Shown here: positions 1 through 57,205 of the stretch, in pieces | Layout: each line of letters begins with the position of its first letter | How positions within the stretch are numbered: the first letter of the stretch is position 1 | Source of the DNA: an uncultured Myxococcales bacterium | GTDB taxonomy: Bacteria > Desulfobacterota > Binatia > UBA1149 > SPBQ01 | Direction: 5' to 3' | Length of the DNA: 57,205 nt | Assembly: GCA_964478045.1 (NCBI GenBank) | Contig: CAYZHO010000003.1 | Coordinates: forward strand, 850 to 58,054 | Notes under the pieces: model-generated | What the model was told of the DNA's origin: nothing | The model's input: only the letters and a program-made list of their open reading frames with translations | The model's database searches: none | Made by a program: the position numbers and the translations under genes

Positions 1-1
1 T

Positions 2-1930
2 TTTCTCGCGCGTGCGCTTGCCGCCCGCGGTGCGGGTGCCGAACGGGCCGCGCTCCAGGAAGTTCTCGAGCGCTACCCGAACTCACCCGTGGCCTTGCTC
101 GCCGCCGCGCGCTTGGCGCAGCTCCTGGCGGCAGGAGGAGAAACCGAAGCACTCGAGGCGTTGAGCCGCCGTTACGCGCTCCCGCAGGATGGGCCGGCAG
201 ACGAAGCCGCCTCGATCGCTTTGGCTGCCGGCAAGGCACTGGCGGATCGAGCGCCGGCACGTGCACTGGCGCACGTTCAGCACGCCCGCCGGGTAGCTAT
301 CGACCCAAAACTGCGCCGTCAGGCGGCCTCAGTGGTTGCCCAAATCTGGGAACAACACCCGAAGCTGGCGCCGGGGACCCCAGAGGCGTGGTGGGAAGAA
401 TGCTTGCAGCGCGAGCGCGAGGGCGATGCCGGCCGGCGGCTCGCTTGCTTCGATCTGTTTCTCGAACGTTACCCGCGCGACGTCCGTGCCGTCGAAGCGG
501 CACTGCGGCGGGCGAGGGCACTGGCGAGCACAAAAGGCCGGATTGCCGCAGCCGAGTGGCTCGAAAGCTTGGTGGAACGGTTCGATGCCAAACCGGCACG
601 GGCTCGGATTCTTTTTCACGTGGCGCTGCACCGGTGGAACGCCAACCAAGCAACCGAAGCGCGGGTGGCCTTCGAGCGAATGCTCGCGCTCGGCAGCGGG
701 ATCGCGGAAGAGCAGCGAGCTCATTTTGCGATCGGTAGGATTCGTGAAGCGGCCCGGCAGTACAACGCGGCGGCTTCGGAGTACCGCAAGGCTGCACGCG
801 GGCCGGACGTTAGGCTAGCCCATGAAAGTGGGTGGCGTGCGGCCTGGGTTTCCTACCTGGCCGGCAACTACGAAGGAGCCGCTTGGGCGTTCGGCAAGGC
901 CGCCGCGGCCGCTGCGGGCGATCACCGCCTCGATGGCGGACACGAAGCAGCTCTTTACTGGCGCGCGCGATCGTTGGAAAAGGCCGGCAAGAAGGAAGAA
1001 GCACTCACCTATTACCGCAGCGTTCTGAGCGAGTCGCCGGACGGATACTACGCGATGCTCGCCGAGCGCCGCACTGGACTCGAGGCACCGCCGCCCGTCC
1101 TCGAGGCGCTCGACGACCCGGTCCCAGCCGACCCTGGGCTGCGCAGGGCGTTGCTGCGGGCAAGGGAGCTCAATCGCGCGCGTCTGCGCGAGTTTGCCCG
1201 GCGCGAGATGGCTGCAACCGTTGCGGCAGCCGCGCCGGCCGAAAGGCGTGCTCTGCTACCCGAGCTCGCCGCTCTGGGCCTGCACGGACTAGCCCTGAGA
1301 GCGGCGCTCGAACTGTACCGAGCCGGGATCTTGAAAGAAGGCGAGCTGTACTCGTTTCTCTATCCGGAGGCACACCGGAAGGCGGTGGGCCGCATTGCCA
1401 GACAGCACGGTCTCGACCCGTATTTCGTCTACGCAGTCATGCGGCAAGAGTCGGCTTTCGACGAGCGGGCCGTCTCGAGCGCCGAGGCGCACGGGCTCAT
1501 GCAGCTTCTGGAACCGACCGCCCGGCGTCTCGCACAAACCCTCGGAATGGATGCACCTGAGCGAACAGACTTGTTCGTGCCGGAGCTGAACATCCGGCTC
1601 GGTGTGGCTTATCTCGCGGAACTCGCCCGCCGTTTCGGAAACGACAAGATCCTCATGCTAGCAGCCTACAATGCTGGAGAACGGGCCGCACAGCGGTGGC
1701 GCGATCGCTACGAAACGCACGAGCCGGACGAGTTCATCGAAATGATTTCTTACCGGGAGACGCGTAACTACATAAAAAAAGTACTACGGAACTACCGCAA
1801 CTATCGCCGCCTGTATTGCGGAAACCGAACCTCTTCATGCGAGAGCGGCCAAGAGCCGGCGGGGCAGGTTGCCGAAGGCACCGTTGGACATGCACACGAC
1901 GACGTCCCCGCGCCGCAGCTCTCCCGGTAG
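2..1930 (+). CDS. slt: soluble lytic murein transglycosylase (Slt70-like), 5' partial
   Basis: The reading frame is open from the window edge (FLARALAARGAGAERAALQEVLERYPNSPVALL...). It has a long helical/TPR-like N-region and a C-terminal SLT domain with ESAFDERAVSSAEAHGLMQL and AAYNAGE motifs. Confidence 0.9.
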   Translation, partial: FLARALAARGAGAERAALQEVLERYPNSPVALLAAARLAQLLAAGGETEALEALSRRYALPQDGPADEAASIALAAGKALADRAPARALAHVQHARRVAIDPKLRRQAASVVAQIWEQHPKLAPGTPEAWWEECLQREREGDAGRRLACFDLFLERYPRDVRAVEAALRRARALASTKGRIAAAEWLESLVERFDAKPARARILFHVALHRWNANQATEARVAFERMLALGSGIAEEQRAHFAIGRIREAARQYNAAASEYRKAARGPDVRLAHESGWRAAWVSYLAGNYEGAAWAFGKAAAAAAGDHRLDGGHEAALYWRARSLEKAGKKEEALTYYRSVLSESPDGYYAMLAERRTGLEAPPPVLEALDDPVPADPGLRRALLRARELNRARLREFARREMAATVAAAAPAERRALLPELAALGLHGLALRAALELYRAGILKEGELYSFLYPEAHRKAVGRIARQHGLDPYFVYAVMRQESAFDERAVSSAEAHGLMQLLEPTARRLAQTLGMDAPERTDLFVPELNIRLGVAYLAELARRFGNDKILMLAAYNAGERAAQRWRDRYETHEPDEFIEMISYRETRNYIKKVLRNYRNYRRLYCGNRTSSCESGQEPAGQVAEGTVGHAHDDVPAPQLSR

Positions 1931-3247
1931 GCGTGCGAGGATCTCATCTGGTCCGTCGGCCGACCACGCGTGCCGTCCTGCCGCTCGCAGATCTTCGACC
2001 AAACGAGTCGTCGACAACATTTCTTCAGGCCGCAACGGATCGTTCGGCTTGCTGTAGACAGCGCTGACGACGACGCAATCGGCCGCCGCCAGGCTTTCGG
2101 CGTAATGTCTCTGGAACACCGCACGCCGGCTCGTATTCGACCTCGGCTCGAAGACGGCCCACAGCCGGCGCCCGTCAAAGCGTGCGCGCATGGCAGCTAG
2201 CGTGGCTGCAACCGCTGAAGGGTGATGGGCAAAGTCGTCCACCACCACGACCCCACTCGCTTCCCCGATGACCTCCTGCCGCCGAGCGGCTCCCCGAAAC
2301 TCTGCGAGCGCCTCGACCACGGCGTCCTCAGCGACTCCCAGCTCCCGGCACAGCGCGTAGACGGCCAGAGAGTTCGAAACGTTCATCCGTCCACTCAGCC
2401 CGAGCCGAAGCCGGCGGCCCATGGGCCGGCCCCGGTAGAAAACGTCGAACTCCATTCCGGACCGAGCAGCCGCTATGCCAGCGGCCCGCCACACCGCACC
2501 AGGTCCGATGCCATAGGTTACGAGTCTGGCCCGAGACTTGGCTACCGTGGCCTGTACCACGGGATCATCCGCACATACCACCAGCGGGGCTCCCGCAGGC
2601 AGCAGGCCGACAAAAGCGCCGAAGGCCTGCTTCACCTCCTCCAGGCTCCGGTAGATATCGGCGTGGTCGAACTCGATACTAGTGATGATCGCCGCCGACG
2701 GCCGGTAGTGGAGAAACTTCGGCCGCTTGTCGAAATAAGCCGAGTCGTACTCGTCGCCCTCTACGACGAAGAACTCGCCCGAGCCACTCTGGGCAAAACG
2801 CCCTAGATCTCTGACCAGTCCACCCACGAGGTACCCCGGGTCGAGCCCAGCTACCTGAAGCGCTCTGGCCAACATCCCGGTCGTGGTGGTCTTCCCGTGA
2901 GTACCCGCGACGACCAAAGGCCGGCGGCCTTCAAGGAACAGGCGCGAGAGCGTCTCGGGAAACGACCACCGCCGCAGCCCCCGTTCTTCTACCCAGCGCG
3001 CCTCAGGGTTGCTCGCCGGGATCGCGTTGCCGACAACCACCAAGTCAGGCTCCGGTTCCAGATGCTCCGGGGAAAAACCCAGGGCCACCTGCACTCCCGC
3101 CTCGGCCAAGACTTCACTCATCGGCGGGAACGCCGCCTGGTCGCACCCGCTCACCGCCACCCCGCGCTCCTTGAGCATCACTGCGAGGGGAGCCATGCCC
3201 ACGCCGCAAATGGCGATCATGTGAGCGGATTGGATTGCTTCGGCCAT
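1835..3247 (-). CDS. mpl: UDP-N-acetylmuramate:L-alanyl-gamma-D-glutamyl-meso-DAP ligase (Mpl)
   Basis: Mur ligase architecture: N-terminal IAICGVGMAPLAVML...PPMS...LVVVGNAI...NPE, P-loop GTHGKTTTT, and C-terminal SNGAFGNLPRRLLAALA. This pattern fits Mpl better than MurC. Confidence 0.85.
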   Translation of the reverse strand: MAEAIQSAHMIAICGVGMAPLAVMLKERGVAVSGCDQAAFPPMSEVLAEAGVQVALGFSPEHLEPEPDLVVVGNAIPASNPEARWVEERGLRRWSFPETLSRLFLEGRRPLVVAGTHGKTTTTGMLARALQVAGLDPGYLVGGLVRDLGRFAQSGSGEFFVVEGDEYDSAYFDKRPKFLHYRPSAAIITSIEFDHADIYRSLEEVKQAFGAFVGLLPAGAPLVVCADDPVVQATVAKSRARLVTYGIGPGAVWRAAGIAAARSGMEFDVFYRGRPMGRRLRLGLSGRMNVSNSLAVYALCRELGVAEDAVVEALAEFRGAARRQEVIGEASGVVVVDDFAHHPSAVAATLAAMRARFDGRRLWAVFEPRSNTSRRAVFQRHYAESLAAADCVVVSAVYSKPNDPLRPEEMLSTTRLVEDLRAAGRHAWSADGPDEILARLPGELRRGDVVVCMSNGAFGNLPRRLLAALA

Positions 3248-3250
3248 CTC

Positions 3251-4378
3251 TTACTGCCCTTCCCCGTCCAGGTGGGAAAACGCCGCATCGTGGAAGAGGG
3301 GCCGCCACCACCGAATGGCCGGGTTGTGGCGGTCCGGATGCACCCTGTTGCTCGCAACCGCAACGACTGCCTCTCGATCGAGGTCGATCCACACCGAAGC
3401 ACCCGTGAACCCGAGGTGGCCCACCGCCCGAGCCGAGACCAGGCGACCGGCGCTCGACCCTCGCGCGGAGGGGGTGTCCCACCCGCCGACCCACGTGGAC
3501 CGCTCGCAGCCGCTGTCAAACAGCCGTCGTACCAACCCGGCTTCGAGCCAGCTCGAGTCCCCGCGGTACGCCTCGAGGTAGCCGACTGCGATCCTGAAGA
3601 CGTCCATGGCCGAAGCAAACAGGCCTGCGTGGCCGGCGACGCCCCCCATCGCGTATGCGTTTTCGTCGTGAACGACTCCCTCCACGAGTCCCTGCCGCCA
3701 CAAGCAGAAGCCCGTAGGGGGCAGTTCCTTTCGGGGTGCATCACCTCCGAGCAGATCGACGAACCCGCAGGACAGACCCAAGGGCTCGAACACTTCACGC
3801 CTGGCCAGACGCACGAGACTACAGCCAGCCGCCCGCTCGAGCAGATGTCCCAGCACGATGAAGCCAACGTCGCTGTAGACCGCCTCGGCCCCCGGGCCGA
3901 GCGCCAGAGGTTCGGCCAAGGCCCGATCCAGCACGAGGCGGCGGCTCGCCGGGGTCGGACGCGGGAGCTGCCGTGCTTTCCCGCGAGGAGGTTCGAGCGG
4001 CGCACTGAGAAAGTATGGCCTCCACGCCGGCAATCCCGAGCGATGCCGGACCAGGTCCTCCACCCGTACCGTCTGGCGCCGGGGATCTCCCTGGCCGAAC
4101 TCGGGCAAGAGGTCGGCCACGGGCTGTTCAAGTGCCACCACGCCCCGCGCGACCAAGCGCAACAGGCAGGAGACCGTGACCAATGGCTTTGTCAGGGAGG
4201 CAACGTCGTAGGGGGTATCCACACGCACCCGTCTTTCGTCCTCCGGGTGGCTAAAGCCCCCGCACGCGCCCGCAAACGAGACTTCTCCCGGACGCCCCAC
4301 CACCGCGGCAGCCCCGGGAAACACGCCGCGCCGCACTCCCTCGGCAAGCACCTCGGCAGGCGAAGAAACCCGCTTCAC
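3251..4378 (-). CDS. serine hydrolase, beta-lactamase/transpeptidase-like family
   Basis: SxxK motif (ASLTKP), YSD (YxN-like) and GHAG (KTG-like) motifs. It is translationally coupled between ldcA and mpl. Confidence 0.75.
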   Translation of the reverse strand: MKRVSSPAEVLAEGVRRGVFPGAAAVVGRPGEVSFAGACGGFSHPEDERRVRVDTPYDVASLTKPLVTVSCLLRLVARGVVALEQPVADLLPEFGQGDPRRQTVRVEDLVRHRSGLPAWRPYFLSAPLEPPRGKARQLPRPTPASRRLVLDRALAEPLALGPGAEAVYSDVGFIVLGHLLERAAGCSLVRLARREVFEPLGLSCGFVDLLGGDAPRKELPPTGFCLWRQGLVEGVVHDENAYAMGGVAGHAGLFASAMDVFRIAVGYLEAYRGDSSWLEAGLVRRLFDSGCERSTWVGGWDTPSARGSSAGRLVSARAVGHLGFTGASVWIDLDREAVVAVASNRVHPDRHNPAIRWWRPLFHDAAFSHLDGEGQ

Positions 4379-5277
4379 GCAAAAGGGTCCTCGAGGAGCT
4401 CGAGCCGAGCCGCCTCTCCGTCAACGCGGACTCGACATCCGAGCGGTAACACAACGTTGTCGCTTCCGTGTCCGGCGTCCAGTCCGAAAACGATCGGAAA
4501 CCGAAACCCGTCGAGCACCTCTAGTGCAATCTCGCGGAGCAGTCGGGTCCCGCCGCCACCGTCGCAATCGAGCATCGGGCCGAAAACGACCGCCGCGACC
4601 TCCTCGAACTTGCCCGCATGGCGCAGGTGGCTGAGCATGCGATCTATTCTGTACGGCTTTTCAGCCACGTCTTCGAGGAACAGAACCGCCCCTCGGGTGT
4701 CGATTTCGTAGGGAGTTCCCAAAGTAGTGACCAGTACGGAAAGGCATCCTCCGACCAGCCGGCCTTCAGCCGTTCCCGACCGCCACACCTCTCGGCCCTG
4801 TCCGTTCCACCAGCCGGGCTCACCGAAGAGAAAGCGCCGGAACCTCTCCCTAGCGGCTTCGGACAAGCGCGGGAGATCGGCCGCAACCATTGGCCCGTGG
4901 TAGCAGACGAGGCCGGCCTCCTGAACCAACCGATTGAGGAGTAGGCTCACATCGCTGAACCCGACGAAAGCTTTGGGATTGGCCGCCGCCACAGCGGGGT
5001 CGAAAAACGTATGAAGCCGTGAGGCTCCAAACCCGCCCCGGACTGCCAAGATCGCGGCGATCTCCGGGTCCACGAACGCTGCCTCGAGCCACTCGGCCCG
5101 AATCCGATCTGCGGCAGCCAGGTATCGCACTGGCTTTGCTCCCTCGTAGCAGCGCACCCGCAGCCCCCAGCTCTCGAGGATTTCTACTCCGCGAGCCAAC
5201 CGCTGCGGATCGAAGCGGCCCGAAGGAGCAACCAGCCCTACCGTGTCCCCTTCGTGAATCGCTGCCGGCTTGCGCAT
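4375..5277 (-). CDS. ldcA: LD-carboxypeptidase (muramoyltetrapeptide carboxypeptidase, peptidase S66)
   Basis: GDTVGLVAPSG N-terminus, nucleophile motif GFSDVSLL and C-terminal FGLDAGHG. There is a 4-nt overlap with the downstream gene. Confidence 0.85.
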   Translation of the reverse strand: MRKPAAIHEGDTVGLVAPSGRFDPQRLARGVEILESWGLRVRCYEGAKPVRYLAAADRIRAEWLEAAFVDPEIAAILAVRGGFGASRLHTFFDPAVAAANPKAFVGFSDVSLLLNRLVQEAGLVCYHGPMVAADLPRLSEAARERFRRFLFGEPGWWNGQGREVWRSGTAEGRLVGGCLSVLVTTLGTPYEIDTRGAVLFLEDVAEKPYRIDRMLSHLRHAGKFEEVAAVVFGPMLDCDGGGGTRLLREIALEVLDGFRFPIVFGLDAGHGSDNVVLPLGCRVRVDGEAARLELLEDPFA

Positions 5278-6467
5278 TAGGTTCGGTCCGCAGCCTCGCC
5301 GAACAAGCGCCGCCGATCCGCCTCCACGCGAGCCTCGTAGGTAGCTTCAATCTCCACCGAGGGTAACCATTCGTGGGCCATCTCCCGGCACAGCTTCTTG
5401 AGGCGGCGAGCGGCCCGGATCAACGACTCCAACTGCTCGGGAAACAACCCTTGGAAACCGTCCGACTTGGCAATGAGGGGATTGGGGTGAGCCTCAATCA
5501 ACAGCATGTCGGCTCCGGCTGCGATTCCGGCCAAGCTGAGCGGGTGGACCAGATCCCGAATACCGGTCCCGTGGCTCGCGTCGATCGCAACCGGCAGGCA
5601 CGAGAGCTGGTACTTGAAAGCGGCGATCGCCCCGCAGTCGAGCGTATTGCGCGTGTAACGATTGCAACTAGAGATCCCCCGCTCGCACAGGATTACGTTT
5701 TCCTTCCCTTCGATCAGCAAACGCTCGACCCACAACAGATATGCCTCCATGTCGAGCGAGTTGCCCCGCTTGTGCACCACGGGCAGCGACGTGGCCCGCA
5801 ACGCATTGAGGAGCGCTTGGTTCTTCGCATTCGGTTCGCCGACTTGCAGGCAATCGACGCCGTAATCCTCGTAGAGCGGCAGGTGCGTGTGGTCGAGTAT
5901 CTCCACGACCGTCGGCAGCTCGAACTCCCTGCCAGCCTTGACCAGCCAGGCCAGCCCCTTCTTGAGCCCTTCGATCCCCGTGCCGCCAAGCCCTTCCCAG
6001 CCGCTATACGGACTCGAGCGGTACTTGATCACCCCACCGCGCAGGCAGTCGCCCCCGGCCCGCTTGACCATCTCGGCGGCCTCCATAATCTGCCGCTCGC
6101 TTTCCACCGAGCATGGCCCGGCGACCACGACGAGATCCTCGCCCCCCACCTCCACGGAGCCGATCCGAACGCGGGTGTGGATCAAGTTTCTTCCGGTGCC
6201 CTTCTGAGCCGCCCGCTTGTATGCCCGGGAGATCGGGATGATCTCATCGACGCCGCCCATCCGGGCGACTTCGTCCTGCGGAATTCTAGTGACGTCCCCG
6301 TAGGCGCCGATCAGAGTAATCTCCTGACCGACCATCTTGCCGGTTTCGACGCCGAAGGAATGGAGAAACTCTTCGACCGCGGCGACTTCCCGCTCGGTCG
6401 CGGTCGGCTTCATTTTGACCAGCATGGCCTGCTTTCCCTTGGTATCGGCCGAAGCACCGGCTGTCAA
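5277..6467 (-). CDS. 3-deoxy-7-phosphoheptulonate (DAHP) synthase, type I-beta with N-terminal ferredoxin-like regulatory domain
   Basis: The core VVVAGPCSVESERQIMEAAEMVKRAGGDCLRGG..KYRSSPYSGWEGLG is typical of KDO8PS-like DAHPS. It is preceded by a ~70-aa MLVKMKPTATEREVAAVEEFL domain like that of Thermotoga-type enzymes. Confidence 0.85.
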   Translation of the reverse strand: MTAGASADTKGKQAMLVKMKPTATEREVAAVEEFLHSFGVETGKMVGQEITLIGAYGDVTRIPQDEVARMGGVDEIIPISRAYKRAAQKGTGRNLIHTRVRIGSVEVGGEDLVVVAGPCSVESERQIMEAAEMVKRAGGDCLRGGVIKYRSSPYSGWEGLGGTGIEGLKKGLAWLVKAGREFELPTVVEILDHTHLPLYEDYGVDCLQVGEPNAKNQALLNALRATSLPVVHKRGNSLDMEAYLLWVERLLIEGKENVILCERGISSCNRYTRNTLDCGAIAAFKYQLSCLPVAIDASHGTGIRDLVHPLSLAGIAAGADMLLIEAHPNPLIAKSDGFQGLFPEQLESLIRAARRLKKLCREMAHEWLPSVEIEATYEARVEADRRRLFGEAADRT

Positions 6468-6526
6468 TGAGGCGGAGGCCGGCCCGAGATTGGGAAAAAC
6501 CGCAGAATCGCGGGTAAACTGAAAGC

Positions 6527-6808
6527 GTGGGGACGGTTCCTTCTCGCGAGCACTTGGCCCAGATTGCTCGGGCCCTGGCCGAGCGGCTAGCCGTGGGGCC
6601 GAGCGCCCCTGTGGGCGGGAACCCGAGCCAGGTCGCGCGCGTCATCGAAGAGGTGTTGCGGGAGAACTTTCGGACCGAAGCGCAGATCGAGCGAGAAGCC
6701 GAGCAGGCGCTCGCCGAGCTCGGTCCGGCTGCCCGGGGAATGGACCGGGGCAAGCTCCTGGCCGGACTGCGCGAGCGCATCGCGAAGAAAAAGGGGTTCG
6801 TGCTGTGA
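6527..6808 (+). CDS. small conserved hypothetical protein (DUF507-like)
   Basis: 93-aa ORF with good coding look. Its stop overlaps the start of the next, similar-sized ORF (GTGA). The family call is from memory of DUF507 sequences. Confidence 0.55.
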   Translation: MGTVPSREHLAQIARALAERLAVGPSAPVGGNPSQVARVIEEVLRENFRTEAQIEREAEQALAELGPAARGMDRGKLLAGLRERIAKKKGFVL

Positions 6809-7071
6809 GGCGCCTCGGAGACCGGCGGATCGAGGCAATGACCCTGGCAATCGTGGATGCGCTGGCCCGGGCGCAAGGGATCGATTTGCGGGACCGGGGC
6901 GCCGCCACCCGGATCGTCGCCCGCCACCTGCGTTCCGTCTTTCAGGTGGACCCCGAGCTCGACCGCCGCGTGCGGGCCCGCATCGCCTCCCTAAAACGCG
7001 GGGTCCCCGAAGGCAGCCGCGAGTGGGAGGTCCTCTACCAGCAGTACCTCGAACAACTGTCCCGCCGCTGA
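6805..7071 (+). CDS. small conserved hypothetical protein (DUF507-like)
   Basis: 88 aa. The C-terminal ASLKRGVPEGSREWEVLYQQYLEQL resembles the DUF507 signature as I recall it. It is coupled to the upstream ORF. Confidence 0.55.
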   Translation: MRRLGDRRIEAMTLAIVDALARAQGIDLRDRGAATRIVARHLRSVFQVDPELDRRVRARIASLKRGVPEGSREWEVLYQQYLEQLSRR

Positions 7072-7385
7072 CCGGATCGTCTGCCCGCGGTTTTTTTCGG
7101 GCGGCCGCCTTGACAACCCCCAGGCCGTACTTAAGGTTCGCACGGTTCAGCCCAGGCGGCTCGAGCCAGACCTGGATTCGTGAACGCTCGCGGCGGTGCT
7201 TCAGGCACCAGCGAGCGGGCCGACGGACAGACAGATTGAGCTGGGGCCCGCACCCGTCGTAGCGGCGCCAATGCTGGGCCCGGCCAGCGGCCCGCGGCCG
7301 CAGCGGGCGTTCAAGGGGTGATCCGGGTAGGGTGGCCGATTCGAGGCGAAACAGTCAGGAGGGTACAGGAGGCTAGCTGAGAGTT

Positions 7386-9343
<1,958 letters not shown>

Positions 9344-9376
9344 AAAACCTCCTGACGGCAAGCGCCCGAACGACGA

Positions 9377-9415
9377 CCCCCTCGGCCGCCGCCGCGGCCG
9401 AGGGGGCACTTTTTT
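9377..9415 (+). terminator. rho-independent terminator after groEL
   Basis: A 12-bp perfect stem, CCCCCTCGGCCG (9377-9388) / CGGCCGAGGGGG (9395-9406), with a 6-nt loop. It is followed by CAC and TTTTTT (9410-9415). Confidence 0.8.
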
Positions 9416-9495
9416 GTGGCTCCGGGCGCTCGTCAAGGGAAAAGATGCCGGTACCTGTTTACAAACGCCTCAAATAATGCTCAAAAAAGGGTTGC

Positions 9496-9741
9496 ATGGC
9501 TGTCAAGATTAGACTTGCAAGACACGGGGGTAAGAAACGACCGTTCTACCGAGTCGTAGTGGCCGATAGTCGCGCACCCCGGGACGGCAGAAACCTCGCT
9601 GAGATTGGAACCTACGATCCGATGAAAGATCCTGCCGAGGTTCGCATCGATGCGGAGAAGGTCCACTCATGGTTGAAGAAGGGCGCACTCCCCACGCCGA
9701 CAGTGGCCAAGCTGCTGAAGAAGGCAGGCCTGTCGCTCTAG
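9496..9741 (+). CDS. rpsP: 30S ribosomal protein S16
   Basis: [32 protein letters not shown] is a canonical S16 N-terminus. Confidence 0.97.
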
Positions 9742-10001
9742 ACCAGATCCGAAGCCAAACTGTCGTTCTCAAGGAACTCCTGGAGTTTCTTGCCCAGAAC
9801 CTCGTGACGCGCCCCGATGCCGTCGAGGTAACCGAAGAACAGGCGGATGATCAATCCACTCTCCACCTCCGAGTGGACAAGGAAGACCTAGGCCGTGTTA
9901 TCGGCAAGCAGGGGCGCACCGCCAAGTCGCTTCGGACCATCCTCAACGCGGCGGCCTCCCGTGCAAACCGCAAGGTCATTCTCGAAATCGTCGAGGACTG
10001 A
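9669..10001 (+). CDS. KH domain-containing RNA-binding protein (YlqC/UPF0109 family)
   Basis: [21 protein letters not shown]...[26 protein letters not shown] (GxxG KH motif), in the conserved position between rpsP and rimM. The start is uncertain. The only canonical start is the ATG at 9669, 73 nt inside rpsP, whereas the homologous core begins near 9762. Confidence 0.8.
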
Positions 10002-10038
10002 CTCGGGCCGCCGGAACGACGAATCTTCGCCCGTTCTT

Positions 10039-10554
10039 GTGGGCAGGGTCCTGCGGGCGCATGGTGTCCGCGGGGACCTGTTGGTTGGCCTCGATCCAAC
10101 GCTGCTGCACGCCATCGGCGAGGGGCTGTTCGTCACGCTCGAGCGAGCCGGAGACCGCCGGCGCTTGCGCGTGCTCGCCGTCCGCGAGCACGCGAGAGGC
10201 CGCCTGGTGAGACTTGAGGGCATCGGTGACCGCGAGGAGGCACGCTCGTGGGCTGGCGCTCGGGTGTTCGTCGATCACAACGATCTCCCACCGCTAGCCG
10301 ACGGAGAGTATTACGATGTCGAACTCGTTGGCCTCGATGTCATCGCACGGGACGGCCGCCATCTCGGAAAAGTCGAAAGTGTGCTGGCCACCGGTGCAAA
10401 CGACGTGTGTATCGTAAGTGGCCGCGGCGAAGAGCTTCTCGTACCCATGACAGAGCAGGCGGTCGTCGCCATCGACCGGGACAACGGCCGGCTCATCGTC
10501 GAGGAAGCGGCTGTCGTGCGAGATGCAACCCGGCCCGGCGGGCGGCGATCGTGA
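10039..10554 (+). CDS. rimM: 16S rRNA processing protein RimM
   Basis: A GTG at 10039 gives [16 protein letters not shown] (the RimM N-terminal signature). The PRC-barrel C-terminus contains [10 protein letters not shown]. The longer ORF from 9895 overlaps the KH gene and is rejected. Confidence 0.88.
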
Positions 10555-11306
10555 CGACTTCTACCGAGCGCCCCGCGAACAACAGCGAGAAGCTGCCCCG
10601 CCTGCGTTTCGACGTCATTGGTCTGTTCCCCGAAATCGTAGCTCCGGTGGCCGCTACCGGGGTAATCGGCAAAGCGGTCGAAAACGGGATCCTCGCGGTC
10701 TACTTGCATCAGCTTCGGGATTACACGGGCGGCAGCCCGCACCCGGTCGACGACTATCCCTACGGCGGTGGGCCGGGAATGGTGATGCGCTGTGAACCGA
10801 TCTATCGCGCGGTTGAGGACGTCCGCGCACGGGCTCAGAGCCAGCGTACCGTGCTGCTCACACCTCAAGGTGCGCGCTTCGATCAAGCGATCGCGCGGCG
10901 CCTAGCGGGTTACAAATCCATCCTCTTGTTCTGCGGGCGCTACGAAGGAGTCGACGAGCGGGTGCGGCCGCTGTTCGACGAAGAAATCTCCCTCGGGGAC
11001 TTCGTGCTCAGCGGCGGGGAAATCGCGGCCGCCGCTCTGATCGACGCGGTAGGCCGGCTGGTCCCTGGCGTACTCGGTTCGTCCGATTCGACCCGCGAAG
11101 AGTCGTTCAGTCAGGGAACCCTCGAGTATCCGCAGTACACGCGCCCGGAAGTGTTTCGGGGCATGCGGGTGCCGAGCGTGCTGCTTTCGGGCAACCACGC
11201 TGCCATCGCGCGCTGGCGCCAGCAGCAAGCCACCTTGCGCACGCGGCTGAGACGTCCCGACTTGCTCGAACGCGCCGACGACAAAGAAGGCCAAGGAGAT
11301 GGCTGA
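10551..11306 (+). CDS. trmD: tRNA (guanine37-N1)-methyltransferase TrmD
   Basis: The GTG at 10551 overlaps the rimM stop (GTGA). Motifs: [45 protein letters not shown]. Confidence 0.93.
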
Positions 11307-11859
11307 CCTGTACGTGGCGCTCCTTCACCACCCAGTCTACGACAAGCGGGGCAACGTCGTCACAGCCTCGGTCACCACGATCGACGTTCACGACATCGCC
11401 AGGACTTGTCGGACTTATGGGGTCGCTGCCTTCTACGTGGTCACGCCGGTCGACGCGCTGCGCGGCCTCGTGCGCCGGATCTTGCATCACTGGAAAGAGG
11501 GGTTCGGGCGCGAGTACAACGAAACACGCACGGAAGCGCTCGACATTGTCCGCCTCGAGCGCACGCTCGAAGGCGTTGAAATCGACATCGAGGTTGCAAC
11601 TGGCCAGCTTCCCCAGCTTGTCGCCACGAGTGCGCGAGCAGCGGAACATGCTCTTTCTTACGAGAATCTGCGGCGGCGGCTCGAAGAACCCGGTCCGCCT
11701 TACCTACTTCTCCTTGGAACCGGCTGGGGGCTGGCGCAGCCGGTCCTCGATCGCGCCCACTGGCGCCTCGCCCCCATCAGCGGGCCCACGGATTTCAATC
11801 ATCTGTCGGTGCGAGCTGCCGCAGCGGCGATCCTTGACCGGCTGAAAGGCACGAGGTAA
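11299..11859 (+). CDS. predicted SAM-dependent RNA methyltransferase (SPOUT-like, Methyltrn_RNA_4/DUF2168-type)
   Basis: 186 aa, overlapping the trmD stop by 8 nt. It starts [35 protein letters not shown]... The family assignment is from memory of the gene often found between trmD and rplS. Confidence 0.55.
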
Positions 11860-11890
11860 ATGGGGTGGCTTGACTGGCAGGAGGCCCCCA

Positions 11891-12226
11891 ATGAACGTGA
11901 TCGACCGGATCGAAGCCGAACAGCGGCGCGAGGTGCCCGACTTCAGGGCCGGAGACACTGTTCGCGTTCACGCAAAGATCATCGAAGGCGACAAGGAAAG
12001 GATTCAGGTCTTCGAGGGGGTGTGCATTCGCCGCACGTCGGGCGGCAATCGAGCCACGTTTACCGTTCGCAAGACGTCCTACGGAGTGGGGGTTGAGCGC
12101 ACCTTTCCGCTGTACTCACCACGCATCGAAAAGATAGAAGTGAAGCAAAGAGGCATCGTGCGCCGCAGCCGCCTTTACTACCTGCGGGAGCTGTCCGGTA
12201 AAGCGGCACGCATACGCAACCGCTGA
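11891..12226 (+). CDS. rplS: 50S ribosomal protein L19
   Basis: The ATG at 11891 is preceded by GGAGG. Sequence: [11 protein letters not shown]...[26 protein letters not shown]. Confidence 0.96.
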
Positions 12227-12239
12227 GGAACCCCGCACT

Positions 12240-13205
12240 TCACACCAGGTGACAGGATACCCACCGGCCGGGCGATTTGGCCTCGAGCCGTGGTTCTTCG
12301 CGCCGGCATCGCTGCTCTGCCCACGGGCAGCGGGGATGGAAGCGGCAGCCGGCCGGCGGTGCGATGGGGCTCGGTAGGTCACCCCGCAGGACGATCCTGT
12401 CGCGTTTTGGGCCCTGGCCGATTCGAGGCACGGCGGAGAGAAGCGCTTTCGTGTACGGGTGGAGCGGGTTTTCATAGATTGCTCGAGCCGGAGCGCGTTC
12501 CACAATCCGGCCGAGATACATGACCGCCACTTGATGGCTGACGTGCTCGACGACTCGCAGGTCGTGGGAGATGAACGCGTAGGTCAGCCTCAACTCGCGC
12601 TGCAGGTCCACGAGCAGGTTGAGGATCTGTGCTTGGATCGAGACATCGAGCGCCGATACCGGCTCGTCGGCGACGATGAAGCGCGGCCCTACGGCCAGCG
12701 CCCTAGCGATGCCAATGCGCTGGCGTTGCCCCCCGCTGAATTCGTGCGGGTAGCGGTCGTAGGCGTCCTCGTCGAGGCCGACCCGCGCCATCAGCTGGAG
12801 AACTCGCTCGCGCAGCTGGCGCCCGCGGGCCAGACCGTGTACTTCGAGTCCCTCGCCGATGATTCTGCCCACCCGCATGCGGGGGTTGAGGGAAGCGTAG
12901 GGGTCCTGAAAGATCACTTGCATCTGCCGGCGCAGGGCGCGCAGCTCGCCCGCGTCGAGGCTCCCTAAGTCGCGCCCGTCAAACCGAACCGTCCCCTCAT
13001 CCGGCGCCAGGAGGCCGAGAAGGAGGCGGCCGAGGGTGGACTTACCCGATCCCGATTCTCCGACGATCCCGAGCGTCTCGCCCTCGCGAATCTCCAGGTC
13101 TACACCGTCGACAGCGCGGACCACCCGGCGCCCGGCGGACAATATTCCCCCGCCGGCCTTGAACGTGCGCCGCAAGCGGCGCGCCTCGACTAGAGGGTGG
13201 CTCAC
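12240..13205 (-). CDS. oligopeptide/dipeptide ABC transporter ATP-binding protein (OppF/DppF-like)
   Basis: Walker [10 protein letters not shown], signature FSGGQRQR, Walker [12 protein letters not shown], and the C-terminal oligopeptide-type extension with HPYT. Confidence 0.92.
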
Positions 13206-14185
13206 TGGCTTGCCTCCGCTCCGCTCGTTACCGGGCAGGCAACTCTCCTCTCGGGACCGGCGGCCACGAGAGGAGGATCCTCACGCGCGCAGGCCCCGAC
13301 CGCCAGGCGGCAGCGGTCGCGAAAGCGGCAACCGGACGGCAAGGCCGTAAGTGGCGGCACCATGCCCGGTATCGTCTCCAGCGGCTCGCCATGGCGACCG
13401 AACTCAGGCTGGGAGGCAAGCAGGCCTTGAGTGTACGGGTGCAGCGGCCGCTCCAAGACCTCTTCTACAGGCCCTTCCTCCACGATACGTCCCGCGTACA
13501 TGACCGCCACCCGGTCGGCCCTCTCGGCGACGACTCCAAGATCGTGAGTGATCAAAATCACGGCCATCCCGAATCGCTCCCGCAGGCCATCGAGCAAGGC
13601 GAGGATCTGGGCCTGGATCGTCACGTCGAGCGCCGTAGTCGGTTCGTCGGCAATCAACAGCCGCGGATTGCACGACAAAGCCATGGCGATCATGACGCGC
13701 TGGCGCATTCCGCCACTGAGCTGGTGCGGATAGTCCCGGGCTCTTGCGGCAGCGTCGGGAATTTCGACCATCTCGAGCATCCGCACCGCTTCTTGCATGG
13801 CGGCTCGTTTGCTGAGCCCCCGGTGAACCCGAATCGCCTCGGCTACTTGGTAGCCCACTGTGAACACCGGGTTCAGCGAGGTCATCGGCTCCTGAAAGAT
13901 CATGGCGATCTCGGCCCCGCGGATGCGCCGTATCTCCCGATCAGAAAGCGCGAGCAGATTACGACCGTCGAACAAGATCTCGCCGCTCGTGATGCGCCCC
14001 GGAGGCGACGGCACCAGCCGCATGATCGACAGTGCCGTGACACTCTTACCGCAGCCGGATTCCCCGACGATTCCGAGCGTTTCGCCCCGTTCTACGTAGA
14101 GATCGACTCCGTCGACCGCAACGGCACGGCCTCGCTCGGTGTCGAAGACCGTCGTCAGCCCCTTCACTTCGAGCAGCGGAGCCAC
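13202..14185 (-). CDS. oligopeptide/dipeptide ABC transporter ATP-binding protein (OppD/DppD-like)
   Basis: The GTG at 14185 lies 2 nt after the permease stop and gives [14 protein letters not shown]. Motifs: [27 protein letters not shown]. The longer ORF to 14302 overlaps the upstream permease and is rejected. Confidence 0.9.
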
Positions 14186-14187
14186 CT

Positions 14188-15024
14188 TCAGCGTCCCTCC
14201 CCGCGCAACCGCGGATCGAGAACGTCGCGGAGTCCCTCTCCAAGAAGGTTGTAGCCAAGAACGGTGACGAGAATCGCGCAACCGGGAAAGACCGAGAGCC
14301 ACCAGGCGACCTCGATCGTTGTCTTGCCCTCGGTCAGCATGTTTCCCCAGCTCGGGTCCGGCGGCTGAACGCCGATACCGAGGAAGCTGAGGGCGCTCTC
14401 CGTCAGGATCGCGCCGGCGACGCCCAGAATAAAGGCAACGAATACCGGCGCCATCGCGTTCGGAAGCCCGTGCCGCAAGATGATCCTTACCGGATGCAGT
14501 CCCAGTGCCTCGGCTGCGACCATGAAGTCACGCTTCTTCAGGCTTAGGAACTCGGCCCGCACCAGGCGGCATACTCCCATCCACGAGGTCAGACCGATGA
14601 CCGCCATGATGTTCCATATGCTCGCGTCCAGGTAGGCGATCACAGCCAAAATCAGGAAGAACGAGGGAAAGCTCAGCATCACGTCGACGAGCCTCATGAT
14701 GACTACATCGACGAGGCCGCCGAAGTACCCTGCTACGGCGCCGAGCAACGTGCCGATCACGCACGCTAGACCAGCCGAAACGAAACCCACGAGCAGCGAT
14801 ACCCGCGCGCCGTAGATCATGCGACTGAGAACGTCACGGCCAAGCCCGTCCGTCCCGAGCCAATGCGCCGCGCTCGGCGGCTCGAGCACATGGCGCGCGT
14901 CGATCGCGGCGTAGTCGTAGGGCGCAAGTACGGGCGCCGCTACGGCGACCACGAACAAAACCGTAACGATCGCGCCGCCCGCAGCGGTCAGCCGGTTGCG
15001 CATCGCTTGCCGGAGTACGCTCAT
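14188..15024 (-). CDS. ABC transporter permease (OppC/DppC-like)
   Basis: Multi-TM protein with N-terminal [15 protein letters not shown] and the EAA-type loop [16 protein letters not shown]. Confidence 0.9.
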
Positions 15025-15995
15025 CGGCGGCGTAACCTCGGATCGACGATCGCGTAGGCAATGTCGGCCAACAGATTGCCCAGCAAGGTCAGGACCGCCC
15101 CGATCACGAGGATTCCCATGACGACCGTGTAGTCCCGCATCATCACGCTGTTGTAGAACAGCCTACCCATGCCCGGGATCGCGAAGATCGTCTCGAAGAT
15201 CACCGAACCACCGATCAACCCCGGCAGCGACAGGCCCAGGATCGTAATGACCGGCAACAGCGCGTTGCGCAGGGCATGCCGGTAGATTACCGCGCGCTCG
15301 CTAAGCCCTTTGGCTCGGGCTGTCGTGATGTAGTCCTGGCGAAACACTTCCAACATGCTCGAGCGCATGTAGCGGGAGAGCCCGGCCAGACTCGTGACCG
15401 CCGAGATCGTAACCGGCAGCACCAAGTGGCGCGCGCGGTCGAGCAGCTTGCCACTCCACGACAGGGAATCGTAATCGAGCGATTTCAATCCGGAGATCGG
15501 TAGCCACCCGAGGTCGACCCCGAACCACATCATACACAGCAGCGCTAGCCAGAATGTCGGCATGGCAAACCCGAGGAACACGAACACGGTCGTCAGCCGG
15601 TCCGCCAGCGTGTACCGGTGAGTCGCGGAGTAGACGCCGATCGGAATCGCCACCACCAAGATGAGCAGCAGGGACAAGGAGTTGAGTAGCAAGGTGACCG
15701 GCAGGGCCTCGGCGATCTTGTCGATGACCGGACGGGCGTCGCGCGACAGTGAGCGCCCGAAATCTCCTACCGCCACGCGCTTCAGCCAGATCCAGTACTG
15801 CACGTGGTACGGTTGGTCGAGGCCCCAATAGTGTTCGAGGCGGGCGCGCAGCTCGGGACTGGCGTCCGGGTTCATATCCGTGAGGAGATCAATCGGAGAT
15901 CCAGGAGCCATGTGGATCACGAGAAAAGAAACGAACGTGATCCCGATCAAGAGCGGGACGAGCCCAAGCAGTCGCCGAACGAGATAGCCGATCAT
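15021..15995 (-). CDS. ABC transporter permease (OppB/DppB-like)
   Basis: [35 protein letters not shown]-terminus typical of OppB/DppB, with the [21 protein letters not shown] loop. Confidence 0.9.
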
Positions 15996-16029
15996 TTGCC
16001 GCAGCCCACCACCACCGCGTACGCCGGTC

Positions 16030-17682
16030 CTACTGCGTCATCGTATACTTCTGTAGTGCCTTAGGAACGTACCAGTCCTTGAAGTTGTAGGCGATTCCGG
16101 CTGGCGCCGGCTTGATCCCATGGAAGCGCGCATGGACAACAGGCAGCGCGGCTGCAACGTATAGAAACGTATAAGGTTGCTCTTCCACGAGAATCTCCTG
16201 GAAGCGGTCGTAGATCCGCTTGCGCTCGTCTCGGTCGAACGTTCGCCGCCCTCGCTCGAGCAGCTCGTCCACGCGAGGGTCGGCAAAAGAGATGAAGTTG
16301 AACTCCTTCTCTTTGGTCTTCGAGGAATGCCAAATATCGTACTGGTCCGGATCCGGGCTCAGACTCCAGCCGAGCACAACCGCGTCGAACCGCCGCTTGT
16401 CGATGAAATTATTGATGAAGGCGGACCACTCGATCACGCGAACCTTGGCATCCACACCGACTTCGCGAAAACGCCGCTGTATGATCGTTGCGGTTTTCTC
16501 TCGCAACTCGTTGCCTTGGTTCGTGAGAATCTCGAACGAAAAGGGCTGGCCGTTTCGCTCGAGGATGCCGTCTCCGTCTTCGTCACGCCAGCCGGCCTCG
16601 GCCAGCAGCCTGCGGGCCCGTTCCGGGTCGTACGGCAGGTCGGCGAGGTTCTTGTTCTCCCAGATGGTTCCCGGCTTGTAAGGTCCCTTGGCCGGCTGAC
16701 CGAGGCCGAGGAGAACCACGTCGACAATTTCCTGCTTGTTGATCGCGTGGGTCAGCGCGCGGCGTACTCGCCGGTCTGCGAACAACGGGTTCTTCAGGTT
16801 GTACCCGAGGTAGGTGTACGAGTTCGTCAGGTACTTGTACTTTCGGAAGTTGCGCCGAAACTCGGGCGAGTTGGTCTGGCGCGTGTATTGCAGGGGCGTC
16901 AATCCCATTAGATCGAGTCCGCCGGACTTGAGCTCGAGAAACTGGGTCTGGCGATCTGGAATCACGCGAAACACAACCCTGTCGATGTATGGCCTACCGC
17001 GATAATAGTCGTCGTTCGCTACCAGGGTAATGCGCTTCTGCGGCTCCCAGGACTCGAACCGGTAGGGGCCGAGTCCGACCGGATGGCGGGCGAAATCCGT
17101 CGCCGTATTGATATCGCGGCCTTCGAGCAGGTGCCGGGGAAGTACGACGAGATTCGACCAGCTCGCCAACGCCGGCGCGAATGGCTTGCGGTAGGTGACG
17201 CGGATCGTGTAGTCGTCGAGGACTTCGAACTTCTCCACTTGAAGGAAGTCCTCCGCGTAGGGCGTCAGGGTCTTTGGATCCGTAATCGTGCGAAATCCGA
17301 ATTCGATGTCGCGTGCCGTGAACGGCACGCCGTCGTGCCAGCGCACGTCCCGCCTCAGGTGGAACGTGATCTGCAGCCCGTCTCGGGAAACCTCCCAGCT
17401 ACGCGCCAACCGCGGCTCGAGCCCGCTGAGGTCCTTGTCGTAGGCAACAAGGCCATCGAAGATCAGCCCGGCGACATCGTGCGAGGCACTGTCGCCGGCC
17501 AACATTGGAATCAGCGTCGAGGCGTCGCCAATGGTTCCTTCGACGATCGTGTCGCCGTAGGCCGGGGAATCGTCGGCGACTTCGACCGCCGCGTTTTCGC
17601 TCGCCGAGTGTCGCCCGCCGCAGGCCACGCAGATGGCCAGCATGGCGGCAACGCAGAGCAGACGAGGCACGCGCTTCTTCAT
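16030..17682 (-). CDS. ABC transporter substrate-binding lipoprotein, family 5 (peptide/nickel)
   Basis: Lipoprotein signal [23 protein letters not shown], and a ~530-aa SBP_bac_5-like body ([18 protein letters not shown]...[12 protein letters not shown]). Confidence 0.88.
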
Positions 17683-18491
17683 GCGTCTAGTTCGACGACC
17701 CGAACACCGCTTGGTACCTGCAGCCGAAACGCCGCATCCCGGTGGACGCGGTCCCGCCAGATGGTGCCATACCGAATCTCGATTCGAGAGCCGTCAGGCA
17801 GGCGCGCGCGAATGCGGTGCGCAACCGCTTCACCGCTCACGTCCTCGTAGCGGTCGAACTCGGCCTCGACGGGTCCAGCGCTCGTCGTCAGACGTGCCCA
17901 TCGTACCAGTTCGCCGGCACGGTCGAGCCCTACCACGAGTGCCTCGCCCGAGGGCATCCGGCCTGTCCACACCCAACCTTGTTCCTTCCATGCCAGCGAG
18001 CCGCCCGAGGCCGGATCGGGCAGCGGAGCCAACCCGCGCAGGAGCGCTGTCAGCGCGAGCAAAGGAACCGGCACATGGGTAAAGCGGCGCAGGTGCTCGA
18101 TCGTCGGCGTCCCGCGGTATAGAACCTTTTCGCCGCGGTCGTATGCGCTAAGCTCGCGCCCGTCGGTTGCCACTGTGTAGGTCAAGCTGAACGGGCTGCG
18201 AAAATCGATCCGGACTTTGTCCGGTGCCTTGACGACGACCATATGTGCGCTTCGTATGTTTTTCTTAGTGCCCTCGTAGCGAATTGATCCCTGCCCTTGA
18301 AACGAAGCCAGGGCCTGGTGGCGCCGCACCTGAATGCCGTAGACATCTTGCCAGCGCAGAGCGCCTGGCGGCTGCGGGCGCACCGGCGCCCGCGGCGCGC
18401 ACCCCAGCACGAGCGCCATTACCCACAAGAGCGCGTGGAACCGGCGCCGCGGCCGGCTCTCCTCAAATGCCCGGCGGGAGGGATTGGGCAC
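17679..18491 (-). CDS. LolA/LolB-fold lipoprotein (DUF4292-like)
   Basis: The GTG at 18491 gives a positively charged n-region followed by LLWVMALVLGCAP (lipobox VLGC). The body is beta-rich, with QGSIRYEG...VKAPDKVRIDF. The start is uncertain because the ORF is open up to 18599. Its stop overlaps the SBP gene start by 4 nt. Confidence 0.55.
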   Translation of the reverse strand: MPNPSRRAFEESRPRRRFHALLWVMALVLGCAPRAPVRPQPPGALRWQDVYGIQVRRHQALASFQGQGSIRYEGTKKNIRSAHMVVVKAPDKVRIDFRSPFSLTYTVATDGRELSAYDRGEKVLYRGTPTIEHLRRFTHVPVPLLALTALLRGLAPLPDPASGGSLAWKEQGWVWTGRMPSGEALVVGLDRAGELVRWARLTTSAGPVEAEFDRYEDVSGEAVAHRIRARLPDGSRIEIRYGTIWRDRVHRDAAFRLQVPSGVRVVELDA

Positions 18492-20220
18492 GACCTTCGA
18501 GTTCCAGGAGCTTCTCGCCGACTCGCTTGCGCTGCTCCGCGTCCTCGGTTCGCGCTTGGCAGTCGCGATAGAGTCGGATTGCCTCCTCCGTTCGGCCAAC
18601 CTTCCGGTACGCGTCCGCCAGATGCTCCCCGATCACCGGATCGTGGCCCGAAAGTTCAATCGCCTTTTCGAGTTCGCGGATTGCAGCTTCGTAGTCGCCC
18701 CGCTGGTAGTAGACCCAGCCGAGGCTGTCCAGGAAGAAACCGTCGTTGGGGTGGAGCTCGAGCGCGTGGCGGATCAAGCGCTCCGCTTCGTCCAGATTCT
18801 CACCGCGCTCCGCATAGGTGTAGCCCAAGAAATTGAGCGCCGGTCCATTGTCCGGGTTCATCTCGATCACCCGCTTGAGGATCTCGATCGCGCGATCCCG
18901 GTTCCCGGCTTTCTCGTACACCCACGCTAGCCGATAGAGGTATTCGTCGTTGCTCGGGTCGGACTCCACCAGCCGCCGGGCATATGCGAGCGCTTGCTCG
19001 AAGTCCCCCTGCGTTTCGTACAATTCGATCAGGTAGCGCAGCGCGCGCGCGTTCTCAGGATCGTAGGCGAGCAACTTCTCGACCGCCGTCGCCGCTTCGG
19101 CCACTCGGCCTTGCTCGTACAGTAGTTGTCCCAAATGAATTCGCGCGTCCGCGTAGCGATCCGCAGTCGGAGGAATCTTGCGAAGCTCACGTTCGGCCGC
19201 CTTGAGGTCTCCGAGTTCGTGGTACGTGACCGCTAGATAGAAGCGAACGTCGTGGTCCTCGGGCCGCGCAGCCAGGACCATGTTGAACTCGAGCACCGCC
19301 CGCCGGAAATCTCCCTTTTCCAGGCTGATCAAACCGATCTTCGTCTGCGTGTCGAGAGGATCGTCCTCGAGTTCTACCAGCCGCTCGAACTGCTCGATTG
19401 CGTCGTCGAAGCGTCCCTCCCGTACGTAGAGACCGCCTAGCTGCCGGCGTGCCAGTACCGAGCTCGGATTGAACTCGAGAGCCTTCTTGTAGCTCTCGAT
19501 CGCTTTGTCCCGCCGCCCTTGTTGCTCGTAGACGAAGCCCATCTCGAGGTACGCTTGGTCCGACGACGGGTTTGTCTCGATGGCACGGCGATACGCGCGA
19601 AGCGCTTCGTCGTAGCGGCCCGCCCGGGCAAGAGCGCGGCCGAGGTAAAACTGTACTACGAACGAGTCCGGGCTCAGTGTGGCAGCGCGCGTGAGCAGCG
19701 CAACGCCGTCCTCGATCCGCCCCGCGCGCGTGTACAGCGCACCTAGCTTGACCAGAACTTCTTCGTCGTTCGGCACCTGCTCGAGAACGGCCTCGTACTG
19801 CTCCATGGCCTTCTCAGGACGCCCAACTGCCGAGTACAGATCGGCGGCCAGCAGTCTGTATTCCGGATTGTTCGGTTGCATGTCCGCCAGGATGGCGGCT
19901 TGCTCGACGGCTTGCTCGAGCTGGGCTTCGCGCACGTACAGTTCGACCAGGTGCTGCCGGATGCGCGGCTCGTTTGGATCCAGCGCAGCTGCGCGCAGCA
20001 TCTCGTCGAGCGCCCGGCGGGGGTCGCCTTGGTTGCGGGCCACCAGGGCCTTGAGGTAGTGGGCGGCAGCCTTCTGCTCGCGCGTCAGGGCCACCGGTGC
20101 AGGAACCTGCGTTGCAGGTGCCGTCTGCTGGAGCGCTGGCAGTCGTGACGCGGGAATAGTCGCACACCCGACTGCGAATCCAGCCGCTATCCCGGCAAAG
20201 ATGCTCGCTGCGCGCCTCAC
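18463..20220 (-). CDS. tetratricopeptide-repeat lipoprotein
   Basis: The GTG at 20220 gives VRRAASIFAGIAAGFAVGCATIP (lipobox). More than 10 TPR units are recognisable (A..Y..AL..DP.N..A...LG repeated). Confidence 0.85.
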   Translation of the reverse strand: MRRAASIFAGIAAGFAVGCATIPASRLPALQQTAPATQVPAPVALTREQKAAAHYLKALVARNQGDPRRALDEMLRAAALDPNEPRIRQHLVELYVREAQLEQAVEQAAILADMQPNNPEYRLLAADLYSAVGRPEKAMEQYEAVLEQVPNDEEVLVKLGALYTRAGRIEDGVALLTRAATLSPDSFVVQFYLGRALARAGRYDEALRAYRRAIETNPSSDQAYLEMGFVYEQQGRRDKAIESYKKALEFNPSSVLARRQLGGLYVREGRFDDAIEQFERLVELEDDPLDTQTKIGLISLEKGDFRRAVLEFNMVLAARPEDHDVRFYLAVTYHELGDLKAAERELRKIPPTADRYADARIHLGQLLYEQGRVAEAATAVEKLLAYDPENARALRYLIELYETQGDFEQALAYARRLVESDPSNDEYLYRLAWVYEKAGNRDRAIEILKRVIEMNPDNGPALNFLGYTYAERGENLDEAERLIRHALELHPNDGFFLDSLGWVYYQRGDYEAAIRELEKAIELSGHDPVIGEHLADAYRKVGRTEEAIRLYRDCQARTEDAEQRKRVGEKLLELEGRAQSLPPGI

Positions 20221-20312
20221 GACCAGATCACAAAGCCTACCACGGCCTTGTTTCGATGAACAGTGACCGCGCTTGCCCTCCCCGCCGCGCTGCGCTAACC
20301 GAAGCGCCCCGT

Positions 20313-21044
20313 ATGCGGCGCCTACTCCAGTGGGGTAGCGAGGCAATAGCCCAGGACGTGAGAAACGCCTGGCAGCTGGTACGCCACGACCTGCTCCTGT
20401 GGGTCGCCGTAGCGGCCGGGCTTGCCCTGGCCGAACGCGTTAGCCAGTCGGTCTCGGGCGATCCACGCGTCGCGCTCGCGCTGGCCGCCGGGGCCGTGCT
20501 TGCCACTACCGTTTTGATGGCCCTACGATTCGCGACAGCCGACGGCCGCTGGGAGCAGACCAGGCCAACCTCCCGCGCTCTGCGCCGAATTCCGTTGCTG
20601 GTGGCCAATCTTCTTGCTGCGGTCACCCTGAGCGCAGCCGGGGGCGTGATCTTCGGAGCGGCTATTTTGCTCCTGCGGGGCTGGGCTGCTGTGGCTCCCT
20701 TGATTGCAGCCGCGGGCGGAACCCTCGTCTATCTCTCCCTACTGTGCCGCTTCTGCTTCGTGCCATTCTTGGCGCTGCTCGAAGACGAACCCCTTGGCTC
20801 CGCCCGAACCCGAACCGGCCTCGGCTTGGTTCGCGTGACTTGGCCTTTGCTCGAAAGCGGGCGCCGGACCGAGGGCCTCAGGCTACGCCTATCCCCTTAC
20901 GTGGCGTTGACCGCACTTGGCCCAAGCGCAATCGAGATAACGGTGGGGAAGCCGCCTCTTCTTGCGGCTGTACTCTGGCACCTGCTGACGATCACTGCCC
21001 AAGCGGCGATCTTCACGCACTACGCTCGGACGCGCGATCGCTAG
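20313..21044 (+). CDS. hypothetical integral membrane protein
   Basis: An ATG at 20313 and several hydrophobic segments (LLLWVAVAAGLALA, VTLSAAGGVIFGAAILLL, LIAAAGGTLVYLSLL). No recognisable family. The 3' end overlaps moaE convergently by 32 nt. Confidence 0.5.
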   Translation: MRRLLQWGSEAIAQDVRNAWQLVRHDLLLWVAVAAGLALAERVSQSVSGDPRVALALAAGAVLATTVLMALRFATADGRWEQTRPTSRALRRIPLLVANLLAAVTLSAAGGVIFGAAILLLRGWAAVAPLIAAAGGTLVYLSLLCRFCFVPFLALLEDEPLGSARTRTGLGLVRVTWPLLESGRRTEGLRLRLSPYVALTALGPSAIEITVGKPPLLAAVLWHLLTITAQAAIFTHYARTRDR

Positions 21045-21477
21045 GGCCCGCGTCCTCGTGCTCGCAGTCGGCCAGGGAGCCGATCCACACCTCGCCGCCT
21101 TCGAAGTGCTCCTTCTTCCAAATCGGGGCTACATGCTTGAGACGGTCAATCAGGTAGCCACAGGCCGCCAGCGCCTCTGCCCGATGCGGTGCCGACACCG
21201 CGATGGCTACACTCACTTCACCGACTGGTACCACGCCCGTACGGTGCACGATGGCGATCTTGCACAGGTCCCAGCGCCTGCGGGCTTCGCTTGCAATCTT
21301 CTCGAACTCGCCAATCGCCATCTCCGGGTAGGCCTCGTATTCGAGCCGGAGCACCTTGCGGCCGCGATTGGTAACCCGGGTCGTTCCCGCAAACGTAGCA
21401 ATGGCGCCCGCAGCGGGATCGCCGACGGCTTGCGCAACCGCTCCCACGTCGATGGGACGATCAACGATCTCAAACAC
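21013..21477 (-). CDS. moaE: molybdopterin synthase catalytic subunit MoaE
   Basis: GAIATFAGTTR...LEYEAYPEMA...IAIVHRTGVVPVGEVSVAIAVSAPHR.EA..A....ID.LK..APIWKKE. The GTG start overlaps the moaD stop. Confidence 0.92.
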   Translation of the reverse strand: MFEIVDRPIDVGAVAQAVGDPAAGAIATFAGTTRVTNRGRKVLRLEYEAYPEMAIGEFEKIASEARRRWDLCKIAIVHRTGVVPVGEVSVAIAVSAPHRAEALAACGYLIDRLKHVAPIWKKEHFEGGEVWIGSLADCEHEDAGPSDRASERSA

Positions 21478-21724
21478 ACCCGCCCCCGCTGACCGGCGGA
21501 ATGATCGCTACCTCGTCCCCAGCCGCGAGTGCCGCGTGTTCGTCCGCGTACTCGCGATTGACGGCAACGCGCAGGCTCGCGACCCCCTCGTGCAGATCAG
21601 GGTGCAACTCGACCAGCCGGCTTAGCAGATTCCCCACGGTAGCGGGTTCGTCGAGCCGCACGACTTCCTCGGACCGGCCCAGCCGCTCCCGGACGATGCC
21701 GAAATAAAGCACGCGAACGTCCAC
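21470..21724 (-). CDS. moaD: molybdopterin synthase sulfur carrier MoaD (GG followed by extra residues)
   Basis: 84 aa with a ThiS/MoaD fold pattern: MDVRVLYFGIVRERLG...GDEVAIIPPVSGG, then GCV before the stop. Confidence 0.88.
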   Translation of the reverse strand: MDVRVLYFGIVRERLGRSEEVVRLDEPATVGNLLSRLVELHPDLHEGVASLRVAVNREYADEHAALAAGDEVAIIPPVSGGGCV

Positions 21725-21730
21725 CGCCGT

Positions 21731-22249
21731 TCAGCGGCGCCACTTGTTCGGGTTGGCCAGCGCGACCAGGTGACCGAGCTCCGGAATGACCAGCTTCTCC
21801 ATCGCCAGCGCGCATCCTTCGGTCGATCCTGGCAGCGCAAAAACCACCGTGGTCCCGATAAGCCCCCCAATCGCTCTCGATAGCATCGCCGCAGAGCCAA
21901 TCTGCTGGTAACTGAGCCACCGGAACAGCTCGCCGAATCCTTCGAGGCGCTTGGTCAGGAGCTGCTCGAGCACGTCGTACGTGTTGTCGCGCGGGGAGAT
22001 CCCGGTCCCACCGGTCGTCACCACCGCGTCGATAGCGACGTCGTTGGCCAACGCCCGAAACGCGGCTGAGATTCGGTCCGGATCGTCCGCGATGATTCGG
22101 CTAGAGGCCACGTTGTGCCCAGCCTCCTCGAGCCGGCGTCTTATTTCGTCCCCGGAAGTGTCGGTCTCGGCGGTCCGGCTGTCGGAGATGGTCAATACGG
22201 CGCACGAAACGCCCTTGGCCTCAAACTGCCTGTGCTCTTCTACGCTCAC
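21731..22249 (-). CDS. moaB: molybdenum cofactor biosynthesis protein B (MoaB/MogA family)
   Basis: AVLTISDSR...D.SGD.I...L...GH.V and TTGGTGISPRD motifs. Confidence 0.9.
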   Translation of the reverse strand: MSVEEHRQFEAKGVSCAVLTISDSRTAETDTSGDEIRRRLEEAGHNVASSRIIADDPDRISAAFRALANDVAIDAVVTTGGTGISPRDNTYDVLEQLLTKRLEGFGELFRWLSYQQIGSAAMLSRAIGGLIGTTVVFALPGSTEGCALAMEKLVIPELGHLVALANPNKWRR

Positions 22250-22350
22250 GGCACCTCTTTATGTACTCTATCCGCGCAGCCGCTCCAAGCCCGTCCCAGC
22301 GGCGCACCGACCTCTTTCCGGCACACTTCGCTCGGGGTATATGAAGTAGC

Positions 22351-23676
22351 GTGGAGACGTTGGACGGATCCAGCACAGCACGGCCAGCTACGTACTACGT
22401 AGAGACGTACGGCTGCCAGATGAACCTGGCCGACTCGGAGCTGATCCGGGCCGTCCTGAGCCGGGCGGGGCTCGAGCCCGCAGACGCCCCCGAGCAAGCC
22501 GACGTGGTCCTGCTCAATACCTGCGCGATTCGCGAGCATGCCGAACGGCGGGTAGCGCAGAGAGTCCGCCAGTTGATCGCGCGTCGGGCGGGCCGGCGAA
22601 CCCGGATCGGGCTCGCTGGCTGTATGGCCCAGCACCACCGCGAGCGACTCTTGCGGGAGGTCCCTGGCCTCGACTTCGTCGTCGGACCGGATGGCTACCG
22701 CCGGCTCCCCGAGCTTTTGGCTGCCGAGCAGCCCGCCGCGCATGTGCGGCTCGACCGCAACGAGACCTACGCCGACATCGAGCCCCAGCGCGCGGGCACG
22801 GTCCGCGCCTGGCTCACGATCATGCGCGGCTGCAACCGCTTCTGCACTTTCTGTATTGTCCCGTACGTCCGCGGGCGCGAGCGTAGCTTGCCCGCCGAGG
22901 CCGTTTTGGAGGAAATGCGCCGCATTGCCGGTGCAGGGTACCGGGAGGTGGTTCTGCTCGGTCAAACCGTCAACGCCTACCGCGACGGGGACGTAGATTT
23001 CGGAGAACTCCTGCGCCGCTGCAATGAGGTGGAGGGAATCGCCAGGATTCGCTTCACTTCGCCGCATCCGGCGGACATGTCCGAATCGGTCATTCGGGCG
23101 ATGGCCGAGTGCGACAAGGTCATGCCCTATCTCCACCTGCCGTTGCAAAGCGGCTCGGACCGCATTCTGCGCGCGATGGACCGGGGTCACGACGTCGCTA
23201 CCTATAGGCGGCTGGTCGAGCGGCTGCGCGAGGCGGTCCCCCAGCTCGCGTTGTCGACCGACATCATCGTCGGCTACCCGGGTGAAACCGACGAAGACTT
23301 CGAGGCAACGTCCCGGCTCATGGACGAGATCGGTTTTGATCACGCCTTCCTCTTCAAGTACTCCCGGCGACCCGGAACCCGCGCGTACGAGCTGGGCGAA
23401 ACAGTCAGCGAAGAAGAAAAGACCGCCCGGCTAGAGCGCCTGATCGCCGAGCAGGAGGCCCGCGCTGCGCGGATTAACCAGCAAACGGTCGGCACGGTAA
23501 CCGAGGTGCTGGTCGAGGGCCCGGCCAAGCGGCAGCCGGCGTGGCTATCGGGCAAGAACCCTCAGTTCAAAACGGTGGTCTTCGAACCGCTCGGCGCCAA
23601 GCCCGGGGATATCGTCCCGGTGCGCGTCGAAGCGGCGACCTCACACACCCTCAAGGGTCGTCAGCTCGCCGCCTGA
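22351..23676 (+). CDS. miaB: tRNA-i6A37 methylthiotransferase MiaB
   Basis: UPF0004 N-domain YYVETYGCQMNLADSE, radical-SAM CNRFCTFCIVP, and a C-terminal TRAM domain (VGTVTEVLVEG...). Confidence 0.9.
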   Translation: METLDGSSTARPATYYVETYGCQMNLADSELIRAVLSRAGLEPADAPEQADVVLLNTCAIREHAERRVAQRVRQLIARRAGRRTRIGLAGCMAQHHRERLLREVPGLDFVVGPDGYRRLPELLAAEQPAAHVRLDRNETYADIEPQRAGTVRAWLTIMRGCNRFCTFCIVPYVRGRERSLPAEAVLEEMRRIAGAGYREVVLLGQTVNAYRDGDVDFGELLRRCNEVEGIARIRFTSPHPADMSESVIRAMAECDKVMPYLHLPLQSGSDRILRAMDRGHDVATYRRLVERLREAVPQLALSTDIIVGYPGETDEDFEATSRLMDEIGFDHAFLFKYSRRPGTRAYELGETVSEEEKTARLERLIAEQEARAARINQQTVGTVTEVLVEGPAKRQPAWLSGKNPQFKTVVFEPLGAKPGDIVPVRVEAATSHTLKGRQLAA

Positions 23677-24518
23677 ACTCTCTCCCGTACGAACCGGCGC
23701 AGGCGGTCGGCGAACCAATCGGGATCTTCGAGATAAATGCCGTGGCCTCGCCCGGGGACGATTTCCAGCTCGCTGCCGGGAATCGCCCGGTGAATGATTA
23801 CCGACCCGCCCACGCCCAGAAAATCCTTTTCGCCCACGACGACGAGGGTCGGCGCAGAGACGGCAGCAAGCCGGTCCGTCAGCGGCTCTTGATTGAGCGA
23901 GCGCATGGCCAGGGCGAGCTCGGCAAACTCGGCACCATCGGGCACCGGCGCGTCCGGCGGCATACCCATCGCGCGCAAGGCAACCTGCCCGCCGCCGGCG
24001 CGTGCTTTGGACGCCGTCCGCTCATACCAGGCCGCGGTTTTGTCGTTGCACTCGCTCGCCGTTCCCACTAGCACCAGCCCGCTCACGCGCTCGGGGTGCT
24101 CGAGCGCAAGGTGCATTGCAATCACGCCGCCGGCCGAGTGACCAACTACAACCGTCCGCTCGATACCGACCCGACCCAGTAGCCGCGCCAAATCACGGGC
24201 AAGTTCTGAGCGGGTGCAAGGGCGGCCGCTGGCGCTGCTCCGCCCGTGGCCGCGCAAGTCGTAGCGCAGGAGGCGAAACTCTTGCTCGAGACGCCGAGCT
24301 TGCCCGTCCCACACGGCCAGCGAAGCGGCCAGTCCGTGGACGAACGTCACCACCGGACCGGCAGGATTCCCCTCGAGGCGGTAGAACAGCCGGACGGGAC
24401 CCGCGCTCGCTATACCTTCGAGGGCCTGCTCTCCGCTGTCCGGCCCGGTGCCGCTCCTGCCCCGTGACTCACCCATAGCGGCCCGCCCGGCTCGTGCCCG
24501 CCGCGGCCACGACCCCAA
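23661..24518 (-). CDS. alpha/beta-fold hydrolase
   Basis: HG oxyanion motif (VTFVHGL), nucleophile elbow VVGHSAGG, and a C-terminal GHGIYLEDP His motif. The start is either the TTG at 24518 or the ATG at 24476. The 3' end overlaps miaB convergently by 16 nt. Confidence 0.8.
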   Translation of the reverse strand: MGSWPRRARAGRAAMGESRGRSGTGPDSGEQALEGIASAGPVRLFYRLEGNPAGPVVTFVHGLAASLAVWDGQARRLEQEFRLLRYDLRGHGRSSASGRPCTRSELARDLARLLGRVGIERTVVVGHSAGGVIAMHLALEHPERVSGLVLVGTASECNDKTAAWYERTASKARAGGGQVALRAMGMPPDAPVPDGAEFAELALAMRSLNQEPLTDRLAAVSAPTLVVVGEKDFLGVGGSVIIHRAIPGSELEIVPGRGHGIYLEDPDWFADRLRRFVRERVQAAS

Positions 24519-24554
24519 GTCGCCCCCTGCGCCAGAGGCGGAAAGCCTCGTCCG

Positions 24555-25085
24555 TTAGAACTGGTAGAACCAGCTTAGCGTCGGAAGGAGCACCGGATTC
24601 GTAGCGCCCTCGCCCGAAAGGACCAACGGCGCCCGCACGTCGAGTCCGCTCTGCTTGCCCGCACGCAGGCGAACGCCCGGCCCCAGGTAGACGCCCAGCG
24701 TCGTATCGTCGTCGCGTTTGAGATCGAAAAACGCCGATCCTCCAACCGCCAGGTAGACGCGGGCTGCACTGTCGGGGGTGGTCTTCGGGTAGAGGCGGAT
24801 GCCAGCGGTCACGTGATAGATCTCGCGGAACGAACCATCGGCCGTGTCCCGGCCGTCCGAGCGGGCTCCCGCCAACTCGAGATCGACCTTGTCCGCCAGG
24901 GGCATCGCGGCGAAAACACCGGCGTAATAGTTGTCCCGAACGGGCAGGTTTTCCTCGACACCGATCAGTGCCCCGGCGCCGATCCCGACGTCCAGGCGGC
25001 GCGCCTCAGCCTGCGCGCCCCATCCGAGCAGTCCGAGTGCCAACCCCCCGGCTACCAGGAACGCTCCGAGCGAAGGACGATTCAT
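24555..25085 (-). CDS. outer-membrane beta-barrel protein (porin-family/OmpW-like small barrel)
   Basis: The ATG at 25085 is followed by signal peptide MNRPSLGAFLVAGGLALGLLGWGAQA. The body has alternating beta-strand character and a C-terminal beta-signal ending FYQF. Confidence 0.7.
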   Translation of the reverse strand: MNRPSLGAFLVAGGLALGLLGWGAQAEARRLDVGIGAGALIGVEENLPVRDNYYAGVFAAMPLADKVDLELAGARSDGRDTADGSFREIYHVTAGIRLYPKTTPDSAARVYLAVGGSAFFDLKRDDDTTLGVYLGPGVRLRAGKQSGLDVRAPLVLSGEGATNPVLLPTLSWFYQF

Positions 25086-25173
25086 CAAAGCGTACCCCCT
25101 TTTTCCATTCGGAAGGTGCCCCGACATAGCATGGGAACCAGGCCTCCCGCAACCGCGCCGCCCGGTCCGGCCA

Positions 25174-25650
25174 TCATTCGATCCTCACTGGAAGCTCTAC
25201 GTAACTGCGTTCCCTCTCCGACCAACCATAGGCTTTGAGCTCGCCCGGCGTCCCCTCCCGGACGGAGACGACGATCTGAGCCGCCTCCGGGTATGAGGGC
25301 TCCCCAAACGGCGTAGCCTGGGCGAGGTCCTCCTCCGAAAAGTAGGCCCCGTGGTCGGGATGAGAGTGGTAGAAGGCCAAGAGCCGCCAGCCGGGCCGGC
25401 GCGCCAAGCGCAGGGCCTCGAGGAGCTCCGCCGAATCGGGGACGTATGCAGTGCGCGCAGTGCGCGGATAGCGTTCGGGGTCGCGCGCATGAAGCTCGTC
25501 CTGCACGTTGCGCAGGGGCACAACCCTCTGGCGGCCGTCGGCCGACTCGAGTACTACGCCACAGCACTCGTCGCGGTACTCCCGTACCGCATGCTCCTGG
25601 ATTTGGGCAACCGTTTCCGGCGCGAGCCGCAAAGATCCGAGACCGCTCAT
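25174..25650 (-). CDS. JAMM/MPN+ (Mov34/PAD-1) metalloisopeptidase, stand-alone
   Basis: The ATG at 25650 starts the gene. The JAMM motif is complete: E(HAVREYRDECCG)...HSHPDHGAYFSEED, matching E-Xn-HxH-X7-S-X2-D exactly. The longer ORF to 26100 overlaps panE and is rejected. Confidence 0.85.
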   Translation of the reverse strand: MSGLGSLRLAPETVAQIQEHAVREYRDECCGVVLESADGRQRVVPLRNVQDELHARDPERYPRTARTAYVPDSAELLEALRLARRPGWRLLAFYHSHPDHGAYFSEEDLAQATPFGEPSYPEAAQIVVSVREGTPGELKAYGWSERERSYVELPVRIE

Positions 25651-25703
25651 GCCAGCAGAGCCCGGTACAATCGGTGCGCTGAAGTCGCAACCCGCGTGGC
25701 CGC

Positions 25704-26708
25704 CTAGAGAGCGCCTTGCTGCCCGAGGCGCGATCGTTCGCGCACGAGCAGGGCCAGCACGCGATTCACCGGGGTGTCGATCCCGTGGCTCTCGCCGCGC
25801 CGGCACACCTCGCCGCAAATGGCGTCGATTTCCGTCGGCTTTCCGCGCTCGAGGTCTTGGAGCATCGAAGAGCGGTGGGCGGCAGTGGCCGGAACCAGAC
25901 GTTCGTAAAAGAGCTTGCGGTATTCCGCCGCCGATGCCCACGGGAGCCGAACGCCTTCGGCGGCGGCAACGGCAAAGGCCTCCTCGATCGCGCGGTCCAT
26001 CACCCAACGCCGGTCTCGATCCTTTGGGAGCTCCCCGTAAGGAACTCCGAGGAGGGCTCCAAGCGGATTCAGAGCGGCGTTGTAAAGAACTTTCGCCCAC
26101 AATGCCGCCTCGATGTCGTCGGTTGCGCGCGATGGGATACCCGCCCGGTCGAACGCCTCGGCCCAGCGCTCGGCGAGAGGAGCCGAGCTCGGAGCCAGCG
26201 CCCCCACCAGGACCGGCTCGGCTTCCACCGTGACGCGAGCCCTTCCAGGAGTGACCAGCTCGGCACCGAAGATCACGCGGCCGCCGAGCACCCGGTCGCG
26301 GCCGTAGGCCGACATCAAGCGCTCGAGATTCCCGAGCCCGTTCTGTAGCGAAATCACGCAGCCCCGATCGCCCGCACGGTCACCGAGCTCCTCGATCAAT
26401 CCCTCGGTCTGGTAGGACTTGCACGTGATCAACACGGCGTCGAAGTCGCGGCCGAGGCGCTCGGGACGCGTCTCGGCCGCGGCCACCCGGGCACTGTGCT
26501 CTCCCCACAGACCGACGACGGATAGTCCGTCGCGTCGGGCCGCTTCGACAACCGGAACACGCCCGAGGATGCTCACGCTGTGGCCCGCCTCGGCCAGGAG
26601 GCACGCGAAAACCGAGCCGATGGCGCCACAGCCGGCCACCAGCACGCGGGCCTTTTCCCCTTGTCGAGCGCCGCTTACCACTTCTGGTTTTGACTGCTTT
26701 GGTCTCAC
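25704..26708 (-). CDS. panE: 2-dehydropantoate 2-reductase (PanE/ApbA family)
   Basis: N-terminal Rossmann motif VLVAGCGAIGSVFA and signature SSMLQDLERGKPTEIDAICG. The start is ambiguous, with GTG candidates at 26708, 26681 and 26645. Confidence 0.85.
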   Translation of the reverse strand: MRPKQSKPEVVSGARQGEKARVLVAGCGAIGSVFACLLAEAGHSVSILGRVPVVEAARRDGLSVVGLWGEHSARVAAAETRPERLGRDFDAVLITCKSYQTEGLIEELGDRAGDRGCVISLQNGLGNLERLMSAYGRDRVLGGRVIFGAELVTPGRARVTVEAEPVLVGALAPSSAPLAERWAEAFDRAGIPSRATDDIEAALWAKVLYNAALNPLGALLGVPYGELPKDRDRRWVMDRAIEEAFAVAAAEGVRLPWASAAEYRKLFYERLVPATAAHRSSMLQDLERGKPTEIDAICGEVCRRGESHGIDTPVNRVLALLVRERSRLGQQGAL

Positions 26709-26717
26709 TCGTATAAA
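26690..26717 (+). promoter_or_regulatory. near-consensus sigma70-type promoter (TTGACT-N16-TATAAA)
   Basis: TTGACT at 26690-26695, a 16-nt spacer, then TATAAA at 26712-26717. It ends 28 nt upstream of the ATG at 26745. The site sits in a locally AT-rich patch that is unusual for this GC-rich window. Confidence 0.45.
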
Positions 26718-26744
26718 CGGTCGTCTTTCGATAAGACAAACGCC

Positions 26745-28784
26745 ATGGAAGCGACCACGACGACCCTGATCGAACGTTTTCTCAAACCAAAGGCCGTTTC
26801 ATCGCGGAAGCTGGCGCGCTCTCCGGAAGGCCGCCTGCTGATGGCCGAAGAAAGTGCGCTCGACATGGACCGGATCCGAGATGCGGGCGTCACGGTAGCC
26901 GAGCTCGGGCGCCGGGTCCGAGTATACAACTCCGACATGACCAAGCAGATCGCCTCCTACATCATTCCGATCGAAATGACCGAGCTCGACGGGGAGGCAA
27001 TCGCTCAAGCGGTAGGCGCAAAGGTCCAGATCGGCCGGCTGCTCGCCGCCGGCGGGCTTTACCTCCGGCACAATCCGGGAATCCGCGAGATCGGGGTGAA
27101 CGACCGAGGGGACACGATCCTGCGCCTCGACCTCGCCACGGCCGAGGACCCAACCATCGGACCGGTTCTCAACTCCTACAACACGAGCCAAGCCGTTCTC
27201 GTCTCTCGGATCGTCGCGCGCATCGACAAGAAGACCCACGACCGCGACGTCAAGGAGGCGCGAGCCTGGCTCGAAGCGATGAATGTCCTGAGCGGCGGGA
27301 AGACGCTGCGCACGCGATTCTACAGCGCGGGGGTCGCCTGCGAGCACCGCGGCAACGTCCCGCAGCTCTACCGGACGGTCCAAGTCAACTTCTTCCAGAT
27401 GAACGACCCCCTTTCCTTGGAACTCGCATCGGCGCTCGAAGAGCGTTACCGCGCTCTCGACCGCAATGTGCCCATGGTGCGAGTGATCTCGGTCATGGGC
27501 ATTCCGCCCAACGAGCGGGCGTACAAGGAGTTCGTCGCCCAGCTCAAACAAAAGAAGCAAAACCCGATGTCGCTCGGCCTGCCGAGCCGCCTGCGAGACT
27601 CCCAGTTCTTCGATTCGGCGACCAAGTCCGTGGTGCCGGCGTGCTTCGTTTACGCTTGCCCACTCGAAGATATCGGGGATTCGATCTACATCATCACGAT
27701 CAACACGGACTACCACGGCGAAATCAAATGCCGCGGGGTCCACTCCGGCGTTGCAGCGGTCATGTCGATGGCGGAAGTCGTCTCCGCACACGCCGGTTCG
27801 GCAATCTTGAGCAGCAAAGGAGGCGCCACGGTCGTCATCGGCGGCGAGGGAGCAGGCAAATCAACCGCCGTAACGTTTTGGGCCGAGCGCAATCGCAGCG
27901 AGCGCCGAAACGAGCTGCGGCGGCGCTACCTGATCGACACGAACTCGGAAGAAAAAGCCGACGAAATCATGCAACGGGTCGGGATCCTCAATCAGGACGA
28001 CTGGCTCGAAATCGTGCCATCCGGCGAGGGACGCTGGGACGTGTGGCCGGCTGAGCGCCACTTCTACATGCGCAGCCGCGGCCTGCTCAGCCGAGACCTC
28101 GTCTTGTCGGAGAACGAACCGATCATCGAAAACGCGACCGCGGACTACGGGGCATCCGGCTCCCGCGAGGCCCTCGGGCGAACCACGCACGACTTCCCCG
28201 ACGAGCGGCTTTTCTACGATCCCGATTGGGACAACTTCTACGCCGACCGGGACGTCCATGCGATTTCGACGATCGTCCTCCTGGAACGCGACCCCGACCT
28301 CGACTACGTCGTGCGTCACGTCTCCCGGCAGGACGCCCTCGATTTTCTAATGCGCGGTCGCAACCCAGACGGCTCGTACCGGCCCTTCTACAACGATTAC
28401 ACCGACGTCTCGGCCTTGCTCATTTCGCAGGGCGTAGTCGGCGACCGGTTTATCGAGGCCTACAAGGCCGCGCGCCGGGGGGACGTCGCTGCTCTGATGA
28501 ACGGCGACGAAGCGCTCGGCCGTTTCGTACTGAACCGGCTGACCGTTCAGGTCGAAGTGTGGCAGCTTATTTTTTCGGACCTACCGGTCTTTGTCGTCAA
28601 CGCCGTGCACGGCTACGACCTCACGCAGGACGTAATTTGGATGGTTTCTGAGCACCCGGACTTTCTGCGGCGCGGACACGAAAAGTCGGTAGTGGAGTTC
28701 CGCGAGCTCATGGCGCGGCGTTACGGAGTGCTCTACGACGAAAGCGGCCGCTGGGCCGCCCTTGGAACCACGGAAGACTCTTAG
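26745..28784 (+). CDS. uncharacterised PEPCK/HprK-superfamily P-loop protein (divergent PEP carboxykinase-like fold)
   Basis: 679 aa. The C-terminal half shows, in ATP-PEPCK order: YHGEIKCRG (cf. YGGEMKKG), HAGSA (cf. HCSAN), Walker A VVIGGEGAGKST (cf. FFGLSGTGKTT), NQDDW (cf. GDDEH), then IENA and THDFP. The N-terminal ~330 aa are unrecognised. Comparison was by eye from memory of E. coli PckA. Confidence 0.5.
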   Translation: MEATTTTLIERFLKPKAVSSRKLARSPEGRLLMAEESALDMDRIRDAGVTVAELGRRVRVYNSDMTKQIASYIIPIEMTELDGEAIAQAVGAKVQIGRLLAAGGLYLRHNPGIREIGVNDRGDTILRLDLATAEDPTIGPVLNSYNTSQAVLVSRIVARIDKKTHDRDVKEARAWLEAMNVLSGGKTLRTRFYSAGVACEHRGNVPQLYRTVQVNFFQMNDPLSLELASALEERYRALDRNVPMVRVISVMGIPPNERAYKEFVAQLKQKKQNPMSLGLPSRLRDSQFFDSATKSVVPACFVYACPLEDIGDSIYIITINTDYHGEIKCRGVHSGVAAVMSMAEVVSAHAGSAILSSKGGATVVIGGEGAGKSTAVTFWAERNRSERRNELRRRYLIDTNSEEKADEIMQRVGILNQDDWLEIVPSGEGRWDVWPAERHFYMRSRGLLSRDLVLSENEPIIENATADYGASGSREALGRTTHDFPDERLFYDPDWDNFYADRDVHAISTIVLLERDPDLDYVVRHVSRQDALDFLMRGRNPDGSYRPFYNDYTDVSALLISQGVVGDRFIEAYKAARRGDVAALMNGDEALGRFVLNRLTVQVEVWQLIFSDLPVFVVNAVHGYDLTQDVIWMVSEHPDFLRRGHEKSVVEFRELMARRYGVLYDESGRWAALGTTEDS

Positions 28785-29851
28785 ACGCGATCCCGGTTTT
28801 CCCGAACAAGCGAAGAACCGGGCGCCCGAACGGGAGGAAGCTCCGCTCCGCTAGCCAAGAAAACGGCGCCACCCACCAGAGATGCTCCCACCACAACCCC
28901 CAGCCAGAGCAAGGCGAGCGCTACGGCACCCTCGCGGGCCACTCCCTGCAGGGCCGAAAGAAAGTAAACGTATCCCATCTCGCGAATGCCGAGCCCGGCC
29001 AGACTGACGGGAATCGCACTGAGAATGGTCACCAGCGGATGGCACAAGAAGTAGTACCGCCAGTCGACCGGCAGGCCGAGCCCTCGGCCCAGCAGGGCAA
29101 CCGCCCCGATCTGCAGCATATGAAATCCGACCGAAATCAGCGCGACTTCGAGCAGCAGGCGGCGGTCCTCCCACAGGCTCGCCAGCTCCACCTCGAGCAC
29201 CTCGCGCAGCGGGTGCCCGGGTCGCAGGCACAGCCGGGCGAGGCCAGGCACGGATAGCCATCCGCACAATGCGGCCACCCCGGCCAGCCCGGTGATCGCC
29301 GCCAGCCCCCGCGGGATGCCCATCCGCCCGAAGGCAAGCATGGCTCCCAGCGCCACCACGACCAGCATTACGAAGCCGATCACCCGGTCGAACACGACCG
29401 TATGGAGCGCGGCGGTACGGCGGTTCGTGGCGCCGCCGAGATAAAGGGAGCGCACGAGATCCCCGCCGAGGGTGCTAGGGCCGAAGAGGTTGAAGAACAT
29501 TCCCACGTAATAATAGAGGCAAACCTTCGCCTTTGATTCGCCAAAACCAGCGGCGCGCGCGATCAGGCCCCACCGCAGGGCGGTTATTACCTGCCCCGCC
29601 AGGTAGAGGAGAAAAGCCACGGCGAAGGTCCACTGCTCCACGTGCCGCAGTTCAGCCCACAAGCGTGCGGTGTCCAGCCGCGATATCACCAAACCCAAAG
29701 CCGCGGCCGAAACCGCCAGCTTTAGCCAGCGCCGCCTGCTTTTCCCGGAGACGGCCGGTCGAACGTTCGCTAGCCGCACGAGCGCTCGATAGCAGCCCAG
29801 GGTTCCTTGCACAATCGGTGCCGCTCGAAACACCTTGACAGCCCCGGACAA
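28781..29851 (-). CDS. flippase-like membrane protein (lysylphosphatidylglycerol-synthase TM region / UPF0104 family)
   Basis: RRWLKLAVSAAALGLVISRLD...L...L......F..A.LLYL.GQVITALRW, followed by multiple TM helices. The start is uncertain (ATG 29851 or GTG 29833). Confidence 0.7.
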   Translation of the reverse strand: MSGAVKVFRAAPIVQGTLGCYRALVRLANVRPAVSGKSRRRWLKLAVSAAALGLVISRLDTARLWAELRHVEQWTFAVAFLLYLAGQVITALRWGLIARAAGFGESKAKVCLYYYVGMFFNLFGPSTLGGDLVRSLYLGGATNRRTAALHTVVFDRVIGFVMLVVVALGAMLAFGRMGIPRGLAAITGLAGVAALCGWLSVPGLARLCLRPGHPLREVLEVELASLWEDRRLLLEVALISVGFHMLQIGAVALLGRGLGLPVDWRYYFLCHPLVTILSAIPVSLAGLGIREMGYVYFLSALQGVAREGAVALALLWLGVVVGASLVGGAVFLASGAELPPVRAPGSSLVRENRDRV

Positions 29852-29863
29852 CCTTCGGAGAAT
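29835..29863 (+). promoter_or_regulatory. candidate sigma70-type promoter (TTGACA-N17-GAGAAT) for the DsbA-like gene
   Basis: A perfect -35 TTGACA at 29835-29840, a 17-nt spacer, then GAGAAT at 29858-29863. It ends about 90 nt upstream of the GTG at 29954. Confidence 0.3.
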
Positions 29864-29953
29864 AACGAGGCGTGCGGTCCTGCGGGCCGCCGCTGGAAGC
29901 AGCGAACGAAGTCATAACCGCATCTGTCCTACGGGAAGGAAAGGGAGAGTGCA

Positions 29954-30712
29954 GTGAGAACGACCACCAAACAGGTTGGGGTTCTCGTCGCCATCTTGGC
30001 CGCGGGCCTCATGGCTTGCGTGGACCCGCAAGAGGTCAGCGACATCAAGGCCAAGGTTGACGAGATCCAAGCCCAGCAAAAGGACATCCTGGCCAAGCTC
30101 GACGCGCTCAGCAAAGGCCAGAAGCAGATTCTAGCCAGAGCTCCGGCAGCCGCCAGGAGGCCAACCGAGGACCCGAACAAGGTCTACGACATTCCGATCG
30201 GCAAGTCGTTCACGAAGGGACCGGCCGATGCGGCGGTGACGTTGATCGAGTTCGGGGACTTTCAATGACCGTTCTGCGCACAGGCCACCAGTTTGGTGGA
30301 CAAAATCCTCAAAGCATATCCGAACGACGTCCGGTTCGTCTATAAGAACTTCCCGCTGCCGTTCCACCGCAACGCGATGCCTGCAGCCAAAGCGGCGGTG
30401 GCAGCTGGCAAGCAAGGGAAGTTTTGGGAGATGTACGAAGCCCTCTTCAAGAACTACCGCAACCTGAGCGAGGACTTCTACATCAAGACGGCCAAGGACC
30501 TCGGGCTCGACGTCGAACAGTTCAAGAAAGACATGGAAGATCCGTCGACCCAGGAGTTCATCGCCGAGGAAATGAAGCAAGCCCGCGCGGCAAACGTGCG
30601 CGGAACACCGACCTTCTACATCAACGGCAAGAAGCCACCGGGACGCTCGTTCGAGCTCTACAAGCAGATCATCGACGACATCCTCAAGAAGAAGAAGGCA
30701 AAGGCGAGCTAG
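29954..30712 (+). CDS. DsbA-family thiol:disulfide oxidoreductase lipoprotein with in-frame TGA at the first redox Cys (candidate selenoprotein, UxxC)
   Basis: The two ORF-track pieces (29954-30268 and 30293-30712) are in the same frame and are separated only by the TGA at 30266-30268. Read-through gives TLIEFGDFQ-U-PFCAQ..VRFVYKNFPLPFHRNAMPAAKAAVAAGKQGKFWEMYEALF. This is the DFQCPFC Thioredoxin_4/DsbA pattern. The N-terminal lipobox is LMAC. Confidence 0.75.
30285..30299 (+). promoter_or_regulatory. putative bacterial SECIS-like hairpin
   Basis: CCACC (30285-30289), loop AGUUU, GGUGG (30295-30299). The apical loop starts 21 nt after the UGA and contains GU, and the spacing is comparable to the fdhF SECIS. 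The stem is short, so support is moderate. Confidence 0.4.
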
Positions 30713-30729
30713 GTCCTGGCGCGACGTTG

Positions 30730-30776
30730 CCGGCCGACAAAAAAGGCCGGGTGCCTCGAGGCGCCCGGCCTTTTTG
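30730..30776. terminator. bidirectional rho-independent terminator between convergent genes
   Basis: Long GC stem GGCCGGG(tGCC tcga GGCg)CCCGGCC at 30745-30770. It is flanked by AAAAAA (30739-30744) upstream and TTTTT (30771-30775) downstream. An additional CCGGCC/GGCCGG stem lies at 30730-30750. Confidence 0.8.
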
Positions 30777-30793
30777 CTTCCTCATACAGTCGA

Positions 30794-31951
30794 TCATCGA
30801 CTCCCGGCTACCGGCACGGTCTCCCCGGCCTCCGGCTGCGGCTCCCGCGGGTCGCCCGCGCTAGATCCGGGGATATGATCAAGCCGCTGCCCGTCGACAA
30901 TGACGTAAGCCGGCCGGTAATCCGGCTTGCGGAACCACCAGAAAAACGCTCCACACAGCGTCAGGGCTTCGGCCGCCCAAAAGCCCAGCGCCGCAGACAT
31001 AATCGAATGCGACGTGCCGATGTGCCGCGCTAGCAAAAGCGTTTGGACGATCTCCCGAACGCCCTCGCCGGCGATGGTGAACGGCGAAATAACGGTCGCG
31101 AAGATCTGAATCGTCGACGCGAACGTCACCTGCCAGAACGTGGCTCCCACCGCACCGACGGCCAGCGCCGTAAAGAAGTACATCGCCGCGGTCGTAAAGT
31201 GCACGACGAAGCTCTGAAAGGCCGCGTTGATCAGGATGAGCTTGTGGTCGCTGTATGCGCTTGCCGCCTTCGAAACGCGCTCGACAAACCCCTCGATTTT
31301 GCCGCGCGCCGGAAGCGGCACGCTCGTGATCACCCACTGCACCAAAGCCGGCCGGAACAAGAGGGTGAAAAAAACAACGATGACTCCGGCCGCGAGCGGC
31401 ACGGTAACCAGTTCCACCCGAGCGGCATGCTCGCCCAGCACCGAGACGCCGAAGGGAAGCGCCACAAGGAACGTGATAAAAATGCCGACAATCCCCAGCA
31501 CCTTTTCGATCACCGTGGCGGCGGTAGCCTCGACGGTCTTTCCGCTGAATCTGGCAGCGTCGTACAGCTTGTAACCGTCGAGTCCCACGGTCGAGGGCAG
31601 GAAGGTTCCCAGGAACCGCCCGATTAGGAAGCTTCCGACAATGTGCCAAAACGGAAGCACGATTCCCTGGCCGCGCAAGAGCAGGGTCCAGCGGTACATG
31701 CTCGCCACGATGCCCACGATCTTGATCGAGGTAGCGAGCACGATGAACCGCCAGAAGACTCTCATGTCGATCTCGGGCAGGTGCGCTCGGATCGCGGCAA
31801 ACGTTGTGATGCGGCTGCCGTCCTCGGCCTCCACTTTGTGCGTGAGCAGGAGGTAGAAGGCCCCGACCGTCAAAACGGCCTTGACCGCGGTCGTCAGGAG
31901 CGAGCGAATGCGTGGCGGCAACCGGCGCCAGCTAGCAGTGATGCCGTTCAT
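30794..31951 (-). CDS. flippase-like membrane protein (lysylphosphatidylglycerol-synthase TM region / UPF0104 family), second copy
   Basis: The ATG at 31951 gives MNGITASWRRLPPRIRSLLTTAVKAVLTVGAFYLLL...MYRWTLLLRGQG...FLGTFLPSTVGLDGYKLYD, then multiple TM helices. The 555-aa ORF extension to 32461 is Arg/Ala-rich junk that overlaps the divergent gene and is rejected. Confidence 0.75.
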   Translation of the reverse strand: MNGITASWRRLPPRIRSLLTTAVKAVLTVGAFYLLLTHKVEAEDGSRITTFAAIRAHLPEIDMRVFWRFIVLATSIKIVGIVASMYRWTLLLRGQGIVLPFWHIVGSFLIGRFLGTFLPSTVGLDGYKLYDAARFSGKTVEATAATVIEKVLGIVGIFITFLVALPFGVSVLGEHAARVELVTVPLAAGVIVVFFTLLFRPALVQWVITSVPLPARGKIEGFVERVSKAASAYSDHKLILINAAFQSFVVHFTTAAMYFFTALAVGAVGATFWQVTFASTIQIFATVISPFTIAGEGVREIVQTLLLARHIGTSHSIMSAALGFWAAEALTLCGAFFWWFRKPDYRPAYVIVDGQRLDHIPGSSAGDPREPQPEAGETVPVAGSR

Positions 31952-32117
31952 CGCGTGTTCGGTGAAGGACTCCGTTCGTTTCGAGCCGAGCTCGTCTCCG
32001 ATTCTCTTAGCACGGCCCCGGCAAGGCAGAAACCCCCGTTTCGGGCTGCGGCGGTTCCCTGCTAGCCTTGCGCTAGGCGAGCGCCGCTCCGGCGCTGGCT
32101 CGGAAACGAGGCAACAA

Positions 32118-33326
32118 ATGGCGGACGACGCGCTGCGGTACTGCACTCGCTGTGGCAAACGACTGCAAGCCCGAGCTGCCTTCTGTGCGGCTTGTGGAGC
32201 CCCCGCGCGCGGCCAGGCGGTCCCGGCGCAACCGCTACGCCTAAAGGCCTCGCCGGCCGGGCTCGTCGTTGCGCTCCTGTTCGTGGCCGCAGGAAGTGCA
32301 GCGCTTCTCAGCCAGCTCGGCGAAGCGCCGGCGCCCGCTCGGGCGGTGCCGGGATCGCCGGCGGGCCGGGCGGAGGCTCTTCCCGAGAATGTGCCGGCTG
32401 GACACCCGAGCGTCGAGCTCCCGGCCGAAATGGTAAAGATCATCGACGACCTCCGGCGCACTGCCGAGCAGGCGCCGGACGACGTCGAGGCTTGGACGAA
32501 GTTCGCGCGTGCCGCTTACCGAGCCGGCCGCCTCGACCGCCGGTACATGGCCGAAGCCGAGAAAGCCTTCGCCCACCTGATCGAACTTGATCCGGACAAC
32601 CTCGAAGCAATCCGCGGCCAAGGGAATGCGGCCTACGAGCGGCGCGATTACGCAGCGGCGGAAGCGGCGTACCGGCGCTATCTCGAACTCGATCCCAAAC
32701 ACGTAGGCGTGGCCACCGATCTCGGCTCCGCACTACTGTTCCAGGGCAAGCTCGACGAGGCGGTCTCAACCTACCGGAAGGTTCTCGAGCAGGATCCGGA
32801 CTTCGTACCGGCGCACGTCAACCTCGGAATTGCGCTTCACGGAGCCGGGCGCGTTGAAGAAGCGGAATCCGAATTCGAAAAAGCCTTGTCTCTGGCGAAG
32901 AGCCCCGAAGAAAAAGCCGAGGTGCGCCGCATCATCGAAGCGGCCCGCAGCGTGGCCGCACGGAGCAAGGAAAGCGGTGCCGCTGGGGCACACGCCGAGA
33001 CCAACGCCACAAGCGAGTTTCAGAAGGCGGCCGATGAGCTGCTCACCAGCCAGCCGATCTTCGGACAGCGCATTGCGCGCATCGATTGGACCGGACCCTC
33101 CGCCGCACGCGTGCTCGTTAGCGACTTCCCGATGGAGCAGATGCCGGAGGTCATGCGGAACAAGTTCAAAGCAAATCTGAACGGAGCGCTGTCCTCCTTG
33201 GCTGCCGACCACGGTGTTGGTTCCCCGATTTCCGTGGAACTCGTCGACGCTACAACTGGACGCGTTCTCGAACGCCTGGATGGCAAGGAAATGGTGGGAG
33301 CGTTCGACGAGTCGAAATACCAGTAA
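32118..33326 (+). CDS. zinc-ribbon / single-TM / TPR-repeat protein
   Basis: The ATG at 32118 gives [29 protein letters not shown] (CxxC...CxxC zinc ribbon). This is followed by a TM helix ([16 protein letters not shown]), about 4 TPR units (AY..G....[11 protein letters not shown]...) and a ~110-aa unassigned C-terminal domain. Confidence 0.7.
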
Positions 33327-33343
33327 GCCGGCCGGGTTTCGCC

Positions 33344-34150
33344 GTGGCTTCCAGCGCCCCCTACTACCTGCCGATAGGCGACGAAAAGGAAATCTTCCGG
33401 GCCGCCTTTCACGAGTCCCTCCCGGTTCTGCTCAAGGGACCAACCGGCTGCGGTAAGACGCGGTTCGTCGAACACATGGCGGCCGAACTGTTGGCACCCA
33501 CCCCGGAGCGTCCGCACCCGTTGATTACCGTGGCCTGCAACGAAGATTTGACGGCGAGCGACTTAGTAGGACGCTACCTGATTCGCGGCGACGAAACCGT
33601 GTGGATCGACGGGCCACTGACGCAGGCGGTTCGCAGCGGCGCGATTTGCTACCTCGACGAAATCGTCGAAGCCCGAAAAGACACCATGGTGCTGATTCAC
33701 CCGCTGACCGATCACCGCCGTATCCTCCCTATTGATAAGCTCGGCCAGATCATCGAAGCGCATCCGGACTTCATGCTCGTTGTCTCCTACAATCCCGGCT
33801 ACCAATCGATTCTCAAGGACCTCAAGCCATCGACTCGCCAGCGTTTCGTCACCCTCGAGTTCGACTATGCTCCGCGTGACAAAGAAGCCGAGATTATCGC
33901 GCACGAAAGTGGCATCGACATGGACACGGCCCTTGATCTGGCACACGTCGGCGAGCGAGTCCGCGAACTCAAATCGAGCGGTTTGGAGGAAGGGGTTAGC
34001 GCTCGCCTCCTGATATATGCGGCGCAGCTCATCCGGCGCGGCATGTCCCCGCGCAAAGCGTGCGAGGCGACTATCGTACGAGGTCTTACCGACGATCCGC
34101 AAACCCAAGAAGCGATCTCGGAGCTCGTCGCTGCCATCTTTCGTGACTGA
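33344..34150 (+). CDS. CbbQ/NirQ/NorQ/GpvN-family MoxR-type AAA+ ATPase
   Basis: [16 protein letters not shown]...[20 protein letters not shown] (Walker A), [13 protein letters not shown] (Walker B), then [23 protein letters not shown] and [10 protein letters not shown]. The length of 268 aa is typical of CbbQ/NorQ. Confidence 0.88.
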
Positions 34151-37100
34151 CTGGCTGAGCAGCCACCACCTGAGGCGAACACCGGAAGGAGCCGCCGCCC
34201 TCGCGAAGCTCGAGCGGCTCGATCCAGCCGTTCGGCGCTGCGTGGTGGCGGCCGGGAACCGCTTGGCCAGCTACTCGGCCACGCTCGCCCAGCGATACCT
34301 GGTGGCGGCCGTCGGTGCAGCCGAGGCCTTGCGGGAGCGCTTCGAAGAATGGCAGCGCACCGTAGAAGAGCTGTTGGCGCAGGGAGGAAGCGGGCCCCAT
34401 CTCATCGAGGCATTTCTCGGCCTCGATCCGATCCAACTCTGGACGGCAGCCCCTGCGGCGCGTGCCGTATGGTTGGAAGCAAGCAAGGAGCTCGCCGGGC
34501 GTTCGCGCCGGATCGGTACTGCCTTTCTGCGCAGCACCGGCCACTTGCTTTCCACCGCACCGGCGGCGAGCCCTGCTCTGATCGAAGGTATCGGCGCAGC
34601 GGCCAACAAAATCGAGCAGTCGAGCGGCTGGCGCGGCGAGACGCTGGCTGTGGAATTCATCGAAACAGTGGCGCGCGCGGGCCCGGGCCTCAACGCCGGA
34701 AGCCTGGATCCGCTGGCTCGAATGGCGGTTGCGCTCGGTGGGTGCGGCCGCGTGCCCCACTGCCTGCGCGTGCCGCCAACCCTTGCCACCCTCGCCGCCG
34801 AGGAACAGCGACACACGGTCGAACTCTCCCAAAAGCAGGCCGAGCGCAATGCCCCTAAAGGTGAGGCTTTGCTCGCAGCCATCTCCGACGCTCTGAGCCG
34901 CTTGGACCGTCCTCTCAGACCGCTGCTCTTGTCGATAGCCGACCGCATTTGGGCCGAAGACGGGGCCGTCGCGACTTTTCGCGTCCTCCCAGCCGTGTGC
35001 CATGAACTGCCAGCTGAGGAGCTCGGCGAGCTACTGGCAATCGCCCGCGAAGTCGCTGGGGTGCTTCCCGCAGCGGCTATCGCGTATTTGCGCGCGATGG
35101 ACCGAGCGCGGGAGCGTTCGGATCTCCGGGGAATCCACCGCTGGGCGGAGGCGGGAATCAAAATCGCCTCTAGAAGCCCTGAGGCAGCCGTCGCTCACTT
35201 CTCCCTGCGCTCGCGTACTTCCCACAAGCTGCTGGCAGCGCGCACTGCGGCCGTGAGCTTCGAGGAAGTCGAGCCGGTTCTCGAGCGCCTCGGCCGCATG
35301 CTGGCACGGGGCCGCCTCCATTTGAACCCGGCGCCAGGAATCTGGCTGCGCCCACCCATCCTGCCAGGAGACGAGCGGGCGGTGGTTGTGCCAGAACGGG
35401 TCGACCTGTGGCCCGAATCCGAGGACAATCAGCGCTTCTATAAGTTGATCGTGGCGCACGCGGCTGGCCGCTGGGAATACGGAACCTACGGGCTGCGCAT
35501 TGCCGAGCTCAGGCGCCAGGGCATCCCGCTCCCTGATGCGACTCCGGCGGACGGAAACCTCGCCGCTTTTCTCGAAAGTTTTCCCAACCCGCTTTTGGCG
35601 GCCGGTCTGTTCGTTCTCCTCGATGGGATCCGGATAGACGCGGCGCTCGCGCGAGACTTTCCTGGACTTGCCCTCGAGGCAAGGCGGCTCGGCCGGTCGT
35701 ACGCCGAGCGCCTGCCGGCGCGAGCGAGCGAGCGCAGCGGCGAGCGCCTGCTCGAGGCGCTGTTCCTTGCCTCCGTTAGCGCGGGCGAAGTGCCGGCACT
35801 GGGCCGGCTGCGTCCGTATTTGGCGCTGGCCCGCCAGGCACTGGCCCGCTTGAGCCAGCCTGAGGCGTCGGTCGTCGACAGCGTACGGTGGACGGTTTCT
35901 CTGTACGGCCTGCTGGCGTGGGCAAGCGCGCGCGCCGACGACGGCAGCGAACCTCCTGCCATTGTCCAACTCGGGGGCGCCACGTTCGTCGACGAAGGGG
36001 CCGCAATCGGATCCCAGGCGCCCGGCGGACCGAGCGGTGAGGCACCCTCCGTCCTGCCCGACGGAGCTCCCAACCCCTCTTCGGTTCCCCTCGAAGTGGG
36101 GGACCCGCAGGAGGAACCCGGCGGCGGGCTACCGATTTCACCCGCCGAGCTCAAACGCTTGATCGAGCAGGGGCTCCAACTGCGCCTATCGCAAGCTGAG
36201 GGCCGCCAGTTGGCCGCCCTTGGTCTGTTCGTCACCGACTTGCTCGGCAAAATGCCGCGAGCGGCCGCAGAGCAACTCCGAGAAGCTTTAGAGCGCGGGG
36301 ACGAAACCGGATTGCGCGCCTGGATCGCACGCCAGCGCCAAGCCCGCTTTCACCTATACGATGAGTGGGACTACCGCATCGGCGACTATAGGCACCAGTG
36401 GTGCCGGGTCGAGGAACTCGAGGTCGACGGCGACGGAGGCCGCACCTTCCGCCAGATGCTAGCGGGCGCTGGGGACCTGATCGCGCGCCTCAAGCGGGAG
36501 TTCCTGTTGATGCGACCCGAGCAGTTCCGCCGCATACGGGGCATGGAAGACGGGCGGGAGTTCGACCTGAATGCCGTCGTCGATGCACGAGTGGACTTGC
36601 TGCGCCGCAAGACTCCTTCGGATCGGTTGTACGTTGACCGCAGGCGCGAAGAACGCGACGTCGCCACCCTGTTTCTGATCGATATGAGCGCCTCCACCGA
36701 CGAACCGCTGCCGGGCGGGAACCGGAGGGTCATTGATCTCACCAAGGAAACGCTCGTGGTCATGAGCTCCGTGCTCGAAGAGATCGGCGATGCCTACGCC
36801 ATCTACGGCTTTTCCGGTTACGGGCGGCTCGGCGTGGAAGTCTACCGAATCAAGTCGTTTCGAGAACGCCTCGGCCCCACCGTCCGCGGCCGGCTCGGCG
36901 CCATCGAGCCTAGGCGTTCGACTCGAATGGGAGCGGCCTTGCGCCACGCAGCGACAAAGTTCGCCGGCGTTTCGGCAAGATCGCGGCACGTCATTCTCAT
37001 CAGCGACGGCTTTCCCCAAGATTTCGATTACGGCGACGACCGGACCTCGAACGTCTACGGGATCCGCGACACCACAAAGGCGCTCGAGGAACTTGAGCGT

Positions 37101-37256
37101 AGCGGTGTTCGTACGTTCTGTATCACGATCGACCCGGCCGGGCACGATTACCTGCGCGAGATGTGTCCGGCGTCCCGCTATGCCGTGATCGACGACGTTG
37201 CGCGGTTGCCCGAGGAGCTCCCGCGCATCTACCGAACCGTCGTGGCTCGGGCGTGA
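34143..37256 (+). CDS. CbbO/NorD-like von Willebrand factor A protein with ~650-aa helical N-terminal extension
   Basis: The GTG at 34143 overlaps the cbbQ-like stop (GTGACTGA). The C-terminal region has [20 protein letters not shown], then a VWA domain with [17 protein letters not shown]...ISDGFPQD. A Pro/Gly/Glu-rich linker lies near 36000-36130. The total of 1037 aa is larger than the usual CbbO/NorD. Confidence 0.75.
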
Positions 37257-37272
37257 CGAGCGGCCGCACCGC

Positions 37273-38043
37273 TCAGCGGCTGCGTGTCACACCAACCCGC
37301 GGGCACCAGCGCGCCACGGGACAATCGCTGCATATCGGTGACAGGGGCTTGCACCGGGTTTGGCCGAATGCCACGAGGAGATCGTTGTACTCGATCCAGT
37401 AGCGCTGCGGGAGTTTGGCTCGAAGCGCTTTTTCCGTCTCCGCCGGCGTCTTGGTCCGCACGTACCCCCACCGGTTGGAAATCCGGTGAACGTGGGTGTC
37501 CACGCAGATCCCGGGCTTGCCGTATCCCGCCGTAACGACGAGGTTTGCGGTTTTGCGGCCGATGCCCTTGAACGTCAGCAGGGTGTCGATGTCGTCGGGC
37601 ACCTTTCCGCCGAACTCCTCCACGATCCGCCGTGCCATGGCTACCAGTTGTTGGGCCTTAGTATTGTAAAAGCCCACCGGGTAGATCGCTTTGCGCACGT
37701 CGGCGACCCTCGCTTTGGCGAGCGCGTCGACGGTCGGCGCAATCCGAAACAAGCGCTGCGCGGCGGCCGCAGTCGTTCCGTCCTGCGTCCGCAGGCTCAG
37801 AACGCACGAAGCCAACACCCGGTACGGGTCGCGCGAGGTCAGAGCGATCAACGTCACGACCGGAGCCCGGGCCTCCCGGTACGCCGCTCGCAGGCGCCTC
37901 AAGACCCAGGGGATGCGCCTATTGTCGATTCCGCCCCCGGCGCTCTTTCTCCCCGGACTTTCCAGGCCCCGCTCCGGCCGGCGTTGACGCGGTTGCTTCC
38001 CGTTTTTATCGTTGCGCGCCATGGCTCGCTTGCGTCTAGGCAT
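37273..38043 (-). CDS. nth: endonuclease III family DNA glycosylase/lyase with basic N-terminal extension
   Basis: HhH motif LLTFKGIGRKTANLVV, DTHVHRISNRWG, and a 4Fe-4S loop C-x6-C-x2-C-x5-C (CKPLSPICSDCPVARWC). The start is either the ATG at 38043 or the ATG at 38022. Confidence 0.85.
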   Translation of the reverse strand: MPRRKRAMARNDKNGKQPRQRRPERGLESPGRKSAGGGIDNRRIPWVLRRLRAAYREARAPVVTLIALTSRDPYRVLASCVLSLRTQDGTTAAAAQRLFRIAPTVDALAKARVADVRKAIYPVGFYNTKAQQLVAMARRIVEEFGGKVPDDIDTLLTFKGIGRKTANLVVTAGYGKPGICVDTHVHRISNRWGYVRTKTPAETEKALRAKLPQRYWIEYNDLLVAFGQTRCKPLSPICSDCPVARWCPRVGVTRSR

Positions 38044-39016
38044 CGTCGGTGTGGGCCGCCACGGGATCCGCTATGCACGCCATGCAGCCCGCGACGTGGA
38101 CGACATCGAACTCGTGGCCGTCTGCCGCCGGGACGAACGGCGCGGGCGCGAAGTGGCCGATGCGCTCGGCTGCGAGTTCGAACGCGATGCGCTCGAACTC
38201 GTGGCACGCCCAGACATCGATGCCGTCGCCGTGGTTACGGCACCGTCCCTGATCGAACGGATCGTCGAACAGGCAGCCTGGCATGGCAAGCATCTTCTCA
38301 TCGAAAAACCTGTGGCTCCGGACCCGGCCGCGGGAGAGCGAATCGCCGAAACCATCGAAGCTGCGGGCATCTACTGCATGGCTGGACATACGTTGCGCTT
38401 CAACACCGTGTGCCAGCGCTTGCGCGAGCTGCTGCCGGAACTCGGGCGCCTCGATAGCCTCGTTTTTTCCCAGCGCTTTCCTCCCCAGCTTTCGATCTCG
38501 TGGCTCGACGATCCACAGCAGTCGGGCGGAGGGAACATCCTCCACACCGGCGTTCACTGCTTCGATTTGATCCGCTTCCTCACCGGTGCGACGCCCGTCC
38601 GCGTCTCTTGCACCACCAGGCGCATTTATACGCGCCGGACCGAAGATTCTTTCGCGGCACTGCTCGAGCTCGACCAAGAGCCGGCGCTGGCCACCGTTTC
38701 GTGCTCGCGCTCGACCAATAGTCGCAACGGCCTGATCGAAATTTCCGGCGAGCACGGGCAGCTCGTCGGCGACCACGTGCTCAATACGCTGTACCGGCTT
38801 GGCCCGGACGGCTACCAACCGCTCGATCCGGGACCCCCGCGCCACACGGTATTGGAAATCTTGCGCCGCTTCGCGGCCGATCTGCGGGCTGAGCGGCCTC
38901 CAGCCATTCCCTACCGCGACGGTCTGGCTGCTGTGGCAATCGCGGCCGCCTGCTACCGGGCTGCTCGCTCTGGCCAGGCCGAAGCCGTTACGATCCCAGG
39001 ACCACCGGGTCTGTGA
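38021..39016 (+). CDS. Gfo/Idh/MocA family oxidoreductase
   Basis: MARLRLGIVGVGRHGIRYARH Rossmann N-terminus and the EKP motif (LLIEKPVA). An alternative TTG start lies at 38012. Confidence 0.8.
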   Translation: MARLRLGIVGVGRHGIRYARHAARDVDDIELVAVCRRDERRGREVADALGCEFERDALELVARPDIDAVAVVTAPSLIERIVEQAAWHGKHLLIEKPVAPDPAAGERIAETIEAAGIYCMAGHTLRFNTVCQRLRELLPELGRLDSLVFSQRFPPQLSISWLDDPQQSGGGNILHTGVHCFDLIRFLTGATPVRVSCTTRRIYTRRTEDSFAALLELDQEPALATVSCSRSTNSRNGLIEISGEHGQLVGDHVLNTLYRLGPDGYQPLDPGPPRHTVLEILRRFAADLRAERPPAIPYRDGLAAVAIAAACYRAARSGQAEAVTIPGPPGL

Positions 39017-39048
39017 AATGCGAACCGATCGGCGCTAAGATCGAATCA

Positions 39049-40023
39049 ATGACCACCGCCCGCCGCGTGACCGTGGTCAGCCACGGCCCGAACTGCCTCG
39101 ACGGACTCACCTGTGCCGTGGTCGCCGCTCGGTACTTCGCCGGTCGGCGCTTCGAAGCAGTGTTCGCCAGCAACAACGAAATCGACACCACTTTGCAAGA
39201 CTACAATCCAACCGATCCGAACGCCGAAGAACTCTGGATTACCGATATCTCTTGGCGCGACGGCGCCACCGACCTGCACTTGACTACGTTGGCCAACAGC
39301 GGTCTCGAACTCTATTGGATCGATCACCACAAGTCCGCGATCGAGCGCCGCCAGGCCGGCGGGTTTAACGTTCCGTTCACCGATGTCGTGCTCGACGACC
39401 GGTTCGCCGCCTCCCGGTTGCTGTTCGAATACCTGCGCGAACGCGCCGCCAAACGCGGCGAGTCCCGGCCCGGCTTACTCGCCACAGAGAACCTAGTGAT
39501 GCTCGCCGACGACGTCGACCGCTGGATTCTGCGCGACCCAAGGTCGCGCGAGCTTGCGCTCGCGGTACGAGCCATGTCCCAGGAGCAGGCTTACCGAGCG
39601 CTGCTCGCCCTGGATTCCACGATCACTTACGGCACCGAGATTCGCGAGGCTCTCAAGCGGGTCCAGGGCGAGCTCGAACGGACCCTGGCTCTAGCATCGG
39701 CCACACGCCACGTTGAGGAAGTACCGAACCGGGGGCTCCTCGTGGTCGCGGCCGAGTGCGACGGCTATGCCGGCGAAATTGCCGACCGCTGGGGTAAGGA
39801 GTTCCGCAATGCGGTCTTCGCACTGTACGATCACCGCAGCGGTAGCGTGAGTCTCAGGCGCTCCCCGGACTGCACCGTCGACTTGTCCCGCCTGGCCGCG
39901 GCCTTCGGGGGCGGCGGCCATCCGGCCGCAGCCGGGTGCCAGGTGGACGTAAGCGAAGAACGGCGCGCGCAGCGACTGGGCCGCAAGATCTGCGAGGCGC
40001 TCGCAGGGGAGCGAGACCGGTGA
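39049..40023 (+). CDS. DHH/DHHA1 family phosphoesterase
   Basis: Motifs VSHGPNCLDG (motif I variant), ITDIS, WIDHHKS (DHH) and C-terminal FGGGGHPAAAG (DHHA1 GGGH). An alternative GTG start lies at 39013. Confidence 0.75.
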   Translation: MTTARRVTVVSHGPNCLDGLTCAVVAARYFAGRRFEAVFASNNEIDTTLQDYNPTDPNAEELWITDISWRDGATDLHLTTLANSGLELYWIDHHKSAIERRQAGGFNVPFTDVVLDDRFAASRLLFEYLRERAAKRGESRPGLLATENLVMLADDVDRWILRDPRSRELALAVRAMSQEQAYRALLALDSTITYGTEIREALKRVQGELERTLALASATRHVEEVPNRGLLVVAAECDGYAGEIADRWGKEFRNAVFALYDHRSGSVSLRRSPDCTVDLSRLAAAFGGGGHPAAAGCQVDVSEERRAQRLGRKICEALAGERDR

Positions 40024-40574
40024 GCGACCCCGTCCTGCGTTTGGCGCGGCGCTACGGCACGCCCCGTTCGGTCGTTTGTTCTCTTCCCTCGGTTGACTTT
40101 CCACCGCTCAGCGAGCGGCGGCATGGCGAGGTCTGCATGGCTATTCTCCGGCCCAACGGGACGTTCCTCCTGCAGACAAAGCGCTCCTACCCGAACGCGG
40201 TCATGCGCCTGCCGTCAGGAGGCATCAAGCCCGGCGAGGACATCGAACACGCGCTGGTGCGGGAAGTATGGGAGGAGACAAACCTCGAAATCACGATCGA
40301 GCGTTTCGTGGCGGTGATGCGCTACCGCGACGAAGGCGGTCCGACAGCGTTTCGCACTTTTCTTTTTCTAGTCCGCGAAGTGGACGGGGTTCTTCGGAGC
40401 AACGATCCCCGCGAGAACATCACCGAGTGGCGAGAGGCCACGCCGGAGCAATTGCCGCTGTACGCCGCCAGGCTACGCCGGCTTCAGCCCTCATGGCGCA
40501 ATTGGGGATTGTTTCGCGCAGCGGCAATGGACGTGCTCAGCCAGCACCTTGCAACCCGAGAGGCAGCAACGTAG
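40020..40574 (+). CDS. NUDIX hydrolase
   Basis: The GTG at 40020 overlaps the DHH stop (GTGA). Nudix box: GGIKPGEDIEHALVREVWEETNL. Confidence 0.8.
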   Translation: MSDPVLRLARRYGTPRSVVCSLPSVDFPPLSERRHGEVCMAILRPNGTFLLQTKRSYPNAVMRLPSGGIKPGEDIEHALVREVWEETNLEITIERFVAVMRYRDEGGPTAFRTFLFLVREVDGVLRSNDPRENITEWREATPEQLPLYAARLRRLQPSWRNWGLFRAAAMDVLSQHLATREAAT

Positions 40575-40624
40575 ACGGCCTGTTGGTCTCGCACCAGTGG
40601 TGAAGTCTTGGGGGTAGGAAGACC

Positions 40625-41038
40625 GTGTCGCCCACCTGCACGCATATTGCGATTCACGCGCGCGACATCGATCGTTCGGTGTTGTTTTACCAGCGCTATG
40701 CTGGGCTGACCGTAATACACCGGCGCGCCGAAAGCCGGACGACGGTCGTGTGGCTGGCCGAACCCGAACGCGGCGCGGCCGGCGTGGTCATCGTCCTGCT
40801 GGGTATGTCCCACGCCGAACCCGCCGATCCCCCGCCCTTGGCTCACATCGGCTACGCGGTAGCGAGCCGTAGCGAGGTGGACCGAATCGCTGCGATGGCC
40901 AGAGAGGACGGGATCTTGGTTGAGCCGCCGCGCGACGCCGGCCCGATCGTTGGCTACTTCTGCATCGTCGCAGACCCAGACGGCAATCGGGTGGAGTTCT
41001 CCTACGGGCAGAAGCTGGGACCAACGGCCGGGGAGTAG
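40625..41038 (+). CDS. VOC family protein (glyoxalase/bleomycin-resistance/dioxygenase fold)
   Basis: THIAIHARDIDRSVLFYQRYAGL...HIGYAV....VD..A......G......P......YFCIVADPDGNRVEFSYG. Confidence 0.8.
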   Translation: MSPTCTHIAIHARDIDRSVLFYQRYAGLTVIHRRAESRTTVVWLAEPERGAAGVVIVLLGMSHAEPADPPPLAHIGYAVASRSEVDRIAAMAREDGILVEPPRDAGPIVGYFCIVADPDGNRVEFSYGQKLGPTAGE

Positions 41039-41045
41039 CTTTTCC

Positions 41046-42011
41046 TCAGCTTTTTGCCTGCGGCGCGTCGTGCACGACGATCGCTCGAGTACGCCGCACA
41101 GCGTCGAGATCGCCCGCGCTAACGACCGTTAGCTCGGGCACCAAACGTGCCAGCAGCTTGATCCTCCACACGGTCTCCCACCACTCGGCGGGATCTTCTG
41201 CAAACGGAGGCATCACTGCATACCGCCATGCCGCGTCCGTCCACGCTGCGTGGCCGGTCACCAAGATCGGGCCGCCAGCCGAATGGACTAGTAACCCGAT
41301 GTTTCCGCGGCGGTGTCCGGGCAATGCCACCACTTGAACGGATCCATCGCCGAGCAAGTCGTAGTGCCCCGTAAACGTGGCGTAAGGACCCTCACTCTTC
41401 GGGTCGATCACCAACCACCGCGAGCCCACGGCATCGAGATCCGACCAGTTCGAAAACAACGCCGGCGGGCGCTCGAGCCATCGCGCATGCTCCGAGCGCG
41501 TGACAACGACCCGCGCTCGCGGAAACTCGCTCGCCGCCCCGGTGTGATCGAAGTGAAGATCCGAGAGCACCACGAACTCGACCGCCCTCGCGTCGAGCCC
41601 CGCCCGAGCGAGCGCATCGAGGAATGATCGGCGTTCCACAACAATGGCCGGCTGAACGAGGCCGGCCAGGCCATCCTCAGCGGGCTTCACCCCGGTGTCG
41701 AACACCACTCGAGGCTTGCCACCCACGGTAACGGCGACCGCCGTGATCGCAAGTTCTTCCAATCCCAGCCCGGCGCGCCGGTAAAGTAGCGCCCGCGGGA
41801 GACGAGCCCGCCCGAGGCGGAAGACATGGACCTCGACCTGAGGTGCCGGCGCGGCTCGCCACCCGTGAAGCTTCGGTTCCAGATAGGGAACCTGCAATGG
41901 GCGCGCGCACGCCGGTATTCCGGCGATCGCCAGCACTATGGCGGCTGCCGCGGCGCGCTGTGCTAGGACCAGTAACAGTTGAACGGGTCGCGTGAGATTT
42001 CGGCCAGGCAA
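41046..42011 (-). CDS. MBL-fold metallo-hydrolase (lactonase-like), probably exported
   Basis: Motifs VVLSDLHFDHTGAASEF (an HxHxDH variant reading DLHFDH), ALPGHRRGNIG and VTGHAAW. The start is uncertain. The TTG at 42011 gives a signal-peptide-like LPGRNLTRPVQLLLVLAQRAAAAAIVLAIAGIPACA. The 397-aa ORF to 42239 overlaps the upstream gene. Confidence 0.7.
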   Translation of the reverse strand: MPGRNLTRPVQLLLVLAQRAAAAAIVLAIAGIPACARPLQVPYLEPKLHGWRAAPAPQVEVHVFRLGRARLPRALLYRRAGLGLEELAITAVAVTVGGKPRVVFDTGVKPAEDGLAGLVQPAIVVERRSFLDALARAGLDARAVEFVVLSDLHFDHTGAASEFPRARVVVTRSEHARWLERPPALFSNWSDLDAVGSRWLVIDPKSEGPYATFTGHYDLLGDGSVQVVALPGHRRGNIGLLVHSAGGPILVTGHAAWTDAAWRYAVMPPFAEDPAEWWETVWRIKLLARLVPELTVVSAGDLDAVRRTRAIVVHDAPQAKS

Positions 42012-42325
42012 TCGGCAAGGGACCCGACGAACGGATCGCCGTGACCGTCGTAGTAAGCCGTCCAGCGTCCGTTGCCTTTCTTCCAGAAGAGGCTGTAGGC
42101 CCAGCCCTCCGGCCGCAACTGGGCAATGCGCCGGTCGATCGTCTCCCCGGTACAGCCGTCGCGGACGCGGTGCACGATCGTGATGACGCCGTTGCTGTTC
42201 GTCCGGGCGAGCAAGACGCCGCGCGGGCCGATACGCCAACCGAGCGTGCGCCGCACGAAAAACGGCACGAAGTCGTGAACGGCGCCGGTGCGCTGCGATT
42301 TCCGAGATGCGGACGTTCGTGCCAT
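41963..42325 (-). CDS. DUF3024-like small protein
   Basis: The ATG at 42325 starts the gene. WAYSLFWKKGNGRWTAYYDGHGDPFVGSLADCLAEISRDPFNCYW matches my recollection of the DUF3024 C-terminal signature (W.lyw.drn.kW..y...g.l...l.eid.DP...FWG). Confidence 0.55.
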   Translation of the reverse strand: MARTSASRKSQRTGAVHDFVPFFVRRTLGWRIGPRGVLLARTNSNGVITIVHRVRDGCTGETIDRRIAQLRPEGWAYSLFWKKGNGRWTAYYDGHGDPFVGSLADCLAEISRDPFNCYWS

Positions 42326-42471
42326 ACGTTGTTCAACATACAGAGGGACGAATGGATCGGCAACTGCGTCCGCTTCCCCGGTAACCCGAACGGGGGCCGA
42401 AGCGCCCCTTGCGAGTGCGGGCCGGGAGGCTGTCCGAAGCAACGAGGGCAGACACGGCAAGGTAACGTTGC

Positions 42472-43572
42472 ATGGGAAACGAGTCTCGCACGCACAAGCG
42501 ACGCGTGGCAATCGTCGGGGCAACAGGCGTGGCCGGCCAGCAGTTCGCCGCTGCTCTCGCCACGCATCCATGGTTCACTGTCACTCGGCTGGGGGCCTCT
42601 GAGCGATCCGCTGGCAAGCGCTACCGCGATGCCTTGCGCGACCCCAACACGGGGCAAGTTCGGTGGTGGGCCGAGGGAGACCCACCGGCACAGTTGGCCG
42701 ACCTCGTTGTCGAAGAAGCGAGCAGCCTTTCCCTCGACGATGTCGACCTCGTATTCTCGGCCGTTGAGTCCGACGCTGCACGAGTACTCGAGCCGCGTTA
42801 CGCGCAGACCACGCCGGTCGTCAGTACCGCTTCCGCCTTCCGCTACGAACCCGATGTGCCCCTTGTCCTTCCGGGCGTCAGCTTCGAGCATGCGCGGCTC
42901 GTGCGCTGGCAGCAACGGCGGCGAAAGTGGCGCGGATACATACTGCCCCAGCCCAACTGCACCGTTACCGGACTCGCCATCACGCTCCGCCCGCTCCACC
43001 AAGCCTTCGGGATCAAGCGCGTCTCGATGGTCTCCATGCAGGGGATATCGGGAGCCGGAAGGTCCCCGGGGGTTGCCGCGCTCGACGCAATCGACAACAT
43101 CATTCCTTACATTCCCAAGGAAGAAGAAAAGGTCGCAGCAGAGGCCCGCAAACTGCTCGGCCGCTTGACCGCGCGCGGCATCGAGGAGGCTACGATCAAT
43201 GTCTCGGCCACCTGCACGCGCGCTCCGGTACTCGAAGGGCATACCGAGGTCGTCTCCGTCGAACTTGCTCGGGCCGCTTCCTGCCAGGAAGCCGTGGCTG
43301 CTTGGCGGCGCGCCAACCGTCTCGCTTCACGCCTCGCTCTGCCCTCCATGCCTCGCGAACTGATCCGCGTCCACGACGACCCGTTCCGCCCGCAGCCGCG
43401 CCTCGACCGGGAGGCGGGCGATGGCATGACGACGTCGATTGGTCGCGTCCGCCCAGAGCCGCTGTTCCGCAATGGGATCAAATACGTTTTAGTCTCCCAC
43501 AACACCAAGATGGGTGCGGCTAAAGGCGCGATTTTGGTCGCGGAGTATCTCGTGGCCAAAGGGTTCGCTTGA
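42472..43572 (+). CDS. asd: aspartate-semialdehyde dehydrogenase
   Basis: VAIVGATGVAGQQF Rossmann motif, active-site PNCTVTGL, and SHNTKMGAAKGAILVAEYL near the C-terminus. Confidence 0.92.
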   Translation: MGNESRTHKRRVAIVGATGVAGQQFAAALATHPWFTVTRLGASERSAGKRYRDALRDPNTGQVRWWAEGDPPAQLADLVVEEASSLSLDDVDLVFSAVESDAARVLEPRYAQTTPVVSTASAFRYEPDVPLVLPGVSFEHARLVRWQQRRRKWRGYILPQPNCTVTGLAITLRPLHQAFGIKRVSMVSMQGISGAGRSPGVAALDAIDNIIPYIPKEEEKVAAEARKLLGRLTARGIEEATINVSATCTRAPVLEGHTEVVSVELARAASCQEAVAAWRRANRLASRLALPSMPRELIRVHDDPFRPQPRLDREAGDGMTTSIGRVRPEPLFRNGIKYVLVSHNTKMGAAKGAILVAEYLVAKGFA

Positions 43573-43711
43573 GAACGCGGCGCGCGGATGGGCACGCGGC
43601 GCGCGCCAGAGCCATCAAAGGGCGGCGGCGAAAGGAAAAAAGCAACCGAATGACGTTGCAGTTGAGGCCGCAACCTCAGTAGCGCAGCGCAGCATCCGTC
43701 ATTTCGGCCCG

Positions 43712-43740
43712 AAAAAACCCGTTCTTCCGGAACGGTTTTC
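43712..43740 (+). terminator. rho-independent terminator ~140 nt downstream of asd
   Basis: An A-run (43712-43717), then the stem CCGTTC (43719-43724) / GAACGG (43730-43735) with a 5-nt loop, then TTTT (43736-43739). Confidence 0.55.
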
Positions 43741-43770
43741 GTGCTTACATTCGAAAGTACCGAAGGAACC

Positions 43771-44667
43771 ATGGCTCGACGTCGGGGAAGGTTTTCGCGC
43801 TGGTTGATCGACTTCATCACGAAGCTGCTCATCAAAGAGCACGAGGGATACGTCCAGCGCTTTCCGCACGATCCCCGCAGGCTCCGGGAGGTGCTTCGGC
43901 CCGGCGACGTCATCCTCGTGGAAGGGTCGCAACGGATCAGCGAAGTGATCAAGTATCTGACGCAGAGCTCGTGGTCTCACGCCGCGCTGTACGTAGGCGA
44001 CGCCCTCCTGCGCGGCGATCCGGAGCGGGCCCGCCGCGTGCGCGAGCGCTATGGCGACGAAGCCGACGCGCTATTGGTCGAAGCCACCGTAGAAGAAGGA
44101 GTAGCCCCCGCGCCCCTGTCCAAGTATGCGCGTCACAACATCCGAATCTGCCGGCCGGTCAACCTGAGGCCTCGTGACCTCGAGACGGTTTTGGATACCG
44201 TCATCGGGCAGATCGGCCATCCATACAACGTGGACCACGTCCTCGACCTGATGCGCTACTTGTTCCCGGTACACTTGATTCCGCGCCGCTGGCGCCGCAC
44301 TGCCCTCGAGCACGCCGGTCGCTACTCGCGAGAAGTGATCTGCTCCGCGCAGATTGCGATGGCGTTCCAGAAAGTGCGCTACCCGATCCTACCCGTGATC
44401 GACGGCCGCGAGACTGCCACGGTGGTGGCCCCGCGATCGTGGTTGGACCGGTATTTGCGCAGGCGCCGCCATTCCGAGGGAGTCTACCGGCCCTGCGACC
44501 CCATGCTGATCACTCCTCGCGACTTCGACTTGTCTCCTTACTTCGAGATCGTCAAGCTTCCGCTCAGCACGAAACCACGGTTCGATTACAAGCGCATCGT
44601 CTGGTCGGAACCGGTAGACGAACATCCCGCCGCCGAACCAGAAGCGAAGAGCGAACAGGCCGCGTGA
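43771..44667 (+). CDS. putative permuted papain-like hydrolase (YiiX/YaeF, peptidase C92-like)
   Basis: The ATG at 43771 follows GAAGGA. LRPGDVILVEGSQRISEVIKYLTQSSWSHAALYVGD fits the GD.l........I...T.s..sH....vG pattern, and a downstream VICSAQIAMAF supplies a candidate Cys. The family call is tentative. Confidence 0.45.
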   Translation: MARRRGRFSRWLIDFITKLLIKEHEGYVQRFPHDPRRLREVLRPGDVILVEGSQRISEVIKYLTQSSWSHAALYVGDALLRGDPERARRVRERYGDEADALLVEATVEEGVAPAPLSKYARHNIRICRPVNLRPRDLETVLDTVIGQIGHPYNVDHVLDLMRYLFPVHLIPRRWRRTALEHAGRYSREVICSAQIAMAFQKVRYPILPVIDGRETATVVAPRSWLDRYLRRRRHSEGVYRPCDPMLITPRDFDLSPYFEIVKLPLSTKPRFDYKRIVWSEPVDEHPAAEPEAKSEQAA

Positions 44668-44793
44668 GCCGCATGATCGCCGCCGGTGGCGGGGCATTTG
44701 GGCTCACGGGCGGCTTGCTGCGCGGCCGCCCCGGCGCGCGGCTTAGCGGCCGCTAATGCACGCGCGAACCGGGCAGGCTAGGATTGGCCTTCG

Positions 44794-46509
44794 ATGTCCA
44801 CCCGCAGACTGCCTGAGGAGGGGACCGCCAGTGTCCCCCCGTACGCGATCGCCTTCGTGCTCGGGTTGGCCCTATTGGTCTATTGCCCGGCGATCGCTGG
44901 CGTGCCGTTCTACACGAAGGGTGAACCTCGCGAGGCGATCGTAGTCCAAGCCATCCTCGACCAGCACGCTTGGATCCTGCCGCTACGCAACGGGAACGAG
45001 ATACCGTCGAAGCCACCGCTGTTTCACTGGCTCGGGGCCGCAGCGAGCATTTTGGCCGGCCGCATCGATGAAACCACTGTGCGCCTCCCTTCGGTGCTCG
45101 CTTCTCTGGCCGCTGTCGTTCTGACCGCCCGGGCCGGCGCGTGGGCTTTTGGCCCGACCGCCGGCTGGCTTGCCGGGGCCGTACTGGCGACCGCCGCTCA
45201 ATGGGTCGCCTCTTCGACCACGGCCCGCGTGGACATGACGCTCACCGCTGCGCTGACCTGGGCCTTCATCGCGGCTTGGCGAGCACTAGAGACAGGCCCC
45301 GGGAGACTGCCCGCAACGTTCTTTCTGGCTTCGGCCGCGGCCGTGCTGGCGAAAGGGCCCGTGGGAATCGCGCTGCCCGTTGTGGTGCTCGCCTGCTACT
45401 TGCTCCTCGGTCCCAGCCGAGCGGCAGCCTCTTTGTTCACGCCACGACTGCCGGCCTTGTTCTGGCTGGTGCCGATCGCCTGGTACGGCGCAGCCGCGTA
45501 CTTGGGCGGCCGCCCTTTCATAGACAAGCTGATCTTCAAGGAAAACGTGTATCGTGTTCTCGATCCCAACGCCGTCGGGGCCGGCCACGTCCACAGCGCT
45601 CTTTACTACGTTCCCGCCTTAGCCGCTGGCGTCGCCCCTTGGAGCCTAGTGCTCCCGTGGGTTGCCTGGGATCTCTGGCGCGAGCGCAAAGAGCTGAATC
45701 GCTGCCGATACCCCATTGTTTGGGGAGTTGCTACGCTCGCATTCTTCGCCGTAGCTGGCTCCAAGCGTGGGGTTTATCTCCTACCGGCCTACCCCGCATT
45801 CGCCTTGTTGACCGGCCGGTGGCTGGCCCTTCGGCTCGCCCGGCCCTCATCAAAGACAGCGCGCCGCCTATGGTTGCCTGCGGCCGCTATGGTCGTTCCG
45901 GCGCTGATGGGGCTCTTGTTGGCCACCGGGGTTCCGGTCGGCCCCATGGTCGAGCCGTTCCTCAGCCGGAGCGACGCCGCCAACTTCGCTGCGCTACAAA
46001 GTGCCTTGAGCGGCGCCGGCACCCTCTGCGGACTATGGCTAGCAGTGGCGTGCCTGCTGGCCGCCACGTCGCGCCAGTTGGCCCAGAGGAAGCGGTTGGC
46101 TGCTGCCGTTGGGTGCACCATCGCCGCCGTTGCAATCACCGAAGCTGGAATCGCAGCGACGATTCACCGGCAATTGGCAGAAACGCAATCGGCAGCACCA
46201 CTGTACCGCCGCGTGGGAGCGCAGATGCCCTCGGGCGAACGCCTGTACTTTTACGGCGGCTTCGACTATGCGGCGGTATTCTACACGCGCCACGTGGTGG
46301 AACCGGTGCATAGCCTCGACGAAATCCGTCCCGCCCGGGGGGCCTGGGTCTTCCTGCAGGCGCCTTTGTTTGAGCGGCTGCGGCATGAGATCGCCAGGAA
46401 CGGGCTTGGGCTACGCCCCGAGGTAAAGGGTAGGTTCGACTATCACGGCAATCCCCGCAGAGCGCCGCTCCTGTGCGTGCGGCTGGTAGAGGGGGCAGTC
46501 CATGGGTAA
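44794..46509 (+). CDS. glycosyltransferase family 39/83 (ArnT/PMT-like, polyprenyl-phosphate-sugar dependent)
   Basis: At least 10 TM helices. The first periplasmic loop, FYTKGEPREAIVVQAILDQHAWILPLRNGNEIPSKPPLFHWL, is typical of ArnT-like GT-C enzymes. Confidence 0.8.
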   Translation: MSTRRLPEEGTASVPPYAIAFVLGLALLVYCPAIAGVPFYTKGEPREAIVVQAILDQHAWILPLRNGNEIPSKPPLFHWLGAAASILAGRIDETTVRLPSVLASLAAVVLTARAGAWAFGPTAGWLAGAVLATAAQWVASSTTARVDMTLTAALTWAFIAAWRALETGPGRLPATFFLASAAAVLAKGPVGIALPVVVLACYLLLGPSRAAASLFTPRLPALFWLVPIAWYGAAAYLGGRPFIDKLIFKENVYRVLDPNAVGAGHVHSALYYVPALAAGVAPWSLVLPWVAWDLWRERKELNRCRYPIVWGVATLAFFAVAGSKRGVYLLPAYPAFALLTGRWLALRLARPSSKTARRLWLPAAAMVVPALMGLLLATGVPVGPMVEPFLSRSDAANFAALQSALSGAGTLCGLWLAVACLLAATSRQLAQRKRLAAAVGCTIAAVAITEAGIAATIHRQLAETQSAAPLYRRVGAQMPSGERLYFYGGFDYAAVFYTRHVVEPVHSLDEIRPARGAWVFLQAPLFERLRHEIARNGLGLRPEVKGRFDYHGNPRRAPLLCVRLVEGAVHG

Positions 46510-47854
46510 CCCGGCTGAAATCGAGGCAGCCCGCAAGGACGAGCTCGTAGTTCGCGCCGCCCGGGGCGATCTCGAAGGTGCCGAGCGCATTCTGGCCGAG
46601 CTGCACCCAGCCGACATTGCCGAGGTTATAGACGCCCTTGAGAACGTCGACGACCGGCTGCGACTGTTCGCGCTGCTCGACGGCGAGGCGGCCTCGGCCG
46701 TCATCCGCGAACTGAGCGAGGAAACTCGGGCAGAGCTGGCGGCACATCTGACGGACGCCCGCTTAGGCAGCATCGTCGAGCACCTCGACACCGACGACGC
46801 CACCGATCTGCTCGCCGAACTGCCCCTGGAACGCCAGGAGAACCTACTGCGGCGCACGAGCCCGGAAACGAGGCGAGACGTCGAGGAGCTGCTGGCCTAC
46901 CCGGAGGACACGGCCGGCGGGATCATGAAAACCGAGGTCGCCCGGGTGACGGCCGACGCCACCGTCGCCGAGGTGACCGAATACATTCGCAAACATGCCG
47001 ATCAGTTCCACGACATCCACAACGTTTTCGTCACGGACCAGAAGGGACGTCTAGTTGGAATCGTTCCCTTGCGGCGCCTGATCCTGGCGAGCGACTTCAC
47101 TCCGGTCGAGCGAATCATGGACCGCGACGTCATTGCGGTGCGGGCCGACGTGGACCAGGAAGAAGTCGCACACCTGTTCGAAAAGTACGATCTCGTTTCG
47201 CTGCCCGTGGTCGATTCGCTCGGCTGCCTGGTCGGCCGCATCACGATCGACGACGTTGTCGACGTAATCGAAGAGGAAGCGACCGAAGACATCCTAGGCC
47301 TCGGCGGCGTCGCCGGCGAAGCCATGGACGTCACGAACACGTGGGAAAACCTCCGCCGGCGGCTCCCCTGGCTTGCGCTGAATCTTCTTACCGCCGCGGC
47401 CGGTGCCATCACGATCGCCCAATTCGAAAAAACCATCCAGACGGTTGCCATTGCCGCCGCGCTCATGACGATCGTTGCCTCCCAGGGGGGTTGCTCGGGA
47501 GTCCAAACCATGACCCTGATCGTCCGCGGTCTCGCACTCGGCGACGTGAAGCCAGGACAAATACTGCGCATCCTCGGGAAACAACTTCTCGTGGCGGCAG
47601 CTAGCGGGATCGTGCTAGGCGCCGCCTCCGGGCTGGCTGTGTACCTGTGGCGCCACGACGGTCACCTCAGTGCGGCATTCGCGGCCGCACTCCTACTCAA
47701 CCACCTGATCGCCGTCGTGATCGGGACCGTGGTTCCTTTGGGCCTCAAGCTCGTCGGGGTGGATCCCGCTGTCTCGTCGAACGTGTTCGTCACTGCCAGT
47801 ACGGACCTGCTCGGTTTCTTCGTCTTTCTCGGCTTACTGTCGGCCCTAGTGTAG
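46502..47854 (+). CDS. mgtE: magnesium transporter MgtE
   Basis: MgtE N-domain (LHPADIAEVIDAL), a CBS pair (PEDTAGGIMKTE...LPVVD) and a C-terminal 5-TM channel domain. There is an 8-nt overlap with the GT39 gene. Confidence 0.92.
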   Translation: MGNPAEIEAARKDELVVRAARGDLEGAERILAELHPADIAEVIDALENVDDRLRLFALLDGEAASAVIRELSEETRAELAAHLTDARLGSIVEHLDTDDATDLLAELPLERQENLLRRTSPETRRDVEELLAYPEDTAGGIMKTEVARVTADATVAEVTEYIRKHADQFHDIHNVFVTDQKGRLVGIVPLRRLILASDFTPVERIMDRDVIAVRADVDQEEVAHLFEKYDLVSLPVVDSLGCLVGRITIDDVVDVIEEEATEDILGLGGVAGEAMDVTNTWENLRRRLPWLALNLLTAAAGAITIAQFEKTIQTVAIAAALMTIVASQGGCSGVQTMTLIVRGLALGDVKPGQILRILGKQLLVAAASGIVLGAASGLAVYLWRHDGHLSAAFAAALLLNHLIAVVIGTVVPLGLKLVGVDPAVSSNVFVTASTDLLGFFVFLGLLSALV

Positions 47855-47860
47855 GGGCGG

Positions 47861-48709
47861 CTAGTCCGGCACGCGCCCCTCGGCAAGGTCGCGGTAGGAG
47901 ATCAGCTCGATTTTCGCCGCATCGATCGCGTCACGTACCAGCTCGCTCACGACCACTGCTGCTTCACCGGGGCCGTCGTAGCGCGGCGCGAGCGAACCAG
48001 GGTGACACACCAGCTCGGTCACGCCCGGCCGGAGTCTGCGCAGCCGCCCCGCAACTCCGGATTCGGTAACGGGCCGCTCGAGCGCCAGAGGTTCGACCCG
48101 GTCGGGCCCGGCGAACCGCCGCGACCGCAGTCTGCCCCACGCCAGCACCGGGCGCATGGCAACACGCTCGACCGCCCGCTGGAGCGGTGAGTGCGACAAG
48201 GGCACCGTCCACCGCAAGAGCTTGCCGCAGGGCTTGCGAATGGCCGAAATCGGATAGTCGCACGCAAGCTCCTCGAGGATCTCGACGATAGTCGGGTGCA
48301 GGTGCAGGTGGTGATGGGACGAGACAAAGCTCAGGAACAGACCCGCGGCGAGGAACTTCTCGAGCTGGGCTCGGATCTCTGCCTTCAGCTCATCCCGCAA
48401 ACCGGCGCGCCGCCGGTACAGCCAGGCTGCTTCCAGCGGCGAATCCGGAAACCTGCCGCTTCGATCGACAAGATTCGGGATGTGCCGATGCGGCAGAGTG
48501 GCCCGCCCGTCGCAGAGGACGAGCTGCAAACCGACGTCGAGGTCGCTGCGCGCCGCTGCCGCAACCATCGCGGCGTCAGCCGCCGGAGCCGACACGCGGA
48601 GAGCGGCGCTGGTAACGATACCGGCGTCGCACCCGGCAAGAACGGCATCGTTCACCTCCGGCCACAGCCCAAAGTCGTCGGCTGTGATGATGGCGGCTTT
48701 CCTCTTCAC
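47861..48709 (-). CDS. ChbG/HpnK (YdjC-like) family carbohydrate deacetylase
   Basis: AAIITADDFGLWPEVNDAVLAGCDAGIVTSAALRV N-terminus and HHHLHLHP, typical of the YdjC family. Confidence 0.75.
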   Translation of the reverse strand: MKRKAAIITADDFGLWPEVNDAVLAGCDAGIVTSAALRVSAPAADAAMVAAAARSDLDVGLQLVLCDGRATLPHRHIPNLVDRSGRFPDSPLEAAWLYRRRAGLRDELKAEIRAQLEKFLAAGLFLSFVSSHHHLHLHPTIVEILEELACDYPISAIRKPCGKLLRWTVPLSHSPLQRAVERVAMRPVLAWGRLRSRRFAGPDRVEPLALERPVTESGVAGRLRRLRPGVTELVCHPGSLAPRYDGPGEAAVVVSELVRDAIDAAKIELISYRDLAEGRVPD

Positions 48710-48793
48710 GCTGTCGGGAGTCCGCTGGCGGCCCGCTGCGGCAAGTCGTTGAAGCCCCTGCGGCGCGCGGGCCGGCGCCAGGAGTTAGCGATA

Positions 48794-50662
48794 TCAGCCG
48801 TGAAGCTCCCTGGCAAACAAGCGCTTTTGGTAGAAGTTCTGCAAATCCGAGCGCTTGAGCATCCCCACGACTTTCCTGCCGTCGTTCTCGTCGACCACCG
48901 GAATCTCCTCTAGACCGAGCGCGGAAATCTTCCTCATTGCGTCGTAGAGCGTGTCCGAGCCCGTCACGGTTACGACATCGCGGCGCGCGAGCTCCCCTAC
49001 CACGATATACGGCCACACCTCCCGGTCGAGCAGCACTTCGCGCAGGTCTTGCATGCTCACGATGCCAACCATCTCGCCGTTCTTGTTGACGACCGGAAAA
49101 TGCATGTGGTGACTGCTCGTGACGTACCGGACGAAGTCAGCCAAGGCCATCGACTCCGGGATCGTGCGGAAGTCTTTCGACACTAGGCCTCGCACGTATA
49201 GATGGCGCAAGATGTTCGCCTCACTGCTCGCATGAACATCGAGACCCCGGCGGCTGAGATCATAGCTGTCGATGCTGTCAGGAAGGATTCTCCTGGCAAC
49301 GAGTGTGGCGCTAACGCTCGTGATCATCGCCGGCACCACAGCGTTGTAGTCCCGCGTCAGCTCGAACAGCAGGAAGATCGCCGTCATTGGGGCGTGCGTG
49401 GCAGCCGAAAGGAACGCTCCCATGCCGATCATCGCAAACGAGCCCGGCTCGGCGATCGTTCCCGGAGCGACCGCGTTGACCAGCATCGCAAAGCCGCCGC
49501 CAAAAACGGCTCCGATGAACATCGCCGGGGCAAACACGCCGCCGGCACCGCCACTTCCCAGAGTCACGCCAGTCATGACGATCTTCACGAACACCAGCGA
49601 GAGGAGAAGGGGCATGCTCAGATGCCCGCTGAGCGCGTCGTTGATCGTCTCGTATCCGTTCGAAGCGATCTGCGGAAAGAAGATCAACGCACATCCAACT
49701 ACGAGGCCGCCAAATACGGGCAGTACGGTCTCGGGCAGAGGGGCGCGCTGCAACCAATCGCGGATCGCGTAGAAACTACGCGTGAAGAATGCGCCCAGCG
49801 CCCCGCACGCAATCCCCATCAACAAAAGGAAGAACAGTTCGTGGTTTAGCGGAAAATCGAACTGCGGGGCGCGGATGATTGGATGATCCGCCTTCAAGTA
49901 TTGCGAGGTAACGCTGGAAACACCGGAAGCCAGAACAATGAGGTAGAACGACTGGGCCTGGAATTCGCCAATCAGAACGATCTCTTCGGCGAACATCACC
50001 CCAGCGATCGGACTGTTGAACGTGGCCGCGATGGCAGACGCGGAGCCACAGGCAATCAATAACCGCAGGCGCTCGAACGAGGGCCGCAATAAGCGGCCGA
50101 CGGTCGAACCGATCGAGCCGCCGATCTGGGCGATCGGACCCTCGACGCCGGCGCTCATGCCCGAGCCCAGAGTGATCGCCGTCGAAAGCGTCTTCAGGGT
50201 AATCCAGCGCCGGCGCAGATAACCGCCCCGAAAATTGACGATTTCGAGAAAGCGCGGCAGTCCGTACCCTTTGATCTCGCCCGGGAACCAGCGGTCGAGA
50301 AGAACGATGAGCGCCATGCCAGCAACGGGTATGGCCGGGATCCTCCACCACCCACTGGGCAGCCCGCTCAATCCAACCTGAAAAACGTCATAGAACGGCA
50401 ATCCCGTGACGCCTACGAATCCCCCCAGATCGCGCCAGAAGAACTCGTGCGCGCGATCGACGGCCCAGTGGAAGGCCACGTTGGCCAGAGCCGTACACGC
50501 ACCGATCAACACCGTGGCCGCAATGAGCCAGGAGTTGCTGTCGCGAACGAACCGCCACCACCAGCCTTGCGGCCGTTCGCTCGACGCAGGTTTCGAGTCG
50601 GGGCTTGCTGAGGTCACAGAGCTCTCACCCGTTACTATGTGTGCGGGCGAGGTCCGATTCAA
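48794..50662 (-). CDS. ClC-family voltage-gated chloride channel/antiporter with C-terminal CBS pair
   Basis: Selectivity-filter motifs GSGMSAGVEGP and GGVFAP, more than 10 TM helices, and a C-terminal CBS pair (HHMHFPVVNKNGEMVGIVS...IPVVDENDGRKVVGML). Confidence 0.9.
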   Translation of the reverse strand: MNRTSPAHIVTGESSVTSASPDSKPASSERPQGWWWRFVRDSNSWLIAATVLIGACTALANVAFHWAVDRAHEFFWRDLGGFVGVTGLPFYDVFQVGLSGLPSGWWRIPAIPVAGMALIVLLDRWFPGEIKGYGLPRFLEIVNFRGGYLRRRWITLKTLSTAITLGSGMSAGVEGPIAQIGGSIGSTVGRLLRPSFERLRLLIACGSASAIAATFNSPIAGVMFAEEIVLIGEFQAQSFYLIVLASGVSSVTSQYLKADHPIIRAPQFDFPLNHELFFLLLMGIACGALGAFFTRSFYAIRDWLQRAPLPETVLPVFGGLVVGCALIFFPQIASNGYETINDALSGHLSMPLLLSLVFVKIVMTGVTLGSGGAGGVFAPAMFIGAVFGGGFAMLVNAVAPGTIAEPGSFAMIGMGAFLSAATHAPMTAIFLLFELTRDYNAVVPAMITSVSATLVARRILPDSIDSYDLSRRGLDVHASSEANILRHLYVRGLVSKDFRTIPESMALADFVRYVTSSHHMHFPVVNKNGEMVGIVSMQDLREVLLDREVWPYIVVGELARRDVVTVTGSDTLYDAMRKISALGLEEIPVVDENDGRKVVGMLKRSDLQNFYQKRLFARELHG

Positions 50663-50688
50663 AAGACGCCGGCTCCACGGCCGGGCGT

Positions 50689-52527
50689 CTATGCGAGCAG
50701 CGGCTCTAGCTCGCGGGCGGCCTCTTCAAGGCAAGGCCGAAGCCTCGGCGGCTCGAGGTCGAAGACGAAACCGTCTCGCCTGGCCTCCTCGGACCGGACC
50801 CAATGGGCAAAAATGGTGTTCAGATCCGAGCGCAGCGCGGCCGCCTGCCGGCCCTTTGGCCGCGCCACCTTCCCCTCGGCCACGGCGCGCAAGCCAGCAC
50901 GCAGCTCGTCACTCGATCCCGGGCGGAGCAGCGCCGTGCACTCTCCTCTCAACACAACACCCACCAGCAGGCGAGCTCCGGCCGCCGGGACCGCCGCCAC
51001 GTAGGACTGATGGTTGACCAGCCAGTGACGGCGCCGCCGAAGTTTGAAAAGCCGGCCCAGCACGGCTTCCGCCCGCCGCGCCGTACCCTGTTGCGGCGGG
51101 CACTCCTCCAGCGCCTGTTTGAGCGCGCGACTCCCGCCGGCCAGTGCTCGTTCGAGCGCGCGAACGCGGTCCTGGTACGCTTGGGGCTCGATTTTCCCCT
51201 TGCACGGACCCGTGCACCAGCCGGACTCGCCAAGCCAACACCCTTCTGCCTGCGGGGACGGGTCCAGGCGTCCGGCGCAGGTGCGCAACCCGTACATCCG
51301 TGCCAGCAGCGCAGCCGCATCGTCGGCGAAGGCGCGGCCGCGCAGAGGTCCAAGGTAAAGACCGCCGTCGGCTGCTACCTTGCGCGTCACAAACACCCGC
51401 GGCCAGGGTCGTCTAGTCGAAACCTTGACAAAGTATCCCCTAGGAAGGTGGCGGTCGCCTCGGTTGTACAGGGGCTCAAGCGTGCGAATCTTCTCGGCTT
51501 CGACGATGGCCGCCTCGAGCTCCGAGCCGCACTCTACGAACTCGACGTCGCAGGTTTCCGCCGCCATTTGCCGCTGCCGGGCGCTTAGTGCGTCGGCTTC
51601 CAGGAAATAGGCCAGCACGTCGTTGCGAACGTCGCGGCTCTTGGCGGCAAGCAGAGGCTTTCCCCCGTCGCCGAGTAGCAGGTACACGCCAGGGCCTTCG
51701 GGTAGTACCTCGAGTTTGCGCCGGGGCACCCGGACGACCGCCCGTGGCGGAAAGCCCACGTCGTGCTGAATCGCCAGCAGCCCTCCGACCGTTTGGATCC
51801 CAGTGGCGCGGACCATCGCAAGCAGGCGGGCCAACAAGGCGGCCGTGAGTTCAGCATCGGCTAGGGCGCGGTGCCTCGTTCCTTTGGCGAGTCCGAAGTG
51901 CCCAGCCAGGGCTTCCAGAGACGCCTTCGTCAAGTCCGGCATCAAGCGGCGCGCGAGCTTGAGCGTGCACAGCGAAGGCATGTCCAGCGAACGGCCCAAG
52001 AGCCGCCGGCACTCGCGATCCAACAACGTAACGTCGAATGCTGCGTTGTGAGCAACCAGCACCGACCCTTCGGCAAAGCGGCAGAAGTCGGGCAGAACGT
52101 CTTCGAGGCGAGGGGCCCCGCGGAGCATCGCGTCGGTGATGCCGGTCAGCCTGGCCACGTACGGCGGGACCGGACACCCGGGATCGACCAGCGTCTCGAA
52201 GCGAGCTTCCTCTACGGTCCCGCGCAGGCGCACCGCGCCAATCTCGGTTATGCCGGCGTGCTCTCCGCCTTGTCCGGTCGTTTCGAGATCGACCACGACG
52301 AACGGAGCCTCGTCCAACCCGAGGTCGAGCAAACTACTCGATCGCAGCCGCCACCAGCGCCCGTGGTCGTCGCTCGCGAAGCGAGGATCTCCAGCCAGCA
52401 ATCGGCCGAGAAACATCCGCCCGAACTCGGGATCGTCCCCGCCGTCGGGAAAGATGAGCGCCAGTAGCTCTTCGCTGGCAGCTCCGTCCGGGCGTTTGCG
52501 CAGGTACTCGTGAAGGATCTCGATCAA
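50689..52527 (-). CDS. DnaQ-like DEDD 3'-5' exonuclease fused to GIY-YIG (UvrC/Cho-like) nuclease
   Basis: ExoI FVVVDLETTG, ExoII VAHNAAFD and ExoIII H..L.DA. Next comes the GIY-YIG motif GPGVYLLLG..GKPLL.AKSRDVRNDVLAYF, then a UvrC-type Cys-rich segment (CWLGESGWCTGPCKGK). Confidence 0.8.
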   Translation of the reverse strand: MIEILHEYLRKRPDGAASEELLALIFPDGGDDPEFGRMFLGRLLAGDPRFASDDHGRWWRLRSSSLLDLGLDEAPFVVVDLETTGQGGEHAGITEIGAVRLRGTVEEARFETLVDPGCPVPPYVARLTGITDAMLRGAPRLEDVLPDFCRFAEGSVLVAHNAAFDVTLLDRECRRLLGRSLDMPSLCTLKLARRLMPDLTKASLEALAGHFGLAKGTRHRALADAELTAALLARLLAMVRATGIQTVGGLLAIQHDVGFPPRAVVRVPRRKLEVLPEGPGVYLLLGDGGKPLLAAKSRDVRNDVLAYFLEADALSARQRQMAAETCDVEFVECGSELEAAIVEAEKIRTLEPLYNRGDRHLPRGYFVKVSTRRPWPRVFVTRKVAADGGLYLGPLRGRAFADDAAALLARMYGLRTCAGRLDPSPQAEGCWLGESGWCTGPCKGKIEPQAYQDRVRALERALAGGSRALKQALEECPPQQGTARRAEAVLGRLFKLRRRRHWLVNHQSYVAAVPAAGARLLVGVVLRGECTALLRPGSSDELRAGLRAVAEGKVARPKGRQAAALRSDLNTIFAHWVRSEEARRDGFVFDLEPPRLRPCLEEAARELEPLLA

Positions 52528-52608
52528 AGCCGTGCCTGCACTCGCATGATAGCGAGCGCGCCGACACGTGTCGCCTCCGGCCAGCGCGAGCTGCGCGCAC
52601 GCCGCCCG

Positions 52609-55362
52609 TCAGAACGAACGTGCGGCAAAGCGCAAGTCCGGATCGCCGCTACGGTCGTCCACCCACACGACGTAGCACTTACCCCCGGCCACCGCCGTGG
52701 CGGGCGAGAACTGGCCGGAAGAGCCAGCGCCCGAATCGTCCACCCGCAGATCGGAGCCGAACGTGGCGCCGCCGTCCTGACTCAGAGCGGCAAAGATGTC
52801 GCTGCCACCGAGCCGGTCATCCTGCCATGCCACACATACCAGACCGCCGCCTGCGGCAACCGAGGGCTGCCATTGATTGGACGGCACGTCGTGGTCGGGG
52901 TCGAATCCCAGGTCGCTAGAGTCAATGCGGCGCGGGGCGCTCCAGGTCTTCCCCCGATCGTCGCTCGTGACGGCGTACACGTTGCTGTCGGGCTGGCGTT
53001 CGCGCTGGTCGGACCATACCAAGATGACGGTGTCGGTCGCCTCGTCGTAGGCGATCGCCGGATGGCTGTTGAGCCGCTCGAACAACTCGGAATCGTCCAC
53101 CCGCTGGCCCGTCCGCGGGCGGTAGCGCAGGCCCGAGCCGCCGCTACTAGCGGCATAAACGTCCCAGTTGTAGTTGCGAAAGTCTAGCCAGGCCAGCACT
53201 ACCCGGCGGTCGGCCTTGGCGATCGCCGGACGCCACTCGTTGGCCAACTCGACCGCAAGCGGATCCACCGTTTTCTTGCGCACTATCGCGCGCGACCGGG
53301 TAAACGACAAGCGCGGGCGCCCGTCCGCCCCAAGCCGTCCCCGGCCGCGGGCAGCGCGCAGTCGCTCCAACACGGAGCCTTCTGGACCCGCTTCCCGCTC
53401 GTCGACCCAGACCACCAGGGGAAGGCCCTTGCGCCGAATCGTCGTGACAACGGGGGCCCACTTGCCTACTCCATCTGCGTCGTCGACCCGAATGTCGGGG
53501 CCTAGCTTGGCCGGCGAGCAAGGTTCGAAGCGCGCCAGCATGATGCGCGCGTCGCCGACGCCGCCAGCCACCAGCTCCTGCCAAGTTACGTAGACGGTCC
53601 CCACTCCCGTCTTGGGATGGCGGTGGTAGGCAATGTCGGGAAGCAATTCGGTGGCCGATCCCGGAGCGTTGTCACTGACCTTGATGTCCGCGCTCCACGT
53701 CGCGCCGTCGTCGGTGCTGTAGGCCATGTAAATGGCGTCGCGCCCTTCTCGCGTGTCTTGCCACACGACCGACAGGCACTGGTCGTACGCCACGATTTTC
53801 GGATTCTCTTGTGATGCGGGAGCCGCGTCGTCGTTATCGTTGACCTCGACCGAGAGCCCGAAACTTGTAGGCTCGGGCGGTGTCGTGTCCGCAGGCCCGA
53901 TGACGTCTAGGCCGTCGGGCAGATCGAGATCGGCCCACAGAACCGACTCCCGGTAGCCGTTCTCGCACGGTCCCCACGCCATCGGATCCGGGCACTGCAC
54001 CCCGGAGCCCGGCAGCAGCTTTACTCCCTCGGCCACCAGCAACGCCCGCCGCTCGGCCAGCGTCAGGGACGGATCCGCAATGCCCGGGTCCGGAACGATC
54101 CAAGGGGCCAGGGCGAGAAATCCCCGATCCGGGTTCTGCCCTATCCAGGCGTTGGACCCGTCGAGCGGTCCGACCGGTCCTTTGCGACCCTTGCGCAAGA
54201 TCGCGCTCTGCCCGTCGAACGTGATCTCGAACAGATTGCCCGTCATCGACGGAGCCACGTTGTAAAGGAAGTCCACGTGCTTTTGCAGATTGTTGTAACC
54301 GCCCTGCTTGAAGATATCTGGATCCCAAGGGTCTTCTTGGAACGCCCAACTCGAAAAGGCCTCGGACTGGACCAGCAGGTGAGCATGGCGTGCGGCTAGC
54401 CGGTCGTTGAGGTCGACCATCCACGCGTCCTTGGAAATGACGATTCCAATGCGACCCAGCGGCGTGTCCAGCACGTCGAACTGATCGATCGGAGCGTCCG
54501 AAAGCTTGAGCAACCCGAGCTCCGGCGGCGTCAAGTAGACCTTGTTGATCGTGCCACGCAGAATGCCGCCCGTGCCGCTTGGCGCCGACGTCGTGGTGCC
54601 GTCTTCCAACTGCACGAACACCTCTCCGTCGGGCATGAAGAGAAACGTCGAGTTGTAGATGATCGGCGAAATCGCCATGTAGACGTAGTCACGGACGCCG
54701 CGCTCGTCCGGGTCGATGAGCGCGTCGTACGTTGCCGGGTCTTCGGCCTGGGTGACGATCCGCACCTGCGGGACGTTCGCGCCTGCACTGACGTACACCC
54801 CGTAAGTAACCGCTAGGTCGCGAAACGTCTCGTAGAAAGATCGGTAAACCGTATCCGTTACCGCCAGCGCCACCTGCGCGGGGATATCGCCCGGATGAGC
54901 GTGGTAGAGCGACCGGTAGAAGTTTACTTGCCCCTGGTAAGCGTGCCATAGCCGCAGGTAGGCCAGGGAACTCAGATTCGCCGCTCTAGCCGAGGCCCCG
55001 CGCGAGCCGATGAACGCTGCCGGCAAACCAACGTCTTCGGGGAAGTTCACTAGAACATCGGCCGGAGCGGTTGGGTCCGCCGGTTGGATGTGCGATGCCA
55101 CGTCGTCCACTCCGGCCTGAACTAGCCCGGCTCGCCCTGGAAACGCCGCGTCCATCATCGCGAACATCTTATCGCGGAAGCTCTGGTAGCTGACCACGTC
55201 CGCCATGCGAATCCGGTGGGCAACGCTGAAAACCCGGACCGTCTTGGCCGCACCTGGCGAGGCCAGTGTCAGTACCAGCAGCAACGCCCAAAGCACCCCC
55301 GAGCACCGCCGCGCAAATCCTAGGAAGCCTGCTTTCTTGCCTGCGAAAATCGCGCGTACCAT
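52609..55362 (-). CDS. secreted two-domain protein: nitrilase-superfamily-like N-domain + BNR/sialidase-like beta-propeller
   Basis: The ATG at 55362 is followed by signal peptide VLWALLLVLTLASPGAAKT. N-domain motifs: LVNFPED, INKVYLTPPE, RIGIVISKDAWM, LLVQSEAF. The C-terminal half has BNR repeats STDDGATWS, TSDDRGKTWS and SQDGGATF. The longer ORF to 55494 is an alternative. Confidence 0.65.
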   Translation of the reverse strand: MVRAIFAGKKAGFLGFARRCSGVLWALLLVLTLASPGAAKTVRVFSVAHRIRMADVVSYQSFRDKMFAMMDAAFPGRAGLVQAGVDDVASHIQPADPTAPADVLVNFPEDVGLPAAFIGSRGASARAANLSSLAYLRLWHAYQGQVNFYRSLYHAHPGDIPAQVALAVTDTVYRSFYETFRDLAVTYGVYVSAGANVPQVRIVTQAEDPATYDALIDPDERGVRDYVYMAISPIIYNSTFLFMPDGEVFVQLEDGTTTSAPSGTGGILRGTINKVYLTPPELGLLKLSDAPIDQFDVLDTPLGRIGIVISKDAWMVDLNDRLAARHAHLLVQSEAFSSWAFQEDPWDPDIFKQGGYNNLQKHVDFLYNVAPSMTGNLFEITFDGQSAILRKGRKGPVGPLDGSNAWIGQNPDRGFLALAPWIVPDPGIADPSLTLAERRALLVAEGVKLLPGSGVQCPDPMAWGPCENGYRESVLWADLDLPDGLDVIGPADTTPPEPTSFGLSVEVNDNDDAAPASQENPKIVAYDQCLSVVWQDTREGRDAIYMAYSTDDGATWSADIKVSDNAPGSATELLPDIAYHRHPKTGVGTVYVTWQELVAGGVGDARIMLARFEPCSPAKLGPDIRVDDADGVGKWAPVVTTIRRKGLPLVVWVDEREAGPEGSVLERLRAARGRGRLGADGRPRLSFTRSRAIVRKKTVDPLAVELANEWRPAIAKADRRVVLAWLDFRNYNWDVYAASSGGSGLRYRPRTGQRVDDSELFERLNSHPAIAYDEATDTVILVWSDQRERQPDSNVYAVTSDDRGKTWSAPRRIDSSDLGFDPDHDVPSNQWQPSVAAGGGLVCVAWQDDRLGGSDIFAALSQDGGATFGSDLRVDDSGAGSSGQFSPATAVAGGKCYVVWVDDRSGDPDLRFAARSF

Positions 55363-55396
55363 CGCAGGGACAAGGGACCACCCTGCGGGGCGCCTG

Positions 55397-55621
55397 TCAA
55401 GGAGAAACGTCCGCTTCGGGTTCCGAGCGCCGCTGCCGCAGGGCATCTCGGATGCGAAGATAGTCGCTGTAGCGAGGAACGAACGATCCCCCACAATGGG
55501 GACAGCGGTGCACCACGCCCGGGGCTATCTGCGCCGCCCGCACCTCCCAGCGGCGGCGGCAGTCTCCGCATTCCAGTACGCCACGCCCATCGATCGGTCG
55601 AATTTCGAGCAATCGTGCCAT
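55397..55621 (-). CDS. small zinc-ribbon protein
   Basis: 74 aa with two CxxC pairs (CGDC...CPHC). It lies 34 nt upstream of, and co-directional with, the BNR protein gene. Whether it is truly coding is not proven. Confidence 0.4.
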   Translation of the reverse strand: MARLLEIRPIDGRGVLECGDCRRRWEVRAAQIAPGVVHRCPHCGGSFVPRYSDYLRIRDALRQRRSEPEADVSP

Positions 55622-55683
55622 CGCCGTCCGCCAGTGCCCCCTTTTTGGTATCCTGCGGTAGTCCGCGTTAGATTGATCTCGTC

Positions 55684-56793
55684 TTGCGACTCCTCGAAAG
55701 CGTTGCCAAGCTCTGGCGCAAAGTCGACCTGCGCAGGCGCCTCGAAGGCTATACCCTCTCCATTCTATTCCACGTTCTCTTACTGTTCCTGCTGGCCACG
55801 ATCACGATTCACAGCAGCGCAGGCCGCTTTGGCTTGGGGCTCCACGCGCGGGCAGCCCGCCTGGCTCTAGACGAGCGCCGGAAGGAAGCCCCGGGAGAAG
55901 AGCTCGAGCACCTGTACGAGGACATCACGGTCGAGCCCCTTGAGATCCGGCCCCAGCCCGCGCCCGCGAGGCGATTGCCGCAAATCGACAGCCTGAGTCT
56001 CGTGCGGCCACGCCGGTCACTCGAGGAAATCACAACGCGCTTCTCGCCTGCCAGTGGCCGCATCGGGGCTCTGTCGGGCAAGTTCGGAAGTTTCATTGGC
56101 GGCCTGCGAAAGACGGGACTCGACGTGGTTCTCGTAATCGATGCGACCGGGAGCATGCAGCACGTGATCGACGAGATCAAGGAGCACGCGCTCGCGCTCG
56201 TCGACAAAATCCAGGCTCTGGTTCCCATTGCCCGGATCGGTGTCGTCGCATTTCGCGACCGTGGCGAGGACTTCGTCGTGCGCTGGTCCGACCTCAGCTT
56301 CCACGCCTCAAAGGTCAAGGCGTTCATCGAACAGCTCGAAGCCGAAGGAGGAGGAGACTGGGAAGAAGCGGTACGCGAAGCGCTCGAAACGGCCATCGAC
56401 GAAATGTCGTGGCGGCGGCGAGCCAAACGCGTGATTATCGTCGTAGGCAGCTCGCCGCCTCACCGCGAAGACCGCCAGGCGATCGCCGCACTGGTCGAAG
56501 AGTTCCACCGCTCGGGCGGCGTCGTCAGCACGATCGACGTCACGAAACGCATGCACGAGGAGTACGAGCGCAAGTTCAAGACATGGCTGTACGGAAAGCC
56601 CCCCGAAACGATTTCTCCGCTGCCGGCGTTTTACCGGGAGGTACAAGACGCATATCGTGACATTGCCAAGCACGGCGGCGGCGAGATGGCCGCGCTCGGC
56701 TCGGACGACGCGCTAGTCGAACAGATCCTCGTGTTCGCCTTCGGCAGCCAATGGCGCAAGGAGGTGGCTCGTTACACGAAAGACGTGAGGTAG
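55684..56793 (+). CDS. membrane-anchored von Willebrand factor A domain protein
   Basis: N-terminal TM helix (YTLSILFHVLLLFLLATITI). The VWA domain has MIDAS VVLVIDATGSM, then VVAFRD...GGGDWEEAV and IIVVGSSPPH. The start codon at 55684 is TTG. Confidence 0.75.
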   Translation: MRLLESVAKLWRKVDLRRRLEGYTLSILFHVLLLFLLATITIHSSAGRFGLGLHARAARLALDERRKEAPGEELEHLYEDITVEPLEIRPQPAPARRLPQIDSLSLVRPRRSLEEITTRFSPASGRIGALSGKFGSFIGGLRKTGLDVVLVIDATGSMQHVIDEIKEHALALVDKIQALVPIARIGVVAFRDRGEDFVVRWSDLSFHASKVKAFIEQLEAEGGGDWEEAVREALETAIDEMSWRRRAKRVIIVVGSSPPHREDRQAIAALVEEFHRSGGVVSTIDVTKRMHEEYERKFKTWLYGKPPETISPLPAFYREVQDAYRDIAKHGGGEMAALGSDDALVEQILVFAFGSQWRKEVARYTKDVR

Positions 56794-56800
56794 GGAACCG

Positions 56801-57205
56801 ATGGGAGCGATCGTCGCCAAACCAAAACGGCGCCGGATCAGAACCGCCACGTTCGCCACCGTGGCCGTGGCGGGGCTGTGGTTGGTCCCGCCGCTCGCGC
56901 GCGCCGCGACGGCGAGCACGGCGTTGAACTACACGGTCATCGACCTGATTCGATTCGGCGGCTGGGTGGGTTACGTGATCCTGCTGCTGTCGGTGGTGGC
57001 CGTGGCTTTGATCGTTGAATATGCCCTTTCGCTGCGGTTGAAGGTCTTAGCTCCGCCGGCCGATCGGCGGGAACTCGAGGAAATGATCGGCAAGCAGGCC
57101 TGGGATCAGGTAGCCGAACGGCTCGATCGCGGAGACTGCTCGATGCTGTTTGCGATCGTGGCTCGGGGGGTGAAGGAACGGGAGCGCGGATACGATGCGG
57201 TGATC
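56801..57205 (+). CDS. MotA/TolQ/ExbB proton-channel family protein, 3' partial
   Basis: Not in the ORF track because it runs off the window. My own translation from the ATG at 56801 gives 135 codons without a stop. It reads MGAIVAKPKRRRIRTATFATVAVAGLWLVPPLARA (signal), then IDLIRFGGWVGYVILLLSVVAVALIVEYALSLR, which is typical of the first TM region of long-form ExbB/TolQ proteins. Confidence 0.6.
   Translation, partial: MGAIVAKPKRRRIRTATFATVAVAGLWLVPPLARAATASTALNYTVIDLIRFGGWVGYVILLLSVVAVALIVEYALSLRLKVLAPPADRRELEEMIGKQAWDQVAERLDRGDCSMLFAIVARGVKERERGYDAVI

Follow-up and report, generated by a model that had tools for sequence, protein, structure and literature searches.

The window, the whole stretch of 57,205 nucleotides that was analysed, carries at 26745-28784 (+) an open reading frame for a 679-aa protein resembling phosphoenolpyruvate (PEP) carboxykinase (PEPCK), referred to here as P0001. 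The called start is the earliest start codon available in the frame, and the protein has a computed mass of 76 kDa and a computed pI of 5.6. Alignments of its homologs reach residue 1-3, in keeping with the called start, and the frame proposed in an earlier sequence-only reading is real and conserved. The coordinates also bear out the 4-nt overlap of its stop with the convergent gene downstream. The features of the locus are collected in Table 1.

Table 1. Features in and around the P0001 gene, in window coordinates
Feature	Position	Strand	Basis
Ketopantoate-reductase family (ApbA/PanE) gene, divergent	25704..26708	-	Pfam ApbA + ApbA_C
Sigma-70-like promoter candidate, TTGACT-N16-TATAAA	26690..26717	+	letters read directly
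N-terminal extension, residues 1-95, without PEPCK counterpart	26745..27029	+	hhalign to PEPCK begins at ~99-101
N-terminal domain, residues 96-295	27030..27629	+	low-confidence hhalign collinearity with PEPCK
PEPCK-like core, residues 296-380	27630..27884	+	PF01293 match, PDB 1ii2 profile match, hhalign
Y323-H-G-E-I-K-C-R-G331, counterpart of Y207-G-G-E-M-K-K-G	27711..27737	+	HMMER/hhalign alignments
S-A-H349-A-G, counterpart of M-H232-C-S-A	27783..27797	+	profile alignments
P-loop G366-G-E-G-A-G-K372-S-T (kinase-1a)	27840..27866	+	aligns to GLSGTGKT of ATP-PEPCK
Two-helix insert after the P-loop, residues 380-412	27882..27980	+	gap in all hhalign alignments to PEPCK
Q417-D-D-W420, kinase-2 counterpart (IGDDEH in PckA; RQDD in NF006821)	27993..28004	+	hhalign
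E437-R-H-F-Y441-M-R443-S, counterpart of E-G-G-C-Y-A-K-T	28053..28076	+	hhalign vs NF006821
P-I-I-E462-N463-A-T-A-D, counterpart of (L/I)LENV	28119..28145	+	hhalign, confidence 6-8
G478-R-T-T-H482-D-F-P-D-E487-R488-L-F-Y491-D-P, invariant block	28176..28223	+	conservation
C-terminal-domain helical insert, residues 540-612	28362..28580	+	hhalign gap region vs PEPCK
P-V-F-V-V-N619...G623...T627-Q-D629...W632..S635	28584..28649	+	order + secondary structure
LPG_synthase_TM flippase-like membrane protein, convergent	28781..29851	-	Pfam PF03706

Reading the letters confirmed the promoter-like elements upstream of the gene. A consensus promoter scan passed over TTGACT-N16-TATAAA because its -10 element ends in A instead of T. 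Nine orthologous upstream regions, otherwise unalignable, keep TTGAC and TATA(A/T). The intergenic gap had been given as 36 bp, which holds if the longest upstream ORF is used; judging from the sequence, GTG 26672 is a likelier start for the ApbA gene than 26708, and the gap is then 72 bp. The P0001 gene appears to be a stand-alone unit, transcribed alone from its own conserved candidate promoter. In the run search, the runs containing its sequence were all of DNA and came from metagenomes of hot springs and mats; no RNA run was among them.

Similarity to PEP carboxykinases

The AlphaFold2 model of P0001 (pLDDT 92.4, pTM 0.89) was compared with the PDB using Foldseek, and the best 50 matches were all PEPCKs. 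The ATP-type enzymes matched at E 1.6e-14 to 1e-11 over ~548 aligned columns, the best match having E 1.6e-14, prob 1.00 and TM (target) ~0.5; GTP-type enzymes matched more weakly, at E ~1e-8 to 1e-9. The nucleotide-binding (C-terminal) domain of the predicted model therefore has the PEPCK fold.

At the level of sequence, P0001 scored 16.0 bits against PF01293, where the cut-off is 26.5 bits, with the match at residues 316-375. This model matched 22 of 27 family members (best E 1.6e-8); the thaumarchaeal members alone just clear the Pfam cut-off, at 27.9-29.5 bits. The NCBIfam PEPCK models gave ~25 bits for the protein and ~19-27 bits for its relatives against cut-offs of 369-806, so P0001 falls short of curated ATP-PEPCK membership as defined by the PF01293 or TIGR00224 cut-off. 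No match to PF00821 (GTP-PEPCK) was found in P0001 at E <= 10. A search of the PDB with the single sequence returned only noise; the family profile matched 1ii2 at E 0.0025, and all of its matches at E <= 1.6 are ATP-PEPCKs.

The core at residues 296-380 was aligned with ATP-PEPCK by hhalign at Prob 88-95%. Against the subfamily NF006821, Prob was 94.9% (E 4.5e-8), with good confidence through QDD, E..FY.R/K and ILEN. Extending the alignment confidently into the post-P-loop regions of PckA required removal of the insert or the use of NF006821 as the target, and when the N-domain and the stretches following the P-loop were aligned segment by segment with canonical PckA in hhalign, no segment was significant alone.

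These comparisons place P0001 in a new family of the PEPCK superfamily, with residues ~296-679 carrying the PEPCK catalytic architecture, and the protein is predicted to be a cytosolic enzyme. A new branch of the PEPCK/HprK superfamily had been suggested from the letters alone, and this survived the profile and predicted-structure searches: PEPCKs are the best fold and profile matches, and P0001 misses all of the curated PEPCK cut-offs in Pfam and NCBIfam widely. The PEPCK half of that name stands, with the Y-x-G-E-x-K motif present, but the HprK/P half does not, since the Hpr_kinase Pfam models gave no match in P0001 at E <= 10.

HprK/P has the same superfamily P-loop kinase core in the order His...P-loop...DD, and this arrangement, together with an Arg-rich helix that could be a docking surface, would suit an HprK/P-like protein kinase/phosphorylase regulating another protein. 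However, HprK/P differs in its N-domain, acts on a protein substrate and lacks the PEPCK Tyr/Lys motif that P0001 has. The family also occurs in Thaumarchaeota, which are not known to have a PTS, and it has no conserved partner gene. The missing Hpr_kinase match and the exclusively PEPCK matches among the 50 listed rule out an HprK-like protein for practical purposes, and we consider it very improbable. The broader suggestion of a regulatory kinase is likewise disfavoured: no partner gene or conserved operon was seen in any lineage, and the gene is kept in archaeal genomes of ~0.8-1 Mb.

ATP-PEPCK (PckA, EC 4.1.1.49; PF01293; PDB 1AQ2, 1YLH, 2PC9, 1II2) is the best structural match and shares with P0001 the order Y-x-G-E-x-K, His, P-loop, DD, E..Y.K/R, (I/L)EN and 'IxxLxxD' strand. 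Identity is 11-14%, however, and P0001 is ~140 residues longer, adding the 95-aa N-terminal extension, the Arg-rich insert after the P-loop and the helical C-terminal insert; its N-domain is not recognisable alone, and KK has become K-x-R. The closest sequence relatives found are the ~500-aa PEPCKs of NF006821 (PRK09344.1-3; L026-L028, L085), which agree with P0001 in having 'LHAG' in place of 'MHCSAN' and 'RQDD' in place of 'IGDDEH'. Unlike P0001, they pass PF01293 (134-236 bits) and NF006821 (L026, 557 bits), and they lack all three inserts. GTP-PEPCK (EC 4.1.1.32; PF00821/PF17297) shares the fold and catalytic logic but is a weaker structural match with no sequence match, and is encoded by a separate gene in Binatia.

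Catalytic positions and family-specific parts

Conservation was counted over 82 homologs. Of six motif pairs that had been drawn by eye between P0001 and ATP-PEPCK, profile alignment reproduced five (YHGEIKCRG/YGGEMKKG, SAHAG/MHCSAN, P-loop/GLSGTGKT, QDD/(G/Q)DD and IIEN/ILEN) but not THDFP with RVSYP. The PF01293 and PDB profile matches indicate that the agreement with ATP-PEPCK exceeds chance, and by alignment P0001 has the PEPCK-type Y-x-G-E-x-K motif, His, P-loop, kinase-2 pair and E..Y.K motif.

In the first of these motifs, Y323 is kept in 75/82, E326 in 80/82 and R330 in 79/82, and position 328 is K in 77 and R in 5; the K212-K213 pair of PEPCK is replaced by K-(S/C/A)-R in the family. 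For the PckA Tyr in contact with CO2 the family has a conserved counterpart, of which a plain kinase would have no need. H349, aligned with the Mn ligand H232 of PEPCK, is kept in 76/82 and is Arg in a degenerate clade. The P-loop is close to invariant (G366 82/82, G371 81/82, K372 79/82, S/T373 81/82), as is the counterpart of the kinase-2 acidic pair D268/D269 (Q417 82/82, D419 78/82). Retention of the His, the P-loop Lys and the acidic pair was thus confirmed, and loss of the Lys or the acidic residues in most orthologs, which would have spoken against an active enzyme, was not seen among the 82.

The E..Y.K counterpart (E437 81/82, Y441 79/82, R443 73/82) aligned with TEDNFYIKT of NF006821 at hhalign confidence 7-9; in PEPCK, E-G-G-C-Y-A-K-T is the nucleotide-phosphate Lys288 region. 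E462 (81/82), N463 (82/82) and D467 (82/82) follow. In the invariant block, G478, H482, E487 and R488 are each found in 82/82. By pattern match, E487-R488-L-F-Y491 seems to fit R-V-S-Y of PEPCK better than THDFP does, and R488 is a candidate counterpart of Arg333, an equivalence stated conditionally because alignment confidence is low there. The stretch N619-S635 (N619 80/82, G623 82/82, D629 81/82) is likewise a candidate counterpart, from its order and modelled secondary structure, of the base-binding strand and helix 'LVNTGW...ISIKDTR'.

The N-terminal ~330 residues had been described as matching nothing. Residues 1-345 modelled alone (pLDDT 86.8) indeed gave no match in the PDB by Foldseek (best E 0.16, no PEPCK), but the PEPCK-like core begins at ~296. 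Residues 96-295 hold the invariant G117-x-N-D-R-G-D123 and N146-T147...R155-L-V-x-R159 and are possibly a very diverged PEPCK N-domain. In PEPCK, Arg65 comes from this domain, as does half of the substrate pocket. Conserved candidates for R65 are R155 (81/82) and R121 (82/82), placed by hhalign with low confidence; R159 is kept in 80/82. The R65 and R333 equivalents are guesses, because the N-terminal ~295 residues have no independent similarity to PEPCK.

The insert after the P-loop (model helices 385-399 and 402-409) contains a near-invariant R387-R-x-E-L-R-R-R-Y395, with residues kept in 75-81/82, which PEPCK does not have. The C-terminal insert forms helices at 554-612 in the model. The family-specific invariant residues (H324, R330, RRxELRRRY, W420, W431, W434, H482, E487) point to a pocket that is larger or of another kind. 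An active PEPCK-fold phosphotransferase could be imagined acting on a substrate other than oxaloacetate/PEP, such as another 2-oxo or enol acid, a phosphorylated sugar acid or a cofactor precursor, with a new pocket built from the Arg-rich insert and the novel N-terminal part of the protein. We regard this as a substantial possibility, second in likelihood among the readings considered. It would agree with residues 1-295 having no detectable similarity to the PEPCK N-domain and with large inserts and many invariant residues that lack a PEPCK counterpart, but the family retains the Tyr/Lys motif specific to PEPCK as well as the remaining catalytic positions.

Some relatives are degenerate. The P-loop is lost in the distant relatives P0096, P0110 and P0111, and the clade P0083-P0087, P0089 has H349R, K328R and D419N; therefore, the fold can persist without catalysis. 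These losses would fit a PEPCK-derived pseudoenzyme, sensor or scaffold that binds a nucleotide or metabolite without turnover. Such a protein is unlikely at the locus studied here, since both the main clades and that of the window conserve every catalytic position at 90-100%, and even extremely streamlined genomes keep the gene (PMC7300363).

Distribution, gene neighbourhood and other enzymes of the node

The family appears to be rare, uncharacterised and deeply divergent. We collected 88 homologs, and among 1.84 billion representative proteins the family makes up only 42 clusters. The gene was present in 19/19 sampled genomes of the window's own order (Binatia); the other carriers are an Eisenbacteria clade, ~1-Mb heterotrophic marine Thaumarchaeota (HMT) and a few more. 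HMT carriers keep the gene in near-complete genomes of 0.8-1.0 Mb, and HMT have been described from near-complete, streamlined archaeal genomes of ~0.8-1 Mb (PMC7300363). A literature search returned no paper describing the family. Relatives are currently annotated as 'hypothetical' or, in archaea, as PckA from a borderline match.

ORF clustering and tblastn were used to compare gene neighbourhoods at the window and 44 further loci, five annotated contexts were also read, and neighbours in the Thaumarchaeota and Eisenbacteria loci were scanned with Pfam. The ApbA gene divergently adjoins P0001 orthologs in 10 other loci, including a clade at 47% identity, and LPG_synthase_TM lies downstream in 20 Binatia loci. 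NadE is directly upstream in the Eisenbacteria loci, and in Thaumarchaeota SufBD is divergent and an M48 peptidase convergent. Two of these associations would favour a different substrate: the divergent 2-oxoacid reductase gene of the ApbA family, at 11 loci in two clades, and NadE. However, neighbours are kept only within individual phyla, and no cross-phylum partner gene or conserved operon was found among the 44 loci and the window; the neighbourhood therefore gives no functional clue.

Other PEP-oxaloacetate enzymes were searched for in the carrier genomes, with positive controls detected in reference genomes for each search. PEP carboxylase was absent from 28/28 carriers, the pyruvate-carboxylase domain PYC_OADA from 25/28, ATP-PEPCK from the 27/27 other than the window's own genome, which has it, and GTP-PEPCK from 5/5 Eisenbacteria, 5/5 Thaumarchaeota and 3 other carriers, all counts being based on MAGs and representing only ~4-5 independent lineages. 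In the Eisenbacteria and Thaumarchaeota carriers, the P0001 ortholog is the sole PEPCK-superfamily protein and appears from sequence to be the only recognisable C3-C4 node enzyme among those searched for (PEP carboxylase, pyruvate carboxylase, ATP- and GTP-PEPCK).

Most, indeed nearly all, Binatia carriers have a canonical GTP-PEPCK as a separate gene. PEPCK activity is consequently not missing in most of them, because GTP-PEPCK, or in the window's genome ATP-PEPCK, is present, and simple replacement of PEPCK is ruled out as a general explanation. The presence of a canonical enzyme in these genomes would also favour a different substrate, but the carriers with no other C3-C4 node enzyme would then have no such link. 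From the phyletic pattern, ordinary PEP/oxaloacetate chemistry is at least as likely as a different substrate.

A proposed role as carboxykinase between PEP and oxaloacetate

In carbon flow, the PEP-pyruvate-oxaloacetate node holds a central position. An active carboxykinase at this node is the likeliest identity of P0001, a reading that we put forward with clear reservation from motif retention and distribution. In such an enzyme, K372 and S/T373 of the P-loop would bind Mg-nucleotide, and K328, H349 and D419 would hold the second divalent cation, like K213, H232 and D269 of E. coli PckA. R443 and R488, with an N-domain arginine (R155 or R121), would bind the carboxylate and phosphate groups. 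The reaction would be oxaloacetate <-> PEP + CO2, which would make the enzyme a further PEPCK class. The insert with RRxELRRRY, together with the novel N-terminal parts, may serve as a lid, provide an additional anion site or form a regulatory surface, and could in addition alter the phosphoryl donor. HMT and Eisenbacteria would then have no other connection between C4 acids and PEP, and in the Binatia order the enzyme would work alongside GTP-PEPCK, for example by carboxylating PEP in genomes without PEP carboxylase.

More tentative, and ranked below both this reading and that of a different substrate, is the proposal of a previously unrecognised PEPCK class, perhaps with an unusual phosphoryl donor or direction, that would alone join C4 acids to PEP in HMT and the Eisenbacteria clade. 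In the Binatia order, where PEP carboxylase is absent, it would serve as a dedicated PEP-carboxylating (CO2-assimilating) partner of GTP-PEPCK.

The PPi-dependent class has a length of ~1100-1200 aa; no similarity between it and P0001 (679 aa) was detected, and it was not among the best 50 Foldseek matches. Three PEPCK classes, using ATP, GTP and PPi, are recognised (PMC8100219). PPi-PEPCK (EC 4.1.1.38) resembles the situation proposed for Binatia in being a rare, patchily distributed extra class that usually stands beside a canonical PEPCK: most organisms with it retain ATP- or GTP-PEPCK too, and it has not been reported in archaea (PMC8100219).

Despite its PEPCK catalytic core, the P0001 family goes undetected by curated models. 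Should it prove to be a working carboxykinase, it would fill an apparent gap in the reconstructed central metabolism of the ~1-Mb HMT, in which no PEPCK, PPC or PYC was detected, and the same gap in the Eisenbacteria clade. If its substrate is a different one, the family would be a rare re-use of the whole PEPCK scaffold for new chemistry. As a working carboxykinase, it would also close such a gap in the Binatia order by giving it a second enzyme of this kind; in Binatota, CO2 is reported to enter the serine cycle through PEPCK and not PPC (PMC8262859).

PEPCK catalytic architecture of protein P0001

The 679-aa protein P0001 has the catalytic architecture of PEP carboxykinase (PEPCK) from about residue 296 on, with the catalytic positions conserved. 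By itself, P0001 gave a sub-threshold match to PF01293, the Pfam ATP-PEPCK model (E 0.005, 16 bits vs the 26.5-bit cut-off, residues 316-375), and a single-sequence PDB search returned nothing useful; by score it lies outside every curated PEPCK family. Homologs of P0001 numbered 88. PF01293 was matched by 22 of the 27 aligned members (best E 1.6e-8), and in the PDB the best-ranked matches of the family profile were all ATP-PEPCKs; the profile pairs NTDYHGEVKSRG...SAHA...GPTGTGKST with Y-G-G-E-M-K-K-G...M-H-C-S-A...G-L-S-G-T-G-K-T. Profile-profile alignment with the canonical ATP-type enzyme (PckA) of the same genome gave Prob 88% and, with a family-specific insert taken out, reached through Q417-D-D onto the kinase-2 GDD. 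In hhalign, the family scored Prob 94.9% (E 4.5e-8) against NF006821, an NCBIfam PEPCK subfamily of ~500 aa, compared with Prob 7.9% against thaumarchaeal ORFs of ~600 aa; confidence in the NF006821 alignment was good through QDD/RQDD, ERHFYMRS/EDNFYIKT, IIEN/ILEN and IVLLERD/IIFITRR. The profile alignments recovered five of the six PEPCK motif pairs proposed in the sequence-only reading, but not THDFP with RVSYP.

The AlphaFold2 model of P0001, based on a 27-sequence alignment, is confident (pLDDT 92.4, pTM 0.89). The Foldseek search with this model, a step suggested by the same reading, led to PEPCK: all 50 matches listed were PEP carboxykinases, among them the ATP type first (E 1.6e-14, ~548 aligned columns, 11-14% identity) and the GTP type after it (~1e-8). 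The P0001 family is a new member of the PEPCK superfamily, and a rare one. The interpretation offered in the sequence-only reading is borne out in part: the profile and Foldseek matches uphold the new branch that had been suggested, whereas the HprK-like protein kinase also considered is disfavoured as extremely unlikely.

P0001 exceeds PckA in length by ~140 residues. For residues 1-95, PEPCK offers no counterpart; residues 380-412 form a two-helix insert immediately after the P-loop helix, in which R387-R-x-E-L-R-R-R-Y395 is kept in 75-81 of 82 sequences, and residues 540-612 form a predicted helical insert. Residues 1-345 modelled alone (pLDDT 86.8) had no PDB match (best E 0.16, no PEPCK). 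From residue ~99, hhalign is collinear with the PEPCK N-domain at low confidence, pairing N-D-R-G-D with (H/E)-(D/E)-R-G, N146-T...R155-L-V-x-R159 with D-T-G-x-F-T-G-R-S-P-K-D-K-F-I-V-R, and helix 162-183 with the next PEPCK helix. Therefore, homology of the N-domains is probable but unproven; R155 or R121 would be candidates for the Arg65 counterpart.

Positions aligned with PEPCK catalytic residues were counted in 82 full-length homologs (P0001 numbering). G366, N463, H482, E487 and R488 are kept in all 82, G371, S/T373, E437 and E462 in 81, E326 in 80, K372 and Y441 in 79, D419 in 78, K328 in 77 (plus five Arg), H349 in 76, Y323 in 75 and R443 in 73. A small divergent clade (P0083-P0087, P0089) carries H349R, K328R and D419N, and the very distant relatives P0096, P0110 and P0111 have lost both the P-loop and the Arg-rich insert. 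These substitutions and losses suggest pseudoenzyme side branches; catalysis seems to have been lost there and not in the window's clade. That the family is a pseudoenzyme is disfavoured and very unlikely.

Distribution and PEP-oxaloacetate enzymes of the carriers

The family is rare, with 42 matches among 1.84 billion cluster representatives and 49 loci among GTDB species representatives. Within the window's order, 19/19 of the genomes sampled had it; it was present in only 1/132 others of the class, in 2/201 of a phylum sample and in 8/81 sampled Eisenbacteria. One Acidobacteria MAG also had it, as did thaumarchaeal MAGs including ATL and ASW8, which are heterotrophic marine Thaumarchaeota whose near-complete genomes measure 0.84-1.0 Mb (PMC7300363). 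The window's MAG came from a hot-spring metagenome.

Other enzymes were searched in 27-28 carrier genomes, and positive controls were detected in reference genomes in each search. ATP-PEPCK was found in 0/27 other carriers, bacterial- or archaeal-type PEP carboxylase in 0/28 and a PYC_OADA domain in 3/28. GTP-PEPCK was found in 14 carriers (12/13 Binatia-order genomes, genome G214 and the Acidobacteria genome G226) and in none of five Eisenbacteria, five Thaumarchaeota or genomes G208, G213 and G215. Because of these absences, the family is the sole C3-C4 candidate in at least 13 carriers of three or four lineages: it is their only PEPCK-superfamily member and, among the enzymes searched (PEPCKs, PEP carboxylase, PYC_OADA), their only recognisable one connecting PEP or pyruvate with oxaloacetate.

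In Binatia, the family is present alongside GTP-PEPCK; PPi-PEPCK likewise usually coexists with another PEPCK (PMC8100219). In Binatota, CO2 is reported to enter the serine cycle via PEPCK, not PEP carboxylase (PMC8262859). A canonical ATP-type PckA (554 bits) is encoded in the window's own genome, in contrast to 12/13 other Binatia-order carriers with the GTP type and no ATP type; a transferred gene that took the place of the GTP type, or mis-binning of the contig, could explain this.

Canonical ATP-PEPCK, absent from the 13 carriers just described, occurs in 26/81 sampled Nitrososphaeria. Further divergent PEPCK-like ORFs were seen in Nitrososphaeria/Thaumarchaeota (loci L080, L081, L083; L084, L085). 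One group (~570-600 aa) has only 52-62 bits to PF01293 and the motifs SSYQGEVKKG...GLTGTGKST...NDD; another has ORFs up to ~590 aa with 134-162 bits. All are apparently uncharacterised.

Proposed activity

The P-loop of P0001 would bind Mg-nucleotide, K328, H349 and D419 would hold a second metal, and the protein would perform phosphoryl transfer. Oxaloacetate/PEP carboxykinase is tentatively the single most likely activity, supported by retention of the PEPCK-specific Tyr/Lys motif, by a phyletic pattern that agrees with it and by persistence of the gene in ~1-Mb genomes. A serious rival, possible though somewhat doubtful, is action on a different substrate, to which the unrecognisable N-terminal third, the many family-specific invariant residues in the pocket and the PEPCK already present in Binatia point. 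As a carboxykinase, the family would make up a further PEPCK class.

Gene, promoter and neighbours

Comparative analysis shows the PEPCK-like gene to be real, strongly conserved and, as predicted from the orientation of its neighbours, separately transcribed: the upstream gene is divergent and the downstream gene convergent. The ORF begins with the earliest start codon available in its frame and, as the sequence-only reading had noted, runs 4 nt into the convergent ORF. The promoter sequence named there is present; the consensus scanner gave no call because the last base of the -10 element is A. TTGAC and TATA(A/T) at the same spacing are kept in nine orthologous upstream regions that are otherwise unalignable, which is good comparative evidence that the promoter is real. 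With the longest upstream ORF, the 36-bp gap described earlier holds, but the ApbA Rossmann motif comes after a GTG at 26672, so that an intergenic length of 72 bp is probable.

Coordinates of the PEPCK-like gene, its neighbours and related loci (window positions unless a locus or contig is named)
Feature	Position	Strand	Remark
Prok-JAB deubiquitinase-like ORF	25174-26100	-	longest ORF
ApbA/PanE-family gene	25704-26708	-	divergent, upstream of PEPCK-like gene; longest ORF
TTGACT-N16-TATAAA promoter candidate	26690-26717		upstream of PEPCK-like ORF; letters read in sequence
PEPCK-like ORF (P0001)	26745-28784	+	679 aa
LPG_synthase_TM membrane-protein gene	28781-29851	-	convergent, downstream of PEPCK-like gene
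Short ORFs	29929-30580		
LPG_synthase_TM (flippase-like) paralog	30794-32461	-	
CbbQ/NorQ-type AAA+ ATPase gene	33344-34150	+	
VWA-protein gene	34017-37256	+	1079 aa, C-terminal VWA domain
Canonical ATP-type PckA	C71:10221-11594 (L009:1345-3009)		other contig of the window's genome
NAD synthetase gene	L006:6179-7954, L063:6056-7834		upstream of homolog; also six other Eisenbacteria loci
LuxE/LuxC genes	L001:658-1719, L006:3016-5546		<7 kb from homolog

No neighbour gene of the family is conserved across phyla; the context is that of a stand-alone, housekeeping-like gene and gives no further functional clue. The Eisenbacteria homologs directly follow, on the same strand, a gene for glutamine-dependent NAD synthetase (CN_hydrolase + NAD_synthase). 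LuxE/LuxC genes (acyl-protein synthetase/fatty-acyl reductase) lie near the homolog in two unrelated lineages, probably by coincidence.

Taken as longest ORFs, JAB and ApbA overlap in the window; the JAB gene itself is probably shorter (~150 aa), like the one in locus L001, where a JAB-ApbA pair also adjoins a homolog at 47% identity. The short ORFs bracketed by the two LPG_synthase_TM paralogs had no Pfam match. The AAA+ and VWA genes form a typical MoxR/VWA-like chaperone pair, and many Binatia loci keep this pair ~5 kb downstream.

Follow-up and report, generated by a model that had tools for sequence, protein, structure and literature searches.

Does the TGA at 30266-30268 end a gene, disable one, or encode selenocysteine (Sec)? 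The question arises on the plus strand of the 57 kb stretch of DNA analysed here (the window), where an earlier note had proposed a UxxC selenoprotein of the DsbA family that gene callers would split in two. Taking the sequence comparisons below together, we conclude that this codon almost certainly specifies selenocysteine within an exported disulfide-exchange lipoprotein and that 29954-30712 is very probably a functional selenoprotein gene.

Translation of 29954-30712 (+) gives one frame in which the TGA is the sole internal stop, and the two ORFs that the note had assigned to a common frame (29954-30268, with a GTG start and 104 aa, and 30293-30712) do share it. The protein reads LIEFGDFQ up to the stop and PFCAQATSLV after it, and 147 codons follow downstream without a further stop or frameshift. 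When aligned with 25 full-length homologues (56-70% identity), the stop falls, as had been claimed, on the first Cys of the DFQ-C-PFC motif, a residue that is invariant among them. The note had also judged such a placement improbable by chance; the pattern GAYTTYCARTGACCNTTYTGY indeed occurs once in the window, against an expectation of 0.00 occurrences. This is also the only TGA in the window that lies between two coding-scoring stretches, gene junctions and antisense cases aside. The other coding-TGA-coding candidates, at 21731 (-) and 31215 (+), were rejected as a normal gene junction and an antisense artefact, respectively.

With Cys substituted at the TGA, the product matches both Pfam Thioredoxin_4 (PF13462; E 7.8e-29, 101.4 bits versus a cut-off of 23.2, residues 86-242) and Pfam DSBA (PF01323; E 5.5e-26, 92 bits versus a cut-off of 25.6). 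A CxxC-type active site (U105-P-F-C108) and a cis-Pro loop (V-R-G-T218-P219) are both present. The lipoprotein signal recognised in the earlier note holds as well: the signal peptide terminates in L-M-A-C22, with C22 unchanged across 25-26 aligned homologues. The positions of these and the flanking features are collected in Table 1.

Table 1. Coordinates of the predicted selenoprotein gene, its parts, and its flanking signals in the window
Feature	Position	Strand	Details
Promoter-like TTGACA-17-GAGAAT	29835-29863		Consensus match only
Shine-Dalgarno-like AGGGAG	29942-29947	+	Read from sequence; 6 nt 5' of the GTG start
Complete CDS, predicted 252-residue DsbA-like selenoprotein	29954-30712	+	GTG start; UGA = Sec105 (predicted); TAG stop 30710-30712
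Lipoprotein signal peptide, lipobox L-M-A-C	29954-30019	+	Cys22 codon 30017-30019; from translation
Heptad-repeat helix, about residues 25-62, possible oligomerisation stalk	30026-30139	+	a/d hydrophobics in VSDIKAKVDEIQAQQKDILAKLDAL
DsbA-like thioredoxin-fold catalytic domain, residues 86-242	30209-30679	+	Pfam
U-P-F-C redox motif, U105 to C108	30266-30277	+	Predicted Sec codon TGA 30266-30268 replaces the nucleophilic Cys
SECIS-type hairpin	30283-30301	+	Stem 30283-30290 / 30294-30301; loop G-U-U 30291-30293
cis-Pro loop T218-P219	30605-30610	+	V-R-G-T-P invariant in aligned homologues
Intrinsic-terminator-like hairpin	30739-30776	.	AAAAAA-GGCCGGGTGCC-TCGA-GGCGCCCGGCC-TTTTTG; flanked by an A-run and a T-run

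The terminator-like hairpin is shared with the convergent downstream gene, with terminator-like sites on both strands. As a structural proxy, we used the AlphaFold model of P0003, a Cys homologue that is 70% identical to the window protein. Its DsbA-like domain (pLDDT above 90) adopts a thioredoxin fold with an inserted helical domain, and residues 25-62 form a single long helix of low confidence (pLDDT about 55-62). A fold search with this model returned 3gyk, BdbD, and Corynebacterium diphtheriae DsbA as the top PDB matches, and Foldseek gave full-length alignments with ScsC and BcfH.

At three positions that do not vary otherwise, the window protein has its own residue (S101G, H161Y, and D162E); the stop aside, the other invariant columns are kept. 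These three changes were considered as general correlates of Sec and rejected, since other TGA forms keep the S and the H-D. The sole protein-level correlate of the TGA is an S/G-L-V-D/E stretch, which encodes the hairpin described below.

A UGA inside a coding frame may also be decoded as something other than Sec (e.g., Trp or Cys), through a reassigned code or Sec-independent read-through, and the amino acid at this site is predicted from sequence alone. TGA, however, is the ordinary stop codon of 20 of the 34 Pfam-supported genes in the window, so the code in the window is not reassigned, and the window contains one coding-TGA-coding site. The affected codon is moreover that of the catalytic Cys, a position at which Sec/Cys pairs are the rule, and the position and G-U loop of the hairpin match those of a SelB-type SECIS. 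We therefore regard decoding as another amino acid as extremely improbable and selenocysteine as the far better reading of this codon.

TGA-bearing and Cys-bearing relatives

A scan of one genome per species with the DNA pattern GAYTTYCARTGACCNTTYTGY, which specifies D-F-Q-TGA-P-F-C, yielded at least 124 matches in at least 119 loci, and at least 110 of these lie in genuine DsbA-like genes, in which homology extends to either side of the TGA. The TGA forms among the matches listed come from Chloroflexota, Acidobacteriota, Myxococcota, 'Deltaproteobacteria', and Candidatus Binatia MAGs. A second, codon-blind scan of metagenomes took as its query the 136 residues that follow the motif and hairpin on the C-terminal side. 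Its 73 scorable loci carry TGA (35), TGC (25), or TGT (13) at the site. TGA and Cys codons (38 of the 73 loci) are thus equivalent at this position, in line with the Sec/Cys pairing that the earlier note had invoked. In a neighbour-joining tree, which is too crude for counting Sec/Cys switches, the two forms are interspersed. L196 and L172 have the look of recent Sec-to-Cys conversions.

The three closest relatives, on independent metagenome contigs, all have the TGA at the same codon within intact frames, and their read-through products are 90% (L200, over the whole length), 81% (L201), and 74% (L202) identical to that of the window. When the part after the TGA was searched against protein databases, the closest of the best 120 matches were fragments of 135-136 aa with 87% and 83% identity, and approximately 44 of these 120 are fragments of 131-153 aa. 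The split annotation that had been predicted is therefore real, with relatives called as one gene of 104-107 aa and another of 135-136 aa.

This regular output of the gene callers is also what a genuine stop would give. The product would then be a lipoprotein stalk of 104 residues, and the C-terminal part would be either untranslated or begun at TTG 30293. However, a protein started at that TTG would be devoid of the redox motif and of the first strands of the thioredoxin fold (the domain comprises residues 86-242), and the 24 nt that separate the called ORFs show in-frame conservation as PFCAQATS. Together with the covariation in the hairpin, which is confined to TGA forms (see below), this makes termination at the TGA highly improbable and favours translation through it with insertion of Sec.

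Selection acts in the same way on both sides of the TGA. For the window versus L200, dS is 0.78 on each side, with a dN/dS of 0.08 upstream versus 0.10 downstream; for 12 other pairs of TGA forms, downstream dN/dS is 0.09-0.24. These low values on both sides indicate purifying selection on both parts, so that the part after the TGA is translated and constrained, including in the window's own lineage. The constraint on the post-TGA part in turn argues strongly against a recent nonsense mutation and against a sequencing error. Decay would be visible, as the earlier note had pointed out, as independent disruptions of the gene in close relatives, and these relatives have none.

The nonsense mutation deserves a closer look, as a single base change suffices to turn a Cys codon into TGA. 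The gene would in that case be a pseudogene, derived from a Cys-type DsbA gene by a recent TGC/TGT-to-TGA change, perhaps in a lineage without Sec decoding; the Sec machinery is absent from the 57 kb window, and the window protein has its three private substitutions at otherwise invariant positions. The TGA, on the other hand, is common to relatives out to a dS of 0.78 and beyond, under the low downstream dN/dS given above; the 147 downstream codons are undamaged; and the window possesses the hairpin that is specific to TGA forms. On balance, we consider a pseudogene very unlikely. An error of sequencing or assembly at 30266-30268 has to be kept in mind for a metagenome-type assembly such as this one, but its probability is close to nil: many independent assemblies, that of the 90%-identical L200 among them, read TGA at this codon, and the accompanying hairpin is found in the window too. 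We thus retain selenocysteine as the reading of the TGA.

The hairpin downstream of the TGA

The earlier note had drawn attention to a hairpin, CCACC-AGUUU-GGUGG, at 30285-30299. It is present as described, with a loop that begins 21-22 nt past the UGA. The full hairpin spans 15-33 nt 3' of the UGA, and its stem in the window consists of six contiguous pairs, a G.A mismatch (pair 19-35), and a closing G-C pair. Counting the U of UGA as 1, the G and U of the loop are at +26 and +27.

The hairpin is maintained across the TGA forms of the window's group, where positions 18-25 pair with 29-36 and the loop residues G26 and U27 are invariant. In 23 distinct TGA-form sequences, 93.5% of the cells are paired, versus 11-48% in controls with slid partners. 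At pair 21-33, which joins two third positions of codons, 13 sequences have G-C, 10 have C-G, and none is unpaired. In 23 Cys forms, by contrast, pairing over the stem columns amounts to 50%, which is indistinguishable from shuffles. The conservation in TGA-containing orthologues that the earlier note had proposed to check is thus observed, and it is specific to them. The folding energies show the same division, with a median best hairpin of -10.5 kcal/mol for 33 TGA forms versus -4.2 kcal/mol for 34 Cys forms.

We also built a covariance model (R1) from 22 TGA forms, leaving the window out. Its sole match in the window is at 30266-30316 (66.8 bits, E 1e-15), the next best score being 14.3 bits. 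TGA forms that were not used in building score 65-72 bits, versus 16-46 bits for homologous sites in Cys forms, among them the adjoining Cys paralogues in L202 and L124. Since R1 also captures conservation of the coding sequence, the informative part of this result is the contrast in score between TGA and Cys forms. The codons that make up the loop, AGU-UUG, are minor ones in the window (AGU accounts for 8.7% of the codons for Ser, and UUG for 15% of those for Leu).

The hairpin of the window is weaker than that of most relatives (-7.1 versus the median of -10.5 kcal/mol), and a 65-nt fold in the window has no extra stability compared to shuffles (z = -1.26). The significance of the hairpin therefore derives from the comparison with relatives and not from thermodynamics. 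In Rfam, the window as a whole had no match at gathering thresholds, and 30200-30400 had none at E <= 10; either Rfam has no model for a SECIS of this type or the site is too short for scoring.

Genomic context and proposed function

The gene sits between two convergent or divergent genes for LPG_synthase_TM-type membrane proteins. A gene for a 679-aa protein without family matches lies upstream, and TPR, CbbQ-type AAA, 1079-aa, and HhH-GPD genes are found downstream. A common neighbourhood (LPG_synthase_TM, TPR, CbbQ, and the 679-aa protein) surrounds the TGA forms of six other loci (L013, L041, L098, L120, L201, and L202) and also holds Cys forms (L121 and L124). The TGA form is alone at its locus in the window, L013, L041, L098, and L201; it is followed by a Cys paralogue in L202 and L124; and in L121 the Cys form is alone.

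The best named matches of the GroEL encoded in the window are from MAGs labelled 'Deltaproteobacteria bacterium' (95%) and 'Candidatus Binatia bacterium' (83-85%).

Pfam annotation of approximately 50 ORFs revealed no selA, selB, or selD within the 57 kb window, which also contains no tRNA and hence no tRNA-Sec (selC). The predicted gene suggests that this Binatia-like organism decodes Sec; within the literature searched, there was no paper on selenocysteine in Binatia. In an unrelated Anaerolineae locus (L089), a TGA-form gene has a tRNA-Sec about 5 kb away, and there is no sel gene among the genes adjoining that tRNA-Sec.

By analogy with the standard bacterial SelB/SECIS pathway, the UGA at 30266-30268 would be read as Sec when a SelB-type factor carrying Sec-tRNA(Sec) binds the hairpin downstream and delivers its cargo to the ribosome. 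The product would be exported, lipidated at Cys22, and held in the cell envelope, where the mature protein may exchange disulfide or selenenylsulfide bonds with cysteines of its substrates; an enzyme with a U-P-F-C motif would be expected to cycle through a selenenylsulfide. Compared to cysteine, selenocysteine has a lower pKa and is both a better nucleophile and a better leaving group, so that faster exchange is expected. From general selenium chemistry, cycling through a selenenylsulfide would likewise speed up exchange and lower the redox potential. Given the putative helical stalk and the chemistry of Sec, we lean towards an oligomeric isomerase or reductase (ScsC-like) rather than a pure oxidase (DsbA/BdbD-like) as the cellular role.

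One may go further and propose that the window gene belongs to a very abundant, distinct Binatia-like clade of coiled-coil-anchored DsbA-like selenolipoproteins that act as oligomeric, selenium-dependent envelope isomerases or reductases. In genomes with Sec/Cys tandems, the Sec form might be a high-activity isoform and the Cys form a selenium-independent backup, and others, like the genome of the window, might rely on the Sec form alone. We put this forward tentatively and would sooner bet against the complete scenario than for it. If sole reliance on the Sec form were true, protein folding in the envelope would be selenium-dependent.

The more immediate consequences concern annotation. This gene and its relatives appear in annotations either as a pair of ORFs or as a truncated "protein-disulfide isomerase", and the signature of TGA plus hairpin would allow such genes to be called correctly. 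The lipid anchor would place a selenoenzyme in the cell envelope. TGA forms are about as frequent as Cys forms, and some genomes have the two in tandem, which offers a natural system in which to study how Sec improves on Cys in disulfide exchange. Current understanding is not overturned by these findings; their main value is the correction of an annotation and a flag of probable Sec use in a Binatia-like lineage.

Comparison with known systems

The earlier note's statement that DsbA-like selenoproteins had been predicted in selenoproteome surveys is borne out by the literature. The Sargasso Sea selenoproteome already included DsbA-like UxxC selenoproteins, with nine sequences and a SECIS figure, assigned to COG2761 (Zhang, Fomenko and Gladyshev 2005, PMC1088965); others were found in Anaeromyxobacter, Desulfovibrio, and Desulfotomaculum genomes (PMC1794560); and a 2026 review lists a 'DsbA-like protein form 1, PF01323, UxxC' (PMC13188914). 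Published examples of the COG2761-type family of Zhang et al. 2005 include AACY01178397 and NIP15863.1. The window protein resembles these DsbA-like UxxC selenoproteins in having a DSBA domain with a predicted Sec where CxxC would begin with Cys; Cys homologues are widespread in both cases, and a SECIS-type hairpin with a G in the apical loop lies 3' of the UGA. It differs from the COG2761 family in that it matches Thioredoxin_4 best and in having a lipoprotein signal and a helical stalk; the link between the two is established through the shared PF01323 domain and UxxC motif only. COG2761 is the FrnE-type, cytoplasmic group of DsbA-like proteins.

The best NCBIfam match of the window protein is the equivalog model NF041057, 'Rcas_1661 family thioredoxin-like (seleno)lipoprotein', the sole curated (seleno)lipoprotein model. 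Residues 13-242 align with model positions 3-246 of 247, and members of that family are likewise thioredoxin-like lipoproteins that are selenoproteins in some cases. The score of the window protein (97.5 bits), however, is below the cut-off of 190, so that it is related to the family without belonging to it. A further seven TGA forms, drawn from several phyla, score under this cut-off too (96-159 bits), those from Chloroflexota coming nearest, and the model thus misses this clade.

Among solved structures of the Cys type, those of S. pomeroyi 3gyk, B. subtilis BdbD (3eu3), and C. diphtheriae DsbA/TsdA (4pwp, 7unn) have the same catalytic domain (sequence E 6.6e-23 to 5e-12; target-normalised TM-score about 0.82 to the P0003 model), together with a CPxC motif and the T-P cis-Pro loop. 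They differ from the window protein in their nucleophile, which is Cys instead of the predicted Sec, and are without an N-terminal coiled-coil stalk. The stalked oligomeric isomerases and reductases ScsC (P. mirabilis 4xvw, C. crescentus 7rgv) and Salmonella BcfH (7jve) resemble the predicted window protein in their overall architecture of N-terminal helix, linker, and DsbA-like domain, with Foldseek alignments of 230-267 columns that cover the whole P0003 model, in which the stalk is of low confidence. They are, however, Cys proteins with 17-22% identity.

For the RNA element, the comparison is with the SECIS of E. coli fdhF, whose sequence is present in 5419 of 5426 E. coli genomes. Both hairpins lie directly 3' of the UGA. 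The apical loop of fdhF is GGUC at +22 to +25, with G23-U24, and the relatives of the window gene have loops of GGUCU (in many, at +25 to +29) or AGUYU, so that their invariant G-U at +26/+27 is one codon further from the UGA than that of fdhF. Unlike in fdhF, no bulged U is evident, and the stem sequence is unrelated. The clade of the window gene is new to curated models, though its kind has been known since 2005.

Annotation of the DsbA-like family in databases

The family of DsbA-like TGA forms, i.e., relatives with TGA rather than TGC or TGT at the first-Cys codon of the CxxC-type motif, is systematically mis-annotated. For the part of the window protein that follows the TGA, approximately 44 of the 120 best database matches (P0241-P0284) are fragments of 131 to 153 amino acids, frequently labelled 'protein-disulfide isomerase'. 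When four fragment loci were checked at the DNA level, the TGA was present in all four, and in three (L200, L202, and L120) the split is visible: either a separate small ORF encodes the N-terminal portion, or the TGA form is divided in some other way. Gene calls at L201, like those at L200 and L202, are split too.

In an Anaerolineae MAG (DUEZ01000062.1), approximately 5 kb separate a tRNA-Sec with anticodon TCA (L089 2019-2114) and a DsbA-like gene of the TGA form, with no sel genes among the ORFs adjoining the tRNA-Sec that were checked.

Tandem domains, gene pairs, and neighbouring genes

Three pattern matches fall within approximately 2.6 kb on the minus strand of L086, a locus in a Myxococcota MAG (JBBTFH010000117.1). 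A single open frame of approximately 880 codons is present here, encoding an N-terminal membrane anchor (MNMSKGTAFLGIIIAF...) and 4 DsbA-like domains in tandem. Every one of these domains carries U-P-[FY]-C, its U position being an in-frame TGA; the product would be a protein with four selenocysteines. L002, L079, and L097 resemble L086 in that each has a series of two TGA-form domains or genes.

At two loci syntenic with the window, L202 (1174-2940) and L124 (about 1953-3378), a TGA-form gene is directly followed by a Cys-form paralogue (identity to the domain of the window protein, 71-73% and 66-68%). The syntenic locus has the Cys form alone in L121 and the TGA form alone in the window. In the pairs, the TGA form may be a Sec isoform for which the Cys form serves as backup.

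Features flanking the DsbA-like gene in the window
Feature	Position	Strand	Remark
679-aa protein	26745-28784	+	large
1079-aa protein	34017-37256	+	large
G+C-rich hairpin flanked by A-run and T-run	30739-30776		between convergent DsbA-like and LPG_synthase_TM genes

For neither of the two large proteins was a Pfam or NCBIfam match found. The 679-aa protein has syntenic counterparts in L013 and L121 (68% identical). The gene for the 1079-aa protein is preceded by one for a CbbQ/NorQ-type AAA ATPase, an order shared by L201 and L202. The tabulated hairpin looks like a bidirectional intrinsic terminator.

Private residues and hairpin variants

Residue 101 of the window protein (30254-30256) is G, against S (F-S-DFQ) in both Cys homologues and the other TGA forms. 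Residues 161-163 (30434-30442) are Y-E-A in the window protein, whereas those homologues and TGA forms have H-D, which is invariant, and then a residue that varies (WEMHD-). The closest relative, L200 (90% identical), retains both S and H-D, and these changes are private to the window lineage.

Two Cys forms from metagenome loci, L196 (TGT) and L172 (TGC), have largely kept the hairpin that their TGA relatives carry. In L196 it reads CTCCGGC-AGGT-GTCGGAG, and L172 scores 46 bits with R1, the covariance model of the post-UGA hairpin; both appear to have switched from Sec to Cys recently and to carry a fossil SECIS. A U-P-Y-C subgroup (L156, L159, L164, L174, L175, and L189) has a different hairpin, farther downstream of the UGA, with an AGGU loop that begins 34 nt after it (e.g., CCUCAAGC-AGGU-GCUUGAGG). 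This predicted element is a second SECIS solution in the same DsbA-like protein family.
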